A DNA stretch of 64,000 nt from Girardia tigrina (lineage: Eukaryota), in contig MQRK01254984.1 of assembly GCA_001938485.1 (NCBI GenBank), forward strand, positions 1 to 64,000. Reading direction: 5' to 3'. The position numbers and the translations under genes are program-made. This document shows positions 1 to 64,000 of the stretch, one piece after another. Positions within the stretch are counted from its first letter, which is position 1, and the number at the start of each line of letters is the position of its first letter. The notes beneath the pieces were generated by a model. That model was not told where the DNA came from, searched no databases, and saw only the letters and a program-made list of their open reading frames with translations.

Positions 1-167
1 GAGACACTACATAATTACTCAATATTATGACATCATTGCCTAACCATTGACCTACTTTTTGCATTGTGCACAATCCGTTTTCTGAAATCCACATTTCATA
101 CTTGTACACCTAATATAAAAATTAATAATTATACTCAATGTCAGTATATAATAAATTACTATGCGGT

Positions 168-246
168 TTGAAATATGGGTTGAAAGGGCCGATGTTGAAA
201 ATGTACATGGGTTGAACTAGGTCATGGTTTGCAAGGGCCGACTACC
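168..246. mobile_element. Terminus of a DNA transposon with subterminal repeats (possibly Mutator-like)
   Basis: Repeated GGKTTGMAAGGGCC-like units ending in GGGCCGACTACC; partner end not in window. Confidence 0.35.
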
Positions 247-1044
247 ATTTTATTTATATACATTGTCCTATTGAACAATTAAAAAAAAGACAAAGACATC
301 ACTTATTTTCACATACATTACCATATCGATTTAATTTAAACGGAAAATCGAGCATAAAATCCAAACCACTATCAAGCGATAAATCTTGATTGTTTAATTC
401 ATCTGAAAATAATGTCACGCGTTTATTTTAATCTCATAATCGCTATAACTGATGAATTTGATAAATTTGATCGTTTTAAAAAACATATTTATTATTTCGG
501 CATTAAATTCATTTGATTTATTTTTGTGTTTTAGTTCTTTACGTTTAAATTAGACAGATGTGTTAGATCTAAAGATAGAAATATGTCGGTATGTGTAGAT
601 ACAAATTTTTTAAGTTACATATGAAGATTATACATTAAAATTGTATTATTTCAATTTTATATTATTGAATTATTATTTTTTTACTTTAATTTAATTAAAT
701 TAATTCATTTACTTATTTAATATTTTAATTTACTTGGTTTAATAACTTATTAAATTTATTTAATGGTAAAAAAATATATTCGGTCAAATCGAAATAATTT
801 CCGCTCCAATAATGCTGCAATCATTTGAGGAGATTACACAGTACATTATTGAAGAAGAACTTATTGAAATGTTTATAAAAAAGAACAGGCGTTTGACTGT
901 CTAGTCTTTTGTGTTTCATTATTTTATATTTATGGAATGATTGTGTGTTGTTCATAAACCTGAGAAAAACAATTTTAATCAATCAATGTGAAAATACATG
1001 CCTTTTCCTTAAACAGGTCCATTAAAACTTTTTGAAAAACTTTT

Positions 1045-1108
1045 GAGGGGGTCAAACTTTTATCTGAGGGGGCTAGGTCCTTTCTGCCCCCGGTCAGCTA
1101 CGGGCCTG
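1045..1108. mobile_element. hAT (Tip100-like) element terminus
   Basis: G/C-run subterminal region ending GCTACGGGCCTG (reverse complement CAGGCCCGTAGC, a typical hAT TIR). Confidence 0.5.
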
Positions 1109-1374
1109 TACATGTCAATAATTAATCATCAGAAATTGTAGACGCTACTTTGAAACAAAATAAAATCCTTTGGAAAAAAGAATCAACGATATAAGGAAAT
1201 AATAGAAAGAAAATTTTTAAATGCATAAAACGATTTACTTTTACAGAAAAAATAATTTTATAACACAAAATAAAATCAACTTCACTAATAAATCTCGCTT
1301 AGCTATTAACAAGACTGATAGATATTTTTTCTATTGATAATTTCTTGAAAAAAAATTATTGATAATATTGAAAA

Positions 1375-4300
1375 GATGCATCGTAAAAACCTTCATCGTT
1401 AAACGATGCATCGAAAGACTGCATCGTTGAACAAGGCATTGAAAAATAACATTTTAATATAAAGCAGCTAAATTCAAATCTAAATTTTTATTTGCTCATT
1501 GATATTTGCTATTGTGCTACAATAATGGCAAAGAAAATTTACAAAAAAGATAGCAAGAAAATTTCAAATTTATTTTTGGAAAATTGAATCAAACTATAAA
1601 AGGCACATTATTCATTTTCTTCAGCTGTCCTAAGTTCTCTTTTATATAAACAAGTTTTTCAACTTTGGATGCTGACAAATTTGTTCTTCTCTCACCACAT
1701 ATATTTCCAGCTTTGGAAAACACTTGTTCAGAGCTGGAGGAAGCTGCTGGAATCGCCAAAGTCTTCTTGCGAAGCGAGCAAGTTTCGGATAATTAAGTGC
1801 TTGATTTTTCCAGTAACGAAGTATGTCACCATTCCGGGTTATCTACCACTTTTCCAAAAGTTTGAACCTTCAAACTGACGGATGACCTTCTTATGTACGC
1901 AGTTGTTGTGCTTTTTAGTGGCTGTGTGTGTTAGTGTCTTTTCGTATGTCATCAATGGAGGATTGTGATGTGTGGGGTGAGGGGGTGTTCTTAAGTTCGG
2001 CTTTGTACATGTTGAACACAGCTTCCAGAAGGGATACTTTTGTGATGTGGTACCTTTACCCAATGCCATGTAATGTTGATACTTTGTAACGTGGGTCCAA
2101 CATGTTTGCATATGCGTATTCTAAAACTTGAACTCCGCATTCGGGAAATCTGTCATTCATTTCCAAAAAGTAATGATCAACAACTTCTTTCATCATGGGA
2201 TTGAATGAATCATGTTATATTGACTGCAATTCGTCTTCCAGATCAAAGAGCTTCGGAATGACATGAACTATAGAGACCTCGTTCTCTGCACTTGCAAGGT
2301 GGGAGAGTTCTTCAAATTTTTTCAACAGTTCAATCATTGTCCTCAATTGTTCGATCTCCTCTTCATATGGTAGTTTGTTGACTATATGTTGCGAAACATC
2401 TTTTTCTGCAACAATTTTTGATGACAGGCAGTAGCTCATTGATAGATTGTAATTGATAAAGGTCACTGTTCCATCTGGTTGAGAAACTTTGAACTATTTT
2501 GGTAATTGTGATATCTGGATTTTTTGATGCTTCGGCAATAAGTGAATTCTATGACTTCTGAGAATGATTGAAGAAGCTAACCATCCCTGTCACCTTATCA
2601 CTTAAATCTCTCCACAACTTACATTTCGATGGAGCACTTTGCACTACCAAATTTATCTTATGATCAACACACAAGAACACATCATTTATAACACAATCCT
2701 TTCCGGCTTTCTTTATGTTTGCTCCACCATCGCATGTTATAGTTGTACGCACATTTGGTCCCAAGTTTAGGTCTTTAGTGATGCTATCCAATCTTTTTGC
2801 AATTTCTTCCGATGAATGTTTGCCAGCAAAGTGTTGTAAGGTGACTAAGAAACGCTTCATTTGAAAATCAGAATCAATGTAGTGTACAGTCATAGCAATG
2901 TATGCTGCTTTAGGGGTCTTGTTGGTCCACAGATCAGACGTGAATGATATTCCATCAAGATGAGGTTTGTCTTCATTTAATTTTCTATCAACTGCTGCCT
3001 TCATTGCATTGTATAAAATAGGAATTTTAGTACGAAAAATGGTCCTTGAAGAAATTGGCTTATACTGCCCTTTAGTACATACTTTCAAAAAGTATATAAA
3101 TTCATCGTTATCAACTATATTAAAAGGCAACATAGCACTTGCTATCTACTGAATCATTGCAGCAAAAACTTTCTTCTGTTGATCGTCATTCTTAGACCAT
3201 GGACTTTTGGTGAATACTCGCTTTGTTCGTATTTTTTAAAGCACATTTCGTCTTTTCTTGACCTCTTTCTGAAAGAGGTCATGATAGTGGCTGTTCTTGA
3301 TGTTCCATCACCAGAAGATGTTCCCACTGTAAAGTCATTATCAGAGTCAGAGTTTGTATCGACAGTTCCAACTGTTTATCTTGCTTTCGCTCTGGCTGCC
3401 CTTGCTTCTAGTGTTTCAATGATGGTCTTGTGCTTTGTCCTCAGATGACCTCTTATCCTTGTTGTGCTCCCATTGGACACCTTGTAATGCTCACCACACT
3501 CAATACAGCTAGCCATATTTTCATTATTCATTGTGAAGTAATCCCAAATTAATGAAATTTTCGGCATCTTGAAGAAAAAAAATTAATTTAACAAGAAATA
3601 AAACTTCATTAAATATTATTTAAACAAATAATACTATGACTTAGAAATTGTTTTATAATATAATATTTTTAAGTTCAAAATAAATTTCTTTCTAGTAAAT
3701 GTCATCACCAAATATGGTGAAAACTAATAAATAAATTAGTAAATTAGTATGTAATGTTTGCATATTAATTGAAATTATAATTATTATTAATTTATTAATT
3801 TTAAAATAAAATATCTTTGTTTTAAATAAAAAAATTAATATTAATATTTATAATAATTAAAAACCAATAAATAGATTTAATAACAAAATATTTGTTTAAA
3901 AAATTAAAATTATAGTAATTATACTGTTGAGTTATTGTATATGTGAATTGTAAGTAGCGTTTATGCTACTTTCATTATTATCACATTCTAAAGTCATAAT
4001 TTAACACCACAAAAATTTTTTTTACAAAAAATTTACAAATTTTTAATGTAACCAAATTTTACATTCTTACGAAACTTAATCATAAAACTAATTAATTTAA
4101 ATTTACAATAACCATTTTATTAAAAAAATTATTTCTGAAAATATTAATCCGTTAATTAAAATTTATTTAGCTTATTCTATAACTTTTATTAAAATATGTT
4201 AATTGTTAATTTATTTCTTTTAAATTTTCAAATTAAAAAAAATAATAAACTATTTTGGCGAAACTTAAAAACTAACCCCTCATATGAATAAAGGTGTGAT

Positions 4301-4409
4301 TTCATTATATGTTAGATAAAAAGGTGTGCATTCTTTCGATGCATCGTTTAACGATGAAGGTTTTTCGATGCATCGTTTAACGATGTACGATACGATGTGT
4401 CGCTCCCTA
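1375..4409 (-). mobile_element. Degenerate hAT (Ac-like) transposon with BED-finger transposase pseudogene
   Basis: BED finger IWDYF..ASCIEC..HLRTKH (3376-3567); SFTSDLWT, TCDGGAN and CVDH motifs (2549-3133); further fragments to ~1650. Inverted subterminal repeats GATGCATCG..AAAACCTTCATCGTTAAACGATGCATCGAAAGA at 1375-1423 and 4327-4376; TAGGG terminus at 4409; the other outer TIR is lost. Confidence 0.9.
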
Positions 4410-4777
4410 CCAATAAGAATGGAAAGTTTTAAAATAAAATAATTTTAATTAAAATTCGTATACGGGTGTTTTTGTTTTTTTGACATTTTTTTACGTTTTT
4501 ATTAACAGTAACTATAATTAATAATTGTAATTACAAAAAATATCCAAACGAATAAAATCCAAGAAAAATACACAGCATTTTATCTTATTCGTGTAAATTA
4601 CATTGTACTACATTGGCCATATTTAAATGGTTCAAGTCCTATTAAAAAGTTAATAGGTGTATTAATAAATGCAAACGACTTCAATATATTCATTATATTT
4701 TCATTAGTTAACAATATCGATTATTTTTAATAATAAAAATGTAAATCGAATTCAAAGCAGCACTAACAAATCGGTTT

Positions 4778-6421
4778 ATGTCGAAATTTCAAGCCTTAAC
4801 AACATACGAAGAAGGTCTAAAAACGCTCGTGGATCTGTGTGAACATTGTTTCGGTCCCAATGGAAGACCGGTATTCATTGAATCGAACGATGGAAAAATA
4901 AAACCGACGAAAAATTCTTTCGACATTTTCCAATATATCTATTCCCATTCGGAAAACCCTTTGGTGAAAGTGACAGTCAATTTCGCTCTGGAACAACACC
5001 GAGAACACGGCGACCACACGTTTTATATCGTTATTTTGGCACTGAATATCTACCGGAAGTTGAAACAAGAAAACATTTGTATGTCGATGGCGCGAGAGAA
5101 ACTGAAAGAAATCGAACATATCATCGAAAATCAAATCGGAAATCGTAACAGATTCCATCGAAATTTCGAAAATAATTTCGAAAATCTCGTTCAATTGTCA
5201 ATGAGTTTAATTCGACCGAAGCTATTCGGATATTCCCAATCGAAATTGGAGTCGTTTTGTCGATTTGTTGTGGCTGCGATTTTGCAGTCGATTCCCGATC
5301 CGAGTAACGTCAGTTTGTCGTCGTGGTTCATGCCGACCGTTCTTTCGTTTCCGATTATCGGAAACGATCCATTTAAGTATGGAGAGATTTTTGAGGGGAT
5401 TTTGTTTCCGATTAATCTGAAAAGTAAAGTCAAAAACTACCTCCAGCGGGTTATCGAGTTGAGAAGTTTCACGACTTATGAGTTGTTGTATAAGGAGAAA
5501 AAGAATCTCAACTCGATACTCATGATTTACGACAACTCGAAAATCTGTGAAAGTATTCACGAGCAAATGGAAATCAACAAGCAACATCGTTTGCCGAGTG
5601 TAAAGCAAATCATCGTTGATGTTTTCGAAGCCAATTTTATAGGGTTATTGGAAAAATCCAATGTCGGATTGATAATTGTAGAAAATCAAATGAATGGGAA
5701 TCTAAGATCGAAATTGTCGGATAGGAGTATATTTCTTTTAGATGGTGTTGATCGGAATTCAATAAATCGGGCAAGTAAAATTTTTAATGTGGAAATTGTG
5801 ACGTCTTTGAAAATCGAAGACACAGAATCTTTTGTGTTTCAAGTCGAAATTCCGAGCTTGAGAACCTTTCAAAGTAAACAGTACCTAGCGATTCCTAAAC
5901 CGGAAATTATCACGCTTATTTTCCATAAATTACTCGATTCTAATTCTAATCTTAATGAGGATTTATCAAATTTTTTATTTAAAAGTCTTAGTAAAGTAAT
6001 TTTTGACAATAATTCTGAAGGGTTGACGAGTCTTTGTCATGGAGCTGGTTGTACGGAATTTTTAATTGCCGGAGTAATATTAAGAACCGGAGAAAATGAT
6101 ATCGTTTCTTCTAATTTTTTGATGCCAACAGCAAACTATAATCACAGCATTATACAAACGGCAATATCAGATTCTTTTATTAAAATTTGGCAGTTAACGA
6201 AAGATCCTTGTAATGAACATAACATATGTAAAAGATCCGACGACTTGTTGACAATGTGTCAAAATAACTTTAATTGCGTTTGTAGTCATTTGAAACATGG
6301 TACGAACTCACGTAACGTCCCGTCAGATTTTACGCTTACAAAACTTGCTGCGATTAAAAACGCTTTAAGATTGGTAAATGTTTTACTTAGTACTGATTTA
6401 GTTATTTTAACACAACATTAA
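4778..6421 (+). CDS. MKKS: McKusick-Kaufman/Bardet-Biedl syndrome 6 chaperonin-like protein, single-exon 547-aa ORF
   Basis: Group II chaperonin-like N-terminus CFGPNGR and degenerate GDGTT (GDHTF). Matches recalled from human MKKS: AAILQSIP~RAFLLTIP, FQSKQY~FGSKHF, GAGCTE~GGGCTE, CVC~CGC, C-terminal KLAAIKNALRLVNVLL~KLSGLQVAVETANLIL. Confidence 0.85.
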   Translation: MSKFQALTTYEEGLKTLVDLCEHCFGPNGRPVFIESNDGKIKPTKNSFDIFQYIYSHSENPLVKVTVNFALEQHREHGDHTFYIVILALNIYRKLKQENICMSMAREKLKEIEHIIENQIGNRNRFHRNFENNFENLVQLSMSLIRPKLFGYSQSKLESFCRFVVAAILQSIPDPSNVSLSSWFMPTVLSFPIIGNDPFKYGEIFEGILFPINLKSKVKNYLQRVIELRSFTTYELLYKEKKNLNSILMIYDNSKICESIHEQMEINKQHRLPSVKQIIVDVFEANFIGLLEKSNVGLIIVENQMNGNLRSKLSDRSIFLLDGVDRNSINRASKIFNVEIVTSLKIEDTESFVFQVEIPSLRTFQSKQYLAIPKPEIITLIFHKLLDSNSNLNEDLSNFLFKSLSKVIFDNNSEGLTSLCHGAGCTEFLIAGVILRTGENDIVSSNFLMPTANYNHSIIQTAISDSFIKIWQLTKDPCNEHNICKRSDDLLTMCQNNFNCVCSHLKHGTNSRNVPSDFTLTKLAAIKNALRLVNVLLSTDLVILTQH

Positions 6422-7099
6422 AATACATAGATCCACTGTAATTAAAATGTACCAGCCAAATGACAAGCTTTGCAAATTAATAAAAAAAAACAAAATATTT
6501 ATTTATTTTCTAATGACAAATAAATCTTTAATAAGTGTAGGAAAACCAGTCATTTATTCTTTGGGCTTTATAAAAGTATCCGTATTACTATAGACCATTG
6601 TTAAATGACTCTCAGTGAAAAATATTATCAATGGGTACTCGTAAGATTATATAATAAAATTTTCCATCAAAATTTTGATGAAAAATGAAAATGGAATATG
6701 TTCTAGAAGACAACGAAGTAGCCGTCATCAGTCGAAAAGAAACTTTTGCTTAGATGGTGAAAAAGAAAAGAAACTTTCAGAAGTTAATAGACTCGCTCAT
6801 GTTTATGACACGCATACAAAATTTGCATTCATGAAATTCAAATATTTTCTATCTAGATTTATTCAATAATTTAAGGGTTAGATATCCTTGTAAGTCACAA
6901 GATGAAATAATTTAATTCATGATTCGATGTCTTAGTCTAAAAGAATTTCACTCCATATAAATGTCTTTATTTAGACGGATAGGGAATTCACCCTTTGTTA
7001 GTTATTAATATCGATTTTTGTTTCTAATTAATTTAAAAATTTTACTCGTCCTTCCGAATCCCAAAATACTTTAATCCTTTAAAATTGATTGGAATAAAA

Positions 7100-8883
7100 C
7101 ATAATTTTGTAAATTCTAAAACAGAGATTAAGAGAGAACTATATTAAGACATGCCGATTAATCTCATTCTGATATTTACATCACCAGCATCTATTATAGT
7201 CGAACTTACTCTCTCATTCAATCACCTAATCCCAGTCCACCGTCAAATAACTATATCAAATATTATTTATAACTCTTTCATACTCCTTCATTATAATTAG
7301 ATTTTATTTACAACTCTGCATTTATCCCTTGTGGAACTACTACCCTTCATTTCTATTTACAAAACCACGATCGAATCTAGGACATAAACAAATAGACTAA
7401 TAACTTCTTGATTTACACACATTTAACCCTTTTCAACTCATCAACTTGACGGGTTCCGTCGTCAACTTTACACTGATTACTATAGCATAATTATGAACAA
7501 TCAAAACGATTAAATTAAGGTAATCAATAGGGAATTAGATTAACTGAAATAATTAAAGGGACATCACTGCACAAATCTAAAACTTCTCATATCGATATTA
7601 TACTATACTTATATTATTATATTATATTTACAGTACTATATTTATTATCATTATTCATTGTCATTATGCAAATCACTCTGATCCTCTATATACACTATTT
7701 ACAAAGAATGTTTCTCTCATATTGTAGTCCTCCGCATAACTAGCACGTCGCTCTCACCTAACTTATCTCTATCTCTCTTCATTGCAACTCCCACATAGTC
7801 AATATTTAATCCAAGACCCTCACTCCTATAGAACTCTTCCTCATTATAGATTCAAACGAAAGCCGACGATAATTTCCTACAGATTAAAATACATAAGTTA
7901 TCAATTAAATAAGAAGCAAGTAATTTCAAGAAAATTGTACTAAATTTATTAACATCATGAAATAAGAATAAATGATGATGCATATAGGATACAATTAGGA
8001 TAATATAATATTAGTTAAAGGGCATGTTGACTGTGAAATAGTAACTAAATATCGGCATTATTTACCTTGTAAAATAAATTGATCCTTTTAAAACAAATTT
8101 CTTCCGAAATAAAATAAAATTGAGACAAATATAATAACGTTGATCGATATTGTAATAAGATTGGTGTCACTACCGTCAAAATGAAATTGTGCTTTTAAAT
8201 TTATTCGAATAAATTTTGTGTATGTGATTTTGTGTGTGATTTGCCGTCAGGATGTGCAAGGTTGTGATGTGATTGGTTTGTTACGATCGAGAGTATTACG
8301 ACAGACACCGCCCGTCAGACCCCTCCATCCACTACACCACCTCGTGAGCACGGAATTATTGTGAAATTTGGGAATAGTCAAACTCGACTAATCCCGTTAC
8401 GTTTAAGTGTCCCGTGCATCAACAAAGTGACGAGGTCCGGAGGGATCTATGGACGCGTCTTGAGGGTGATCGTAGACCCTGAAGTGGCCGGAGGATGTTG
8501 TTGGGACCTCTTGGAGAACCTTTTGAAATCCTTTAAAAAAAATTTAATTAATTAAAAACTTTGACTTATAAAATAAATTACCCGCAATCATTTGACTCCA
8601 GTAATTACCCAGGATGTCGATTGCAAACGTTTGCAATCATTTCCTCCCTGTTTTCCCCTCACATCCTGTCCCGGAATAATTACCGTTTGTTTCGATTGCC
8701 GGCGAGCGATAATTATCAATCCGTAATTGACCGGCATCTGGCAGGGCAGTAACATCTAAAATAATAATTAATCAAAAAATTAATCTGAAACAATTAAATT
8801 ACTTGCAATCAACATTGCGATGACGGAAATCGTTTTTCCCCTCATCCTGCCTTTGCAAATAACATCCTGTAGGGTATAAATAG
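7100..8883 (-). other. Spliced, apparently non-coding repeat unit (copy A), possibly LTR/UTR of a large retroelement
   Basis: GC-richer exon-like blocks separated by GT..AG introns at 8756-8802 and 8531-8581; hairpin 8370-8395; purine-rich downstream tail; shares motifs with 12360-13170. Confidence 0.45.
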
Positions 8884-9819
8884 NNNNNNNNNNNNNNNNN
8901 NNNNNNNNNNNNNNNNNNNNNNNNNNNNNNNNNNNNNNNNNNNNNNNNNNNNNNNNNNNNNNNNNNNNNNNNNNAATTTTACGACAACCAATATTTGACC
9001 GATTTACTTCGCCAAATTATTTCGGTTCGACACAATTTTGAAAGCAAAACAAATTAATTTGAGCTGCTACCTTCGTTATTATTTTGTGAACTCAGTTGAT
9101 ATTATTATTTCAGGAACCCGAACGAAGTAACACCTATCCTTTTATTATCTTTTATTTTATTTATTTATTTTTTTTATTATTATTATTAAATGTTGATTAC
9201 GATCGTTTTGTTCCACGATTCGATGAATTGCAATATATATACTTAATCTCTTCTTCTTTTAATTATTATAGTAATATTTCATTATTATTATTGATATTTC
9301 ATGTAACTATGAAGAGAGTTAAAGGGACGACCCGCCGTATTGATAGTCGTTATGAGGCGGGATTATTAGACCAGGGTCGTCTGAGTTGTTGTTGAGCTTG
9401 AATACAGTTTTGAGAGATTGAGAGAGAGAAAGAAAAGCATAGAAGAGAGAGAAGTGAATTGTTATTTAATGAAAGAATATTGAGAGTCAGGGTTAAGCTA
9501 TCATAGAAGCGCAGAGTTACAGTGACTGATAAGGTGTTAAGTGTTGACGTGAGAGCTTGGCTTATCGTTTTATTTTCTTATCTCGATTCATGTGAGTGAG
9601 CGAGAGACAGCGTATTCGAGCTAGTGTAATTTTGTTTACAAAAAAAAATTTTTTTAGTGATCGTCATTTTTACATATTTTGACTTTTAATCATTCAATCA
9701 ATAATTACATTTAATTAGTTTTGTCGATTAAAATTTGTGTGTTTGTTTATTTATTGAAATAAAGGTGCCCAAAAAAAGGAAAAAAAGAAAAAACGAGGCT
9801 TCATATTTGGAATAATACA

Positions 9820-11159
9820 ATGGATTATGAGATCATTTACTCAAAATATAAATCAAAATACTGCCTTGAAGCCACCTTTAGAAGATAATTTCAATTATTA
9901 AACTGAAGGACAGCCGTTAATAAAAATAAAGTGATATGTTGTAATCCTGAAGCTCCTATTATGACCAATTTAACACAGAACAACATTTCAAATAATAACA
10001 ATAGTAATCAACCAAGTCATTCAAAGAAAGCCAAATTCTTTCGAATTGTTCGTCTTTTAGTAATCAGACTAAATTTGATCCAATCAAGCAACAAGAGACA
10101 ACTATTGCCACATTGAATTTTGCACCTATTGACATCCCGGCATTAGATTCTCATAAATTAAAAAAATTGCATTATCAACAAGAAGCAGAAAAAAAGTACA
10201 AGTATCATCTGAAGATTTGAAAAACAAAAGTACTTTTCGATTAGATGACAGTTTATCAATGAGTACTGATTCGAGCGCTGAGGAAAAGATTAAAGATGTT
10301 GAAGTTGATAGAAAGTCAAAGACGCATAAGTTTAAACAAAGCCTGCCAAAGTCTTGTAGCGTTTGTCTTCGAAATTGTAATGACTCTAACAGTAAGCAAA
10401 AAAATTATATTGATTTTGATGAAGATTGCTCTATAAAATCGAATGACAGTGGAATAGAATCATCTAAATATAAAAATTATGTGAGACAAATTAAAAGTAA
10501 TCCTGAAAATTCATTCCGAAACAATGAAAGTCAGTCTATTAAAAAGTTAAATCAGAATCACGCTTGTCGCAGTAGTTTTGACAGAAGAGAAAAGGTGCAC
10601 TCAGGTATTGGGAAATGTAACGCATCGAGTGCTAATGCAGGAGTAAATTTTTTAAATAATAAAAAATATAACTCATGTGAATTTTCTATGATTGGGGATC
10701 TCAATGCTGGAAAAGATTTTTCAATCTTGTCTGAAAGAATAAAACAATTTTCTAATTTAATTTATTTTTCGTAATAATGCGGATGATTTGTTCAATGAAC
10801 CTTCAAGATCTAATAGTGAACATTGGCTTTGTTCTGCATCAAATGTATCAGCGAATAATATGGAACCTATAGAAATATTTGATGAAGAAAATCAATTGAT
10901 TTCACCAAATTATACTAATAAGCATTCTGAAAATATTGTGAATCAAATTGATTTAAATTATCAAATGTTAAATTGTGCTTCAAAGATAAATTTATGCAAT
11001 CCATCTGATCAAACATTAGGAAATTACTTTAAACAACCTTGCATTACATCGTTTAATTCNNNNNNNNNNNNNNNNNNNNNNNNNNNNNNNNNNNNNNNNN
11101 NNNNNNNNNNNNNNNNNNNNNNNNNNNNNGATATTGTACCTTTACATAATGCCAAATAA
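9820..11159 (+). pseudogene. Interrupted Ser/Asn/Lys-rich coding-like region, unidentified
   Basis: Collinear ORF fragments 9931-10116, 10217-10774 and 10788-11159 with protein-like composition, broken by stops/frameshifts and an N gap. Confidence 0.4.
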
Positions 11160-11689
11160 TCTTATTTCATGTCACCATATAATTTGCGTGATTTGCCTTA
11201 ACCTTTTAGTTCAGACAAATAACTCGCGACCGGGGTACGATTTTGTCGAATAATTTCTAGAATTTGTAATCCACATTTCTATTTTCTATTTGGAAACCGG
11301 TTTTCTGGAGATTAGGACATAGATATCCCTTTAGCAATTAAATACTAGTTTGAATTATTTCTATTAATCAAAACACTAAATTCATTATCCAACGAATTGA
11401 TAACTAGTTATTATTAATTATTATAGATATTATTATTACTAAATAGTTAGAATTTAGATAGTTTAATTATGAATTTAGAATCCAAACAACGGGTTAAATT
11501 TTACTTTTATGGAGTTCTTCGTATAAATCAATTTAAAAATTTTTGCTAATTCGTCACGCTACTATTACATTGAAATAAACCTTCTAAATGAAGTCAAAAG
11601 AGAGGGAAAGAATCAGCTGTAAGTTTTCTGAGATTAATAAAATAATAATTAAATGAGATAATAAAAGATATTTGAAACCAAGTAATAGT

Positions 11690-13400
11690 AAGGAAAGGGT
11701 GACTTTTCGAGGAAGAACCCTGAGTTATATTTGGTAACTTAACGAAATAAATTTTAAAAAATTTTGAATTGCAGAGTCACAAATGATACATGTCGTCGAA
11801 TATAAAATATCTCGTTGTAATATAATTAAATGGAAATAAGTAATGAATGTAAATTCTGAACATTAATTGAATGGTAAATGAGAAGTGACGAGAACCCTTT
11901 TGGAGATGGTGCAGGTTGACCATAGAATGCATAAAGGCACGTGGTTCGATCGTCGCTTATTTTCTTGAGGCTCTTCTCGTTCACGACATGAAATGGCAGC
12001 CCAAAGTTTAGAATAGTGTTAGTAAAGGAAAAAAGCATCGACCCCTCAGGAAGCTGAGACCACCGGTCGGGCAATACTCGCTACCGGTTTGAACCCGAAG
12101 GCGCTCCGAAGCACACACAACTTGTTGATGTGCGGGGAGGAGACGCGTCTGTTCCCAAAAGAATAAGAAGACAGAGAGCAATCACTGAGGGGAGTATGAA
12201 GAGATATAAGATAAGTGTTAGTTGCCGTTTAACTCAGGAAAGCGGATGGGGGCTCAGGGCGAACGAAGATGTCTCGAAACGGAGGGAACACGACAGGTTG
12301 CACACCCAGTCCGACGTTCTCTGGAGGTCTGCGTGCATGTTTGTTATATGCATGTTGTTTATTCGACAGGATGGAAAGGAGGGGGGAAACATGATTATGT
12401 TATCCTGCCTGTCGTCTTACTTAATCAATCGTTTTCTAGAACTATCGTTATCTCAGTGTGTCCTTTCTGTCCCGGCGACCATTGGTTTTGTCGAAATTAT
12501 TTAAGGACAGGATGGTAGGGGAGTGATTAGACAGTTGCAATTCGCATGTTTGCAATCCTCTTATCGGCATAAGTATCTATCTGTGAGTAGTCGTTCTGCA
12601 GCTGTTAGTTCGAAACTATTTGCAATGTTTACTTGTCGTGAATTCACGAATGCAGCATCTGTAATTATTGCAGATTGTAGTCATCCTTCCTATCGAAATG
12701 TACATGATGTCGGCGCGTGCACTACAGACACCCGCGATGTTTATCGCTGCTGCCGGGTTTGGTAGGTCAAATTATTCCTGGACGATTTTGACAATTGCTT
12801 ATGCAGGATATCGCTGTTGTTCACTCGGGACCTACCTCGGAGATTAGCAGACGCTGGATTTCTATGATTCACTCTGAATCATTCTGGTAAATTTTAATTA
12901 ATTATAGTTTGTTAATTAACTTTTTCTGTTTTTTTAGGGTTTTCAGAAGGATCCTCCGCCGGTTGGACTCTATTGAGAAAGACAAGGGGCAAAGTCCGAA
13001 GAGTGCTTCTCCTGCCCTTCGTTTCGGCACGTTCGGAGCCTATTTAACACTAACGGGGATAGTCGAGTTTGATTATCCCCACAAACACTCAATAAGGTTT
13101 TCGTGCGTGCGGGACGTTTGGTATGGGTTTTCGGCGAATTTATAATCATATTCGTGTCGTAACAATATATCATGCAAAGGTCAGCCTCATTTTGTCGACA
13201 ATAGTCCGAGAGTTGTGAATCCAGATATAGATCCAACTCTTAAGTGTGTAGATAATCCGTTGGTTGCCCAAGGCTTTAATGTTATGACTTATCTTGATAA
13301 TTATAACTTCGGGCCCGAGAGAAGACACAAGAGGAGATATCGCCAATTCGGCAGAATAATATTATCCGAAACGAATCTGATGGACCTGTAGGACTCATAC
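11690..13400 (+). other. Spliced, structured, apparently non-coding repeat unit (copy B)
   Basis: Hairpin cluster 12045-12160, GACAGGATG motifs, GT..AG intron 12887-12937, hairpin 13055-13080 homologous to 8370-8395. Confidence 0.45.
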
Positions 13401-13979
13401 TACATATAATGAACACTATAGGATTAACAAAATTTTATTATAATCAAAATTTACATAGTCTCAACGACAATTCTCAACAAAACTTTCACATCCAACTAAA
13501 TAGATATGATTTTAGAATTAATCGTTTTCAAATAATCATTCTAACAAAGATTTCCATTTTATAAAATTAAATTAATTTTAATAATTTCACGTTAAAAACT
13601 TTTAATTGATATATTTAATTTTGGTATCTTGATGAAAAATGAATTTACCTTGAAAATTGTTTTCATGCTTTTATTTTTAAAACTTTTATTAAATCGTTTT
13701 TAAAATTTTATATTAAACTTTTTATTTTAACAGAATTACTAATTTATTTTTTGTAGTTAAAATTTATAAATGTCTTTTGTTGCAATTGAAAATGGAAATG
13801 TTGCTCCACCATTACTCATCAGTAATGAGTCATCACGTATATCCAAAAACCCAATTTTCCATCTACGTGGGAGAAACACAGTTCCAAATACCAAATTTAA
13901 CATAGCGAATTTAAAATATTTCACATACAACATGTTTCCAAAACTCTGGAGGATGATTGATATAACTTTTTGCAAAAGC

Positions 13980-14935
13980 AAGACGCATCTTCCTATACCT
14001 TACCGAAAGCAATGTATGTTTAACAATGAATAAGATTGTTGACTCTAAATATTGGTGAAAATTGTTGCTAACCTCTACTTACTTACTTTTCCACGGCGAT
14101 AGCACTTGTTGTTCCAGAAGATAAAGAGATCCATGAGTTTTGTGTTTGTGGTTAAGCTTGCTGCATTAAAAGAGACAAGCTATGCTCTTCAAGCTAAAGT
14201 TGAATGAACTGTGTTATAAAATGAATGAATTAAAGGAATAAATATTATTTTACTGGAATTAACGGAATCTTTCGGAGATTATGGCTCCGCCGTCGGGAAG
14301 AAGTTTGAAATACGTGAGTGACTTTGCATAGTTTCTGACAAAAAATAATCCGGACGTTGCGATCAGATATTGTTCGCAGAACAATAGTTGAATGATTGTC
14401 TGTGTAATCCACCCAAATACGGTTGCATTCCTTTGGAGGTACGTCTTGAAGATAATTCCATTTTTCATCGATCACGATGATCTTTTCCTTAGCTCTTCTT
14501 GCTAAATAAACATTCCCAATTTCTTAAGAGCAAGTGGCTCTGATTGTCTTGTCTTTAAAAGTCAAAATGTGAGGAACCCATCTTCTGCAAAGTAACTTTT
14601 TGGCAAAATCTTACTTCTATATACCACGAGCGCTCGTTTCTTTAATTTCTGAAACTCATGAAATGTCTGGATAGCTTAAATGACAATCTTCTTCAATCAT
14701 TCCTCGCACAATTGTGACATCCTCTTCTGCTGTTCTCGTTCGTGGTCTTCCTAAACCTTTTCGCTCAAAAAGTGTCCATTGTTCTCTTGCAAACTCTTTC
14801 GTAATCTGTTGTACTCTTCGACGCTCTCAACTGCCAAACTTTCGACAAGAAAGCGATGGATTTCGGTAGCCGAAAGGTTCTCTCGTTTTAAAGTTTCAGC
14901 GAAGAGATTTATGTCACATTACTTTGCTTTCATGT
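13980..14935 (-). mobile_element. Degenerate Tc1/mariner transposase remnant
   Basis: N-terminal SATEIHRFL..GRPRT and catalytic VIDEKW-like motif (14245-14475); many stops. Confidence 0.55.
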
Positions 14936-16299
14936 TTCAGGCTAAATTATTTTAAAATCTCTAATTGGTTTATTTAAATTTAAATCTTCGACTTTCCAGT
15001 ATTGGTTATGATCTGTATAAGCAAATTTATTTAAGAAAAACCTCTCTAAGAAATTTTAATTTTGATCTTTTACTGATAAAAATGAAAATCTTTTCCGGGA
15101 ACTACATTCTCTAATGATTTGGTTTGCAATTTCCATAACCAATACTTGTTTAGCTCTTTTGAAACGAATATTTTCCTCTTTTTTCTCTTTTTTCTATTCC
15201 TGGTTTGCTCCTAAATTTTTGATATCTCGAAAAGTGAAATCTCAGGCTGACTTCGAATATCAGGATAACCTTTCCATTAGCTGACCTTGTCCACGATTAC
15301 TTCCGGATTCGAGTAACAAAAATATTTTTCAGCATTTTGTTATGATTTTCGTGAGAACAAAACTTATGTTTCGGTACTATGTAATTCAAACCACTTGTCT
15401 ATTTCTAGATTCGTTTATTTTACCATCAGATAGAAATTTTGTCAAATTTATTTACAGAATTAACACATCTTTATCAAAACATTAGGTATTCAAGACTTTT
15501 TAAGAGGTAAAGTATCTTTCCTCAAGCTGTACATAGAAAAAGTTTTTAATATTTTAGATGTTGAAATAAGGATTCTAAATAAACAAACGAAAGATAGCTT
15601 AAAAATTAAGTAAAATATAGAAATAAAGTATAAAATTGACGAAATATAGGAAGATAATTAATAGGTTGAAATTCAAAACTGATAAGTTGTTGGTAGTTCC
15701 TACTTATATTTTGGGGTTCGAATATGCACATTTTATTTATAAATGAGAATTTATCATAAAAAAATAAATCTGTAGAACTCTGATTTATTTCACAATTATT
15801 ATTCGCTCAAAGTATAAAACAGAGCTCAACTGTGTAAACTTCGACGAAAAGCTATTCGTTCAATTTCGATGTTTCGAGTTCCGTTAAAACTTGTACTAAA
15901 ATAAATAAAATCAATTTAAACATTTTAATAATATTTACATGTTTTTAATTTTAACGCCCGAGTATATTCAAACATTAATCCATACCGACCGCCCAAATCG
16001 GACATTAACTGCTGGTTAAACGCGTGAAAATACGGTAAATATTTTTGTATTATAAATACCGCTTATTAACACTAAGACAAAATTTTAGCTAAATATACAT
16101 TTTGATTGCTGATATAATTTAATGTGATTTGTATTTGTTGTATGTTTAATCATGTTTAATGACTTAGGTTAAATTTCAGTCAAAAATCTGGTTTAATTAA
16201 TTTTGCAATTGAGAATGGTTCTGACAACGACGCAAGATAGCTTTTATATTGAAAGTTATTTTTGTTCTAGAAAATATATATAATAAAGATAGATTTATT

Positions 16300-17340
16300 C
16301 ATACAATAAAAGCTCATTGGTTTTTTGGTAGCAATTTTCCACCTGCAAAAGTTTCATTCAAAGAAGTTGTTCATAAATTAATGATCAAGTTTAGGATCGA
16401 TGATCAAAACAAATCAAAACCGTAAACGAAGTTGTTTGGAAGACGCTACAGACACCAACATTGAATAGCGAATGTTTCGCAGTCCAAAAAATCTATCAGT
16501 TGATTGACTCTGAAAACTAGACTCTCCATCTGGAGATGTCACGAAGTTTTCTTTAACAAACAGACTATTTTAACTTGAAAAATATCGATTCTTAAGGAAT
16601 AAATTTGAAGTAGTCATACTAAGCGCATTCGATACTGCTAATTTTTTTGGGCAAACAACAATGATAACAGTCCGAATACGCCATTTTTACTGATGAGGCT
16701 AGGCAACACCTTTCCGGTTAGATAAATTCATAGAAATTTTGAATGTGGACTACAGATAATCACACCAGTTCATTGAATCTCCATTAACCCTTATAAAAAA
16801 TGAAACTTCTCACACGCAATGCAATGAAATCAATTTTAACCTTCACATCAGACTAAAAACAATCCGAAATCTCATCGATGCAATTCGACTTAAACGTCAG
16901 ACCAAATGATAATCTGAGAGAACAGTATATTCTATCTAATGTACCAGGTTTGAGACTTGCAACACTCAGTAAAATAACACATTTGATCAGTGCAAGACAA
17001 TCACACACCGGCAAAATACATTTCCTTTTGAATTTCTTCTCTATTTTCAAGTTGTTTACAAACTTAAACTAGTACACGAAATATATATGAACACTTGATT
17101 GCATCGAAAGTGAGAAGTTTCATCTCACAGATCAGCTTTTGGTTGGCTGTCAATTGTAATCGTTATCAGATGTCTCCGTTACGTTGTAAATTATGGAACG
17201 ATAGAGAAATCATATCGCATAACAAATAAAAAAATGAAAATCCAAAATTCAAAACGTCGTATAGTATGCTAGTTTAGTGCATGTGGTAACCTGATGATGA
17301 AATTATTACCTCGAAACGCATCGTCTTAATTTTATCCGTT
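16300..17340 (+). mobile_element. Heavily decayed Penelope-like element 3' part
   Basis: Ends in a minimal hammerhead motif typical of PLE pseudo-LTRs; upstream coding remnant is too decayed to read confidently. Confidence 0.45.
17285..17325 (+). ncRNA. Degenerate minimal hammerhead ribozyme
   Basis: GGTAAC-CTGATGA-TGA..TC-GAAA-CGCATC-GTC; stem III is one change from palindromic ACGCGT. Confidence 0.55.
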
Positions 17341-17358
17341 GTATATAGATTTTACTTA

Positions 17359-17361
<3 letters not shown>

Positions 17362-17404
<43 letters not shown>
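17362..17404. repeat. (TA)n microsatellite, target of the hAT insertion (resumes at 22372)
   Basis: Directly visible. Confidence 0.95.
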
Positions 17405-17407
<3 letters not shown>

Positions 17408-18315
17408 GCCCTGGAAGAGGGGAGGGGCAATGGGCCTCTAAATTTAAGGGGCCTCCAAAATATAGATATAAACACTATTGAAAAGTTTACATTAAACATT
17501 TATGTAGAGCAACTAAAAAATTCCTGTAATAAAATCTAATACAACTATGAGAGGCCTTAATGTTTGGTGTAAAATATGCACAACTTTTTCACTCCAAAAA
17601 CTTTTTTTGTACGTTATGAGTTGTTAGAGGAATCCAAATTTTTGTCCATGTAAAAAAGCTTTTACATACATCTAATCCACAATTACCAATGTTAAAAATT
17701 TAAAACCAATTTCACATTTTTTTCAATAAAGATTCCACAAATCAAGCAGAACTCGAAACAATATGTAATAAAGAAAATTTCACAGTTGTAAGTGCAGTAA
17801 GGGATATAGTTAGCGAAATAGAGGAACTGGATGAAATTACAGTTGAGAGCACTGAGAGTGTAAACACAATGGAAAAGGATGTAGTTAGTGCACTGGATTT
17901 AATAATCAATCGATCAACATGCAAATGGATGTTGGAAATAAAATAAATCTATTGAAAAGCATATTATTATTATCGGATATTGGAATGTTTAATAACATTA
18001 ACCACGCTCAAATCAAATCATTTTTGAAAATTACATTTTTGAAAAAAATGTAAAAAAAGCTACTTTGCCTGATCGTGGATTTGACATCTTGCTGAAAAAT
18101 GCAATTGAAAATGAAACCACATATTTGAAAAATCTTTTGAAACGTTTTCTTGATATAATGTTTTTTCTATCCGAGAGAGGACTAGCTTTTTTGGATCTAA
18201 TGAGAGCATTGGGAATGCAAATAATGTAAATTTTCTTGGCATAGTTGAACTTCTAAGTAAATATGATACGATATATTCAGAGCATGTTTCAAAAGTTCGA
18301 GCAACACGAGAAGAA

Positions 18316-19489
18316 AATAATATTATTAATAAAAAAAATTTTTTTATAAAAACAACCACGTTTTTCAAGCATTACCAATGCACTAAAAAGAGGAAAATAA
18401 TTTTTTTCTAGACATGTGAGAAATTTTATACCTAACCAAAAACGTGGGGCGGATTTCTGAATTACTGCTATTAGTAACTGCTATTTCCTCTTTACTGCTT
18501 GGGGGAACAAAATGGCCAGGCCATGATTTTAATAAGTCGTCAAGCAGGGAGCTCGGACTAAAGCGTCCATTGAGCCCAGGAACGCCGCATCAGGAGAACC
18601 CTCATTTGCGAGTATACGAACCTCTTGACTAATACTCCTGCAAATATTAACACAAAGACAAGAGCCACGACCCAGCCCGGCATTTCTATTTGGGCAGGCC
18701 GCCAACCCATAAGGGTCGGATTGCGTTAGGCAACTGGCAAAGAACAAACTAAGAAAGTAAGTTCTTACAGGAGTCTTTGTGAGAAACGCAAAAGCATAGT
18801 AACAATCGATGATTCCTATGCCCCACGTTTTTGGTTAGGTATAAAATTTCTCACATGTCTAGAAAAAAATTATTTTCCTCTTTTTAGTGCATTGGTAATG
18901 CTTGAAAAACGTGGTTGTTTTTATAAAAAAATTTTTTTATTAATAATATTATTTAACTATTTTTAGTTATCATTTGGGAATTTTTTTTTTCAAAATTTCT
19001 TTTATCACATTATATTGTCATCGGAAGCTAGCCTGTATAAAACTTCATTCATGAAAATAAACGAAAAGATTGCTATTTAATACAGTGTATAAATTTGTAG
19101 ATAATCGTAAGTGGTTTTTTGCAAAACAAATTAGAAAAAAATATTTTTNNNNNNNNNNNNNNNNNNNNNNNNNNNNNNNNNNNNNNNNNNNNNNNNNNNN
19201 NNNNNNNNNNNNNNNNNNNNNNNNNNNNNNNNNNNNNNNNNNNNNNNNNNNNNNNNNNNNNNNNNNNNNNNNNNNNNNNNNNNNNNNNNNNNNNNNNNNN
19301 NNNNNNNNNNNNNNNNNNNNNNNNNNNNNNNNNNNNNNNNNNNNNNNNNNNNNNNNNNNNNNNNNNNNNNNNNNNAGCTCAATTGGATGACTGAAAGTGG
19401 TCGAAAAATCAATCGCAAGATTTGTTCCAGACAGACAAACAGACAAACAGACAAACAGACAAGAAAGCAAGCTAATAAAAACGTGGTAA
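18316..19489 (-). mobile_element. Non-autonomous Helentron/DINE-1-like element (HINE), copy 1, with 135-bp foldback
   Basis: Minus-strand start TTACCACGTTTTT followed by a (GTCT/GTTT)n microsatellite; inverted subTIR AAAAACGTGGT; arms 18316-18450 and 18820-18953. Inserted in an A-run without TSD; removal restores the hAT frame EENRLQVHY. Confidence 0.7.
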
Positions 19490-20839
19490 AATAGATTGCA
19501 AGTTCATTATATATCAACAAAATTCAAAACGAGTTTATCGACATATGTGGCTCATTTGTGCAAAGAAAAATTATTGATGAAATTAGTAGCGGTAAGTATT
19601 TTTCTATTATTGCTGATGCAATCCAATATTTATCTATTAAGATCAAACAACTTTGATAATTCGTTATATTAAATTAAATGAATTGAATTTTCAATTGAAG
19701 GACGCTACAAATGTTTTATTAATTTTTCGGAAATAAGCGAGCAGAGAAATTACTGCTCGCTTATTGTGTCTCTTAAAAGATTTAAATTTGAATTTTCAAA
19801 ACTGTGTTGGCCAAGGAAATGATAATCGGGTCAATATATCTGGAAAATATAACTGAGTACAAGCACTTCGTTTGCTCGAAAATGCCAATCGCACTTTCAG
19901 TACCTGCGGTAATCATACTTTAAATCTTGTTTGAGTTAACGCAGTAAAATCTTGCAAAGAAGCACTAACATACTTCGGAACTATTCAGCATTTATATAAC
20001 TTTCTTAGTAGCAGTCTAAAAAGATGGAAGGTTTTAAAAAACCATATGCATGAAATTTCTTGACACAAAATTTCAAAAACCGAATTGTCTGCAAGAATAA
20101 ATGCAGTGAAACCAGTTACCCTTCAATTAACATCCTTATTATTAGCTGTGAATTAATTTGAGCTCCGTTGTCTTCCAGCTGAGGCTCAGACTCAGATTAA
20201 ATTCTTTAAAAAATATCTTACATCATTTGAATGCGTTTTGATGTCTACAATTCAGATGAAAGTTCTTGTTTTGTTTGTGTCTGTAGTAAACACAAATTAA
20301 CCCACATTCGATTCATTAATTTTTCATAAAAAAATACTAAATTATTTACCAATTTTATAATTTTTCAAAAAGAATTAACCGACAACAATGGAGCAAATTA
20401 ATTTTGTAAATTAAAAATGTTTATATATTCACAAAAAATATTGGCGAGTTTTCAAATTATTAAATAATTTAACTTTTATTGCAATTGCTAAATTGAAAAT
20501 AATGATTTTTAACAACTTTTCAAATGGAATCTCATCCTGAAATTTACACTCTTTCTCTGTGTGACATTTTCAACTTATCTTGGCTCGTTCACGGAATGAA
20601 TCGTGTTCTATTTCTCTGATATCGCCAAAGTGACGATATAAGACAACAAAGTCAATAGAAATTCACTCTTTAAATCTCTTCCAATGTTGCACTTTCTTCC
20701 CGATCGGTTCAAACGATTTTATCTCTTCAGAATGATCATTATATTCACGTTTCTCCTTGTCGGAATGGTCGTGGGTCCCGCCATTCTAGTGACATACCTT
20801 ATTCTTCACAAGGCTTTTGTCAATGGGTTCTGTTAATTT

Positions 20840-20965
20840 CTTTGGATCCACTTCACGTGCATAGTGCAGCGGTTGGAATGCGCATGAGAGTGTACGCGGA
20901 CGACGAAACGCCCGCCAAGTTCCGCAAGGAGCACTCGCTCGTGCTCATAAATCACAAAAACGGAT
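20840..20965 (+). pseudogene. GC-rich fragment of an AGPAT3/4/LPAT2-type lysophosphatidic acid acyltransferase gene
   Basis: LWIHFTCIVQR-(frameshift)-GMRMRVYADDETPAKFRKEHSLVLINHK resembles LPAT2 [30 protein letters not shown] up to the NHxxxxD motif. Confidence 0.7.
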
Positions 20966-22640
20966 CGCGACACGTTGGAGCAAGCAGGCGAGATGGTAAC
21001 CTGCACCTCAATTATTGAGTGCCATCTATCACCGGTGAATTTTATGTTATGTATAAATTTAATTAACAAATATAATTCTCCAAACCCAGAAAGCAACAGT
21101 GACAACAGAAAGAATTAATATTTACAAACTTATTGAAGATATAATAAAATTAAAAATGGATGGAATTTGCTTCTTTCGGAGTCAATGAAAATTGCAGCAA
21201 CTAATGAAATCATTGCAGAATTAGCGAAAAATCGCCGAATAAAAAATCAAGTATATACAGAAGCATATTTTCACAAAATATTTAACGAGATCATTAACAC
21301 AATGTTATATGGACTTAAGTAGCGATTTAAAGCTGTTTTTCTTACTTTACATAATAACACATTAAAATTTCTATAAAATCGCTGCTTGGCTCAATATGAA
21401 GAAGTTTACAAAGATCTTACAAAAAAATCGAAGTAATTGTTAATAACCGATTTTATTGCCATCTCTCATAATGTAAATATTTCTACTTCAAACATCGAAT
21501 CGGCACAAATAACTTCGAGTGATGAAAGTGAATTCGAACCTTCGATTCCGAAAAAAAGAATTAGAGTAATTTCTGACAGTGATGAAGGATAATAAAACAC
21601 CTTTGGTTTTATTTTTTGTTCTTCTGTTTAATGTATTGTAATTAAATAAAAAAACAGTGTTTCCGTAATATATTACATATTTTAACCTGTCAATGCATTT
21701 TATTTTTATTTCTGTGTACACCTAAAAATATTGAAAAAAATCACAACTGTTAAATAGCAAAATTATGCATTTTCTACAAGCTTTTCGATTTACATGGTTT
21801 TAACTTTACAATTTTTAATTTTCTATTTAAACGTTTTTTCTCAGGAACGTATCTACCGTGTAAATCGAGGGTAGGTGTATATTTCTTAAAAGAATATATA
21901 AATGCAATTTTAAAGGCTGAAAAAAAACCGTCCGAACTTTTAAAAGAAATTATTGAAATGGGTTTTGTAAACGTTTACCCAAATATTTATATTGCCCTTA
22001 AAATATTTTTAACCATTCCAGTAAGCGTAGCAACTGCAGAGAGAAGTTTAAGCGCTCTCAAACGAATTAAAAATTACTTGAGATCAACAATGACCCAGGA
22101 TCATGTAAATGGTCTGGAAACACTGAATATTAATTCGGAGATAGCGAGAAATTTAGATTATTTCCAATTAATAAATTCTTTCACAGCTCTAAAGGCTCGA
22201 AAAGCACTTTTGTAATTTTTATTCATTAGATTTAATTTTCGTGTTATGATATTTGGAATTAACTTTTTTTGATCAAAAAACGTACAAATTTTATTTATTT
22301 ATTTTGTTCTGAACGTAGGGGGCCACATATATTACCTGACCTGGGCTTCCAAGTGGCTCTTACAGGCCCTGTATATATATATACTACAAAGCCTTTATCA
22401 GTATCGCTTTGCTTAAAAATCTCTCGTCCTGAATCTTTTTTTCTTAAAAAACTCTCCTATCATCAGAATTTAAGGTATTTTTAAAATTGATCGTATTAAT
22501 TATTTTTATATTTTGCTTTTAAATTTTGGTATAAGAAAATTTAGTCTTTTATTTGTGATGTAATAAATTCACAGTCCTGGTGCAACATATAACTCAAACA
22601 GGTAGCTAACCTTAACAAAAATTCTTACTTAAAAAAGAAT

Positions 22641-23330
22641 TTAGTTTATTAACACTATCTACAGATTTAAAGAAAAACTGATTTAAATTTGTAGAAAGTG
22701 TTAATAAACTAATTTCCTTGTCTAAACAAAAAAGGTTATTCCAAATCTTTCCCTGATGAATTAAAAAAGGAAACAATGGATAAGATATTTTTGTAAGATA
22801 TTATTTTCTCCTGACGGTTCTAAGAAAGAAATCAAAGTATCATAAAGTATGAATAAGTTGAAATATTACTTAATTACATCTTATTCAGAAGGATTTAAAA
22901 ACTTTTACAATGCCTTGTTGAAAGCAACTAACAATGAATTCAATTTAAAAATTATATCATGATCTCATAAAATTTAAAAAATATTCAGTAATATATCTAA
23001 TTCACCTTTAACACTTTGTTCTGATATTATGTATGAAAAGGAATGCAATTAGTGCGATGCCACTTATATTGGAAACTATCCGTCTTCTGTGTAAACGAAT
23101 TCAAGAACATGGTCGAAAAAGTGAGTGAAAGTAATATTGCAGTACATTGGAAAACATTTAACTGTGATATTGTTAGTTTGTCAAGTATGAAATTTGTAAG
23201 AATGCCTACAATAAATTCAAAAAGGTATAATTTGACAATGACATAACATTTTGTTGTTCAGTGTTTTTGGATGATTGCTACATATCTTGGCTATTGAACT
23301 CAACAAAAAAGATTAATTAAAATTGTTGAT
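22641..23330 (+). mobile_element. Penelope-like element remnant (RT C-terminus/GIY-YIG) with 5' foldback
   Basis: Homologous to 50500-51120; C.ATYIG and KRIQEH motifs; ~31-bp inverted arms 22641-22671 / 22682-22712. Confidence 0.7.
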
Positions 23331-23939
23331 TATGGGATGGAAAATTCTGAATGTTGTAAGTTTGCTGTTTGTATGCTGTTTAGATTTGTGACTCTCCTAC
23401 TCAGATGGGATTGATATGTTATTGATTTGAATCGAATGGAATTAATTCATTGAGATTAATTTTTAAATACTAATTAATTAAAAGTTTTATAATTATAAAT
23501 TATTAATAATATTTTTAGTAAACGATTTTAACTTATTAAATATAATATATTTTAAAAATTAATGTTTATCTTAAAAAATACTTAATGCCTTTTTATCCAA
23601 TAAAATTTTGAGAAATGAAAAGTTAATATTAAACTTGTCCCATTAATTAATTTTTATATTTCAAAAAAAAAACAAAAACTATATCAATCAAAAAGTGGTC
23701 ACTGATAATGGTTGTAAAGAATCTGTTTGTGTTGTTAATAAATGTTTACACTCAAATTGTGATGTTGCTAATACATTACTTGTTTTAATATTTAAAAAAT
23801 GTATTTAAAAAATTTTAAAATTTTTAAAATTGTTTTAATCAAATCGTCACTTTTGATGAAAGGTAGATCGGATAAGATAATCAAGAACGTTCAGCAAGTT
23901 AGGTGGACGCAAATGATGCACTAAAACAGAGTCCAAATT

Positions 23940-24130
23940 GTGAGGAATGTTTTGAATTGTTTGTTGATATTGTGCATGTTTTATGTTGATTCATAATGTG
24001 CATCTCCTACATAGATGGATGATTGGTATTTTCTTTGATTCCTACTAATTAAAAATAATTTAATTTAATTTTAAAGTAAAAAGATTTAAAATACTTTTTG
24101 AATGTATTATTTATTTTTTAATGTAATTTA
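23940..24130. repeat. Dispersed repeat, second copy at ~57095-57290
   Basis: Shared GGAATGTTTTGAATTGTTTGTTG ... GATTGGTATTTTCTTTGATTCCT ... AATAATTTAATTTAATTTTAAAGTAAA. Confidence 0.75.
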
Positions 24131-24364
24131 AAATTTTAATATATTAATTTAGTTAATTTAGTTATTAATTTTGTTCTATTTTCGGAGCAATTTGCCACCA
24201 TGATCGTTTGTCTGTGTCTCCTCTGCTTATTACTATCATGTCTCTCACTGTTCGAATAGTTCTTTCTGCCAACCCGTTTGATTGATGTTGGGGAATGGGC
24301 TACTAAATCTTTGTTCGATTCCATATTTCCTGCAAAAATCTTTAAATTTTCCGCCAGTAAAACA

Positions 24365-27300
24365 TTATCCATTGTCTGTTAATATTGTTTTTGGCTTCCC
24401 ATATCTATATATCCATTTTATCAACAAGCATTGAATTATAGTTTCTTCGTTTTGAGTTCTAATCTCTGTCAAAGAGACCAATTTCGAAAACTGGTCTACC
24501 ATGACCAATAGATATGGGTACATGCTATTCTTGTCACCCACATATGCGATATCCATCACGAATTGCTCTAAAAACTCATCACTTCTTGTTGGAATCAACT
24601 TCTCTTTTGTTTTTTTTCACTTGGAATTTTTCTGCGTATACATTCCTAAAATTCTCATATAACGATTTGCACCTCTCGCTAAATCTGGTAGCATAAAATG
24701 ATTTTGGATATACTTCTTTGGCTTTTTGATATCTACATGACATAAATCTCTGTGTATTTTCCTGATGACATTTCTTCTAATTTGCTTCAGAACCAATGGT
24801 AACACACAATTTCCTTCTTGCCTACCCCATAACCCATTCTGATAAACTAATTGGTCCTTTAAATCTAATAACTCCTTGGTGATTTCATTCTTTTCACCCT
24901 TTGTCATCTCCTGTATTTGTTTAAACTGGTTCAACTCTGAGCACTTTTCTTGTTCGTCTTTTATCCATTGAATTGTAGACGGTATCACCACTGAATTGAT
25001 GGTATTCAAATCACCCTTGCTTTTCTTGATTTTGGTTCTTTGTGTTTTGTTTCACATTGTGCACAAACGTCGTCGCATAGCCGTGATAATCCATCTAAAT
25101 TTCCATGTTCGTCACTTTTTCTATACTTTAAATCAAAGTCGAAATCCCCATGTTTGCTAACCATATCTGGAATTGATGAGTTATTGGTTTGGAAGTACTC
25201 TTCATATACACCAGTGCTTTATGATCAGTTCTTACTGTAAATCGCTTGCTTGAAATGTAACATGAACTCTCGTAAAGCTAATAGTTCCTTTCTTGTTACA
25301 CAGTACCCTTTTTCATATGTGGTTAAAGTCATCGATGCTTACGCTATTACTACTTCTTTCTCTTCTGATATCTGACTTAGAACTGTTCCTATCGATCCGA
25401 ATGATGTATCTGTGTCTAAGATGAAATTATTATTCGGGTTTACAAATGCTAATATTGGTGCACCACATAGCTTTTTCTTCAATTCGTTAAAACTTCTGTC
25501 ACACTCGTCTGACCAAAATATTTCTTTACATTTTTCGCTACATGCACTGTGCAAAGGTGCTGCTAATTCGGCGTAATTCTTGATAAATCGTCGATAGTAG
25601 TTACACAGACCTAAAAATGACGTAAATTTCGAGTACACTTTGGAATCTGAAAATTTTGAATTTCTGCCACTTTCAATTTATTTGTTGAGATACCCTCTTT
25701 GTTAATTGTATGTCCCAGAAATACTAGCTCCCCCACTCCGAATTTGCATTTTCCTGGATTGACTTTTAAATCTGCTTTCTTCAGTCTATTCAGTACTTCT
25801 TTTAATAGTCTCATATGATCCTTCATTGATTTTGAGTAAATTAAGACATCATCTAGGTATATAACTACTCCAGAGAATAGTAAATCTTCAAATAATGAAT
25901 TTATTAATCTCTGAAACGTTCCGGGTTCTGTAGAAAGTCCAAATGGTACACGGTACAAAATGAAGTCTTTTCTTGAGAACTTTATCCCAATGCTACTTGA
26001 TGGTATGCTTTACCTAAATCTATACTGGAAAAAATTTTGGAGCCACCCAGAGCATCCATTAACATTTGGCTGTCTGGCATTGGAAAGGAAATTTTCTTTG
26101 ATACATCATTCAATTTTCTGAAATCTAAACAAACTCGAATACATCCATCTTTCTTTTACATTTCTGAATTATTCCTGCCTTTTCTAATCCTTTCAAAAAT
26201 CCTTCGATTTAACTTTCTAAATGAATGGATTGCCTTCTTGGATTTAGAAAAATCGGTTTACCTTCTGTTTCAATTTTATGGAACACAATATCCGTAAATC
26301 CCAAATCGTATTCATGTTTCATGAAAACATCATCATATCGTTTCACGAAGCTTCCAGTCGTTTGTTTTGCTCTTGCAGTTTCATATCTTTCTCCACTATC
26401 ACAACTGACTTGGTAGTTGTTTCAAGTTTGATTCCGAATTTATGCATGACATTAACACCTCCAATGAATGCCGGTCGGATTGCTTTCACCACTAAAAAAT
26501 CTACTGCGTGGCACTCTTCTTTCCATTTCAACTTCACTGTCATTTTTCCCAAAAACTTATGGCCTTCTGAAAACGCTTCATTTAGTATAATTGGACTCTT
26601 TTCTAATCTGGGTTGCCCGATTTCCAACCAAACCTTCTCACTAATAACTGAAACACCCGCTCCACTATCCCACAACATTAATACATTGCGATTGTTCAGC
26701 TTAACATCGCTCCACCATCTACCATCTGACCCCTCTAATATCTCTGCAATTTGATTTTTTGGATATTTTATGCGAACTCCACAGACGAAATTCTCCCCAT
26801 GGAGTCTCTGGCATTTAAATCATCTTCATATTCATCTTTATTTGATACGATATCCACGTTTTCTATATTGTACATATCTTTGATGCATACTAAATTAACA
26901 TTCTTAATATGATTACAGTTTCTGAACCCATGTCCACTTTTTCCATAGATTAAACAACGATTATTTAAATGACAATCTTTCCTCAAATGCCCATGATTTC
27001 AACAGCAATAACAATCCCCTCTGGTTAAATGCTCCTCTTCTGGAGTCGGAAGTCTCTTTATTTTGCAATATAACTTCCTTGCTTCGTACCAAGCCGATTG
27101 CACCGGGCGATTATATTGTTGTTTATCTTCTGAAATTCTACTGAATCATTTCTCATTACTTTTATTAAATCTTTCCGATGGTATTCTACGTTCTGTTCTT
27201 AATATTGGTTGTCTATCGTTTGATTCATTCAATCGAGCTGTATTTATTTTATGTTCAAGATTCTCATATCTTCTAACTTGATGTTTGTCTTTCTTTACCT

Positions 27301-28180
27301 TTTCTGCATACGATGTTTTGACGACTAAAACATCATTTCTTTCTTCTTTTGATATGTTGTCCTCATAAATCTTAGCTTCCGCTCTCCTTTCATCCAACAT
27401 AGGTTTGAAAACAAATCGATCCTTCAGAACTTGAGATTTTATCAGCTTTTACAAAAGTTCATTCAAAATTTCTTCATCGTAGTGTTTCCTAAAATTTTCA
27501 ATTCTTTTCCGAACCCTTAATTCGAATTTTAAGAATCTTTCATTCTCACTTTGACAAATTTGGCTTAGTTTGTTCAATTCTTCCAACAGCGGTACTTTCT
27601 TTATAAATGTTTTCTGGAACCAATTTTTTGATTCCACGTCTGACATTGGTTTCTTACCCTCTTCTGTTGCATTCACCCAAAGAATTCTCACTTCGTCTAT
27701 CAAAAAATAGTTACACATTTCCGAGAATGTTAACCCAAAAAATTCTGAGCATTGGCATATGTCTCTACACCATATTTGACCTTCTTCAGAATCCACTCTA
27801 TTGTACTCTTTCATTCTCTTCTCGAGGGTTTCCTTAAAGATTGATGGTAGTTCTAGTTTAGGAAGCTTCAAAACTTTTATTGGAACACCAGCGTGGTCGC
27901 CAGTTAAATCTCCAGGTTTCACTTCACGATTCATAATATCAACAAGTAGAATTTATTTAATATTTACAATCTTTTTAGAATACTTAAACAAATTAATAAT
28001 CACAACTATTAATAATTTTTATTAACAGATTTTCATTTATTGAAAATAATTAGTATGAACTCAGAAATATATCGATCAAGAAAAATGTCAAATAGTGAAT
28101 GCGCTTGTGATATTAATAAATGTTGTAAAACTCATATTGATGTTATTAATACAAATAATTTATAGATTCTCGCCCACCAA
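24365..28180 (-). mobile_element. Degenerate Ty3/Gypsy retrotransposon internal region (gag-PR-RT-RH-IN)
   Basis: gag-like 27449-27934, two CCHC knuckles near 26900-27015, protease LWDSGA, RT YLDD, RNase H ILDTDTS, integrase DIAY..VDQFSK..ILTDNG; PBS-like TGGTGGGCGAGA at ~28168-28179; LTRs not evident. Confidence 0.92.
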
Positions 28181-28199
28181 ATCTTTATTTAAATAGCCT

Positions 28200-28576
28200 T
28201 AACAAGCAAGTGTGTCGATAATATGGGTACATACTTTGATGAATAATATAAATATTTGTATTGGTAAATTATCAATAAACTTTGATTTTAGTTCTACAAA
28301 TTTCAATTTTGACAATCTAATAATATTGATATTTTCAAGATTCTATGTAAGCATTTTGATAGTTATTGGATGAATTTTTTCTATAAAGCATTTTATTAAA
28401 TGTGTCAGGTTAAACTGAAATGAATGTTCAAAGGGCAGTCTCAATTAGTTTATTGAGAATTTTAATTAACGTGATTTTTTTCAAATCGATTAGATAATCA
28501 TTACTTTATCATTTATACACTGATGAATTAAATTATTAATCAGTGAGCTGAAAATGATATTTGATTCTTTGAAATA
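28200..28576 (+). mobile_element. Penelope-like 3' remnant whose decayed hammerhead is split by the Tigger element
   Basis: pLTR homology (GGCAGTCTCAA..TTATTGAGAATTTT..AATCAGTGA); CTGAAAA..GAAATA continues as TATC at 31704. Confidence 0.6.
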
Positions 28577-31500
28577 CATTCAGCTCCGCATTAGTGGATA
28601 CCGCTTTAGTGGATAATCCGCTATAGTGAATAGAGAGTCTTCGGTCCCGTTTTTTGTTATTGATATCAATGGTAAACAAGTCCGGTTTAGCGAATACCGG
28701 GTAAGAGGATAATTCACTTTAATGAATAATTCTCTACAGTACAAACGCCATTGGCCTCATTATTAAATTACTCCGCTTTAGTGAATAGTGTCAGTACATT
28801 GGCAAAATTTTATTGCCTATGATAGTCACACATCCTACTCTCTCATACACACAGAGACACAGTGACGAATTTAATCTCTTCACCTCTTGTTAACAGTTTC
28901 AGTGGCTTGCAGTAAAACTGCAAATATATGCCAAAATTAAATTAAAAATAATTTTCACAAAATTCATTCGCTCAATACAATTCAATTATGGATAAGAAAA
29001 AAGTTAAAGTGTTGACACTGCAGCAAAACGTTGAAATTATTAAGTAAAAAGAAACAGGCGGCAATAGCTAAGAAATATGATATAGGACAAGCTGTAATAT
29101 CTAGAATAGCTAGTAACAAGTATAAGCTTCTAACTGATTTGCAAAATAATACAAATCCGAACATGAAACGAAAACGTGCTGCACATGCGGCAGACATAGA
29201 AAATGCATTGTTGCATTGGTTCAGTCATGCATCAAGTAGACAGGTGCCAATAAGTGGACAAATTCTCAAATCAAAAGCAGAGGAGATTGCAAAGGAGCTT
29301 GGAATCAATGACTTCATAGCATCAACAGGGTGGTTAGAACGATGGAAACATCGCAACAACATCAACTTTAAGAAACAGCATGGTGAGAAACAGGATGCGG
29401 ATAACTGGAGTGCCGAACGATGGATCACCGATGTGCTTCCAGATCTGCTGAAAGATGTTGATCCATGCAATGTGTTCAATGCTGATGAAACCGGGCTATA
29501 CTGGAAAGGTCTTCCAGATAGAACATTAGCGTTCATGAATTCATATGTGTCCGGTGCTAAGATCGGCAAAGAGAGATTCACTATTCTTCTTGCTGCGAAC
29601 AGGGATGGATCAGAAAAGTAAGAGCCGTTTGAATTCGGTAAGAGTCAGAATCCATGTATTTCAAAAATGTTAAGAACTTGCAAGTTATGTATGAAGCCAA
29701 CCGCAATGTTTGGATGGTGTCTGAACTGTGGAATATGTGGTTACTGAAGGTTAATAGTTCGATGAAACTCCTAAATTGAAACATTCTGTTATTCTGCGAC
29801 AACTGTGAATCTCACAAAATCGATGTTAAGCTAACAAATATTAAACTAACCATCCTGCCACCAAATACAACGTCGTTGATTCAATATTGTAATGATTGAT
29901 TCTATATTGTAATCATTGCGAACTTCAAAAGGCCCGACAAGTCGCTCATGCTTCGTCAACTCATGAATGGGCATTCGACACACAAGACCCCGCCGAAGGG
30001 TAGCCCGTTGCCATGGCAACAGTTCCGGTTACCATAGCAACGGTCGCGGTTACTGTAGCCTAGGCAGCAACGGTTCCTGTTCACTTGGTGACGGTAACCA
30101 TGGTCTTAGTTATCATAGCAACGGTAACCAAGGAACGTTTTTCATTGGCAACGGATACAGTGATTCAAGGCGGTTGTAACCATGTAACGGTTACCGTATC
30201 CATAGCAACCGTGACCCTATCACTAAGGACCGTAGAAAAAGTGCTAATCGATCACTGCACAGTGCCCAGATGTGCTAATCGATACTTTAAAAGTGCTAAT
30301 CGATAGTGCACATAGTGCTGCACATTTCTAATGTGATAGCACAGTGCTTTTCAAGCTGCACATGTGTAAAAGTGCAAAAATCAATACATAACATTTTTTA
30401 AAGTGCTAGTGTCAAAAATCGATATCATGTGTTTGATGCACATTTTGATTCTCTATTTGAATGTGCAATTAGAAATTTAATATATTGATTACTTTTTCCT
30501 ATAATAAGCATAATGTGCAAATTTGCACAAGATGCACAAGGAAGCAGAATATAAAAAAGTGCTGATGCACTTGAATAGTAACCTATATACGTAAATTCAG
30601 ATTCCACATCATCATTTTCGAAAAAGTGCTGATTAATCGATTTTTTCAAACATTTCTGAAATTCTCAAAAAAGTGCTTAAAATCGATTTTTTCGTATATA
30701 TATGAAACCCATGTATTATATTATGTTGTTTACCATGTGTGTTGTTTACGGTCTTGTGTGTCGAATGCCAATTTTTCCCCTACTTATCAGTAATCGATAC
30801 TACCAACGAAGGTTCTGCAGCTCAGATAGCACTAAAGCAATCTCTTCTTGATGCGCTACACATTGTCAAACAAGGATGGAACAGGATTGAAACAACAACG
30901 ATTGCGAACTGTTTTCGACGCGCGAGCTTTGTGAAAGAGAGGCCGGTCGATGCAAATTCAGACATAACACTCGATGAGACTATCATTTACAAACCGGATG
31001 ATATGAATATGGACGAGTTCGTTAGTTATGTTTCTTTGGACAATGGTGTTGCGACAGAAAGTGATGAATTTAACGCACGTGACTCGATTAGTCTAACGGA
31101 TACTACAAATGTTGCACAGTCTGATGACGTTGATGACTATGAACCAGCAACCGTTTGCGCACCACCAACGCTGTCAATGACTCTGCAGGTCATTGATGTC
31201 ATTCGGAAATTTCTGGAAGCAAGGGGCTGCAAAACTATGATGATGTGTATCAGATGCAGAATAAAGTTAACGAGCTCGGACAGAAAACTTCAAAGCAAAG
31301 TTCTATTCTGGACTACTTCAAGAAACATTAATAAACTTGTTCCTACATTTCACTGTGGACTACAACTGTTCTATTCAAATTTATTGCATTGTTGTGTGTT
31401 TATGTACATATGTGTACATGTACATGTACTGTATATGGGTTCAAAAATACAGATAAAAAATACATATGAAGTAAAAAAAGAAAATATATAAAAATAAAAA

Positions 31501-31701
31501 AAAACAAAAATACATGTGCCTCCTTTGTCTGCAGTATCCTCGTCACAGGAGGTGGGAACAGCATTAAGCTAGCTAATAGCATACAATGCACATGAACATG
31601 TATACAAATGTGTAAATGTTAAAGTCCGCCATAATGGATAGTCCACTTTAGTGGATAATTTTAATTAGTCCACAGGCTATCTACTAAAGCGGAGCCGACT
31701 G
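28577..31701 (+). mobile_element. pogo/Tigger (TIGD4/6-like) transposon, degenerate
   Basis: TIR CAGTCGGCTCCGCTTTAGTRGATA-like at both ends, TA TSD; CENP-B HTH (FIASTGWLERWKHR) and FNADETGLYW (29031-29621); C-terminal fragment 30786-31330. Confidence 0.93.
29969..30780. mobile_element. Non-autonomous TIR element nested in Tigger, with internal GTTACCATAGCAACG-like and AGTGC repeats
   Basis: Perfect 20-bp IR GGCATTCGACACACAAGACC (29970-29989) / GGTCTTGTGTGTCGAATGCC (30750-30769). Confidence 0.8.
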
Positions 31702-31896
31702 TATATCAAATGTTGATTATCAAACGATGTCGTGTTTTTTAGAATTATTTAAGTGTTACAACCACTTTAATATTCTATATTTGTAAAATGGTCTCTGTTA
31801 CAAAATAATTTTATTCTTAATAATTAAATTTTACCAGAGGCAAATGCAAGAAATAATCCCTGAGGGAAGAGTGATTTCATTTAAAAAGTAAATAAA

Positions 31897-31939
31897 TTGA
31901 TAATATATTTCAGCGGTTTAACCGTCATCATCAGATCAC
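31897..31939 (-). ncRNA. Minimal hammerhead ribozyme in inverted pLTR (partly mutated)
   Basis: GTGAT-CTGATGA-TGACGG-TTAAA-CCGCT-GAAA-TATATT-ATCAA. Confidence 0.7.
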
Positions 31940-32116
31940 TGATTATGTTCTTTTTTATTGCTTTTATATAAGAAATGAATAGTTACGTAATCAGTTACGT
32001 AAGTCTAATCGAAAACTCATAACAAATTAGTTGAGAGTGCTGTTTGAACATTGATTTTTGGATCACATGATCTTATCAACAATTGATATTAACTAAGAAT
32101 TGATATTATCTAAGAA

Positions 32117-32503
32117 CATGGCCGTTCTTAGTTGGTGGAGCGGTTTGTCTGGTTAATTCCGATAACGAATAAGACTATGACCTACTAAATAGTGTGATTG
32201 TGTTTAATCGCAATTACATAACTTCTTAGAGGAATTAATAACGTTTAGCTAAATGAAATGGAGCAATAACAGGTCTGTGATGCCCTTAGATGTCCGGGGC
32301 CACATGTGCGCTACAATCACGGTAACAGCTAGTTTTATTCCTAGCTAGAAATGGCCGGGCAACCTGCTGAAACACTGTCGTGTCAGGAATAGTGGATTGA
32401 AATTATCCCACTTGAACGAGGAATTCCTATTAAATACAAATCACTAACTTGTGCTGATTACGTCACTGCCCTTTGTACATACCACCCTTCGCTACTACCG
32501 ATT
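32117..32503 (+). rRNA. 18S rRNA 3'-region fragment (pseudogene, ~390 nt)
   Basis: CATGGCCGTTCTTAGTTGGTGGAGC, GTTAATTCCGATAACGAA, GCAATAACAGGTCTGTGATGCCCTTAGATG, CTGCCCTTTGTACA..CGCTACTACCGATT; substitutions at normally invariant sites. Confidence 0.97.
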
Positions 32504-33089
32504 ACAGGAAACTATAGAATTATGTTGTGAACTTTGGCCTAAGAATAATCTGGACAATTCTGATTTATATGAAGTTGCTTTTCGAAAACTCTTAACAATT
32601 GCTACTTCAAATGTCCATTTTCTATTTAATGATGAATGGTACAAACAAATAGATTGGATTGCAATGGGTTCACCATTGGCTCCAACGTTAGCCTCTATAT
32701 TTCTTTCTTCCATTGAAGAAAAAATAGAATTGTTTTTGGGGAAAAAGTCACTACTTTATAAAAGATATGTGATGATATCTTTCTAGTCTTTGACTCTCGA
32801 TAAAATGTTTTTCCTTTTCTAGATTAGATGAATTCAATTCATCCAAATATAATCTTTACAGTAGAACAGGTGTTGTATCTCAGCAGAGGGTTTTTTTGGT
32901 TTCTTTACCAACTTTCAACTCGAGAGGTTCAATCGGAATCGACGGGAAAGGATATTCGAGTGCTTCTTTTACTAGTTCAAGTTGAGACTGCAAAATGCCC
33001 GAGACTGAATACTTGCCGCGAACGGGAACGGCCAGCGATTTGATCAGTGGCTTCAATGACGTATCGCTCATGATAAAGCACATATGAAG

Positions 33090-33895
33090 TTCGTTGTCGT
33101 ATCGAATTGAGATAGCGGTCACGGGTTCCGTGTGACCGTGGAGATCTAACACTCGCTGTGTCAGGTCAGTCGGTAGATAAGTGCTAACTTTATTGTCCAG
33201 GAAACCGATCACCAATAATCGATTGTCTGAAGTAATAGAGAGACAACTGATCCCATGATTAAAATGAGGTATTGATGAGTTGTTTAACGTGCTGCAAGAC
33301 AATTCCATCTGATCCTTTGAAGCATTGTTTGACGTATATTTCATCGACCAAATTTTGATTGATTTATGGGTACTAGCAGATATCATTGATATTTTATCGG
33401 AACTTAATACAAGAGAAGTTATCGAATCTTGATGATGTTTAATCGATTGGATTAACGTTCCTTCTTTCAAACTGTACATATACATCCATCCATTCTTAAA
33501 TCCAATAACTGCAAATCGATCACCCGGTAATAATAATCCACAATGTGCCAATCAGTTTTTGTTTTTCATCAACTCCATTGACCTTTTTATTCTTATTCTC
33601 TGAACACCATTCGACTGTTGAAGACGGTTTGAAGACCGATTTAATCTATAACTTTGCCTCTGATAACGACACTGTAAAAAGACCATCTCTATCTGACGTG
33701 AACTGGCAGTAGATTATGGCAGATCGATGCCCCAGACCGGCAATATGTTCTTTAGTCGTCATCTCTTTACAGGAAGGGAGGTCGAGAGAAAATATAGCCA
33801 CAGTATTGTTTTTCATTGAACAAAGCAATTCTACTGTTTCATGAGGTATAGATTTGGTGCGGACTGAAACACTTTTACAACCGGAAGGAATTTCG
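33090..33895 (-). pseudogene. WDR3: Intronless internal fragment of WDR3/UTP12 (SSU processome WD40 protein)
   Basis: NNTVAIFSL, GHRSAI, LPGDRFAVIG, KSIKIW, LDNKVSTY, LHGHTEPVTAISI match human WDR3 NNLVELYSL, GHRSDV, VPGDRQVVIG, KSVKFW, LDCTVKIF, LYGHKLPVICMDI; stop and frameshift near 33550-33650. Confidence 0.85.
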
Positions 33896-34641
33896 ATATG
33901 ATCAAAGGTTTGTTATATCGCTCTTGGTCTCTTTCTTCTACATTTTCAAAATATATTAAAAGTATTGATACAATGAGCAAATTATTGAATAATAATGGTT
34001 ACTCTAAGTCCATCATAGACAGATTCACTCGTGAGACTGCAGATAACATAAATGAAAAAGACAAAATCAATAATGAACAAATTAATAGTTTAAACAATGT
34101 AAACTGCTTTACGCATGGGTATACTTTAAGTTTACCTTACTCTGTGGGTTTTAAACACATCAAGAATTCGATCTTGAAATCAACAAATAATATTTTAAAT
34201 TAAAAAAAATTATTTCTCAATCATTTAAAGTTGAGAATATGTTTTGCAATAAATCAAATACTCCTTTAGGATTGTGTTCGGACATTGTTTATCAATACAC
34301 ATGTAATGGGTACAATGCTACATAAATCGGAGAGACTGCCCGTCATCTCTGCAAAAGAGTCCAAGAACACAGTGAAAAAGGTGGAAAGAGTAATATTGTT
34401 GAGCATAAAAAACTTGTAAATGTAATATTAGCATAAATGATTTTAAGATTTTGTGCAAGCATTTTAAAAATTATTGAGAGAGAGTGTGATGTGAAGCATT
34501 GTTGATAAGATCATGTGATCCGAAAATCAATGTTCAAAGAACACTCTCAACTAATTTGTCAAGAGTTTTCTATTAGACTTTTTCTAAGTGATTATATAAT
34601 CATTCATTCTTATATAAAAGCAATAAAAAAGAACATAATCA

Positions 34642-34684
34642 GTGATCTGATGATGACGGCTAAACTGTCGAAATATATCATCAC
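34642..34684 (+). ncRNA. Intact minimal type I hammerhead ribozyme (PLE pLTR)
   Basis: Stem I GTGAT/ATCAC, core CTGATGA, extra U, stem II GACGG/CTGTC, GAAA, palindromic stem III ATATAT, AUC cleavage site at 34679. Confidence 0.9.
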
Positions 34685-35940
34685 AAAATATATTTTTAAA
34701 TGGTGTTTATTTGTTTATAATAAAAAATTACCATCTTTTTTCAAGTTTAAATTGATAAAAAACAGAATTTTAGAAATCCTTCTCAACATAGTATCATTTT
34801 TTACATGGGTACCTACATGAAATTTACATTTGTTGCACTCATACTGTAAGTGCAAATTTTTGGGGCATTTTAGTTACAAAATAAAGCTATCTTAGGTAAA
34901 ATTTAAAATGAATGAGTGTCTCCTATTGATATAAAGATAATAAAAGAATGAAAATTCTGAGTAAAACTCAATTTCTTTTAAATAATTATTATTGTAAAAA
35001 TGACTCATTGAGTCATCAATCGAGAATCCGGTGTGTGTCTATTTCATTTTAGATCGATTAAATATGGCTAGCCAATCAGAGCAAGTAAGTGGCTTGAGAG
35101 AAATTGTCATTATTTTTACGATAATGAATTAATTCTTTTGGCACGATAAAGTTTATGAACTCGATTTGAATCTGATTGTTAAAGTCGTATGAATACTCGA
35201 TTTTGTGAAAGATTTTTGTGAAAAATATATTTTTTTGAATAAATTCGAATTTATTGAATAGCACATTTGTATGCTTTTAAATCTGTTCTTAATGAATTTA
35301 AAATTGAAAATTATTTAAAACGAATTTTTAAAGATTCAGAAATATAAAGGAAATTTATTTTGTAGGATCACTCTGAAGAAGAATGATAACAAATGGGCCC
35401 AGTACGACATACCCGAGTCTAAAAAAATTGACACTGCGTCTTTGATACCACCATCCGGTCTTTGTGGCAACTTGGGGATGAGGCGGAACACTAACTGTCA
35501 TTTAAATTGAATCTTTTTTTCACTTCTTCTGATTTTATCAGTAAAAGTCCTCTTCAACTTAGGTTGATACTGGGTTTATTTTTGATACAATATTTTTGAT
35601 TTATGACCTAACTATAATTTTCTCTTATGAGAAAATATTATTTTAAAAACACATTCAAATCAGCGCTTGGACATATTTTAGCAAAATTTATAATATTTAA
35701 TCGACATAATTGATTAAAAACATTTTAAAAACTTACCAGTTTAGAACTTGGACTTCTCCATGATTTGAGATTATATTAGACTGAACTAAATTTGGAATCT
35801 TTTTTTGTTCCATCAAATATTTTGAGTTATTTCTCATTAAATAAATGAATAAAGTTATCAGAATTTAGAAGCTCGATTTGTTTTTCTTTGTGACAGTCAC
35901 AGACTAGAGAACTTAATTTAATTAAAATATATGCCCGTTT

Positions 35941-37605
35941 TCATTTCTTTCGTTTCGAAAACGTTATACTATCACACGAAGCCTTTCTATTCTTTGAAGA
36001 ATCCGATAACATATTTTCTTTACTTGTGGACGAAGAAATGGAAACCATTCCATTTTCTGTATTTCCTACCTCTGTACCAGCAAAAAGACATTTCAAACTG
36101 TGTTTTTTGGAAGACTTCCGCTTGTAAGTTTTATAAAATGTTAATACTTTGTTTACAACATATTGAAAACTATCAGTTGCTTTTTCATGAGACACGCGAT
36201 GTGTTTTGGATTTTTCAACCTTTCTAACATCTTGAACTAATCGTTCTGTAAATTTATTAATTAATGTAAAATCAACCGACTCAACAGATTCTGTTTCTGC
36301 TCTTGAAAGATGTATATTATCGTAAACTGAGCAAGTGATAGAATTGTCTGATGCCGTTCTTTGGGAAATAAGATCCATCATCGGTACGTTGGGTTTACCA
36401 ACCAATTTATCTAAATTAAACATATGAGACAATGCCAAAAAGGATTCTCTCGAGATTGGTAAGGTTTCCAATATTTGATCTTCTTCTTTACTTCCTTTGG
36501 GTATAACAATATTTTTAAACAAAAAAGAACTTATGCCATCTACAAATCCGAAATTTCCACAATAAAACCCGTGTTTATGTGTTTGTCCACTATAATTAAC
36601 GTAAACTGTTCCAGAAAACGTTCTCTCTAAAGGCTTGGAAAATTCTTTTATTTTACTTTCAGTATATAATATTGAAAGAATAAATGTTGAATCTTCATCG
36701 TACATAATATTTCCACCATTATATTTACTGTTATATGTCGTATAGTTGGGAACGATTGGGAATAAAATCTTTTTTGGCTCTGCTTTAACGAGTTCTTTAT
36801 TTAAAGTTACATCGTTATTGACTTCTAAAGAATTGAGAGTCGATTTGACTTTGGAAGTTGACTGAGACTTCAAGTGTCTTTCTTCAATCGGGGAAACCGC
36901 GAAATGGTTCCATTCGGTATCGTGTTCGAGATATGTTCTGAATGCTGGATATTTATAGCTTGAAGCTAAACTTGACGGTTTTTTAAAGAAACTTTCAGGC
37001 AGTAATTCCGTTTCAGTGGTCAGATCTCGAAAAGGTTTCATTAAAAATGTCGACTCGTCCATAGATTTACTTAAATTCATCGAATGTCGTACATCGGATT
37101 TCCGAAATCTTATCCCCGAATTAGGAAAAGCGAGGAATTCTTCCTGATTTCTATTATATTCGTTTCTAATAGATTGAAAATAACGATATTCTTTCTTGTT
37201 GTTCTCGTCAGAACTATTGTCGATTAATAATCCGTTTCGATTTCGACGGAATTTAAAAATTTCCGCAAACAACTTCGATTTGATAATGTTGTGAAATTGT
37301 TTGCCGGCCGGCAATTTATAATAGTAGCATTTATTGCCATTGCACGCGATCGGAATCGGTTTATTGCTTGATACATTTGCCGCTGAAAATTGGTAATTTC
37401 CCGACAATTCTACTAATAGACCACTTTTCACGGACTTGGTCACCACTGGAAGACGCCTGCATTTACTGACCGATGACTTTTTCAGATAGTTTTTATGAAT
37501 TTTCTTGTCGTTCTGGCGGATAATCGCTATCAATTCCGTATTGATGTACTTGTTAGTCGGTAGAGAGAACTCGGCTTTTCGAAATGGATAAAGTGTGACA
37601 GGCAT
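35941..37605 (-). CDS. Uncharacterised 554-aa protein (long exon of a host gene)
   Basis: 1.66-kb open frame from ATG in very AT-rich DNA, protein-like composition, no recognisable domain or TE motif. Confidence 0.7.
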   Translation of the reverse strand: MPVTLYPFRKAEFSLPTNKYINTELIAIIRQNDKKIHKNYLKKSSVSKCRRLPVVTKSVKSGLLVELSGNYQFSAANVSSNKPIPIACNGNKCYYYKLPAGKQFHNIIKSKLFAEIFKFRRNRNGLLIDNSSDENNKKEYRYFQSIRNEYNRNQEEFLAFPNSGIRFRKSDVRHSMNLSKSMDESTFLMKPFRDLTTETELLPESFFKKPSSLASSYKYPAFRTYLEHDTEWNHFAVSPIEERHLKSQSTSKVKSTLNSLEVNNDVTLNKELVKAEPKKILFPIVPNYTTYNSKYNGGNIMYDEDSTFILSILYTESKIKEFSKPLERTFSGTVYVNYSGQTHKHGFYCGNFGFVDGISSFLFKNIVIPKGSKEEDQILETLPISRESFLALSHMFNLDKLVGKPNVPMMDLISQRTASDNSITCSVYDNIHLSRAETESVESVDFTLINKFTERLVQDVRKVEKSKTHRVSHEKATDSFQYVVNKVLTFYKTYKRKSSKKHSLKCLFAGTEVGNTENGMVSISSSTSKENMLSDSSKNRKASCDSITFSKRKK

Positions 37606-38017
37606 ATGACATATTTATCCAGAAATTAAATAAGAATATTTAAATAAATTAAAAACAGCTTCTTTTTCATCAAATTAATATAAATACTAAAATAATCGAT
37701 CGATTTCATTTAATTAATATTTATATAATAAATGACATTTAATTTAATAATTTAATTATAAAACGGTGGAACGGTATTATATTCGTTTGCGATTTTTAGT
37801 CATCAAACGGTATTTAATACAAATTTTCTATTACCTTTATGTCATTTTTTTAATCTTTTTTTTAATTTTTAATATGAAATTTTTTAGTAAGTCATTTGGT
37901 TATAACCTTTTTTACATTTGGTTAGAACTAACTACATATAATTCAATAATAATAACATAAAAAATGTATATCGGTATTTAATTCATTTAAGTATATATTA
38001 TTTTCAAATTAAAATAT

Positions 38018-38746
38018 AATAATATTATTAATAAAAAAAATTTTTATAAAAACAACCACGTTTTTCAAGCATTACCAATGCACTAAAAAGAGGAAAATAA
38101 TTTTTTTCTAGACATGTGCGAAATTTTATACNNNNNNNNNNNNNNNNNNNNNNNNNNNNNNNNNNNNNNNNNNNNNNNNNNCCTCTTTACTGCTTTTTAG
38201 TAACAATCGATCATTTCTATGCCCCAAGTTTTTGGTTAGGTATAAAATTTCTCACATGTCTAGAAAAAAATTATTTTCCTCTTTTTAGTGCATTGGTAAT
38301 TCTTGAAAAACGTGGTTGTTTTTATAAAAAATTTTTTTATTAATAATATTATTTAACTATTTTTAGTTATCATTTAGGAATTCAAATCGTTCGATTGATT
38401 TCGAATATCAAAAATGATAATAAAACCAAAATAAAACTTTTTAAACCTAATTTTAATACTTCTACACTTAATTATCACTTGATTTTCACAATATTTGTTC
38501 AATTTATTAATTTTTTCCGTACATCATTAACATGGATTATTTTCCCGTATAGGACATAAGCTATTTAATTATAGCAAATACGGTTTATGTAGAGCCGTAA
38601 ATGTTTTAAAATATTGTATTGTCATCGGAAGCAAGCCTGTATAAAAAAATTCAGCTCAATTGGATGACTGAAAGTGGTCGAAAAATCAATCGCAAGATTT
38701 GTTCCAGACAAACAGACAAGAAAGCAAGCTAATAAAAACGTGGTAA
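38018..38746 (-). mobile_element. HINE/Helentron-type element, copy 2 (lacks the 296-bp insert)
   Basis: Near-identical ends, foldback arms and microsatellite to 18316-19489. Confidence 0.75.
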
Positions 38747-38830
38747 AAAATACATTAAAGTGATTTAAAATCTATTAGAAATCCTTCATGAAGTATTCAA
38801 ATATTGCATACTAGAAAAACTCGTCATGTA

Positions 38831-38880
38831 CAGGGGCGTAGCTAAAGGGGGGAAATAGGGGATCGATCCCCCCTCAGAAA
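38831..38880 (+). mobile_element. hAT element terminus
   Basis: CAGGGGCGTAGCT followed by G-run/C-run subterminal motif. Confidence 0.5.
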
Positions 38881-39269
38881 CATTTTCCAAAAAAATACAT
38901 ACTAAAAATTTACTAAAGTTTACTAAATATATTTTAAAAAATCCATTAAATCTTTTCAAGGACCTATTAAAAAAGGACATGGGTTCTTTTTTTATTAGTG
39001 TAATATTGGGTTCTGTTTTTTAATATTTTAGTTTTTGGGTCTATTTTTATAGTTTGTAATTTTTTAGTTATACCATCTCTTCTTCTACCAAATGTAAATG
39101 ATGCACCAAACACCTCTCCTGTTGCAAACACTTCTGATCCATTGGGGCTTAACCATTGCTGTCTAAGTTCATTTCAATCAAATATCAGTATATTTTAAAA
39201 ATAATATAGTTTTTTGAATAAATTTGGAATAAAGTTGAAGAAAGAAGCATCAAATTTTGATAGGATTGC

Positions 39270-40762
39270 GCGTCTTAAAGTTACTGAGAAATTTTCCCTG
39301 CAAATTGACGAATCTACCGATGTAGCTGGCATGGCTGAACTACTTGTTTACGTGAGATATTGTTTTGGTGATAAGTTACTGGAGGATATACTGTTTTGCC
39401 AAGCGCTTACTCAAACAACCACAGGAAACGACTTATTCAATATGCTAAATAACTTTCTAGAGACAGATGATCTAAAATGGAGCAAGTGCGTTGGAGTTTG
39501 TACGGTGGTGCTGCTTCTATGACCGGAGATAAGAAAGGATTAAAAGCTAAAATTAAGGAAGTTGCACCCCATGTTTGTTTTACCCATTGTATTAACCATA
39601 GAGAAGTCCTGGCATCTAAGAATCTAGATGTAGAAGCTAAAACGGTGTTACAAGAGGCAATGAAAGTAGTCAACTTTGTGAAAAGTCGACATCTAAATGT
39701 ACGTTTATTTTCATTGCTCTGTAAAGAAATACAATCGGATCATGATTCCCTTCTCATTCACACTGAGGTAAGATGGCTATCAAAGGGAAAAGTACTGCAA
39801 CGTCTAGTTGAATTGAAGCACGAAGTGGGTATTTTTCTGGAAAATGCTCATTCTGAACTAGCTAAACATTTCACAGATTCAAGATGGCTTCCAATTGTAT
39901 CATTTCTAGCAGATATTTTTCATAAACTTAATGACCTGAACACTTCACTTCAAGGGCCAAATACAAACATTTTTCAACTAAACAACAAAATTACTGGGTT
40001 TATAAAGAAAATAACTCTTTGGAAAACGTACTGTGAAAATGACAACATTGCAATGTTTGAGAACTTAAATGCATTTTTAAATGATAACGAACTTCATTTT
40101 CACGAAGTAAAATTACTAGTAATAACTCTTCTCACTAATCGTAAAGTTCATTTTGGTAAGTATTTCGATGATTTATCTCTTTCCAAGCATGAGTGGATCA
40201 GAAGCACATTCAATGACATTGAAAAAATAAGTCATCTTTCAAAATCACAGCAGGAAAAGCTTTTAGAATTGTCATCTGAAGGGACTCTACAAAAGAAATT
40301 TGATACAGTACCACTAGCTGAATTTTGCATACTTGTTAAAAATGAATATCCTCAACTTTCTGAACTAGCCATGTCAATTTTAATTCCGTTTAATTCTACC
40401 TACCTGTGCGAGAAGGCATTTTCCTCAATGGTAACAATTAAAACTAAAGTCGAAACCGTCTGCAAGTTAAAGGAGATCTTCGTCTTTCATTGTCACAAAT
40501 TCAGCCAAGAATAGACCTTCTTTGTTCAAATATACAATCCCATCCATCCTATTAATTGTAATAATTGCACATGATGTAATACTTTGCATATTATTAATAA
40601 AGTAAAAACTTTTTTAATATTTGTTTTTTTTCTTATTTTTTTATTTTATTATTTTATAATCAAATTATGTTAAAATTTAATACAGTATGGTCTAATATTT
40701 GTTCCCCAAAAATGTCTTAGCGCCCCCATAAGGGGGCATGCCCCCCACTTTGGGAACCACTG
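39270..40762 (+). mobile_element. 5'-truncated hAT Charlie/Buster (ZBED5/SCAND3-like) transposon
   Basis: FSLQIDESTD, THCINHREVLA, HTEVRWLSKG, STYLCEKAFS motifs; 3' TIR TTGGGAACCACTG followed by GTCTAGAC target-like octamer. Confidence 0.92.
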
Positions 40763-40779
40763 GTCTAGACAACCGAGAC

Positions 40780-41125
40780 ATCTTGAAGAGAAACTAGATA
40801 ATATTATAAGACACTTTGAAGAAAATTATATTATCGAAAAGTGTAGTTCGCCTAGGAACTTTCCATTGGTATGTGTTTAGAAGGAAGAAAAGCAAGATAT
40901 TCGAGTGTATGTAGATTTTCGTCAGCTGAATCAAATCACCGTCCGACAAGTGTTTCCAATGACAAATGTAGACGATATGTTGAATACACTAAATGGAGCA
41001 AAATATTTTAGTACCATCGATTTGGGACACGCGTACCATCAAGTAAAATTAGAAGATGAGTCAAAGATTAAGATGGAATTATCACCAAAGTACGGTCAAT
41101 ACTGTTTCAAAAGAATGTGTTGGGA
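40780..41125 (+). mobile_element. Gypsy reverse transcriptase fragment
   Basis: VDFRQLN..FPM..AKYFSTIDL..AYHQV..GQYCFKRM. Confidence 0.85.
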
Positions 41126-41898
41126 CCAGTGAGTTTTTCCTTCACGTCAGCCTCGGGCCTATTCATTGCACCTGCACCGAGGCAGGCGAAGGAAAAACTC
41201 CCTAAATCTAAAAAACGAAAAATAAAATATTATAATGATAATTTATAATTAATTAATTAAAAAATAGAAACTTTTAATTGGTTTTGACCCTTGGATCCTG
41301 TCGATTTGAATGTTTTCTTGTGAGAATTTGATGGCCTGATTTGTTGACGTGGGTTTGACCAGAATTTTGGCCATCTCCGGGTTGTTTCTATCTGAGGACT
41401 GTTGACTTAGTGATGGATGATTGAAGGTTGACTGTTAGAATTGTCTGCTTGCTGGTTCTGTGAGTTTTTGTGACAAAAGACTTGTATAAATTCATCCGAA
41501 TTTGTGCACTTATTTCTTTGAATAAATTTTAATTTAAAAAATTTTTCTTTTGTACTTAGGTAATTTTTAGATTTTATTTCCTTTTTTGAAGTTGATGGAA
41601 TTTGGCTGCCGATCTGTCGATAGATAACGGTAGGGGCTTATAGTTCCTGCCGAGACTCTTGACGATCAGGTAGGGAATATGAACAGGTTGTGAGGTAATT
41701 TGATGACTGCCGATCTGTTAATAGATTAACGGCAGGTGCTTATAGTGTCTGTCGAGACTATTGACGATCTGGAAGTTTGAGAAAGTCCTTCCCAAGTTTC
41801 ATTTCTAGAAGAGAATTCGTTTCTCTCAGCCTCCATCAATTATTTTTTTGTTTTTTTTATTTTTATTTTTTTTAATCCACTCATCGTCCTTATTCAGA

Positions 41899-42680
41899 AT
41901 GGATAGGAAATATAACCTAAACAAAGAGCAACAAAGAGAACTGCTGCTGGAGTTGCAGAAATGGAAAGGCGAATGTGCCAAGCTGAATGACGAATTGACG
42001 AAGAGGACAACCGAATTTGAGGACTACAGAAAGACTTCCGTTCCTCTATCAATTCACAAACCGGTTGTGGATAAATATTTATTGGGACAACAAAAAATAA
42101 AGTCCTTGCAAAACGAGGTCACCGAGATGAGAATTCAGCAAAATATGTCCAGCTACTACAAGAAGGTGATCGAAAAGATCTCAGAAAAGCAACCGGAAAT
42201 AATTATAGAAACAACAAGCAAGATTGGATCAAATACGGAAAAGAAGCCTCTGGTGACGAATCCAAACATTTATGGGTCAATTATGAAAGAGGATATGGCA
42301 TCATCTTCCCTCTGGGGTGTTCAGCAGATCTCAGAAGCGGCGGGAGCAGAGGAAGCGAAAGGCTCAAATGTTTCAACAGGTCAAGAATGAGCTGCAAGCT
42401 GTTTTTAAAACCAGTCGTATTGAGGTTGACGTCCAAGATGGAAAGACGGTAATCAGAAATGATGCCAGTCAAAGAGAGTCTTCTAATTTTGATACCTCGC
42501 ATCAAATTTCGTTTGTTTTATCCAACAAATGATTTCCAAGGGACTATAGAACAACAAAAATGGCTAGACTTTAAGTCAAAACTTGAAATTCAGAAGGAGA
42601 ATCGTGACCGCCTACAGTTCCGCTCTAACACAACTGGTAAAGATGAAGAGTTTGTCAATCTATCAGATTTGGATGATTAG
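41899..42680 (+). pseudogene. Frameshifted coiled-coil protein gene (~260 aa), unknown, probably element-borne
   Basis: ATG just after an acceptor-like TATTCAG; three overlapping frames (41848-42390, 42317-42532, 42459-42680) join into a charged helical protein. Confidence 0.55.
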
Positions 42681-43616
42681 GGACGATGGGTGGATTGCCT
42701 TTGATTAGCATTTTATTTTGTTATATTTTAATAAAACAATGTCAACATATAATTTGTTCATGTTCTTTTAACTTTAATTTCTGATATGAAAATGATAAAC
42801 TCATAATAAGAAATATAATAATCAAATAAAAAAAACATGTTGAGGAAAAAATAAGATAATCATTAACTAAATAGAAGTTACATAAGTCAACTTTCATAGA
42901 CTTAATATATTTAAATATAATGTAGAACCCAATAGGTATTTCATCAACTGACAAAATATTTTATTCACCTGTATGTTAAGTATATAAAGTATAATATAAT
43001 TTTAATTTTTAAAATATTTTGTTTTAATTAGTAAATAAGAAGAATTATTTACTTCTATTATAAAATTATCAATAAAATTTTATAAATAATAAGAATAAAA
43101 AGGATTAAGAAAATAAATAAAAAGATTAGGAAAATAGAATATTTACATAAAGAATGTTTACATTAAATATTAAGTTATTAATAAATTAATTAAAGAAAGG
43201 TCAGAAATGTATTAAAAAGGAAAGAAAAGATTGAAAGGTTGACAAAAATTTATTTAAAGTTCAAGGTGAAACTGTCATTTAAAAGTTCAGACGATACATA
43301 TTTAAAAGGTTAAAGTACAATTATTACCCACGTGAAGTTTATGTAATTCGAATAATTAGTGAGACTTGTATAAATTGGACAACGAGAAAACGATTTTCAT
43401 TGTTGTTAAAACCTTATTCAAGGTAATTAACGATAGAAGGAGAGAAGTTAACTTTTATTTTCAAATTATTAATTTTATTAAAAATAAAAGGTCGTGAGGA
43501 TCCTGTGGCCTACTTTAAAATTAAATAAGTTTTCTTTTTTCTACATTTTCTGTAATTGTTATTTAAAGATAAATATACTTTATTTTTAATAATTTCTTTT
43601 GACTTCTTAAATTAGT

Positions 43617-43618
<2 letters not shown>

Positions 43619-43666
<48 letters not shown>
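43619..43666. repeat. (TA)n microsatellite
   Basis: Directly visible. Confidence 0.95.
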
Positions 43667-43669
<3 letters not shown>

Positions 43670-43829
43670 GCGAATATCTACTCAATACCCAAACATGTAC
43701 AATAAATGCAAAATACTGATAATGTATTACAATCATGCTAATCAATTAATATTACACTTTAAGCACCATGCTATGAAATATTTTATGATTATAAATTTAA
43801 TGAGTATGTCACATACACTTAAGAGACTT

Positions 43830-44649
43830 TGAGTCATCCTTATAAACCAGTACCTTCAAAACTTTTTGAATCGCGGACCCCTTGCATAATAATTATTCTT
43901 TCTACAGACGCAATATCAATATTTTTATTAAAAATTTTCGTATTTATTAACCTTTCGATAATATCAGGTAATACTTCTGAAAAATGTATCCTGAAGTCCA
44001 CTTCAACTATTAAACGATTTTTTATCTTGTTTTTGAGATAACTTGTTGAAAATCCATGTTCGCACATGTACGTAGTAAAACACAGAATTAAATATGTCAA
44101 TGCCTTTTCTGCAATATTCGGATAACTTTGAAATTTTGATAGCCAAATTTAGAAAGTAATTTTGCCAGGAAATCATTTATTATTGCACCGTTACAAAAAT
44201 TTTCAACAATTCATCTTGTTCTACAATCGTCAAATCCTTAATTTAATCAACATTCCCATAATTAAATGGATTTTTAATCCAATTATGATCAATTTGATTT
44301 TTGGGGTCGTAATATTCAAATGTTCCGTTAAGCATTTCTAAGAGTTCACAAAACACTTAAATTATGTTACTGGGAATATTTTCTTGGTTAGATTTCAGAA
44401 ATTCACAGAGTGTGAAAAGAATCAAAAATGTGTTTTGAAGCCTGATTAACCATAAATCTAACTTTTTTCATTGCATCAATTTTGTCTATTACTTGAAAAA
44501 AATGTGGTATTTCTACTTTACATTAGTAAATTCAATTCATTCAATCAGGTAAATATATCACTAAGATATGCTGCTTTCATTTTTATAAAATTTATTAGTT
44601 CATTTGGCGGAACCATTGGGGTCCTTGGGCCACAGATTGGAAAACACTG
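43830..44649 (-). mobile_element. hAT Charlie-type transposase C-terminal remnant plus a TIR-like end
   Basis: FTTYMCEHGFS..KNKIKNRL motif; TTGGAAAACACTG terminus at 44649. Confidence 0.75.
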
Positions 44650-44945
44650 TTATAAACGATTTGAAGAACACAGTCGAAAAAAGGGTAATAGTAATATTGC
44701 AGAATATATGAAAAATAATATTAATATTGAAAATTTAAAGATTCTGCCTTTTGATTGATATTTGGTGAGAGAGTATCATGCTAAATTTTGTTAAATATGT
44801 CAAATGGCAGTCCCAACAAGCTTATTCAGAAATTTTAAATAGCGTAATTTTTTACAATTGATCAAATACTCATTTTTGCATTTATTTACCGTCGAATTAA
44901 ATCATTAGTCAGTGATCTGAAGACAATGGCTCATCTTAAAAAATA
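44650..44945 (+). mobile_element. Penelope-like 3' remnant with decayed hammerhead
   Basis: KRFEEHSRKKGNSNIAE homologous to the other PLE copies; AGTCAGTGATCTGAAGA at ~44907-44923. Confidence 0.6.
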
Positions 44946-45349
44946 CTATTTTATAAATATATTTCAAAATTCATTAGTTATGTGATCAATAAAAAATGTT
45001 CATTTGAATCGAAACTTATCCACACTTCGATATTTTAAAGTTTTTTTGAATCTTCTCAAAAAAGTAATACAACATTCAATTTAAAAAAATATTTTGCAAC
45101 TCGAATTACTGAATTAAAATTAAATAATTATCGATACAAATGAATAGAAGTATTTTTAAATAGCTCTTATCAATTTTTTTACATTGGATCGTAGATTTAA
45201 ACTGTAATTTGTTTATATAATCTAAAAACATATTCCATTAAATAACCGCTCTTCAAATATCAATCATTTGTACACACATTCCATTGACAAAACAATTTGT
45301 GATATTCGATGTGTAATAACTAAAAAAACCGACAATCTTATTTTTTTTA

Positions 45350-45481
45350 ATGGCTTCTAAATCTAAAAAAATCCAAAAGGTTATTGATGGTATTCGAGCT
45401 TGGAATTTAAGTTCTTCTTCCAGTAACACTAAATCGGAAATAGAAGAACCGTTAAAGTCCGATCATTTCAAATTTGGGAAT
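45350..45481 (+). CDS. STXBP5: Tomosyn / syntaxin-binding protein 5, coding exon 1
   Basis: IQKVIDGI..EIEEPLKSDHFKFGN ~ human IRKVLDGL..EIQETLQSEHFQLCK; GTAATT donor at 45482. Confidence 0.9.
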
Positions 45482-45534
45482 GTAATTTTCCACAAAAAAA
45501 TTTCGATTATCGGAAAATCGAATTCTATTTTCAG

Positions 45535-45632
45535 ATTGTCCAATACGGATTCCCCAACGATCCGAATTGCATTGCATATGAACCGATTCAGAAACTCCTC
45601 ATTATCGGAACGAAAAACGGTTCCGGTCGAAT
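45535..45632 (+). CDS. STXBP5: Tomosyn coding exon 2 (98 nt), after a 53-nt intron
   Basis: TTTCAG acceptor; IVQYGFPNDPNCIAYEPIQKLLIIGTKNG ~ [35 protein letters not shown] donor. Confidence 0.92.
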
Positions 45633-45919
45633 GTAAAATTACCTATATATATCTATAAATATTTGCGTTTTTCGATTAATCTAATAACCTTAGCAACCAA
45701 GATAATTCAATATCAAATATCGGTATCGCGTCAATTTAGCTCGGCGACAATACAATTTTTTTATTATTTTAATATTGAAATTAATGTATATGCAAATATA
45801 TGTGCTCTGCCGAATTTGTGAAATTGCCGCATTCACCACGGACGCAATTTATTAGAAATAATTTTTAATTGAGTTATAAAAAATCAATATTAAAAATTCT
45901 GCATTTTATGTGAAAATTT

Positions 45920-48443
45920 ATCAATTTAATATGAAAAAATATCGATTTAATATGAATAAATATCGATTTAATATGAATAAATATCGATTTAATATGAAAA
46001 AATATCGATTTAATATGAAAAAAATATCAAATTAATATGAAAAAATATCGATTTAATATGAAAAAATATCGATTTAATATGAAAAAATATCGATTTAATA
46101 TGAAAAAATATCGATTTAATATGAAAAAATATCAATTTAATATGAAAAAATATCGATTTATTATTAAAAAATATCGATTTATTATGAAAAAATATCGATT
46201 TAATATGAAAAAATATCAAATTAATATGAAAAAATATCGATTTAATATGAAAAAATATCGATTTAATATGAAAAATATCAATTTAATATGAAAAAATATC
46301 GATTTATTATTAAAAAATATCGATTTATTATGAAAAAATATCGATTTAATATGAAAAAATATCAAATTAATATGAAAAAATATCGATTTAATATGAAAAA
46401 ATATCGATTTAATATGAAAAAATATCAATTTAATATGAAAAAATATCGATTTAATATGAAAAAATATCGATTTATTATGAAATATCAATTTAATATGAAA
46501 AAATATCAATTTAATATGAAAAAATATCTATTTATTATTAAAAAATATCGATTTAATATGAATAAATATCGATTTAATATGAATAAATATCGATTTAATA
46601 TGAAAAAATATCGATTTAATATGAAAAAATATCGATTTATTATTAAAAAATATCGATTTAATATGAAAAAATATCGATTTAATATGAAAAAAATATCAAA
46701 TTAATATGAAAAAATATCGATTTAATATGAAAAAATATCGATTTAATATGAAAAAATATCGATTTANNNNNNNNNNNNNNNNNNNNNNNNNNNNNNNNNN
46801 NNNNNNNNNNNNNNNNTATCGATTTAATATGAAAAAATATCGATTTATTATGAAATATCAATTTAATATGAAAAAATATCAATTTAATATGAAAAAATAT
46901 CTATTTATTATTAAAAAATATCGATTTAATATGAAAAAATATCAATTTAATATGAAAAAATATCGATTTAATATGAAAAAATATCAATTTAATATGAAAA
47001 AATATCAATTTAATATGAAAAAATATCGATTTATTATTAAAAAATATCGATTTATTATGAAAAAATATCGATTTAATATGAAAAAATATCAAATTAATAT
47101 GAAAAAATATCGATTTAATATGAAAAAATATCGATTTAATATGAAAAAATATCAAATTAATATGAAAAAATATCGATTTAATATGAAAAAATATCGATTT
47201 AATATGAAAAATATCAATTTAATATGAAAAAATATCGATTTATTATTAAAAAATATCGATTTATTATGAAAAAATATCGATTTAATATGAAAAAATATCG
47301 ATTTAATATGAAAAAATATCAAATTAATATGAAAAAATATCGATTTAATATGAAAAAATATCGATTTATTATGAAATATCAATTTAATATGAAAAAATAT
47401 CAATTTAATATGAAAAAATATCTATTTATTATTAAAAAATATCGATTTAATATGAAAAAATATCAATTTAATATGAAAAAATATCGATTTAATATGAAAA
47501 AATATCAATTTAATATGAAAAAATATCAATTTAATATGAAAAAATATCGATTTATTATTAAAAAATATCGATTTATTATGAAAAAATATCGATTTAATAT
47601 GAAAAAGTATCATATTAATATGAAAAAATATCAATTTAATATGAAAAAATATCGATTTAATATGAAAAAATATCGATTTATTATGAAATATCAATTTAAT
47701 ATGAAAAAATATCGATTTAATATGAAAAATATCAATTTAATATGAAAAAATATCGATTTATTATTAAAAAATATCGATTTATTATGAAAAAATATCGATT
47801 TAATATGAAAAAATATCAAATTAATATGAAAAAATATCGATTTAATATGAAAAAATATCGATTTAATATGAAAAATATCAATTTAATATGAAAAAATATC
47901 GATTTATTATTAAAAAATATCGATTTATTATGAAAAAATATCGATTTAATATGAAAAAATATCAAATTAATATGAAAAAATATCAATTTAATATGAAAAA
48001 ATATCGATTTAATATGAAAAAATATCAATTTAATATGAAAAAATATCTATTTATTATTAAAAAATATCGATTTAATATGAAAAAAATATCAATTTAATAT
48101 GAAAAAATATCGATTTAATATGAAAAAATATCAATTTAATATGAAAAAATATCGATTTAATATGAAAAAATATCAATTTAATATGAAAAAATATCAATTT
48201 AATATGAAAANNNNNNNNNNNNNNNNNNNNNNNNNNNNNNNNNNNNNNNNNNNNNNNNNNTATGAAAAAATATCAATTTAATATGAAAAAATATCGATTT
48301 AATATGAAAAAATATCAATTTAATATGAAAAAATATCAATTTAATATGAAAAAATATCAATTTAATATGAAAAAATATCTATTTATTATTAAAAAATATC
48401 GATTTAATATGAAAAAATATCAATTTAATATGAAAAAATATCG
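45920..48443. repeat. 21-bp satellite (TAATATGAAAAAATATCGATT)n with higher-order structure, in tomosyn intron 2
   Basis: Directly visible; two N gaps, so true length is unknown. Confidence 0.97.
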
Positions 48444-48505
48444 ACACAACATTTAAACATGCAAACACTACACAAAAACATCAAATATTCCTCACAATAG
48501 TTATT

Positions 48506-48779
48506 AAAACTTCTTCCCTGGTGGCAAGCTGAATTGCAAACGTTTGAATTTTTTTAAAAACATTTGCACTTATTATTTGTACATTCTTTTGTATATAATC
48601 ACTTTTGGAAGCCTATATTAAATGGATATTTTTTTATATTATCAATTTAATATGAAAAAATATCGATTTAATATGGGCTTCCAAAAGTGATTATATACAA
48701 AAGAATGTACAAATAATAAGTGCAAATGTTTTAAAATACAAATTTTTGCAATTCAGCTTGCTACCAGGGAAGAAGTTTT
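48506..48779. repeat. Foldback inverted repeat (~115-bp arms) with satellite monomers at the loop
   Basis: AAAACTTCTTCCCTGGT..TTTTGGAAGCC / GGCTTCCAAAA..ACCAGGGAAGAAGTTTT. Confidence 0.9.
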
Positions 48780-49017
48780 GTATTATATAAAATTGATTTT
48801 TTCATATCGAATACACAAATTTTTAAATGAAATGCAGAATTTTTATATTAATTTTCCAATTTTTCATATAGTTAATGAATTTGGCGATATATATATATAT
48901 ATATATAAAACAAAAAATAGCCATTTTCCAAACATTTATTTTTATTTTTCAAAACTAGTTTCGCCATATTGGCATCTTCAGTTGACTAATTGAAATTTCA
49001 GATTTAAGTCCCTTTTA

Positions 49018-49256
49018 TATAGCGGTAGACTGTTACGCAATACTACTCAATTTAAGGCTTTTTATTATTATTATTTACTTTAATTTAAAAAAAATAACAA
49101 GAAAAAACGTCTAAAAATCAATATTCAAAATTTTAATTATTTATTCAAAAAGGAAAAAAAACGTTTTTTTTGTTAATTTTTTTTATTAAATTAAAGTAAA
49201 TAATAATAATAAAAAGCCTTAAATTGAGTAGTATTGCGTAACAGTCTACCGCTATA
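49018..49256. repeat. Foldback inverted repeat (~70-bp arms) next to a Harbinger/ISL2EU-like terminus (~49310)
   Basis: TATAGCGGTAGACTGTTACGCAATACTACTC.. / ..GAGTAGTATTGCGTAACAGTCTACCGCTATA. Confidence 0.85.
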
Positions 49257-49439
49257 GGGGGGTTGGAAATCTGCTAAAATAGCGTCACGACATTTATGGG
49301 ACAGCTCCTAAGTTAATTTAGTGAGGCGATAATTCAGCTTACAATTATTAAAATATATACAAAAATTGAGAACTTTTGATTCATAATTTTTAAACTATAA
49401 ATCTTGTATGATATTTTTTTTAAATGGAGTTTTGAAATA

Positions 49440-50012
49440 CTCCCTCTGTCCGAAAATAATAGTCTCATTTCAATTTTGCGGTGATTTTCGAGATTAAAAT
49501 GACTGATGAAATTAAAAAGACATTATAAACAAACAAACTATTAAAGTTTTTTTTATTAAAAACTACAATTTTTACATACATAGGAGCGGGTACATTATTT
49601 ATATATAAAAAGTTACAGATTACTATTTCTATAAATCTTCATTGCTTCCTCAGAGCATTTTAAAAATATTGGTAATTTTGATTCTCTTCGTAGTTTTTCT
49701 TTTTTTAGATGAGGTATTTTATATTTATTGGACCCTTTTTCTCTTATAATGCAATCGATACAACTTTGTAAAATTAAGAAAATATTGTCTAATTTCGTGC
49801 TAGCGTAATTCCCAAAAGCTCTTTCAACAACTGTAATTAATTCGTCAATATTGTATTCGGTGGTTCTTGATGTTGCAAAGATTGAATTGATGCAAAAAGT
49901 CATGTTAAAAACGGATAAATTATGTTTATCGATGAAGACTTGATCCCTTCATACCATTTATATAAAAAACCTAATATTTAGAAATGGGACTCTTATTTTC
50001 GGACAGATGGAG
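49440..50012 (-). mobile_element. Internally deleted DD39D (plant-type, Stowaway-related) mariner
   Basis: TA-flanked TIRs CTCCCTCTGTCCGAAAATAA / TTATTTTCGGACAGATGGAG; C-terminus IDELI..VERAF..IFLILQSC..GSNKYKIPHLKK..LP (49613-49903). Confidence 0.85.
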
Positions 50013-50349
50013 TAATTTTTAATATTTTAAAAGATTAAAATTTTAATTAATGTTAATTAAATTAAAATGGAAATAAATACTATTTTTAATTTAATTGAAA
50101 TTTTAAAAAAATAAAAATGGTTTGGTTTAAAAATAATTTTCAATATTTTAAATGATTATAATGATTGAAATTTTATAATTAAAATGGGAATAAATATTGT
50201 TTCATTAATCGAAAACTTGAAATAAGGTGGCCCAACAAATATTTAGCCTTTAAGATTAAAAAGGCATTAACTGTTCAGTAATACGATAATTCAATGCATG
50301 AATAAATAAAACTTAATTAATTTTCTATGAAAAACAAAACTCATCAATT

Positions 50350-51521
50350 GAAAAATATATTTGTTGACGATATATTTCGACGGTTCAACTGTCATCTTCA
50401 GGTAACTGATTAATAATTAATTCATCTGGTTATAAATACAAAAATGATGATTATTTAATCGATTGCATAAAATCATGCTAATCAAAAATTCTCAATAAGC
50501 TGGTTGAGACTGCCGATTGAACATTGATTTTAGGGCAACGCGATATAATTAATAATGCTTCACACGACACTCTCCAGATAAATGTAAAAATGATTACGCA
50601 GAATCTTGAAATCATGACATTTACATTTTTTCCTATGTTCTGCAATATTACTCTTCCTCTCTTTTCGACCATGTTCTTGAATTCGTTTACAGAGATGACG
50701 GGCAGTCTCTCCAATGTATGTTGCATCGCACCCATCACATTTTTATTCATAAATAATAGCAGAACAAAGTGCTAAAGGTGTAATAGATTTATTACTGAAC
50801 ATATTTTGAATTTATGAGATCGTGATACGATTTTTTAATTTAATTCATTGTTAGTTTCTTTTAACAATGTATTTTCAAAGTTTTTAAATCCTTCAGAATA
50901 AGGTACAATCCAGCAACATTTAGGAATATTATTAATATCTATTGATACTTCGATTTCCTTCTTAGATCAATCAGGAGAAATTAAACTCTGATTTTGCGGA
51001 CTATCTTTCAAAAGTATTTTATCCATTGTTTTCTTTATTAATTTTTCCAGAAAAAAATTAGAATAACCAATCTGATTCAACAAAGAACTTAGTTTATTAA
51101 CACATTCTACAGATTTAACAAAAGTGGAAGACAACGACCAGGAGCGATAAATAAGGCTTTTAATCATGTTTCTTTTATAATTCGGTTCACAAAAACTGTC
51201 CGGTAAAGTATATAAACCAATATCACTTTGCTTCCTATAAATTCAAGTCTCGTAACTAAGAGATTTTCTTTCAACCAAAAGATCCAGAAAAGTTAAGAAT
51301 CAATTCGTTTCATTTCAACTGTAAAAGTAACATTTAGATGTAAAGAATTCATAAAATTTAAAAATGGAAATACATCAGTCTGATTTTCTGTTCAATCGGT
51401 AGTCTTAACCAGCTTATTGAGAATTTTCGATTAGCATGATTTTATGCAATGGAGAACAAAATCATCATTTTTGTATTTTTATCCAGATGAATTAATTATT
51501 AATTAGTGACCTGAAGATGAC
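50350..51521 (-). mobile_element. 5'-truncated Penelope-like element with inverted 5' pLTR (continues 52164-52215)
   Basis: FMNSLHLNVTFTVE, MIKSLIYRSWSLSS and GIY-YIG remnants; 51400-51521 is an inverted copy of ~50390-50510. Confidence 0.88.
50363..50406 (-). ncRNA. Minimal hammerhead ribozyme, core intact
   Basis: GTTAC-CTGAAGA-T-GACAG-TTGAA-CCGTC-GAAA-TATATC-GTCAAC. Confidence 0.82.
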
Positions 51522-52163
51522 CGTAGCACGTTAAAACACCGAAAAAAACATCGAAAAATTATGAAAAAAAATCGAAAAAGATTTATTAGTAATAAATAAA
51601 ACCAGCCAATACCAAAATATATGCTTCTGGATTTCTATTGACTCGGTCTATTAAAAAAGCTATTGATTTTTCGTTAAAAGCCACATATTTCTTTTTTTTC
51701 TCATGGTTTCACCATTCGTCAACATAAGGAATTTTTGAAAACACGATCTTTCTTCAAATTTTACTTTCTGCATAAAATTTTTAAGTGTTGGATTCGAATT
51801 ACAATATATATTTCTGCATGAATTGTGCCATTCTTCAATGGCATAATTAGTTCTAGTAATATCATTAAAAAGACGGGTTCTTGCATGCCATAAATGCAAT
51901 GGAAAACTGATCCTACCTAAAATTTCATCAAGTTCCGTTCCCATATAATATTCGTGAAAATATGAGTAAATTTCTCCTTTTTAGATCCTCACAAGTTACT
52001 ATGCTTTTGGCGGATGTGTTCCGTTACTACTACCACGTATTCAGGACTCTAATACTCAATCTAATCGTTCCAATTTTATTATATGAGGAACCGAAGCTGC
52101 GTGGCTACATCATTTCATTTAATGTTTTATTAAAACTTTTTTTCGAAGTTTTAACGTGGTACC
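51522..52163 (-). mobile_element. Internally deleted MULE/Mutator element
   Basis: Imperfect TIRs CGTAGCACGTTAAAACACCGAAAAAA / TTTTTTCGAAGTTTTAACGTGGTACC; 9-bp TSD GAAGATGAC/CAAGATGAC; FPLHLW..RTNYAIEEWHN motif. Confidence 0.88.
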
Positions 52164-52409
52164 CAAGATGACGGTTGATTCGTCAAAATATATTGTCAAT
52201 AAATATATTTTTAAATGGATGAGTGTTGTTATTTAAAAATTATCAACTCGTAAAAAATATTAAAAAGGATTTTTATATTAAATTAAAATAAAGATGTTGT
52301 CGAACACGCGTTTAAAGTTAAATTTCTTCACTCTTCACGTTCTTAAACTGGTGGGGACCCATAACCGACTACACTCAATCGTTAATTTCAATGATGTTTC
52401 TGTCTCTAG

Positions 52410-52491
52410 TTTCGGACGGCCGGGAGTCGATCAACAGTTCCAGCAGCCCTCGAACAGCTCGATCATTCAGATAATATTCCTCGTTAATCAG
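52410..52491 (+). CDS. STXBP5: Tomosyn coding exon 3 (82 nt)
   Basis: TCTCTAG acceptor, phase-compatible with exon 2; FGRPGVDQQFQQPSNSSIIQIIFLVNQ ~ FGRPGVECYCQHDSGAAVIQLQFLINE; GT donor at 52492. Confidence 0.9.
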
Positions 52492-52684
52492 GTTTCGATT
52501 ATCAAATTTCTGTTTGAATTTTACTTTTAAAATATTTTAAAAAACATTTATAAAATTATTAAATTAATAATTTTAAAAAAGAATAAATTATTTTTAAATA
52601 CTAATTAATTATCGTTAAATAATAAATATACAATAAATCAATTTCTATCGGATAATTTATATTAATAGAGGATTTTTCGATTGT

Positions 52685-53375
52685 TTATGAATTAATTTGT
52701 GATTATTTATGAATTAATTTGTGAATATTTATTAATTAATTTGTGATTATTTACGAATTAATTTGTGAATATTTATTAATTAATTTGTGATTATTTATGA
52801 ATTAATTTGTGATTATTTATGAATTAATTTGTGAATATTTATTAATTAATTTTTGGTTATTTATGAATTAATTTGTGAATATTTATTAATTAATTTGTGA
52901 TTATTTATCAATTAATTTGTGATTATTTATCAATTAATTTGTGATTATTTATTAATTAATTTGTGATTATTTATCAATTAATTTGTGATTATTTATTAAT
53001 TAATTTGTGATTATTTATGAATTAATTTGTGATTATTTATGAATTAATTTGTGATTATTTATGAATTAATTTGTGATTATTTTTAATTAATTTCTGAATA
53101 TTTATTAATTAATTTGTGATTATTTATGTATTAATTTGTGAATATTTATTAATTTATTAGTAAATATTTATTAATTAATTTGTAATTATTTATGAATTAA
53201 TTTGTGAATATTTATTAATTAATTTGTGATTATTTAATTATTAATTTGTGATTATTTATGTATTAATTTGTGAATATTTATTAATTTATTTGTAAATATT
53301 TATTAATTAATTTGTGATTATTTATGAATTAATTTATGATTATTTAATTATTAATTTGTGATTATTTTTTGATAT
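52685..53375. repeat. 22-bp minisatellite (GAATTAATTTGTGATTATTTAT)n
   Basis: Directly visible tandem array. Confidence 0.95.
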
Positions 53376-54321
53376 TAATTATTGATTTATTGGAAAAGTA
53401 GAGATTTTGTTAGTGAGGAAAACCAATTTAGTTTTAATCGTCACTTCCGTACTAGAATTACTGATAAATTAGCATTAATTATTAGAAAATATTGAATGTA
53501 TAAATTGAAAATTCCTAAATTAATATTATTTTTTGTGTGAAGTAAAAAGAATTCATAACTCTTTATGTTTTCTAAACGACATTTAAATTTTAAATTTAAA
53601 TTTAATTTTGGTAATTATGGAATTTGTCTTATCGACATTGATGACGATTATTATTATTGATGCTATTAATTTTTTTTAATCATTGACATTGCAGATTATC
53701 TATTTTATCCAGGACATTTTAAATTTGACTTTTTTTAAATTTATTCTTTAGCAAAATTTAAATAATATTTCTATTTACTGGAATATATTTATTTGAACAA
53801 TAATTTTTAATTAAAATTTTTGAGTTTTATTCTGAAATATTAAAAGTTTCATTTTAGATTTTATTCAATTTTATATTTTTTATTTATTTAATTTTTAAAT
53901 TATTTTTTAAACAATTATTAGAATATCCTATTTAATTACAGTATTTTTACTAATCAATTAGATAAATCAAGATCAATATAGATCTTACTTTTCAATATGT
54001 ATGACTCAAGTTAACCGCATGAGACTACTTGTTGTGATTGTTAAAATCTTTTTTCAAAAATCCTTACAATTATTTAATTTTTGAAATAATTAATTTGTAA
54101 AAACATGAAAATAAAAAAATATATATTTTAGACATATAAAATATAAAAGTCCAATTCATTTAAAAGATTAATCAATTACATTTTTTTCCAAATAATTTGT
54201 CATTATTTTTAATTTCTCAATAGTAATTCTTTAATTATTTTTTAGTTTTCATCACTAGAAAAAATTGAACTTAAAATTTTATGGAAATTAAAACTGTCTT
54301 GCAAAAATGATATCAAAATTA

Positions 54322-54530
54322 CCGGATATTTCCGTAAATAATCTCTGGGACATCTTTCGAAAAATCGTATTTTTTGTACAAAAATCGTCATTGTACAAAG
54401 TAAAAATGAATATACATAATTTTATAAAATCCACTATACTTTTTTTTTCAAAAAAAGTAATTTCGAGAAATTTTCCGAAAATAATCCCATCTAAAAATAA
54501 GTTCATGGGCTTATTTTCGGAGGTATCCGG
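54322..54530. mobile_element. Tc1/pogo-type MITE
   Basis: TA-flanked IR CCGGATATTTCCGTAAATAA / TTATTTTCGGAGGTATCCGG. Confidence 0.7.
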
Positions 54531-55919
54531 TATTCTTGGTGACCAGAACAAAACATCACATGAAAAAAACACCACACAAGAAACACCACACTTTTTTTTC
54601 TTGTGATGTTCTTTTGTGGAACCTGTTTCTTATATGTTCTATATTTTTAAAAATGTGTAATTAAAAAAAAATACCAAAATGTCGTCACAATTTGAACCAA
54701 AATTAAAAAAAATAAGTTCTGATGTCGAAAAAATGAATTTGCAAGGTTTTGTATGAAAAACGAGAATGCTTATCGAGTTTCAGATTATTAACGAGAAATA
54801 ATTGCAACTTTTTCCAAAGAAGACACATTTAAAAAAAGGTTCACATTTAAAATTTATCAAGATATAAAATTTACGTACATCGTTTCAAGATAAAATCAAA
54901 AGTGATATTGTTAGTTTCATTAATTTAGTCTTTCGCGTATTTCGTACTGATTCCAAAAATAAACTCGAACAAAAGCAAGATAATCTTACAGTGATATTGG
55001 TATATATCGTCAAAGATGAATTACAATAGTGTTAGCAATTATCACGGAGGGTTAAGTGAACTGTCAATGTTTGAGGTTGTTATCACCATAGGCGATGTGA
55101 TCAGTCTCGTAAACAAGGTAAATATTCCGATAACAGTTGTCCAAAAATGAATCTTTCAATCCTCAGCCAAATAACTCGGTCAGCAGCAATAATAATTGTA
55201 TTTGATCATCTGCCAAAAGTAAATAATAATTGTAATTTTTCAAACCATATAAATATTGATTTTTTTTGTATTTAAGTTGCCTTTGGCAATTTAATAATAA
55301 ATTATATATAATTTAGTTTAGGGAAATTGATGGGGGAAATGCTTCTGTTTCTTCCTTCACTTATCTTCTTCTTTCTTCTTTGATTAAACTCCTTCTTTCT
55401 TGTTAATAATAAAAATTTAAATAAATAAAAAAATAGAAATTACACTTTTCATTTTGTAAACCACACACACAAACATTGCTTAGCTACAATACGGCAAAGA
55501 AAGTGTTAAAAAACAGAGGACAAACTTCTAGAATAAGACTTATAAACAAAGACAAGAAAGAAAAGTCTCGCACTCAAATCAAAAACACAGAAAAAAATAC
55601 TTTTGCAGAAATATTACAGTTATAAATAAATAGTAATTTTGCATACAGTAGATTCTTTTTTATTTGATAGATACGTTCCGCAAGAACAGCATAAAAACCG
55701 CAAAAAAGGATACTAATTCTATAGCAAAACCATATATACGTTCCAAAATTTCTAAGAACCGCATAAATCCGAAATAATGCAATAAAATCACATAAAAAGG
55801 GTACTAATTCTTTAGTAAAAGCATATATAGGTTCCAAATTTCTAAGAACCGCATAAATATGATATAATACAATAAAATCACATAAAATGAGTACTAATTC
55901 CAATAGTAAAAAAGATATA

Positions 55920-56180
55920 ATTTCTGCAGTTGATATTTCTTCTGGTAGGCTTTTCCCTTTCCTGCATTCTCGCCAAATCGTTTTCCAGCAAGCATTTAAA
56001 GTTTGTCGTTTTATAGCTTTAACAGCCAAATCAGGATGACTTATGCAATTCAAAATCGAATTTTTTTCCAGATATTCATAACTGTCATCTCTTCATTCTC
56101 TATCTTGTCCGAAATGAGCTGAAATGTCCACTTTACATAATGTATGTTAAAACTGCAGATGATGCCCTGATCCAATTTTC
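55920..56180 (-). mobile_element. Tigger (TIGD1-like) transposase fragment
   Basis: LDQGII..F..HY and TLNACWKTIW motifs. Confidence 0.7.
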
Positions 56181-57543
56181 TTCATACAAAAAAACTGAAT
56201 ATGGAAAGTGGAATTAATGAATCTTAAACCGTAATCCTAACTCAGAACCATGTAGTTTGTAAATTATTATATGTCAGGCGTGAAGCATTGCTATAATTAA
56301 TGTTCACATAATATTTATACTTAATCTTATAATCGATTTAGTCTATTTATTATCATTGTTTATTGATAAATGTTGCGTAATCAGAATTTCGAATATTAAA
56401 AAAAGATGAAGTAAAATAATCAATGATACATGTCAAATTGTCAAATCAGCAGTTATATAATATTTGATGGTTATGTTTTAAACATATTTATTTGAAGTAT
56501 AATTGACAAGTTAAATTAAATATGCACCTGAAACAATCGAAATCTAATATTTATTCTTTTTGATCAGTCTAATTAATTATGATTAAAAAGAATTCTTAAA
56601 TTAATTCAGAAATCCTTTAGAGTTAAGAATCATTTTGTTAATTTATTTTAATGTGTCATTATATAAGAGAAAAGCAATGTTAAGATTAATATAAATAATC
56701 AATTGATAAATGATCAAATAAAAAAAGTGGAACTAAAATATTAGTAAACCAAATCAAAAAGAGTAAAATGTTCCAAAAAGAGCAAATAAAAGAAAACTAA
56801 CAACACTCAAGGTCTCCTTGCTGAATCTTGGAATTTTCAATGTCCTCTTTTTGGTCTTAAAGATTTCTTGAAAAATTAGTGATAAACGTTGAAATTTTTT
56901 AAAATTAACTCTAATTTTATTTATTAAATGCTGATTTTCTCAATACATTTTTCAAAATTTGCTTCAAACATTTTTGAGCTACTTTTTTTGACGTTTCTAA
57001 AATGCTTTATATTAAAATTGTCTTATTTTTATTTCTTTATTGATAATTTTATTTCTATTTATATTTAAATTTCAATAAATTTACGAATGTTATTTTTGGA
57101 GGAATGTTTTGAATTGTTTGTTGTTTTATATTTTGCATGTTGTATTTTGATTCGGATTGTGTCTCTCCTACCAGGTGGCTGATTGGTATTTTCTTTGATT
57201 CCTTTAAATTGAAAATAATTTAATTTAATTTTAAAGTAAAGACTTAAAATATTTTTCAAATGTAATATTTAAATTTTCGAATGCAATATTTAATATTTAA
57301 TGTAATTAATATTTTTAATGTATTAATTTTATTGATACTTTTTAAAAAAATGTTTAGATTTAGTCAACAAATTAGAATTTTCCTAATTAATTAATAATAA
57401 CAAATATTTTTCATTTATTCCATTATTTTTATTAGCTTACTTTCTATTTATATATATTTATGCATATCCATGGAATTTAGAAACCTATTTTTGAAGGCCT
57501 TTTTGAAGGATTCGATCAATTTTCTTCAAACTTTGTACACTTA

Positions 57544-57761
57544 CCGTATTTTTGCGCCTATAACCCGCAGGTCATGTGCGATTTTATCTACGCCCCACGC
57601 TACTCGCAGGATATAAAAATAGGCGGTGTATCCTAAAATATAATTTACATGATAACAACTAACATTTCAAGATGATAAACAGCGGATAAAATGTGTTTTT
57701 ACATACTCCAAATGTCCATGGCGATGAAAAAATTATGCGGGTTATATGCGCGAAAATACGG
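57544..57761. mobile_element. pogo-type MITE
   Basis: TA-flanked IR CCGTATTTTTGCGCCTATAACCCGCA / TGCGGGTTATATGCGCGAAAATACGG. Confidence 0.85.
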
Positions 57762-59409
57762 TACTCCTTTTCGATGACAATAAATGATTATGTGAAAATT
57801 TGATCAAAAAAACTTTTTAAGGTCTCAAAATTTGAAAAAAACGGAAAATTCGGAGTTCCTAAACAATATTAATTGAAAAAAAGTCTACTTATAGATTATA
57901 AGTAGTTTATATTAATTTTTTATTGTTTTTTTAATTATAATTTTTTAAATTTTATAAACTTTGTTGGCAAAGTCGATTTTTGTCTGCATAAAGAATGGAT
58001 ATAAAAATTTAATGTTTTGATTTACTAGTTTTAAAAAATTAGGAAAAAACTCAAATATATTAATCAAGAAAAATGTCGAATAGTGGAATTGGTTTGAATA
58101 ATTGCTGTGATGACAAATCTTTTTGTGATAATAATAAATATTTGAAAAATAATATTGATGTTGTTAATATTTTTTTGTAATTTAATATTTTCCTCTTCAT
58201 CCAACATAATTTCTAAAAAAAGTTAAAATTTCCAAAATGTATTTTATCACAATTTCTAAATATTTCTGAATATTTAAATAATGTTTAGGAGATTTGTTGT
58301 GATTTTTAATTTAACCGTGTTTTATAAATAAAGTTATATGATATAATATTAAAATATTGATAATTTAATATTAGAAATTAAAATATCTAATTTTATCCTT
58401 ATAACTCTTACAGTTATTACAAAACATATTTGATAATTAATATTCTAGATTAGATTTAATATTCTAAATAAAAGAAATATATAAAATTTAAATTAAATGA
58501 TAATAATAGATTTAATTAATTACAAGCATTTAACATAGATACTGTTATTCGGATGTTTTTGAGTTATGATAATTAGAGGAATGACTCCAAACACTGTGAG
58601 TAATTTCTTTGATCATATAATTTGTGTATTTTTTTACTAATAAGAAAGTTTTTAATATCAAATAGAAAATATTGTTAGCGAAGTAGTACAAATCCCGACA
58701 AATGATACATGTTCAAAATATCATAATTCATTTTTTGCACTTGTAACGCTTATTTTATCAACATAAATTGTATTTTGAAATAAGTGAGAACAATTATAAT
58801 TTATTGAAGGTAAAATGTTCTCCGATTGTCAGACAAATAAAGATATTGTTCTTCAGTTTTATTATTTCCTTGATCTGTAGACTTAAATATTGTAGAATGA
58901 GAATATCAAATGAATATCAAATCAGCAATTATTTATTAACTTCTCTATGTGTTAATATATTTTATATGCTAATTGTTAACATCATTAATTTTTAAAAAGG
59001 CCAAGAATCTTTTAGGAGTCGATAGAGTGGGGATTTAATGCTTAATTAATTAATTAGTTATTTAATTCTTATTTTAGTGTGATGTCTGAAATTCTCGAAC
59101 AAATGCTATTTAGTATTCTCTACTAATGTTTTATTAGCGACTCCTTGAAAAGCTTTATATTAAATAATTTTGAATATTTTAATTAATAAATAAATTAGTA
59201 TTCCTTAATTTATATTTGAGAACTCTTCGTTTTAAAAATTGCTCTTATTTTAATTAACATTTCAGTGTTTTTATTTTGTAGAAATTTTATTTTTCAACAT
59301 ATTTTACAATAAAAACAAATAATTAAAAGTATGTAATCGTAATCAATCTACCAGTCATTTAACACAATCTCAAAGACTACTTGAATAACAAGATTGATAT
59401 CAACATTAT

Positions 59410-59830
59410 AGAGGGTGTTATAAAAGTGATGGAAAATTATACCGCTTGAAGTTTTACTTATTCTATTGATTGCATAGGCAATTGAAAGAAACTAAGGCAA
59501 AAATCAAAGATGTTCGAAGATTCCTTCATCGTTTTGAACTGATATCATCATTCAGTCTCGAAAAAAAAAACCGCACATCATTCTACAAAGTCTTATATCA
59601 ATTGTTTTTATTCTTTCAAAAATCTCAAGTCTCTGTTACTTATGAGACATAGGTTGGCGTAGGTTCAGTACACGTTAGATGAAAAAATCTACATGTATGA
59701 AATCAGTGACCTGGTTAGCCACTCAATTGGATTCTTCAAACCAGTCAACCTTTCTGGAAAGGTTTCGTTGAGAAACTGTCTCAAGTTAGTTCCAAAATGC
59801 GGTAGAGCACCATCTTACTTAAACTTTTCA
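59410..59830 (-). mobile_element. Degenerate mariner-like (DD41D/rosa-type) remnant
   Basis: DGALPHF..RQFLNETFPER..IEWL.RS motif; AGGGTG TIR-like end. Confidence 0.65.
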
Positions 59831-60363
59831 TAGTAATTATAGTCAGCTAAGCAAGAATTCAATTTTTTCTGTTAAAAGAACTTTAAAAAATAAGGATCAA
59901 CTATCTTCACAGATGATATATCACTTTAAATAGTTTTTTTGGTCATGTAATTTGAGTTGGTAGCATTCTAGTTAACTGAATTATGACGATTTAAATAACA
60001 ATTTAATTTAAAAATGAACTTGTCTTAACATATAATCTTATCGATTCTTACATGAACTGTTCTGCATATTTTTTTCAAAAATTGTCAGCCTCGTTTATCC
60101 TCATTAAAGTTATGGAACAAACAAAATTGTAAGGTTTATAACCTGGCTCTTTTGTGTGTTGAAGACAGTAACATGAAGCACTCCTAATTTGAAGCAACAA
60201 AAGCCTGACTAGTGATTCAACGAGTTGATGTTGACGTATTTAAATAAATTTCTTATCACAAGTTTTTTGAAGTCAGTAGATTTACTTAAAAATGGTTGAC
60301 CTAATTGATGTTTATCAGCAATAAATCCACTTTATTCAAACTTACGAATAAGTATCATTACTA

Positions 60364-61395
60364 TTGGGTTGTTCGGAAAGTCATTTCGTTTTTTAAATTA
60401 AAGTAAAAGACAAATTTTTATGACGAATAAATATTTTATTGAAATACATATTGACCATTGTGGTTCAATACCTTCTTTCATCTTCCTGGCAGTGACATGA
60501 TTCCACGTTCATAAAATATTTGTTCTCTGCTGCTAAAAAACTTTTCCAGGTGATTTTTAAAATCTTAATTTGATCCAAAAGTGTTACCATCTAAATAATT
60601 TTGTAGAGACCGGAACAAATGATAATCAGAAGGTGCGAGGTCTGGGGAATATGGTGTGTGAGGCATGATGTTCCATCCAAGCTGTAAAAGCTTTTTTGCT
60701 AGTTACCAAACTTGTATGAGGTCTGACATTATCTTGGTGAAACACTACACCTTTTCTATTGATCAATTCTGGCCTTTTATGTTTAAGGGATTCATTTAAT
60801 TTGTCCAGCTGATGACAGTAGACGTCCGAATTGATTGTAGTTTTGTCTGGAAGAAGCTCATAAAATACGATTCCTTGGAAATCCCACCAAACAGATAGCA
60901 TCACTTTTTTATGAATGTCAGCTTTCGAAGTGCTTTGAGCAGGTTGATCTTTTTTACTCCAAGATCTCTTTCGTTTTACATTATTGTAGACTACCCATTT
61001 GTCATCTCCAGTGACGATGCGCTTCAAAAATGGATCATTTTCTTGACGTTTGAGAAGCATATAGCAGATGTCTAAACTAAGCATAAATTTCGTTCGGCAA
61101 GATTATGAGGAATCCATGTGTCGAGTTTTGATGTAAAACCTAGGCGCTTCAAGTGATCATAGACGGTTGAATTAGATAAATGTAATGTCTGGGCAATTTC
61201 GCGAGTTGTTATTCGCCGGTTTGAATCAATTAATGCCTTTATTATGTCTTAGTCGGCCGCAATGGGCCTTCCAGAACGTGAAGAATCTTCAACATCAAAA
61301 TTTCCAGATCTAAATTTTTTAAACCAGTTTTGACATTGGCTTTCTGTCAACACATCTTCTCCATACATTTCGCATAATTTTCTTCTTGCTTTTCT
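60364..61395 (-). mobile_element. 5'-truncated DD34D mariner (mellifera-like), frameshifted
   Basis: WIPHNL, IVTGDDKWVVYNNVKRKRSW, KVMLSVWWD, HQDNVRPH, YSPDLAPSDYHLFRSL; TA + TTGGGTTG TIR. Confidence 0.93.
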
Positions 61396-62227
61396 GTGAC
61401 ATTTGACATATTGTTTTATGGTGTATCAATATGATTTGATCAATATATTTGATCAAATTCGTGATCAAATCAATTTTTATGTTTATACATCGAACCATTA
61501 ATACCTAGCAATAAACTACACAACTGTATGACTTAACTCCAATGAAATGACAAGTACGAATCGGTTGGACCATCAGTATAGAAATATTTATTGTAACCAC
61601 TCGTGAAAGAGAATAAAATTCGACAAATCATAAACTGAATGTGTTAAGAATCAAGGACTTGTATTTAATTGACTGGTTATGATGTTTAAGGTTTAATTTA
61701 AATCCTTTTCAACCATGAAAATTTTGCATTACTTTTTTAGCAACCTGTAATTTTTACACTTCAAAGCTTTTGTATTATAAAAGTTACGAAGTCTTTTATT
61801 GAGAAGTAATCTATACAAGTGATAAAAAATACTTTAGAATTTCAATTAAAAAATTATGATATAAATTTTTGCACAAAGTGATCTAAATTATCATGCATAC
61901 ATGATGTGCATAAACCTACCAAAATCAGAGTTTAAAATAATTTGTTATAAAAACAACTTCCGATTCGCCCTACGTACGAATTGCTTATTGACGAATTTAA
62001 AGCTGGCCATACACTGACTTTGAGAACCGGTGCACCGGAGGAAATTTCGGTAGGTTATTGAAATTATTTAAACAAAAACTGTTATTTTATCGAAATATTA
62101 AATACTTTTTTTTATTTTTCAGAAACGTTGCGCATTAAATTTTAAGTTATTTACTAATTATAGTATAATTATACAATACATTAATAATAATAATACAATT
62201 AAAAATAAGATGACAAACACATTTTTA

Positions 62228-62452
62228 TTACAAAAAAATTAAAAAGGGGAGCAATGTGACAATCTTTAATGTAAAACAATTTCGTTGCGCTGTTACGATA
62301 TTTTCTGTTACTGAAAGTACACGTTCAGAAGGAACACTGGTAGCGGGTATAGATAAAAATTTCCTGACATAAGATGCAATAATCAATAAACGATTAGTAT
62401 TTTCGTACCGCCATAGGTTTCTTTCTTGCACATTTTGATTCAGAGGCTTCAT
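62228..62452 (-). mobile_element. hAT dimerisation-domain fragment
   Basis: RKFLSIPATSVPSERVLS. Confidence 0.75.
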
Positions 62453-64000
62453 AAGGTAATACTTCAGTTGATTTATACATTCACAGATTACACTTTCAGA
62501 ATTAAAAATTAAAAAATTACTTTAAATTTTTAATGAAAATCAAATTAAAAGAGAAAATTATTTTGATAATTTCTGCAAAAAAACGATATTTTATTTTGTT
62601 ATTTCCATTTCTTACGGAAACCGATCTTGAAAGAATGTCCAATGTTGATATATCTAATTTAAAAAGATTAATTTAGAAAATTAAATTTTTATGATTAGAG
62701 ATTTGTTTTTCATTAAAATTTCATTGCTGGACAAACATTTTTTCTATGTCTTCGAATGTTCTTATTGTTGAGTTGTTTTATTCTAGAACACAAGGTAATA
62801 TTAAAAATACAGTAAAACATTTTACGCCACACATTGCTTCTGTTATTAATTTCTAAAGTTTAAGAATTCATATTAATGTTCAAATTAGTTTCCAACCATT
62901 TTGAGAAAGTTCAACTGACAATATGTTATCACTTTTTTGTATATAACTGTAGAACTGCAGAAACGGAAAGTTTCTGTTCCAATAACCGCTCTAACATGTT
63001 AACCGAAGAGTTCTATCTAGTTATGGAGTCTTGAATCAACCGATGTTGCGAACTTCAAGTTTTTTTTGCCAAATGTTTAAAGTTGATGTAGCAAAAACAC
63101 TGTGTTTAAAATGTGCACCAAATTTCCGGCACTTTTGAAGTATATCTTTAACATAATCTAACCCTTTTTTTACAGTATTGAATGTGCGAAGCAAGATTGA
63201 TGTTTAAATTTAGGCTCCGGAAATGCAGCAATCATATTTATATCATTATCTGTAACAATTGTAACAAGGATACTAATATTTATCTTCCAATTGTCCAAGA
63301 TTGTATAGTTTTACGGCGAAATTCTTTCCTGTATGGCTTTCCGAAAATTCTTTTGTGGCGAGAAGATAAATTTTTTAATTCCAATCATTGGTAATATAAT
63401 GTACAGTGAAAGAAATATAACCACTTTGACAAATTGAAGTCCAGGTATCGGTATTAAGTGACAAATGATCTACATCACGTAAATTGTTCATTATTATGTT
63501 TCGTTTTTCATCAAATAGTCGATTCAATACAGTCTTTATTTAAAACGTTTTATTAAAAAATAATAAATAACGGTGCACCTAGACGAATGTAATATCCTGT
63601 AAAATTTACACAAATTATAAAATTTTTCCAAAATTGTCTCGTGTCTCAAAATATTGAATAAAAATTATTTTTCCAATAATATGGTCATTATAATCTTCTC
63701 GTTTGTGTTTGATTCAAACATTAAATGGGAAAATAATGGTTTCTAATAATAGAATTTGATTGAATAATGTATTTTAATCTCTTTTATAAATTTTTAATTG
63801 ACTCTGGGGTATAATTTACTGTATTGTATATGGCACATTAGTTTATAGGATATTTAAGTATGCTCAAAAGTATTAATTTAAAAATGAATGCATAATAAAA
63901 TTATTTAATACACTTATTATCACGAAAATATTAGTCTCATTAATACACAAAATATAATGTATAAATAAAACTAAAATCTAATATAAATAGCCAGCGCATG

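What the first reader, a model, noticed from the sequence alone, without database searches (positions are those of the whole stretch)
8370..13080. Two diverged head-to-head spliced non-coding units share a 51-nt intron and a covarying GAGUUU-loop hairpin
Copy A (minus, 8883 to ~8290) and copy B (plus, ~12360-13170) are poorly alignable overall. Both keep GGACAGGATG..AGGGG and TTGCAA..GTTTGCAATC motifs, a 51-nt GT-AG intron (8531-8581; 12887-12937) followed by G.TTTCA.AAGG, and then TAAC plus a 10-bp hairpin: GGGATTAGTC-GAGTTT-GACTATTCCC vs GGGGATAGTC-GAGTTT-GATTATCCCC. There is an A-U/G-C compensatory pair and a G-C/G-U change. I found no shared ORF. Inference: a spliced structured RNA family under selection, either the LTR/leader of giant planarian-type retroelements or an undescribed lncRNA family with a protein-binding stem-loop.
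Basis: partly seen in the sequence, partly recalled or inferred. Interest (0 to 1): 0.72.

Follow-up and report, generated by a model that had tools for sequence, protein, structure and literature searches.

The report
Antisense structured RNA in retrotransposon ends
The two units are the ends of two related jumping genes, one inserted inside the other, and many diverged families of these elements keep a small predicted intron and a predicted RNA fold on their back strand, which points to an undescribed RNA that likely regulates the element itself.

Summary
The motifs, 51-nt GT-AG segments and hairpins are real, but this is not a head-to-head gene pair. Copy A is a 4.0-kb solo LTR with a 4-bp target duplication, inserted backwards into copy B, another LTR. 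Polypurine-tract and primer-site junctions and pol genes show a Burro-like Ty3/Gypsy parent. Intron and hairpin lie antisense to its genomic RNA, at the outer edge of U3.

The hairpin (1,225 matches, control 54) caps a ~150-nt rod. Across 36 diverged LTR clusters its stem covaries (166/180 Watson-Crick cells, shuffles 122), the fold favours the antisense strand, and 27 of 33 clusters have an antisense mini-intron (sense: 2). There is no codon signal.

Best reading: a spliced, non-coding antisense RNA from the LTR's divergent promoter, with a protein-binding stem-loop, likely regulating its own element. No RNA data covered the introns, so splicing and function are unproven. Spliced antisense RNAs are known (HeT-A, BLV, HTLV); I found no conserved fold like this in Rfam or the papers searched. 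Scan notes on other genomes describe gene-bearing planarian solo LTRs and antisense hairpins, but no sequence look-alike.

The parts
8279..12295 (+). Copy A: solo LTR (TG...CA), retroelement sense is the + strand
   Evidence: Sharp shared ends in other copies; polarity from PPT and PBS junctions
8275..8278 (+). Left target-site duplication of A (GGTT)
12296..12299 (+). Right target-site duplication of A (GGTT)
12300..13164 (-). Copy B: U3 part of an older LTR, retroelement sense is the - strand, 5' end at 13164
6781..8278 (-). Continuation of LTR B on the far side of the A insertion; truncated at 6781
   Evidence: L032-L036 are contiguous across the junction; other copies extend about 750 bp further
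8370..8395 (-). A apical hairpin, loop GAGUUU, one U-U mismatch in this copy
8303..8460 (-). A predicted rod: long imperfect lower stem, A/C-rich 14x14 internal loop, apical hairpin
   Evidence: -75.4 kcal/mol, z -5.6 on this strand against -56.7, z -2.7 on the other; covariation
8531..8581 (-). A predicted antisense intron, 51 nt
   Evidence: kept across families
8756..8802 (-). A second predicted antisense intron, 47 nt
8600..8870 (.). U3 promoter-proximal motifs (CAGGATG repeats; TTGCAA palindrome at 8621-8636), likely transcription-factor sites; some CAGGATG also read as splice acceptors
   Evidence: CAGGATG 33 antisense and 9 sense in 15.4 kb of 30 clusters; ETS and C/EBP labels are recalled
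8875..8883 (+). Sense TATA box of LTR A, marking the likely U3/R boundary
   Evidence: TATA at a like position in L173, L176, L179, L225
9758..9763 (+). AATAAA, likely sense poly(A) signal
   Evidence: contigs of 3 of 3 RNA-like runs (one study) stop at 9766, beside an A-run where the tool warns reads seem cut
10157..11159 (+). Broken open frames in the LTR interior; other A-type LTRs carry host-gene fragments in this slot
   Evidence: no Pfam family above cut-off for the matching frames of L110 and L107
12225..12255 (+). Conserved U5 hairpin with loop 5-mer AACUC, followed by a PBS-like repeat inside the LTR
12864..12882 (+). Small hairpin directly before the antisense donor of B
   Evidence: seen in several families
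12887..12937 (+). B predicted antisense intron, 51 nt
13010..13127 (+). B predicted rod
13055..13080 (+). B apical hairpin with one G-U pair

Best explanation
A and B are nested LTRs of Burro-like Ty3/Gypsy retroelements whose U3 region carries, on the strand opposite to the genomic RNA, predicted mini-introns and a conserved predicted RNA fold, and these likely belong to a spliced non-coding antisense RNA that regulates its own element. Steps: (1) shown: LTR identity, nesting and polarity. (2) Shown as sequence pattern: antisense-only GT-AG mini-introns, a covarying stem and no codon signal. (3) Inferred: the U3 promoter fires in both directions; the backward transcript starts near the sense TATA box, loses one or two ~50-nt introns and gives an RNA of about 450-500 nt whose last exon folds into a long duplex capped by a hairpin. 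(4) Follows from retrotransposon biology: the introns are never lost because only the opposite strand is reverse transcribed. (5) Inferred: a protein reads the nearly invariant apex (AGUC-GAGYYN-GACU) and stabilises the RNA or holds it in the nucleus, where it tunes the element's own promoter or genomic RNA, most likely damping it. Probability about 0.95 for step 1, 0.8 that a selected spliced antisense RNA exists, 0.45 for the regulatory role.
For: LTR and polarity: 12 of 13 loci holding both ends have a 4-bp duplication, the exception ends in a PBS; 7 of the first 100 of 196 left ends abut a shared PPT and 3 of the first 100 of 632 right ends abut a PBS; 52 PPT and 21 PBS junctions genome-wide, controls 0; protease, RT, RNase H, integrase and a mononegavirus-type fusion domain lie upstream in the PPT direction. 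Hairpin: 1,225 matches against 54 for the reversed control; of 30 LTR starts picked by the PPT alone, 24 have it (17 by regex, 7 loop variants by eye), 4 have an assembly gap there, 1 is too short, 1 lacks it. Covariation: 36 clusters, stem pairs 5-9 Watson-Crick in 166 of 180 cells, shuffle mean 121.8, maximum 138 of 5,000; lower stem with two-sided changes at 13 of 47 and 18 of 48 pairs. Strand: lower z antisense in 26 of 31 representatives; consensus energy -21.4 vs -11.5 and -9.8 vs -1.4; with pairs chosen from Watson-Crick-only folds of both strands, G-U against A-C is 69:27 and 59:31. Introns: 27 of 33 clusters antisense, 2 of 33 sense, background 82 of 712; 25 against 1 in the PPT-picked set. 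Non-coding: substitutions by codon position 0.187/0.171/0.157, 8 of 44 indels in frame, pN/pS 0.76-0.96 in six frames, while the element's real ORF shows third-position excess.
Against: No transcript was seen, and the intron scorer is my own heuristic. The rod also folds on the sense strand (z -2.7 in the window copy; 23 of 35 clusters with 20 or more spanning pairs against 28 antisense) and partly as minus-strand DNA (21 of 30). By columns the G-U excess is only 19:8 and 14:6 (p 0.05 and 0.12), and rows are related. RNAalifold did not recover the long stem in the B group; it came from averaged single-sequence folds. The count of pairs with two-sided change was not significant in group A (170 of 500 shuffles). 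Six short-tailed clusters lack the enclosing stem; in the L261/L263 type a separate long hairpin lies upstream instead. No conserved antisense poly(A) signal or 3' end was found. The direction of regulation is a guess: in BLV, antisense transcription supports replication (PMC11575825, abstract).
Confidence: 0.55

Rival explanations
1. The antisense RNA is a small-RNA precursor: Drosha or Dicer cuts the 30-40-bp imperfect duplex into small RNAs complementary to the element's own U3, and placing it on the back strand keeps the genomic RNA from being cut.
For: Duplex sequence drifts freely while pairing is kept; short-tailed families keep a pre-miRNA-sized hairpin beside the capped one. Foamy-virus LTR miRNAs and RTL1 antisense miRNAs are recalled parallels.
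Against: No seed-like conserved sequence in the duplex; the conserved letters sit in the apex and linker; no Rfam match.
Confidence: 0.18
2. The fold works in reverse transcription or export, on the sense RNA or minus-strand DNA next to the PPT (for example loop-loop contact with the U5 hairpin), and the intron-like segments are by-products of AT-rich promoter DNA.
For: Fixed position 45-121 nt from the LTR edge; folds on the sense strand and as DNA too; U5 has a hairpin with the same 5-mer.
Against: G-U bias and energies favour antisense RNA; GT-AG ends at 43-58-nt spacing are kept on one strand only; U3 and U5 loop variants do not covary in 20 LTRs.
Confidence: 0.14
3. Everything is DNA-level enhancer grammar: palindromic and ETS-, C/EBP-, Forkhead- or Myb-like sites in U3.
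For: The upstream motifs lie just before the sense TATA box and are strongly enriched; the stem core is sequence-invariant. Factor names are recalled.
Against: It probably explains the upstream motifs, but not three pair types at one stem position, wobble bias, a 35-bp enclosing stem or one-strand splice sites.
Confidence: 0.06
4. The unit is a small spliced protein gene carried in the LTR, or the 5' leader of an antisense ORF beyond the PPT.
For: One frame stays open across the junction in several B subfamilies; the PPT reads as a pyrimidine tract plus AG on the antisense strand; scan notes report gene-bearing planarian LTRs.
Against: No codon periodicity, frameshifting differences between families, last-exon lengths in all three phases; the AG at the PPT is lost in L254 and L263 and no antisense frame is free of stops across families.
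Confidence: 0.05
5. Two host lncRNA genes arranged head to head.
For: Only the orientation in the window.
Against: Both are high-copy LTRs, one nested in the other.
Confidence: 0.02

Closest known systems
Burro / GYPSM1 giant Ty3/Gypsy elements of Dugesiidae (PMC6431247, section 7 read whole; Grohme 2018 not held)
   Same: Multi-kb LTRs, Ty3/Gypsy pol order, mononegavirus-type fusion domain upstream of the protease, accessory ORFs
   Different: No BIR, ankyrin, MATH or BCL2 domain found in the fragments scanned; a long transmembrane ORF follows the integrase; the section read says nothing of antisense introns or an LTR RNA fold
HeT-A and TART spliced antisense RNAs of Drosophila (PMC2615633, passages)
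   Same: Non-coding antisense transcripts with several introns from the element's 3' promoter region; role of the splicing called elusive
   Different: Non-LTR elements; variable, probably cryptic splice sites; no conserved fold in the passages seen
Retroviral LTR antisense transcripts: BLV AS1/AS2, HTLV hbz/APH, HIV-1 Ast, MLV U3 antisense (PMC10186651 passages; PMC11575825 abstract)
   Same: Bidirectional LTR; antisense starts in U3 (MLV, HIV-1); non-coding regulatory RNAs (BLV)
   Different: Those RNAs run on into the provirus or the host; here introns and the conserved domain lie wholly inside U3, so each solo LTR carries the whole unit
CAB box of scaRNAs (ugAG; Drosophila C/D type cgaGUUAnUg; PMC4041459 passages)
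   Same: The apex CGAGUU(U/A) in a terminal loop matches the first six or seven letters
   Different: The nUg end is not matched; no conserved H, ACA, C or D boxes; resemblance only
Iron-responsive element (PMC2896125 passages)
   Same: Six-base loop whose first and fifth bases can pair
   Different: Loop is not CAGWGH and there is no bulged C five pairs below the loop

Membership tests
Solo LTR of a Ty3/Gypsy element | TG...CA ends with 4-5-bp target duplication | tested here: met
   Window A has GGTT on both sides; 12 of 13 loci with both ends
Solo LTR of a Ty3/Gypsy element | Same ends found beside a PPT and a tRNA-complementary PBS | tested here: met
   the tRNA-Pro label is recalled, ARAGORN called no tRNA in L272, whose longer copy includes a T-arm-like stretch
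Solo LTR of a Ty3/Gypsy element | PR-RT-RH-IN order in the parent | tested here: met
   Pieced from decayed copies: PR then RT in L263, RH then integrase zinc finger in L270, PR then integrase core in L256
Burro/GYPSM1 | Mononegavirus-like fusion (env) domain directly upstream of protease | tested here: met
   PF24664 then PR then RT in L263; PF24664 also in L255
Burro/GYPSM1 | Gag at the N-terminus of one ~5,000-aa ORF, upstream of env | tested here: inconclusive
   CCHC knuckles 6-7 kb after the PBS in L381 and L389; no single locus shows gag and env in one frame
Burro/GYPSM1 | BIR, ankyrin, MATH, BCL2 accessory domains | tested here: inconclusive
   None in the fragments scanned (one search took 12 of 21 frames); loci are gapped and decayed
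Burro/GYPSM1 | Sequence identity to Burro-1 to -4 and total length over 30 kb | not testable with these tools
   No Burro reference held; fragmented assembly
Spliced antisense retroelement RNA (HeT-A/BLV type) | Consensus splice sites on the antisense strand only | tested here: met
Spliced antisense retroelement RNA (HeT-A/BLV type) | Non-coding | tested here: met
Spliced antisense retroelement RNA (HeT-A/BLV type) | Antisense transcript and junction seen in RNA | tested here: inconclusive
   Three small unstranded contig sets do not cover the introns
H/ACA or C/D scaRNA | Conserved H and ACA (or C and D) boxes at fixed spacing | tested here: not met
   ANANNA in 19 of 36 5' flanks and 14 of 36 3' flanks of A-rich linkers, no fixed position; ACA, C and D boxes checked by eye only; no Rfam hit
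Iron-responsive element | CAGWGH loop and bulged C | tested here: not met
   Loop GAGYYN; position 6 is paired, A-U in 33 of 36 (definition)
pri-miRNA | Discrete 22-nt products with 2-nt overhangs | not testable with these tools
   No small-RNA run was offered

The most novel reading that the evidence does not exclude
A whole clade of env-bearing planarian retroelements encodes, entirely inside U3, its own spliced antisense RNA gene with a structure-conserved domain whose apical loop recruits a host nuclear-body protein (CAB-box-like) or pairs with the U5 hairpin of the genomic RNA. It would be a self-regulating RNA module kept by selection on the element, and more than a thousand solo LTRs would seed it, with an outward-facing spliced promoter, across the host genome.
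Probability: 0.3. Interest if true: 0.8.

Novelty: new variant of a known kind. Interest (0 to 1): 0.6.

Why it matters
Antisense transcripts of retroelements are usually hard to tell from promoter leak, and the role of their splicing was called elusive (PMC2615633). Here dozens of LTR lineages whose exons no longer align keep mini-introns and a covarying fold on that strand, which is the mark of selection on the antisense RNA itself. It gives a defined ~150-nt domain and an invariant loop that can be probed, pulled down and knocked down in a stem-cell and piRNA model animal.

Tried and rejected
RNA: no RNA holder was listed for the stretch. Contigs of three RNA-like runs of one study covered only LTR interior pieces of A and the U5/PBS region plus one 38-nt weak match in L173. 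These blanks say nothing about splicing. Intron-less copies: 0 matches for the A and B junction patterns, as expected for antisense introns but not proof. Rfam: three weak chance hits in the window region, none in 10 other loci. Viral contigs 0; 7 metagenome hits lacked the outer stem and were dropped. An integrase SH3 fragment in L174 turned out to end at another repeat and was not used. A striking run of synonymous-looking changes between A and L165 did not hold up over the group. U3/U5 loop covariation in 20 LTRs: 19 fit antisense-to-sense pairing only because wobble is allowed, one does not, so inconclusive. The long post-integrase ORF has no Pfam or PDB match and one unnamed homologue. 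The Atlas look-up did not run. No covariance model was built and R-scape is not available; shuffles do not correct for relatedness. Rows dropped: one search left out 6 clusters (near-duplicates, truncated copies, one metagenome hit) and any with N; one search required a nearby LTR end and 7 of 9 pairs, which favours pairing; one search skipped 3 short clusters.
Full report
Observation. The two 51-nt GT-AG segments, the hairpins and the upstream motifs are at the stated places. A loop-anchored pattern hits the window only there (2 matches, chance mean 0.22). The window's A stem has one mismatch that most A copies lack.

Both units are repeats, and they are nested. Searches of the own genome gave 1,204 and 1,351 first-look candidates; the 40 scored were 84-98% (A) and 76-91% (B) identical. 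A begins at 8279 and ends at 12295 with GGTT on both sides. Five other B loci join window 7173-8262 directly to 12296-13164. So A inserted backwards into B, and the head-to-head look is an accident of nesting. B is cut at 6781. Of 17 loci examined, 13 held both ends and 12 of these had a 4-bp duplication; the other ends in a primer site.

Polarity. Most flanks are unique, but 7 of the first 100 of 196 left ends share a flank that reads as a polypurine tract on the other strand, and 3 of the first 100 of 632 right ends share a primer-binding site. Direct patterns found 52 PPT and 21 PBS junctions, controls 0. The tRNA-Pro label is recalled; ARAGORN called nothing in L272. Internal regions give protease, RT, RNase H, integrase and a mononegavirus-type fusion domain, all reading towards the PPT. 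In L263 the order is fusion, protease, RT, a long transmembrane ORF, PPT, LTR. Fusion upstream of protease is the Burro layout (PMC6431247, section 7). I call the parent Burro-like, not Burro: accessory domains were not found and gag was not seen in frame with env. That the host is a planarian is inferred from this and from base composition. For A the element's sense is the + strand, with a TATA box at 8875 and AATAAA at 9758. The intron and the GAGUUU hairpin are therefore antisense and sit in the first 600 nt of U3.

How widespread. The hairpin pattern has 1,225 matches against 54 for the control; other last-loop letters add 889 against 288. Among 30 LTR starts chosen by the PPT only, 17 matched a strict hairpin pattern, 7 more had loop variants by eye, 4 had an assembly gap there, 1 was too short and 1 lacked it; some are alleles of each other. 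In 169 sites forming 36 clusters, the four pairs under the loop are almost invariant, while pairs 5-9 switch among G-C, A-U and U-A and stay Watson-Crick in 166 of 180 cells (shuffle mean 121.8, maximum 138). The loop is GAG-Y-Y-N in 35 of 36.

A larger fold. Flanks on both sides of the hairpin pair into a stem of about 35 bp, separated from the apex by an A/C-rich internal loop. The z-score is lower on the antisense strand in 26 of 31 representatives. RNAalifold gives -21.4 against -11.5 kcal/mol for 17 A-like sequences and -9.8 against -1.4 for 22 B-like ones, though it found the long stem only in the first group. Named structures are paired in 88.7% and 86.1% of cells, with 37 and 32 two-sided cells (0 of 500 shuffles each); pair counts were weaker (170 and 11 of 500). 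With pairs taken from Watson-Crick-only folds of both strands, G-U outnumbers A-C 69:27 and 59:31, but by columns only 19:8 and 14:6. Against this, the sense strand also folds, minus-strand DNA keeps the stem in 21 of 30, and six short-tailed clusters lack the enclosing stem.

Introns. A simple scorer of my own called an antisense 43-58-nt intron within 350 nt upstream of the loop in 27 of 33 clusters and a sense one in 2; background was 82 of 712. In 750-nt stretches of 32 representatives it made 49 antisense calls and 3 sense, 21 of the 49 being further upstream introns. High-scoring calls cluster in the first 530 nt of eight whole LTRs. No intron-less junction exists in the assembly for A or B, which fits introns that reverse transcription never sees spliced. 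RNA-like contigs did not cover them.

Not coding. Scan notes on gene-bearing planarian LTRs prompted this test. Substitutions by codon position were 0.187, 0.171, 0.157 over 24 pairs and 8 of 44 indels kept frame; pN/pS was 0.76-0.96 in six frames; last-exon lengths fall in all phases. The element's real ORF showed third-position excess with the same method, and no antisense frame beyond the PPT is free of stops across 12 loci.

Mechanism. The simplest account of one-strand splice sites plus one-strand wobble pairs is a Pol II antisense RNA from the divergent side of the U3 promoter, spliced once or twice, whose last exon forms a duplex scaffold with a sequence-specific apex. Selection must have acted while the elements were active, so the RNA served the element. 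I commit to a protein-bound, nuclear, self-regulating RNA (0.45 for that role), ahead of a small-RNA precursor (0.18) and a role in reverse transcription (0.14). Two leads on the partner are untested: the apex resembles the CAB box (PMC4041459, passages) though H/ACA boxes are not conserved, and its 5-mer is complementary to a conserved U5 loop, though loop variants do not covary in 20 LTRs.

What is known. Bidirectional LTRs and antisense starts in U3 are established for MLV, HIV-1, HTLV and BLV (PMC10186651, passages; PMC11575825, abstract). Spliced non-coding antisense RNAs are known for HeT-A and TART (PMC2615633, passages); plant and fly LTR antisense promoters are reviewed in PMC7264820 (passages). 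Burro is expressed and piRNA-controlled (PMC8532177, passages). Full-text searches (listings only unless named above) showed no title or abstract start on a conserved antisense fold in planarian LTRs; one search returned none. Rfam has no match. Grohme 2018 was not held. The scan's notes hold no sequence look-alike.

Verdict. Real, correctly suspected to be retroelement LTR, but nested, antisense and larger than described. A new variant of a known kind; interest 0.6, limited by the lack of RNA evidence.

Noticed in passing
L222:3011-4057, L223, L224, L225; window 9820-11160: A-type LTRs carry different cargo in the interior slot: NatA auxiliary subunit (PF12569) fragments in L222-L224 with a cyclophilin-like piece on the other strand (label by eye), and an LRR-like stretch in L225 (by eye). 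The window's broken frames may be such cargo.
   Followed up: partly
window 12025-12295: The U5 end is conserved at about 70-88% across families, with a 10-base palindrome at 12141-12150 (dimerisation-site-like, recalled), a small hairpin and a PBS-like repeat 40-50 nt inside the LTR end.
   Followed up: partly
L174, L180, L241, L257, L273-L301, just inside the PPT: A small hairpin directly 5' of the PPT is kept in nearly all loci; on the antisense strand the PPT reads as a pyrimidine tract plus AG.
   Followed up: partly
L210/L372, L213, L374: Mosaic LTRs: A-type R region joined to a different U3, suggesting module swapping between families.
   Followed up: no
L272:560-630: An LTR end followed by a longer copy of a tRNA 3' part than the usual 18 nt, as if reverse transcription ran past the normal stop.
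   Followed up: no
L255:6973-9270, L267:6005-7963: A long ORF with transmembrane-like segments follows the integrase; no Pfam or PDB match, one unnamed homologue.
   Followed up: partly
L283, L287, L289, L290: Assembly gaps fall right on the hairpin in 4 of 30 PPT-anchored LTRs.
   Followed up: no
window 4745-6421: Intronless 558-aa chaperonin-family ORF (PF00118) 360 bp left of the truncated B.
   Followed up: no
window 45903-48444 and 52679-53387: Tandem arrays of 21 nt (122 copies) and 22 nt (32 copies).
   Followed up: no
L173; L397: LTRs of this clade nested in or next to other LTRs of the clade, as in the window; possible insertion preference, not counted.
   Followed up: no

What the first reader, a model, noticed from the sequence alone, without database searches (positions are those of the whole stretch)
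31880..34700. Hammerhead-flanked Penelope element carrying host RNA cargo (18S rRNA, WDR3/UTP12, unknown piece)
Seen: the order is inverted pLTR+hammerhead, ~390 nt sense 18S rRNA, PLE RT (the rRNA is fused directly at CCGATT|ACAGGAA), ~220 nt unassigned, ~800 nt antisense intronless WDR3, rest of RT/GIY-YIG, pLTR+hammerhead. Comparison with the sister copy at 51167-51330 shows the cargo replaces ~150 nt of RT rather than simply inserting. Known: PLEs form inverted 5' pLTRs and retro-RTs can switch templates; WDR3/Utp12 is an 18S-processing factor. Inference: serial template jumping or RNA-templated patching produced a ribozyme-bounded cassette that could mobilise host RNA or yield antisense RNA against an 18S biogenesis gene. 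The rRNA/UTP12 pairing may be coincidence.
Basis: partly seen in the sequence, partly recalled or inferred. Interest (0 to 1): 0.82.

Follow-up and report, generated by a model that had tools for sequence, protein, structure and literature searches.

The report
Dead Penelope copy with rRNA/WDR3 retro-inserts
This is a dead, single-copy Penelope retrotransposon that holds an 18S rRNA fragment and a WDR3 mRNA fragment; both fragments belong to large dispersed families, so this is not a special cargo cassette, but the 18S family's fixed ends look like a genomic footprint of reverse transcription of mature ribosomal RNA.

Summary
The pieces are an inverted pLTR (31878-32083), a 33-nt filler, sense 18S (32117-32503), PLE RT (32504-32870), 1,029 nt of antisense spliced WDR3 (32871-33899) replacing 141 nt of PLE, then the rest of RT/GIY-YIG and the 3' pLTR (to about 34750). 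The "unassigned 220 nt" is simply more WDR3.

The interpretation changes. Neither insert is private cargo.
- **18S piece:** it belongs to a dispersed class (1,257 first-look candidates). In 30 pieces mapped, 24 have 3' ends in a 13-nt hot spot (rDNA 1638-1650). Their 5' ends stop at or after 1174, one base 3' of the only U in the helix-31 loop, where m1acp3-pseudouridine blocks reverse transcriptases. This points to cDNA made from mature rRNA.
- **WDR3 piece:** it is a 5'-truncated copy of a retroposon family (202 candidates) with a fixed 3' end. It is nested antisense, with a 141-bp target deletion.

Three junctions were searched and are unique in the genome, and no sister of the fourth was found, so the chimera shows no sign of amplification. 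The two hammerhead motifs lie on opposite strands, and the PLE ORF is broken. Other first-stage notes on this genome also flag rRNA fragments inside transposons. Read support could not be tested.

The parts
31878..32083 (-). Inverted, truncated copy of the PLE 3' end (pLTR). It carries a minimal hammerhead-like core on the minus strand (about 31897-31941) whose helix II is damaged.
   Evidence: Inverted repeats. Matches the 3' ends of sister copies at 90-95%. Motif found.
32084..32116 (.). 33-nt filler made of two imperfect copies of a 16-18-nt unit. No other locus in the genome has it.
   Evidence: Read directly from the sequence. All 39 other genome matches to 32030-32116 stop at 32083-32084.
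32117..32503 (+). 18S rRNA fragment, rDNA positions 1256-1642 (3' major domain), in the same sense as the PLE. It is 94.3% identical to the majority consensus of the family.
   Evidence: Rfam RF01960. Mapped against L010 18S. Divergence.
32504..32870 (+). PLE reverse-transcriptase segment, 5'-truncated. It has a 1-nt deletion in the codons of the YVDD motif (about 32766-32776).
   Evidence: 94-95% identical to many copies. Sister copy L037 3851-4804 hits Pfam RVT_1. Frameshift seen by comparing.
32871..33899 (-). 5'-truncated copy of a WDR3-mRNA-derived retroposon family ('W'), antisense to the PLE. Its fixed family 3' end lies at 32871. A 4-nt microhomology (33896-33899) lies at its truncated 5' end.
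   Evidence: Pfam PF25172. 202 genomic candidates with the same 3' end. Exon-by-exon match to the intron-bearing locus L038. Junctions.
33896..34497 (+). Remainder of the PLE ORF (RT C-terminal part and GIY-YIG nuclease), with an in-frame stop at 34323-34325 in the first GIY-YIG motif.
   Evidence: 91-93% identical to many copies. Sister copy L037 4844-5245 hits Pfam GIY-YIG. Stop seen by comparing.
34498..34750 (+). 3' pLTR with a minimal hammerhead motif (about 34640-34684) and a 3' tail. Sister copies show the element ends near 34749-34761, not at 34700.
   Evidence: matches run to 34749-34761. Motif conserved in 14 copies.

Best explanation
The locus is a decayed, single-copy, 5'-truncated Penelope-like element with the usual inverted 5' pLTR. 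It contains two unrelated RNA-derived inserts, each a member of a genome-wide family. (1) The 18S piece is a cDNA of mature 18S rRNA. In this genome a reverse transcriptase repeatedly begins copying 18S in a narrow hot spot (rDNA 1638-1650, upper helix 44) and runs towards the 5' end. It almost never passes position 1174, the base next to the helix-31 loop uridine that carries the RT-blocking m1acp3-pseudouridine in other eukaryotes. At this locus the RT copying the PLE RNA most likely switched onto 18S rRNA at a 2-5-nt microhomology, copied 387 nt, and the product was joined to the converging inverted pLTR cDNA through a 33-nt filler. (2) Later, a 5'-truncated copy of a WDR3-mRNA-derived retroposon inserted in antisense orientation by target-primed reverse transcription from a nick at 32870/32871. 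Its 5' end was joined at a 4-nt microhomology and 141 bp of PLE were lost. Shown: the anatomy, the family memberships, the intron loss, the end distributions, and the lack of any sister copy of the junctions. Inferred: the template switch, the role of the rRNA modification, and the order of events.
For: 18S family: 1,257 first-look candidates, and all 40 scored matched. Of 30 pieces mapped, 24 have 3' ends at 1638-1650. The 5' ends of those 24 run from 1174 to 1269, except two at 946/950. Flanks are unrelated between loci. The majority consensus of the fragments equals the rDNA-like copies, so there is no master-copy signature, and divergence ranges from 0.5 to 5.7%. T1173 is the only U in the hairpin loop ACUCAAC in the Rfam structure. 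The acp modification in the helix-31 loop stops RT one base before it (PMC4872110). Direct repeats of 7-11 nt flank 3 of 22 pieces, against 0.5% in shuffled controls. The same architecture (inverted pLTR, 18S, sense PLE) occurs in L009 with a different PLE family. 18S lies inside or beside a PLE in L042, L048 and L047/L053, always with different 18S ends. W family: fixed 3' end, 5' ends from 63 to 1223, chimeric 5' partners, unrelated flanks. Introns of 63, 49, about 6,200 and 55 nt with GT..AG are absent. Three junctions are unique by direct search. The sister PLE has RVT_1 and GIY-YIG domains.
Against: No target-site duplication flanks the whole element or the 18S piece here. PLE adjacency among the sampled 18S pieces (about 4 of 23 other loci) is not clearly above what a PLE density of roughly 4% would give. 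Other first-stage notes report 18S pieces inside DNA transposons, so the 18S piece here could be a later solo insertion. The sample of 5' ends is biased towards pieces at least as long as the query. The presence of m1acp3-pseudouridine in this species is assumed from conservation. The reason for the 3' hot spot is unknown.
Confidence: 0.55

Rival explanations
1. Both inserts are later, independent insertions into an already integrated PLE inverted repeat. The 18S retro-fragment landed at the centre of the palindrome, either by trans TPRT or by capture of rRNA cDNA during repair of a break at the fragile inverted-repeat junction. The W copy inserted separately.
For: Solo 18S pieces with 7-11-nt direct repeats exist. 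An 18S piece sits inside another repeat, with about 35 nt replaced and a palindromic filler. In L042 an 18S piece sits inside a contiguous PLE with only 17 nt lost. Filler with a local duplication at 32084-32116 resembles end-joining repair. Unchecked notes s1-697877 and s1-694863 report 18S pieces inside a mariner and a MULE.
Against: Two independent loci (the window and L009) have the 18S piece exactly between the inverted and sense PLE parts, a very small target. The 18S piece is in PLE sense orientation wherever PLE sequence follows it (window, L009, L042, L048).
Confidence: 0.3
2. One reading: one event of serial template jumps built the whole mosaic. It acts as a hammerhead-bounded cassette that can mobilise host RNA or produce antisense RNA against WDR3.
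For: Both pieces are RNA-derived and lie inside one PLE. A PLE-sense transcript would be antisense to WDR3 over about 1 kb.
Against: The WDR3 piece is antisense, so a cDNA-strand template jump would not produce it. It carries the canonical 3' terminus of a roughly 200-copy family that is found without any PLE. No sister copy of the junctions was found. The hammerhead motifs are on opposite strands and the left one is damaged. The ORF is broken.
Confidence: 0.05
3. Assembly chimera: repeats from different loci were joined by the assembler.
For: All components are high-copy repeats in a fragmented assembly of 255,254 contigs. Read support is untested.
Against: The junctions fall at 0-4-nt microhomologies and at a unique filler, not inside shared repeats. 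The PLE parts on both sides of the WDR3 piece are collinear, with exactly 141 nt missing. Analogous structures occur on other contigs (L009, L042).
Confidence: 0.05

Closest known systems
LINE-1 chimeric retrocopies with small or ribosomal RNAs (U6, U3, 5S, 28S rRNA / L1), PMC13174262 and PMC4476161
   Same: A sense-oriented fragment of an abundant non-coding RNA is fused to the 5' end of a 5'-truncated retroelement. Fragment boundaries recur. The origin is attributed to template switching or RNA ligation during target-primed reverse transcription.
   Different: Here the partner is a Penelope-like element, not L1. The RNA is 18S rather than 28S. The entry point is internal (143 nt from the 3' end). 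The class has hundreds to more than 1,000 candidates, against 18 loci for 28S/L1 in primates. The 5' limit coincides with a known RT-blocking rRNA modification, which that paper does not discuss.
Penelope-like elements with inverted pLTRs and captured host sequence in Adineta vaga, PMC3846280
   Same: Inverted 5' pLTR, 5' truncation, microhomology-mediated 5' junctions, foreign sequence inside the element, and proposed template jumps.
   Different: In the rotifer, intron-containing host genes are framed by pLTRs with target-site duplications and are copied to new sites. Here the host pieces are spliced or rRNA-derived, belong to independent families, and the chimera was never copied.
Minimal hammerhead ribozymes of PLE pLTRs, PMC4209133
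   Same: CUGAUGA core, a 5-6-bp helix II with a 5' bulged base, GAAA, and a short palindromic helix III in the pLTR. Pairs of motifs on opposite strands a few hundred bases apart are described as common.
   Different: Nothing unusual here. The left copy has a damaged helix II.
Retrozymes (hammerhead-bounded non-autonomous retroelements), PMC4918200 and bioRxiv 10.64898/2026.07.22.740005
   Same: Non-coding cargo between hammerhead-bearing repeats.
   Different: Retrozymes need two ribozymes on the same strand to release a circularisable RNA. Here the two are inverted.
Tripartite chimeric retropseudogenes of Magnaporthe (double template jumps by a LINE RT), PMC2104539
   Same: Several cellular RNAs are fused head to tail in one retrocopy. 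The composite W subfamily (ThiF-like fragment, an unassigned stretch, then the WDR3 tail) resembles this.
   Different: The composite here went on to amplify as a family with its own 5' truncations.

Membership tests
Penelope-like element (EN+ PLE) | Single ORF with reverse transcriptase followed by a GIY-YIG endonuclease | tested here: met
   Sister copy L037: RVT_1 2e-09 and GIY-YIG 6.2e-05, both above the Pfam cut-offs. The window copy is 91-95% identical to the family.
Penelope-like element (EN+ PLE) | pLTR terminal repeat, often with an inverted truncated copy at the 5' side | tested here: met
   Inverted arms. The same arrangement occurs in L015, L017, L026 and L037.
Penelope-like element (EN+ PLE) | Intact coding capacity (autonomous copy) | tested here: not met
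   The copy is 5'-truncated at the RT, has a 1-nt deletion in the YVDD codons, a stop at 34323-34325, and 141 nt replaced.
Hammerhead ribozyme (PLE minimal type) | Conserved core CUGANGA ... GAAA with helix II | tested here: met
   Right copy about 34640-34684 has 5 bp in helix II. The motif is conserved in 14 family copies.
Hammerhead ribozyme (PLE minimal type) | Match to curated covariance models | tested here: not met
   No Rfam hammerhead family at E<=5 in 31500-35100. This is expected for minimal motifs lacking helix III (PMC4209133).
Hammerhead ribozyme (PLE minimal type) | Self-cleavage | not testable with these tools
   Needs an in vitro transcription and cleavage assay. Published PLE minimal motifs cleave only weakly, and as dimers.
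Retrozyme / ribozyme-bounded cassette | Two ribozymes in direct orientation on one transcript | tested here: not met
   The left motif is on the minus strand and the right one on the plus strand.
Chimeric retrocopy by RT template switching (L1/U6 type) | Sense-oriented cellular RNA fused to the 5' end of a 5'-truncated retroelement | tested here: met
   18S is in sense orientation and abuts PLE position L037 4055 with 2-nt overlap. A second case is L009.
Chimeric retrocopy by RT template switching (L1/U6 type) | One target-site duplication flanking the whole chimera | tested here: not met
   No repeat of 8 nt or more between 31820-31890 and 34700-34800. The inverted pLTR complicates the test.
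Processed (spliced) retrocopy of WDR3 | Loss of parental introns | tested here: met
   Four GT..AG introns of locus L038 are absent. One further 757-nt gap is non-canonical.
Processed (spliced) retrocopy of WDR3 | Poly(A) tail and target-site duplication | tested here: not met
   The family ends at a fixed internal position with no A tail. Here the target lost 141 bp.
WDR3/Utp12 protein | WDR3-specific beta-propeller profile | tested here: inconclusive
   PF25172 is by far the best hit (3.8e-28, against 1e-10 for other WD40 families), but at 99 bits it is below the 140-bit cut-off because only part of the domain is present.

The most novel reading that the evidence does not exclude
This genome records, in hundreds to more than a thousand insertions, a reverse transcriptase (probably a PLE's) copying mature cytoplasmic 18S rRNA. 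Copying starts at a fixed entry point in upper helix 44 and ends at the m1acp3-pseudouridine block in helix 31. The genomic fragment ends would then be a natural footprint of an rRNA modification, and of a defined 18S decay intermediate (the head-domain RNA) that serves as acceptor for template jumps or as a trans template for TPRT.
Probability: 0.45. Interest if true: 0.65.

Novelty: new variant of a known kind. Interest (0 to 1): 0.45.

Why it matters
The locus itself is an ordinary decayed mosaic and should not be read as a host-RNA shuttle. Re-examining it exposes two genome-wide processes. First, there is a stereotyped class of 18S rRNA retro-fragments whose boundaries appear to be set by rRNA biology: an RT-blocking modification on one side and a fixed 3' entry site on the other. 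This extends the L1/ncRNA chimera phenomenon to an invertebrate rich in Penelope-like elements, at far higher copy number. It also offers a way to read rRNA modification status and RT behaviour from genomic DNA. Second, spliced mRNA fragments (WDR3, fused in one subfamily to a ThiF-like fragment) have become amplifying non-autonomous retroposons. Both families will confuse gene and rRNA annotation in this genome.

Tried and rejected
- **Master-copy SINE hypothesis for the 18S pieces.** Rejected: the fragments' majority consensus equals the rDNA-like copies, and the six differences from L010 are private to L010. The 3' ends also vary over about 9 nt.
- **Site-specific retrotransposon in 18S rDNA (R7/R8-like), to explain the fixed break.** Rejected: sequences after the break are unrelated between loci, and the 18S 5' ends also vary.
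- **The last ~60 nt of the W family as a foreign retroelement tail.** Rejected: translation shows it is a diverged continuation of the parental WDR3 exon. The shared 9-nt string with the 18S hot spot looks coincidental.
- **A shared 5' boundary among PLE copies.** This was an artefact of the query copy's own truncation.
- **Enrichment of PLEs next to 18S pieces.** About 4 of 23 other loci, not clearly above a rough 10% expectation, so it is not used as proof.
- **Organism.** Not identified. The AT-richness and 49-63-nt introns suggest a flatworm, but this is only a guess.
Full report
**1. Observation**

- Two inverted-repeat pairs bound it: 31881-31974/34607-34700 at 87% and 32001-32083/34498-34580 at 93%.
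- Rfam's eukaryotic SSU model matches 32116-32281 and 32315-32417 at gathering threshold, and 31977-32537 in a local scan with E 7e-59.
- A full 18S gene from the same assembly (L010:1358-3142, minus strand, 1,785 nt, Rfam 1-1831) serves as the reference. Against it, the window piece is rDNA 1256-1642 = window 32117-32503 at 93% identity.
- PLE homology starts at 32502-32504 and runs to 32870. It resumes at 33896 and runs to about 34750.
- A better-preserved sister copy (L037 = G000:C223805) has an RVT_1 ORF and a GIY-YIG ORF, both above the Pfam cut-offs.
- In L037 and several other copies, 141 nt lie between the two window-matching blocks. In the window those 141 nt are replaced by 32871-33895.
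- The minus-strand ORF 32880-33551 hits the WDR3 second-propeller profile at 3.8e-28.

**2. The "unassigned" 220 nt and the RNA origin of the WDR3 piece**

The whole stretch 32871-33899 aligns exon by exon to an intron-bearing locus on contig C224250 (L038).
- Introns of 63, 49, about 6,200 and 55 nt have GT..AG ends and are absent from the window.
- One further 757-nt gap is flanked by a 5-nt direct repeat and lacks splice signals. It may be a later insertion in that parental copy.
- The last ~60 nt of the piece diverge from that contig at the DNA level. Translated, they are a diverged continuation of the same exon.
- So the insert is a single 1,029-nt spliced WDR3 cDNA segment, antisense to the PLE.

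**3. Neither insert is private to this element**

*The 18S piece.* Searching the genome with it gave 1,257 first-look candidates, and all 40 scored candidates matched.
- I mapped 30 pieces (the window plus 29 fetched loci) against the full 18S.
- In 24 of them the 3' end lies at rDNA 1638-1650, spread over every position from 1638 to 1646.
- The 5' ends of those 24 lie between 1174 and 1269, with two at 946/950.
- Six others run further 3': three to the true 3' end (1785), two to 1749/1756, and one to 1685.
- Flanks are unrelated from locus to locus.
- The fragments' majority consensus is identical to the rDNA-like copies. Individual divergence ranges from 0.5% to 5.7%, and the window piece is the oldest in the sample.
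- This is a star-like pattern of repeated derivation from rRNA over time, not amplification of a master copy.

*The WDR3 piece.* Searching with it gave 202 candidates.
- Copies share one precise 3' end, at the equivalent of window 32871.
- Their 5' ends fall at many positions (reference positions 63, 156, 269, 574, 592, about 1070-1109, 1223).
- Their flanks are unrelated.
- Fifteen sampled copies form a composite subfamily. The last 497 nt of the WDR3 unit are preceded by about 1 kb of other sequence that includes a ThiF-family (E1-like) fragment. This subfamily has 5' truncations of its own.
- A fixed 3' end with variable or chimeric 5' ends is the signature of a retroposon family. I call it W.

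**4. What sets the 18S boundaries**

- In the Rfam consensus structure the hairpin loop reads ACUCAAC. In the local 18S its only uridine is T1173.
[quoted passage not shown] Its acp group blocks reverse transcriptase, giving a strong stop one base 3' of it. The group is added in the last cytoplasmic maturation step (PMC4872110).
- The longest common class of fragments begins at 1174, 1177, 1179 and 1180. Then nothing begins until 946/950.
- Counts per 20 nt decline only slowly across 1257 to 1174 (roughly 9, 6, 5, 5), so the cliff at 1173/1174 is not what limited processivity alone would give.
- I infer that the templates were mature, modified 18S rRNA.
- Caveats: the sample favours pieces at least as long as my query, and the modification is assumed for this species.
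- The 3' hot spot lies in the 5' strand of upper helix 44, 143 nt from the 3' end. I have no tested explanation for it. A 3'-to-5' decay intermediate that retains the protein-bound head domain would fit the 9-nt spread of ends, but this is speculation.
- Two pieces start at 1749/1756. From memory, this is just upstream of where the two dimethyl-adenosines near the 3' end would lie.

**5. How the 18S pieces get into DNA**

- Three of 22 testable pieces are flanked directly by 7-11-nt direct repeats (L044, L057, L054), against 0.5% in shuffled controls. Solo insertions with target-site duplications therefore occur.
- Some pieces sit inside other repeats with small target losses and filler. The L004 piece (re-fetched as L084) replaces about 35 nt of a repeat and carries a palindromic filler. 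L042 lies inside a PLE with 17 nt lost.
- Some are fused to spliced gene fragments. In L003 the downstream sequence matches other loci in two blocks that are about 50 nt apart there.
- PLE sequence adjoins the 18S piece in the window, L009, L042, L048 and L047/L053, always with different 18S ends, so these are independent events.
- L009 repeats the window's architecture (inverted pLTR, short filler, 18S, sense PLE 3' end) in a PLE family only about 70-75% identical to the window's.
- PLE adjacency (about 4 of 23 other loci) is not clearly above a crude expectation from the roughly 4% PLE content of this window. I therefore treat the PLE RT as the likely agent, not a proven one.
- Other first-stage notes on this genome, which I did not check, report 18S pieces in a mariner and a MULE, a 28S piece in a Penelope GIY-YIG domain, and a ~400-nt insert with an 11-bp duplication.

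**6. Reconstruction of this locus**

*The 18S junction.* The junction falls where PLE and 18S share a short microhomology, and BLAST alignments overlap by 2 nt.
- The 18S piece is in PLE sense and lies exactly between the inverted pLTR and the 5'-truncated sense PLE.
- A 33-nt filler, made of two imperfect copies of a 16-18-nt unit, sits on its left.
- The simplest account has two converging cDNAs primed on PLE RNA 3' ends, the usual origin proposed for head-to-head PLE structures. The longer cDNA switched onto 18S rRNA before the ends were joined.
- The alternative is a later solo insertion at the palindrome centre. I give it about 0.3.

*The W junction.* The W copy is best explained as a later nested insertion.
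- It is antisense.
- It carries the family's exact 3' terminus, abutting PLE base 32870 with 0-1 nt of overlap. That is where a nicked plus strand would prime the cDNA.
- Its truncated 5' end joins the PLE through the 4-nt overlap 33896-33899.
- The PLE lost 141 bp. Target deletions and 5' microhomology are well known for LINE insertions (general knowledge; PMC3846280 reports microhomology-mediated 5' junctions for PLEs).

**7. Not a mobile or ribozyme-bounded cassette**

- Genome searches with junction-spanning queries found only the window itself across 32870/32871, 33899/33900 and 32083/32084. Every other hit stopped at the junction.
- I did not search the 18S|PLE junction directly. The sampled closest PLE copies either continue as PLE upstream or are truncated elsewhere, and none matches the window's 18S segment.
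- The minimal hammerhead is conserved across 14 family copies: a CUGAUGA core, a 5-6-bp helix II with a bulged 5' base, GAAA, and a short palindromic helix III. It matches the type described for PLE pLTRs (PMC4209133).
- Rfam does not score it. The left copy lies on the opposite strand with a damaged helix II. Published motifs of this type need two copies on one strand to cleave.
- The ORF has a frameshift in the YVDD codons and a stop in the first GIY-YIG motif.

**8. Limits**

- Stretches of N in several loci were left as they are.

**9. Verdict**

The functional interpretation is not supported. The locus is an ordinary decayed mosaic. It does point to a genome-wide, stereotyped retro-insertion of 18S rRNA fragments whose limits appear to be set by rRNA modification and processing, and to a WDR3-derived retroposon family. 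That is a new variant of the known chimeric-retrocopy phenomenon.

Noticed in passing
L080:57-1359 (= G000:C242675, minus strand); also L062-L077: A composite non-autonomous retroposon subfamily of about 1.5-1.7 kb. It consists of a ThiF-family (E1-like) fragment, an unassigned stretch, and the last 497 nt of the WDR3 unit read in one frame. Copies have variable 5' truncations and unrelated flanks.
   Followed up: partly
L038:1914-2671 (parental WDR3 locus, G000:C224250): A 757-nt interruption of the WDR3 coding sequence flanked by a 5-nt direct repeat, without GT..AG ends. It is possibly a transposon insertion into an exon of this copy, in which case this contig may not be the functional gene.
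   Followed up: no
L044 (G000:C207493:2100-4100) and L057 (G000:C176619:6700-8700): Solo 18S fragments flanked directly by 10-nt and 11-nt direct repeats. These are clean target-site duplications, showing that 18S cDNA can integrate on its own.
   Followed up: partly
L003:700-1500 (minus strand): Directly after an 18S piece comes a sequence that matches several other loci in two blocks about 50 nt apart there. This looks like a spliced gene fragment fused to 18S.
   Followed up: partly
L084:85-606 (G000:C249634): An 18S piece inside a repeat family of about 334 candidates. It replaces about 35 nt and is preceded by a filler bounded by a 7-nt inverted repeat, a pattern typical of end-joining repair.
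   Followed up: partly
window 50347-51375, also 22880-23170 and 44654-44714: Pieces of a second PLE family, 68-77% identical to the first. The one at about 50340-52200 has hammerhead-like motifs at both ends and about 600 nt of unrelated sequence before its right-hand motif.
   Followed up: no
window 52680-53340: A long tandem array of an AT-rich unit of about 22 nt.
   Followed up: no
window 4778-6421 (+): An uninterrupted 547-aa ORF with a weak TCP-1/cpn60 chaperonin match (3.8e-13). It is unusually long and intron-free for this genome.
   Followed up: no
L010:1358-3142: This full-length 18S copy has six private differences from all other rDNA-like copies and from the fragment consensus over positions 1256-1642, so it may be a variant or decaying rDNA unit.
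   Followed up: partly
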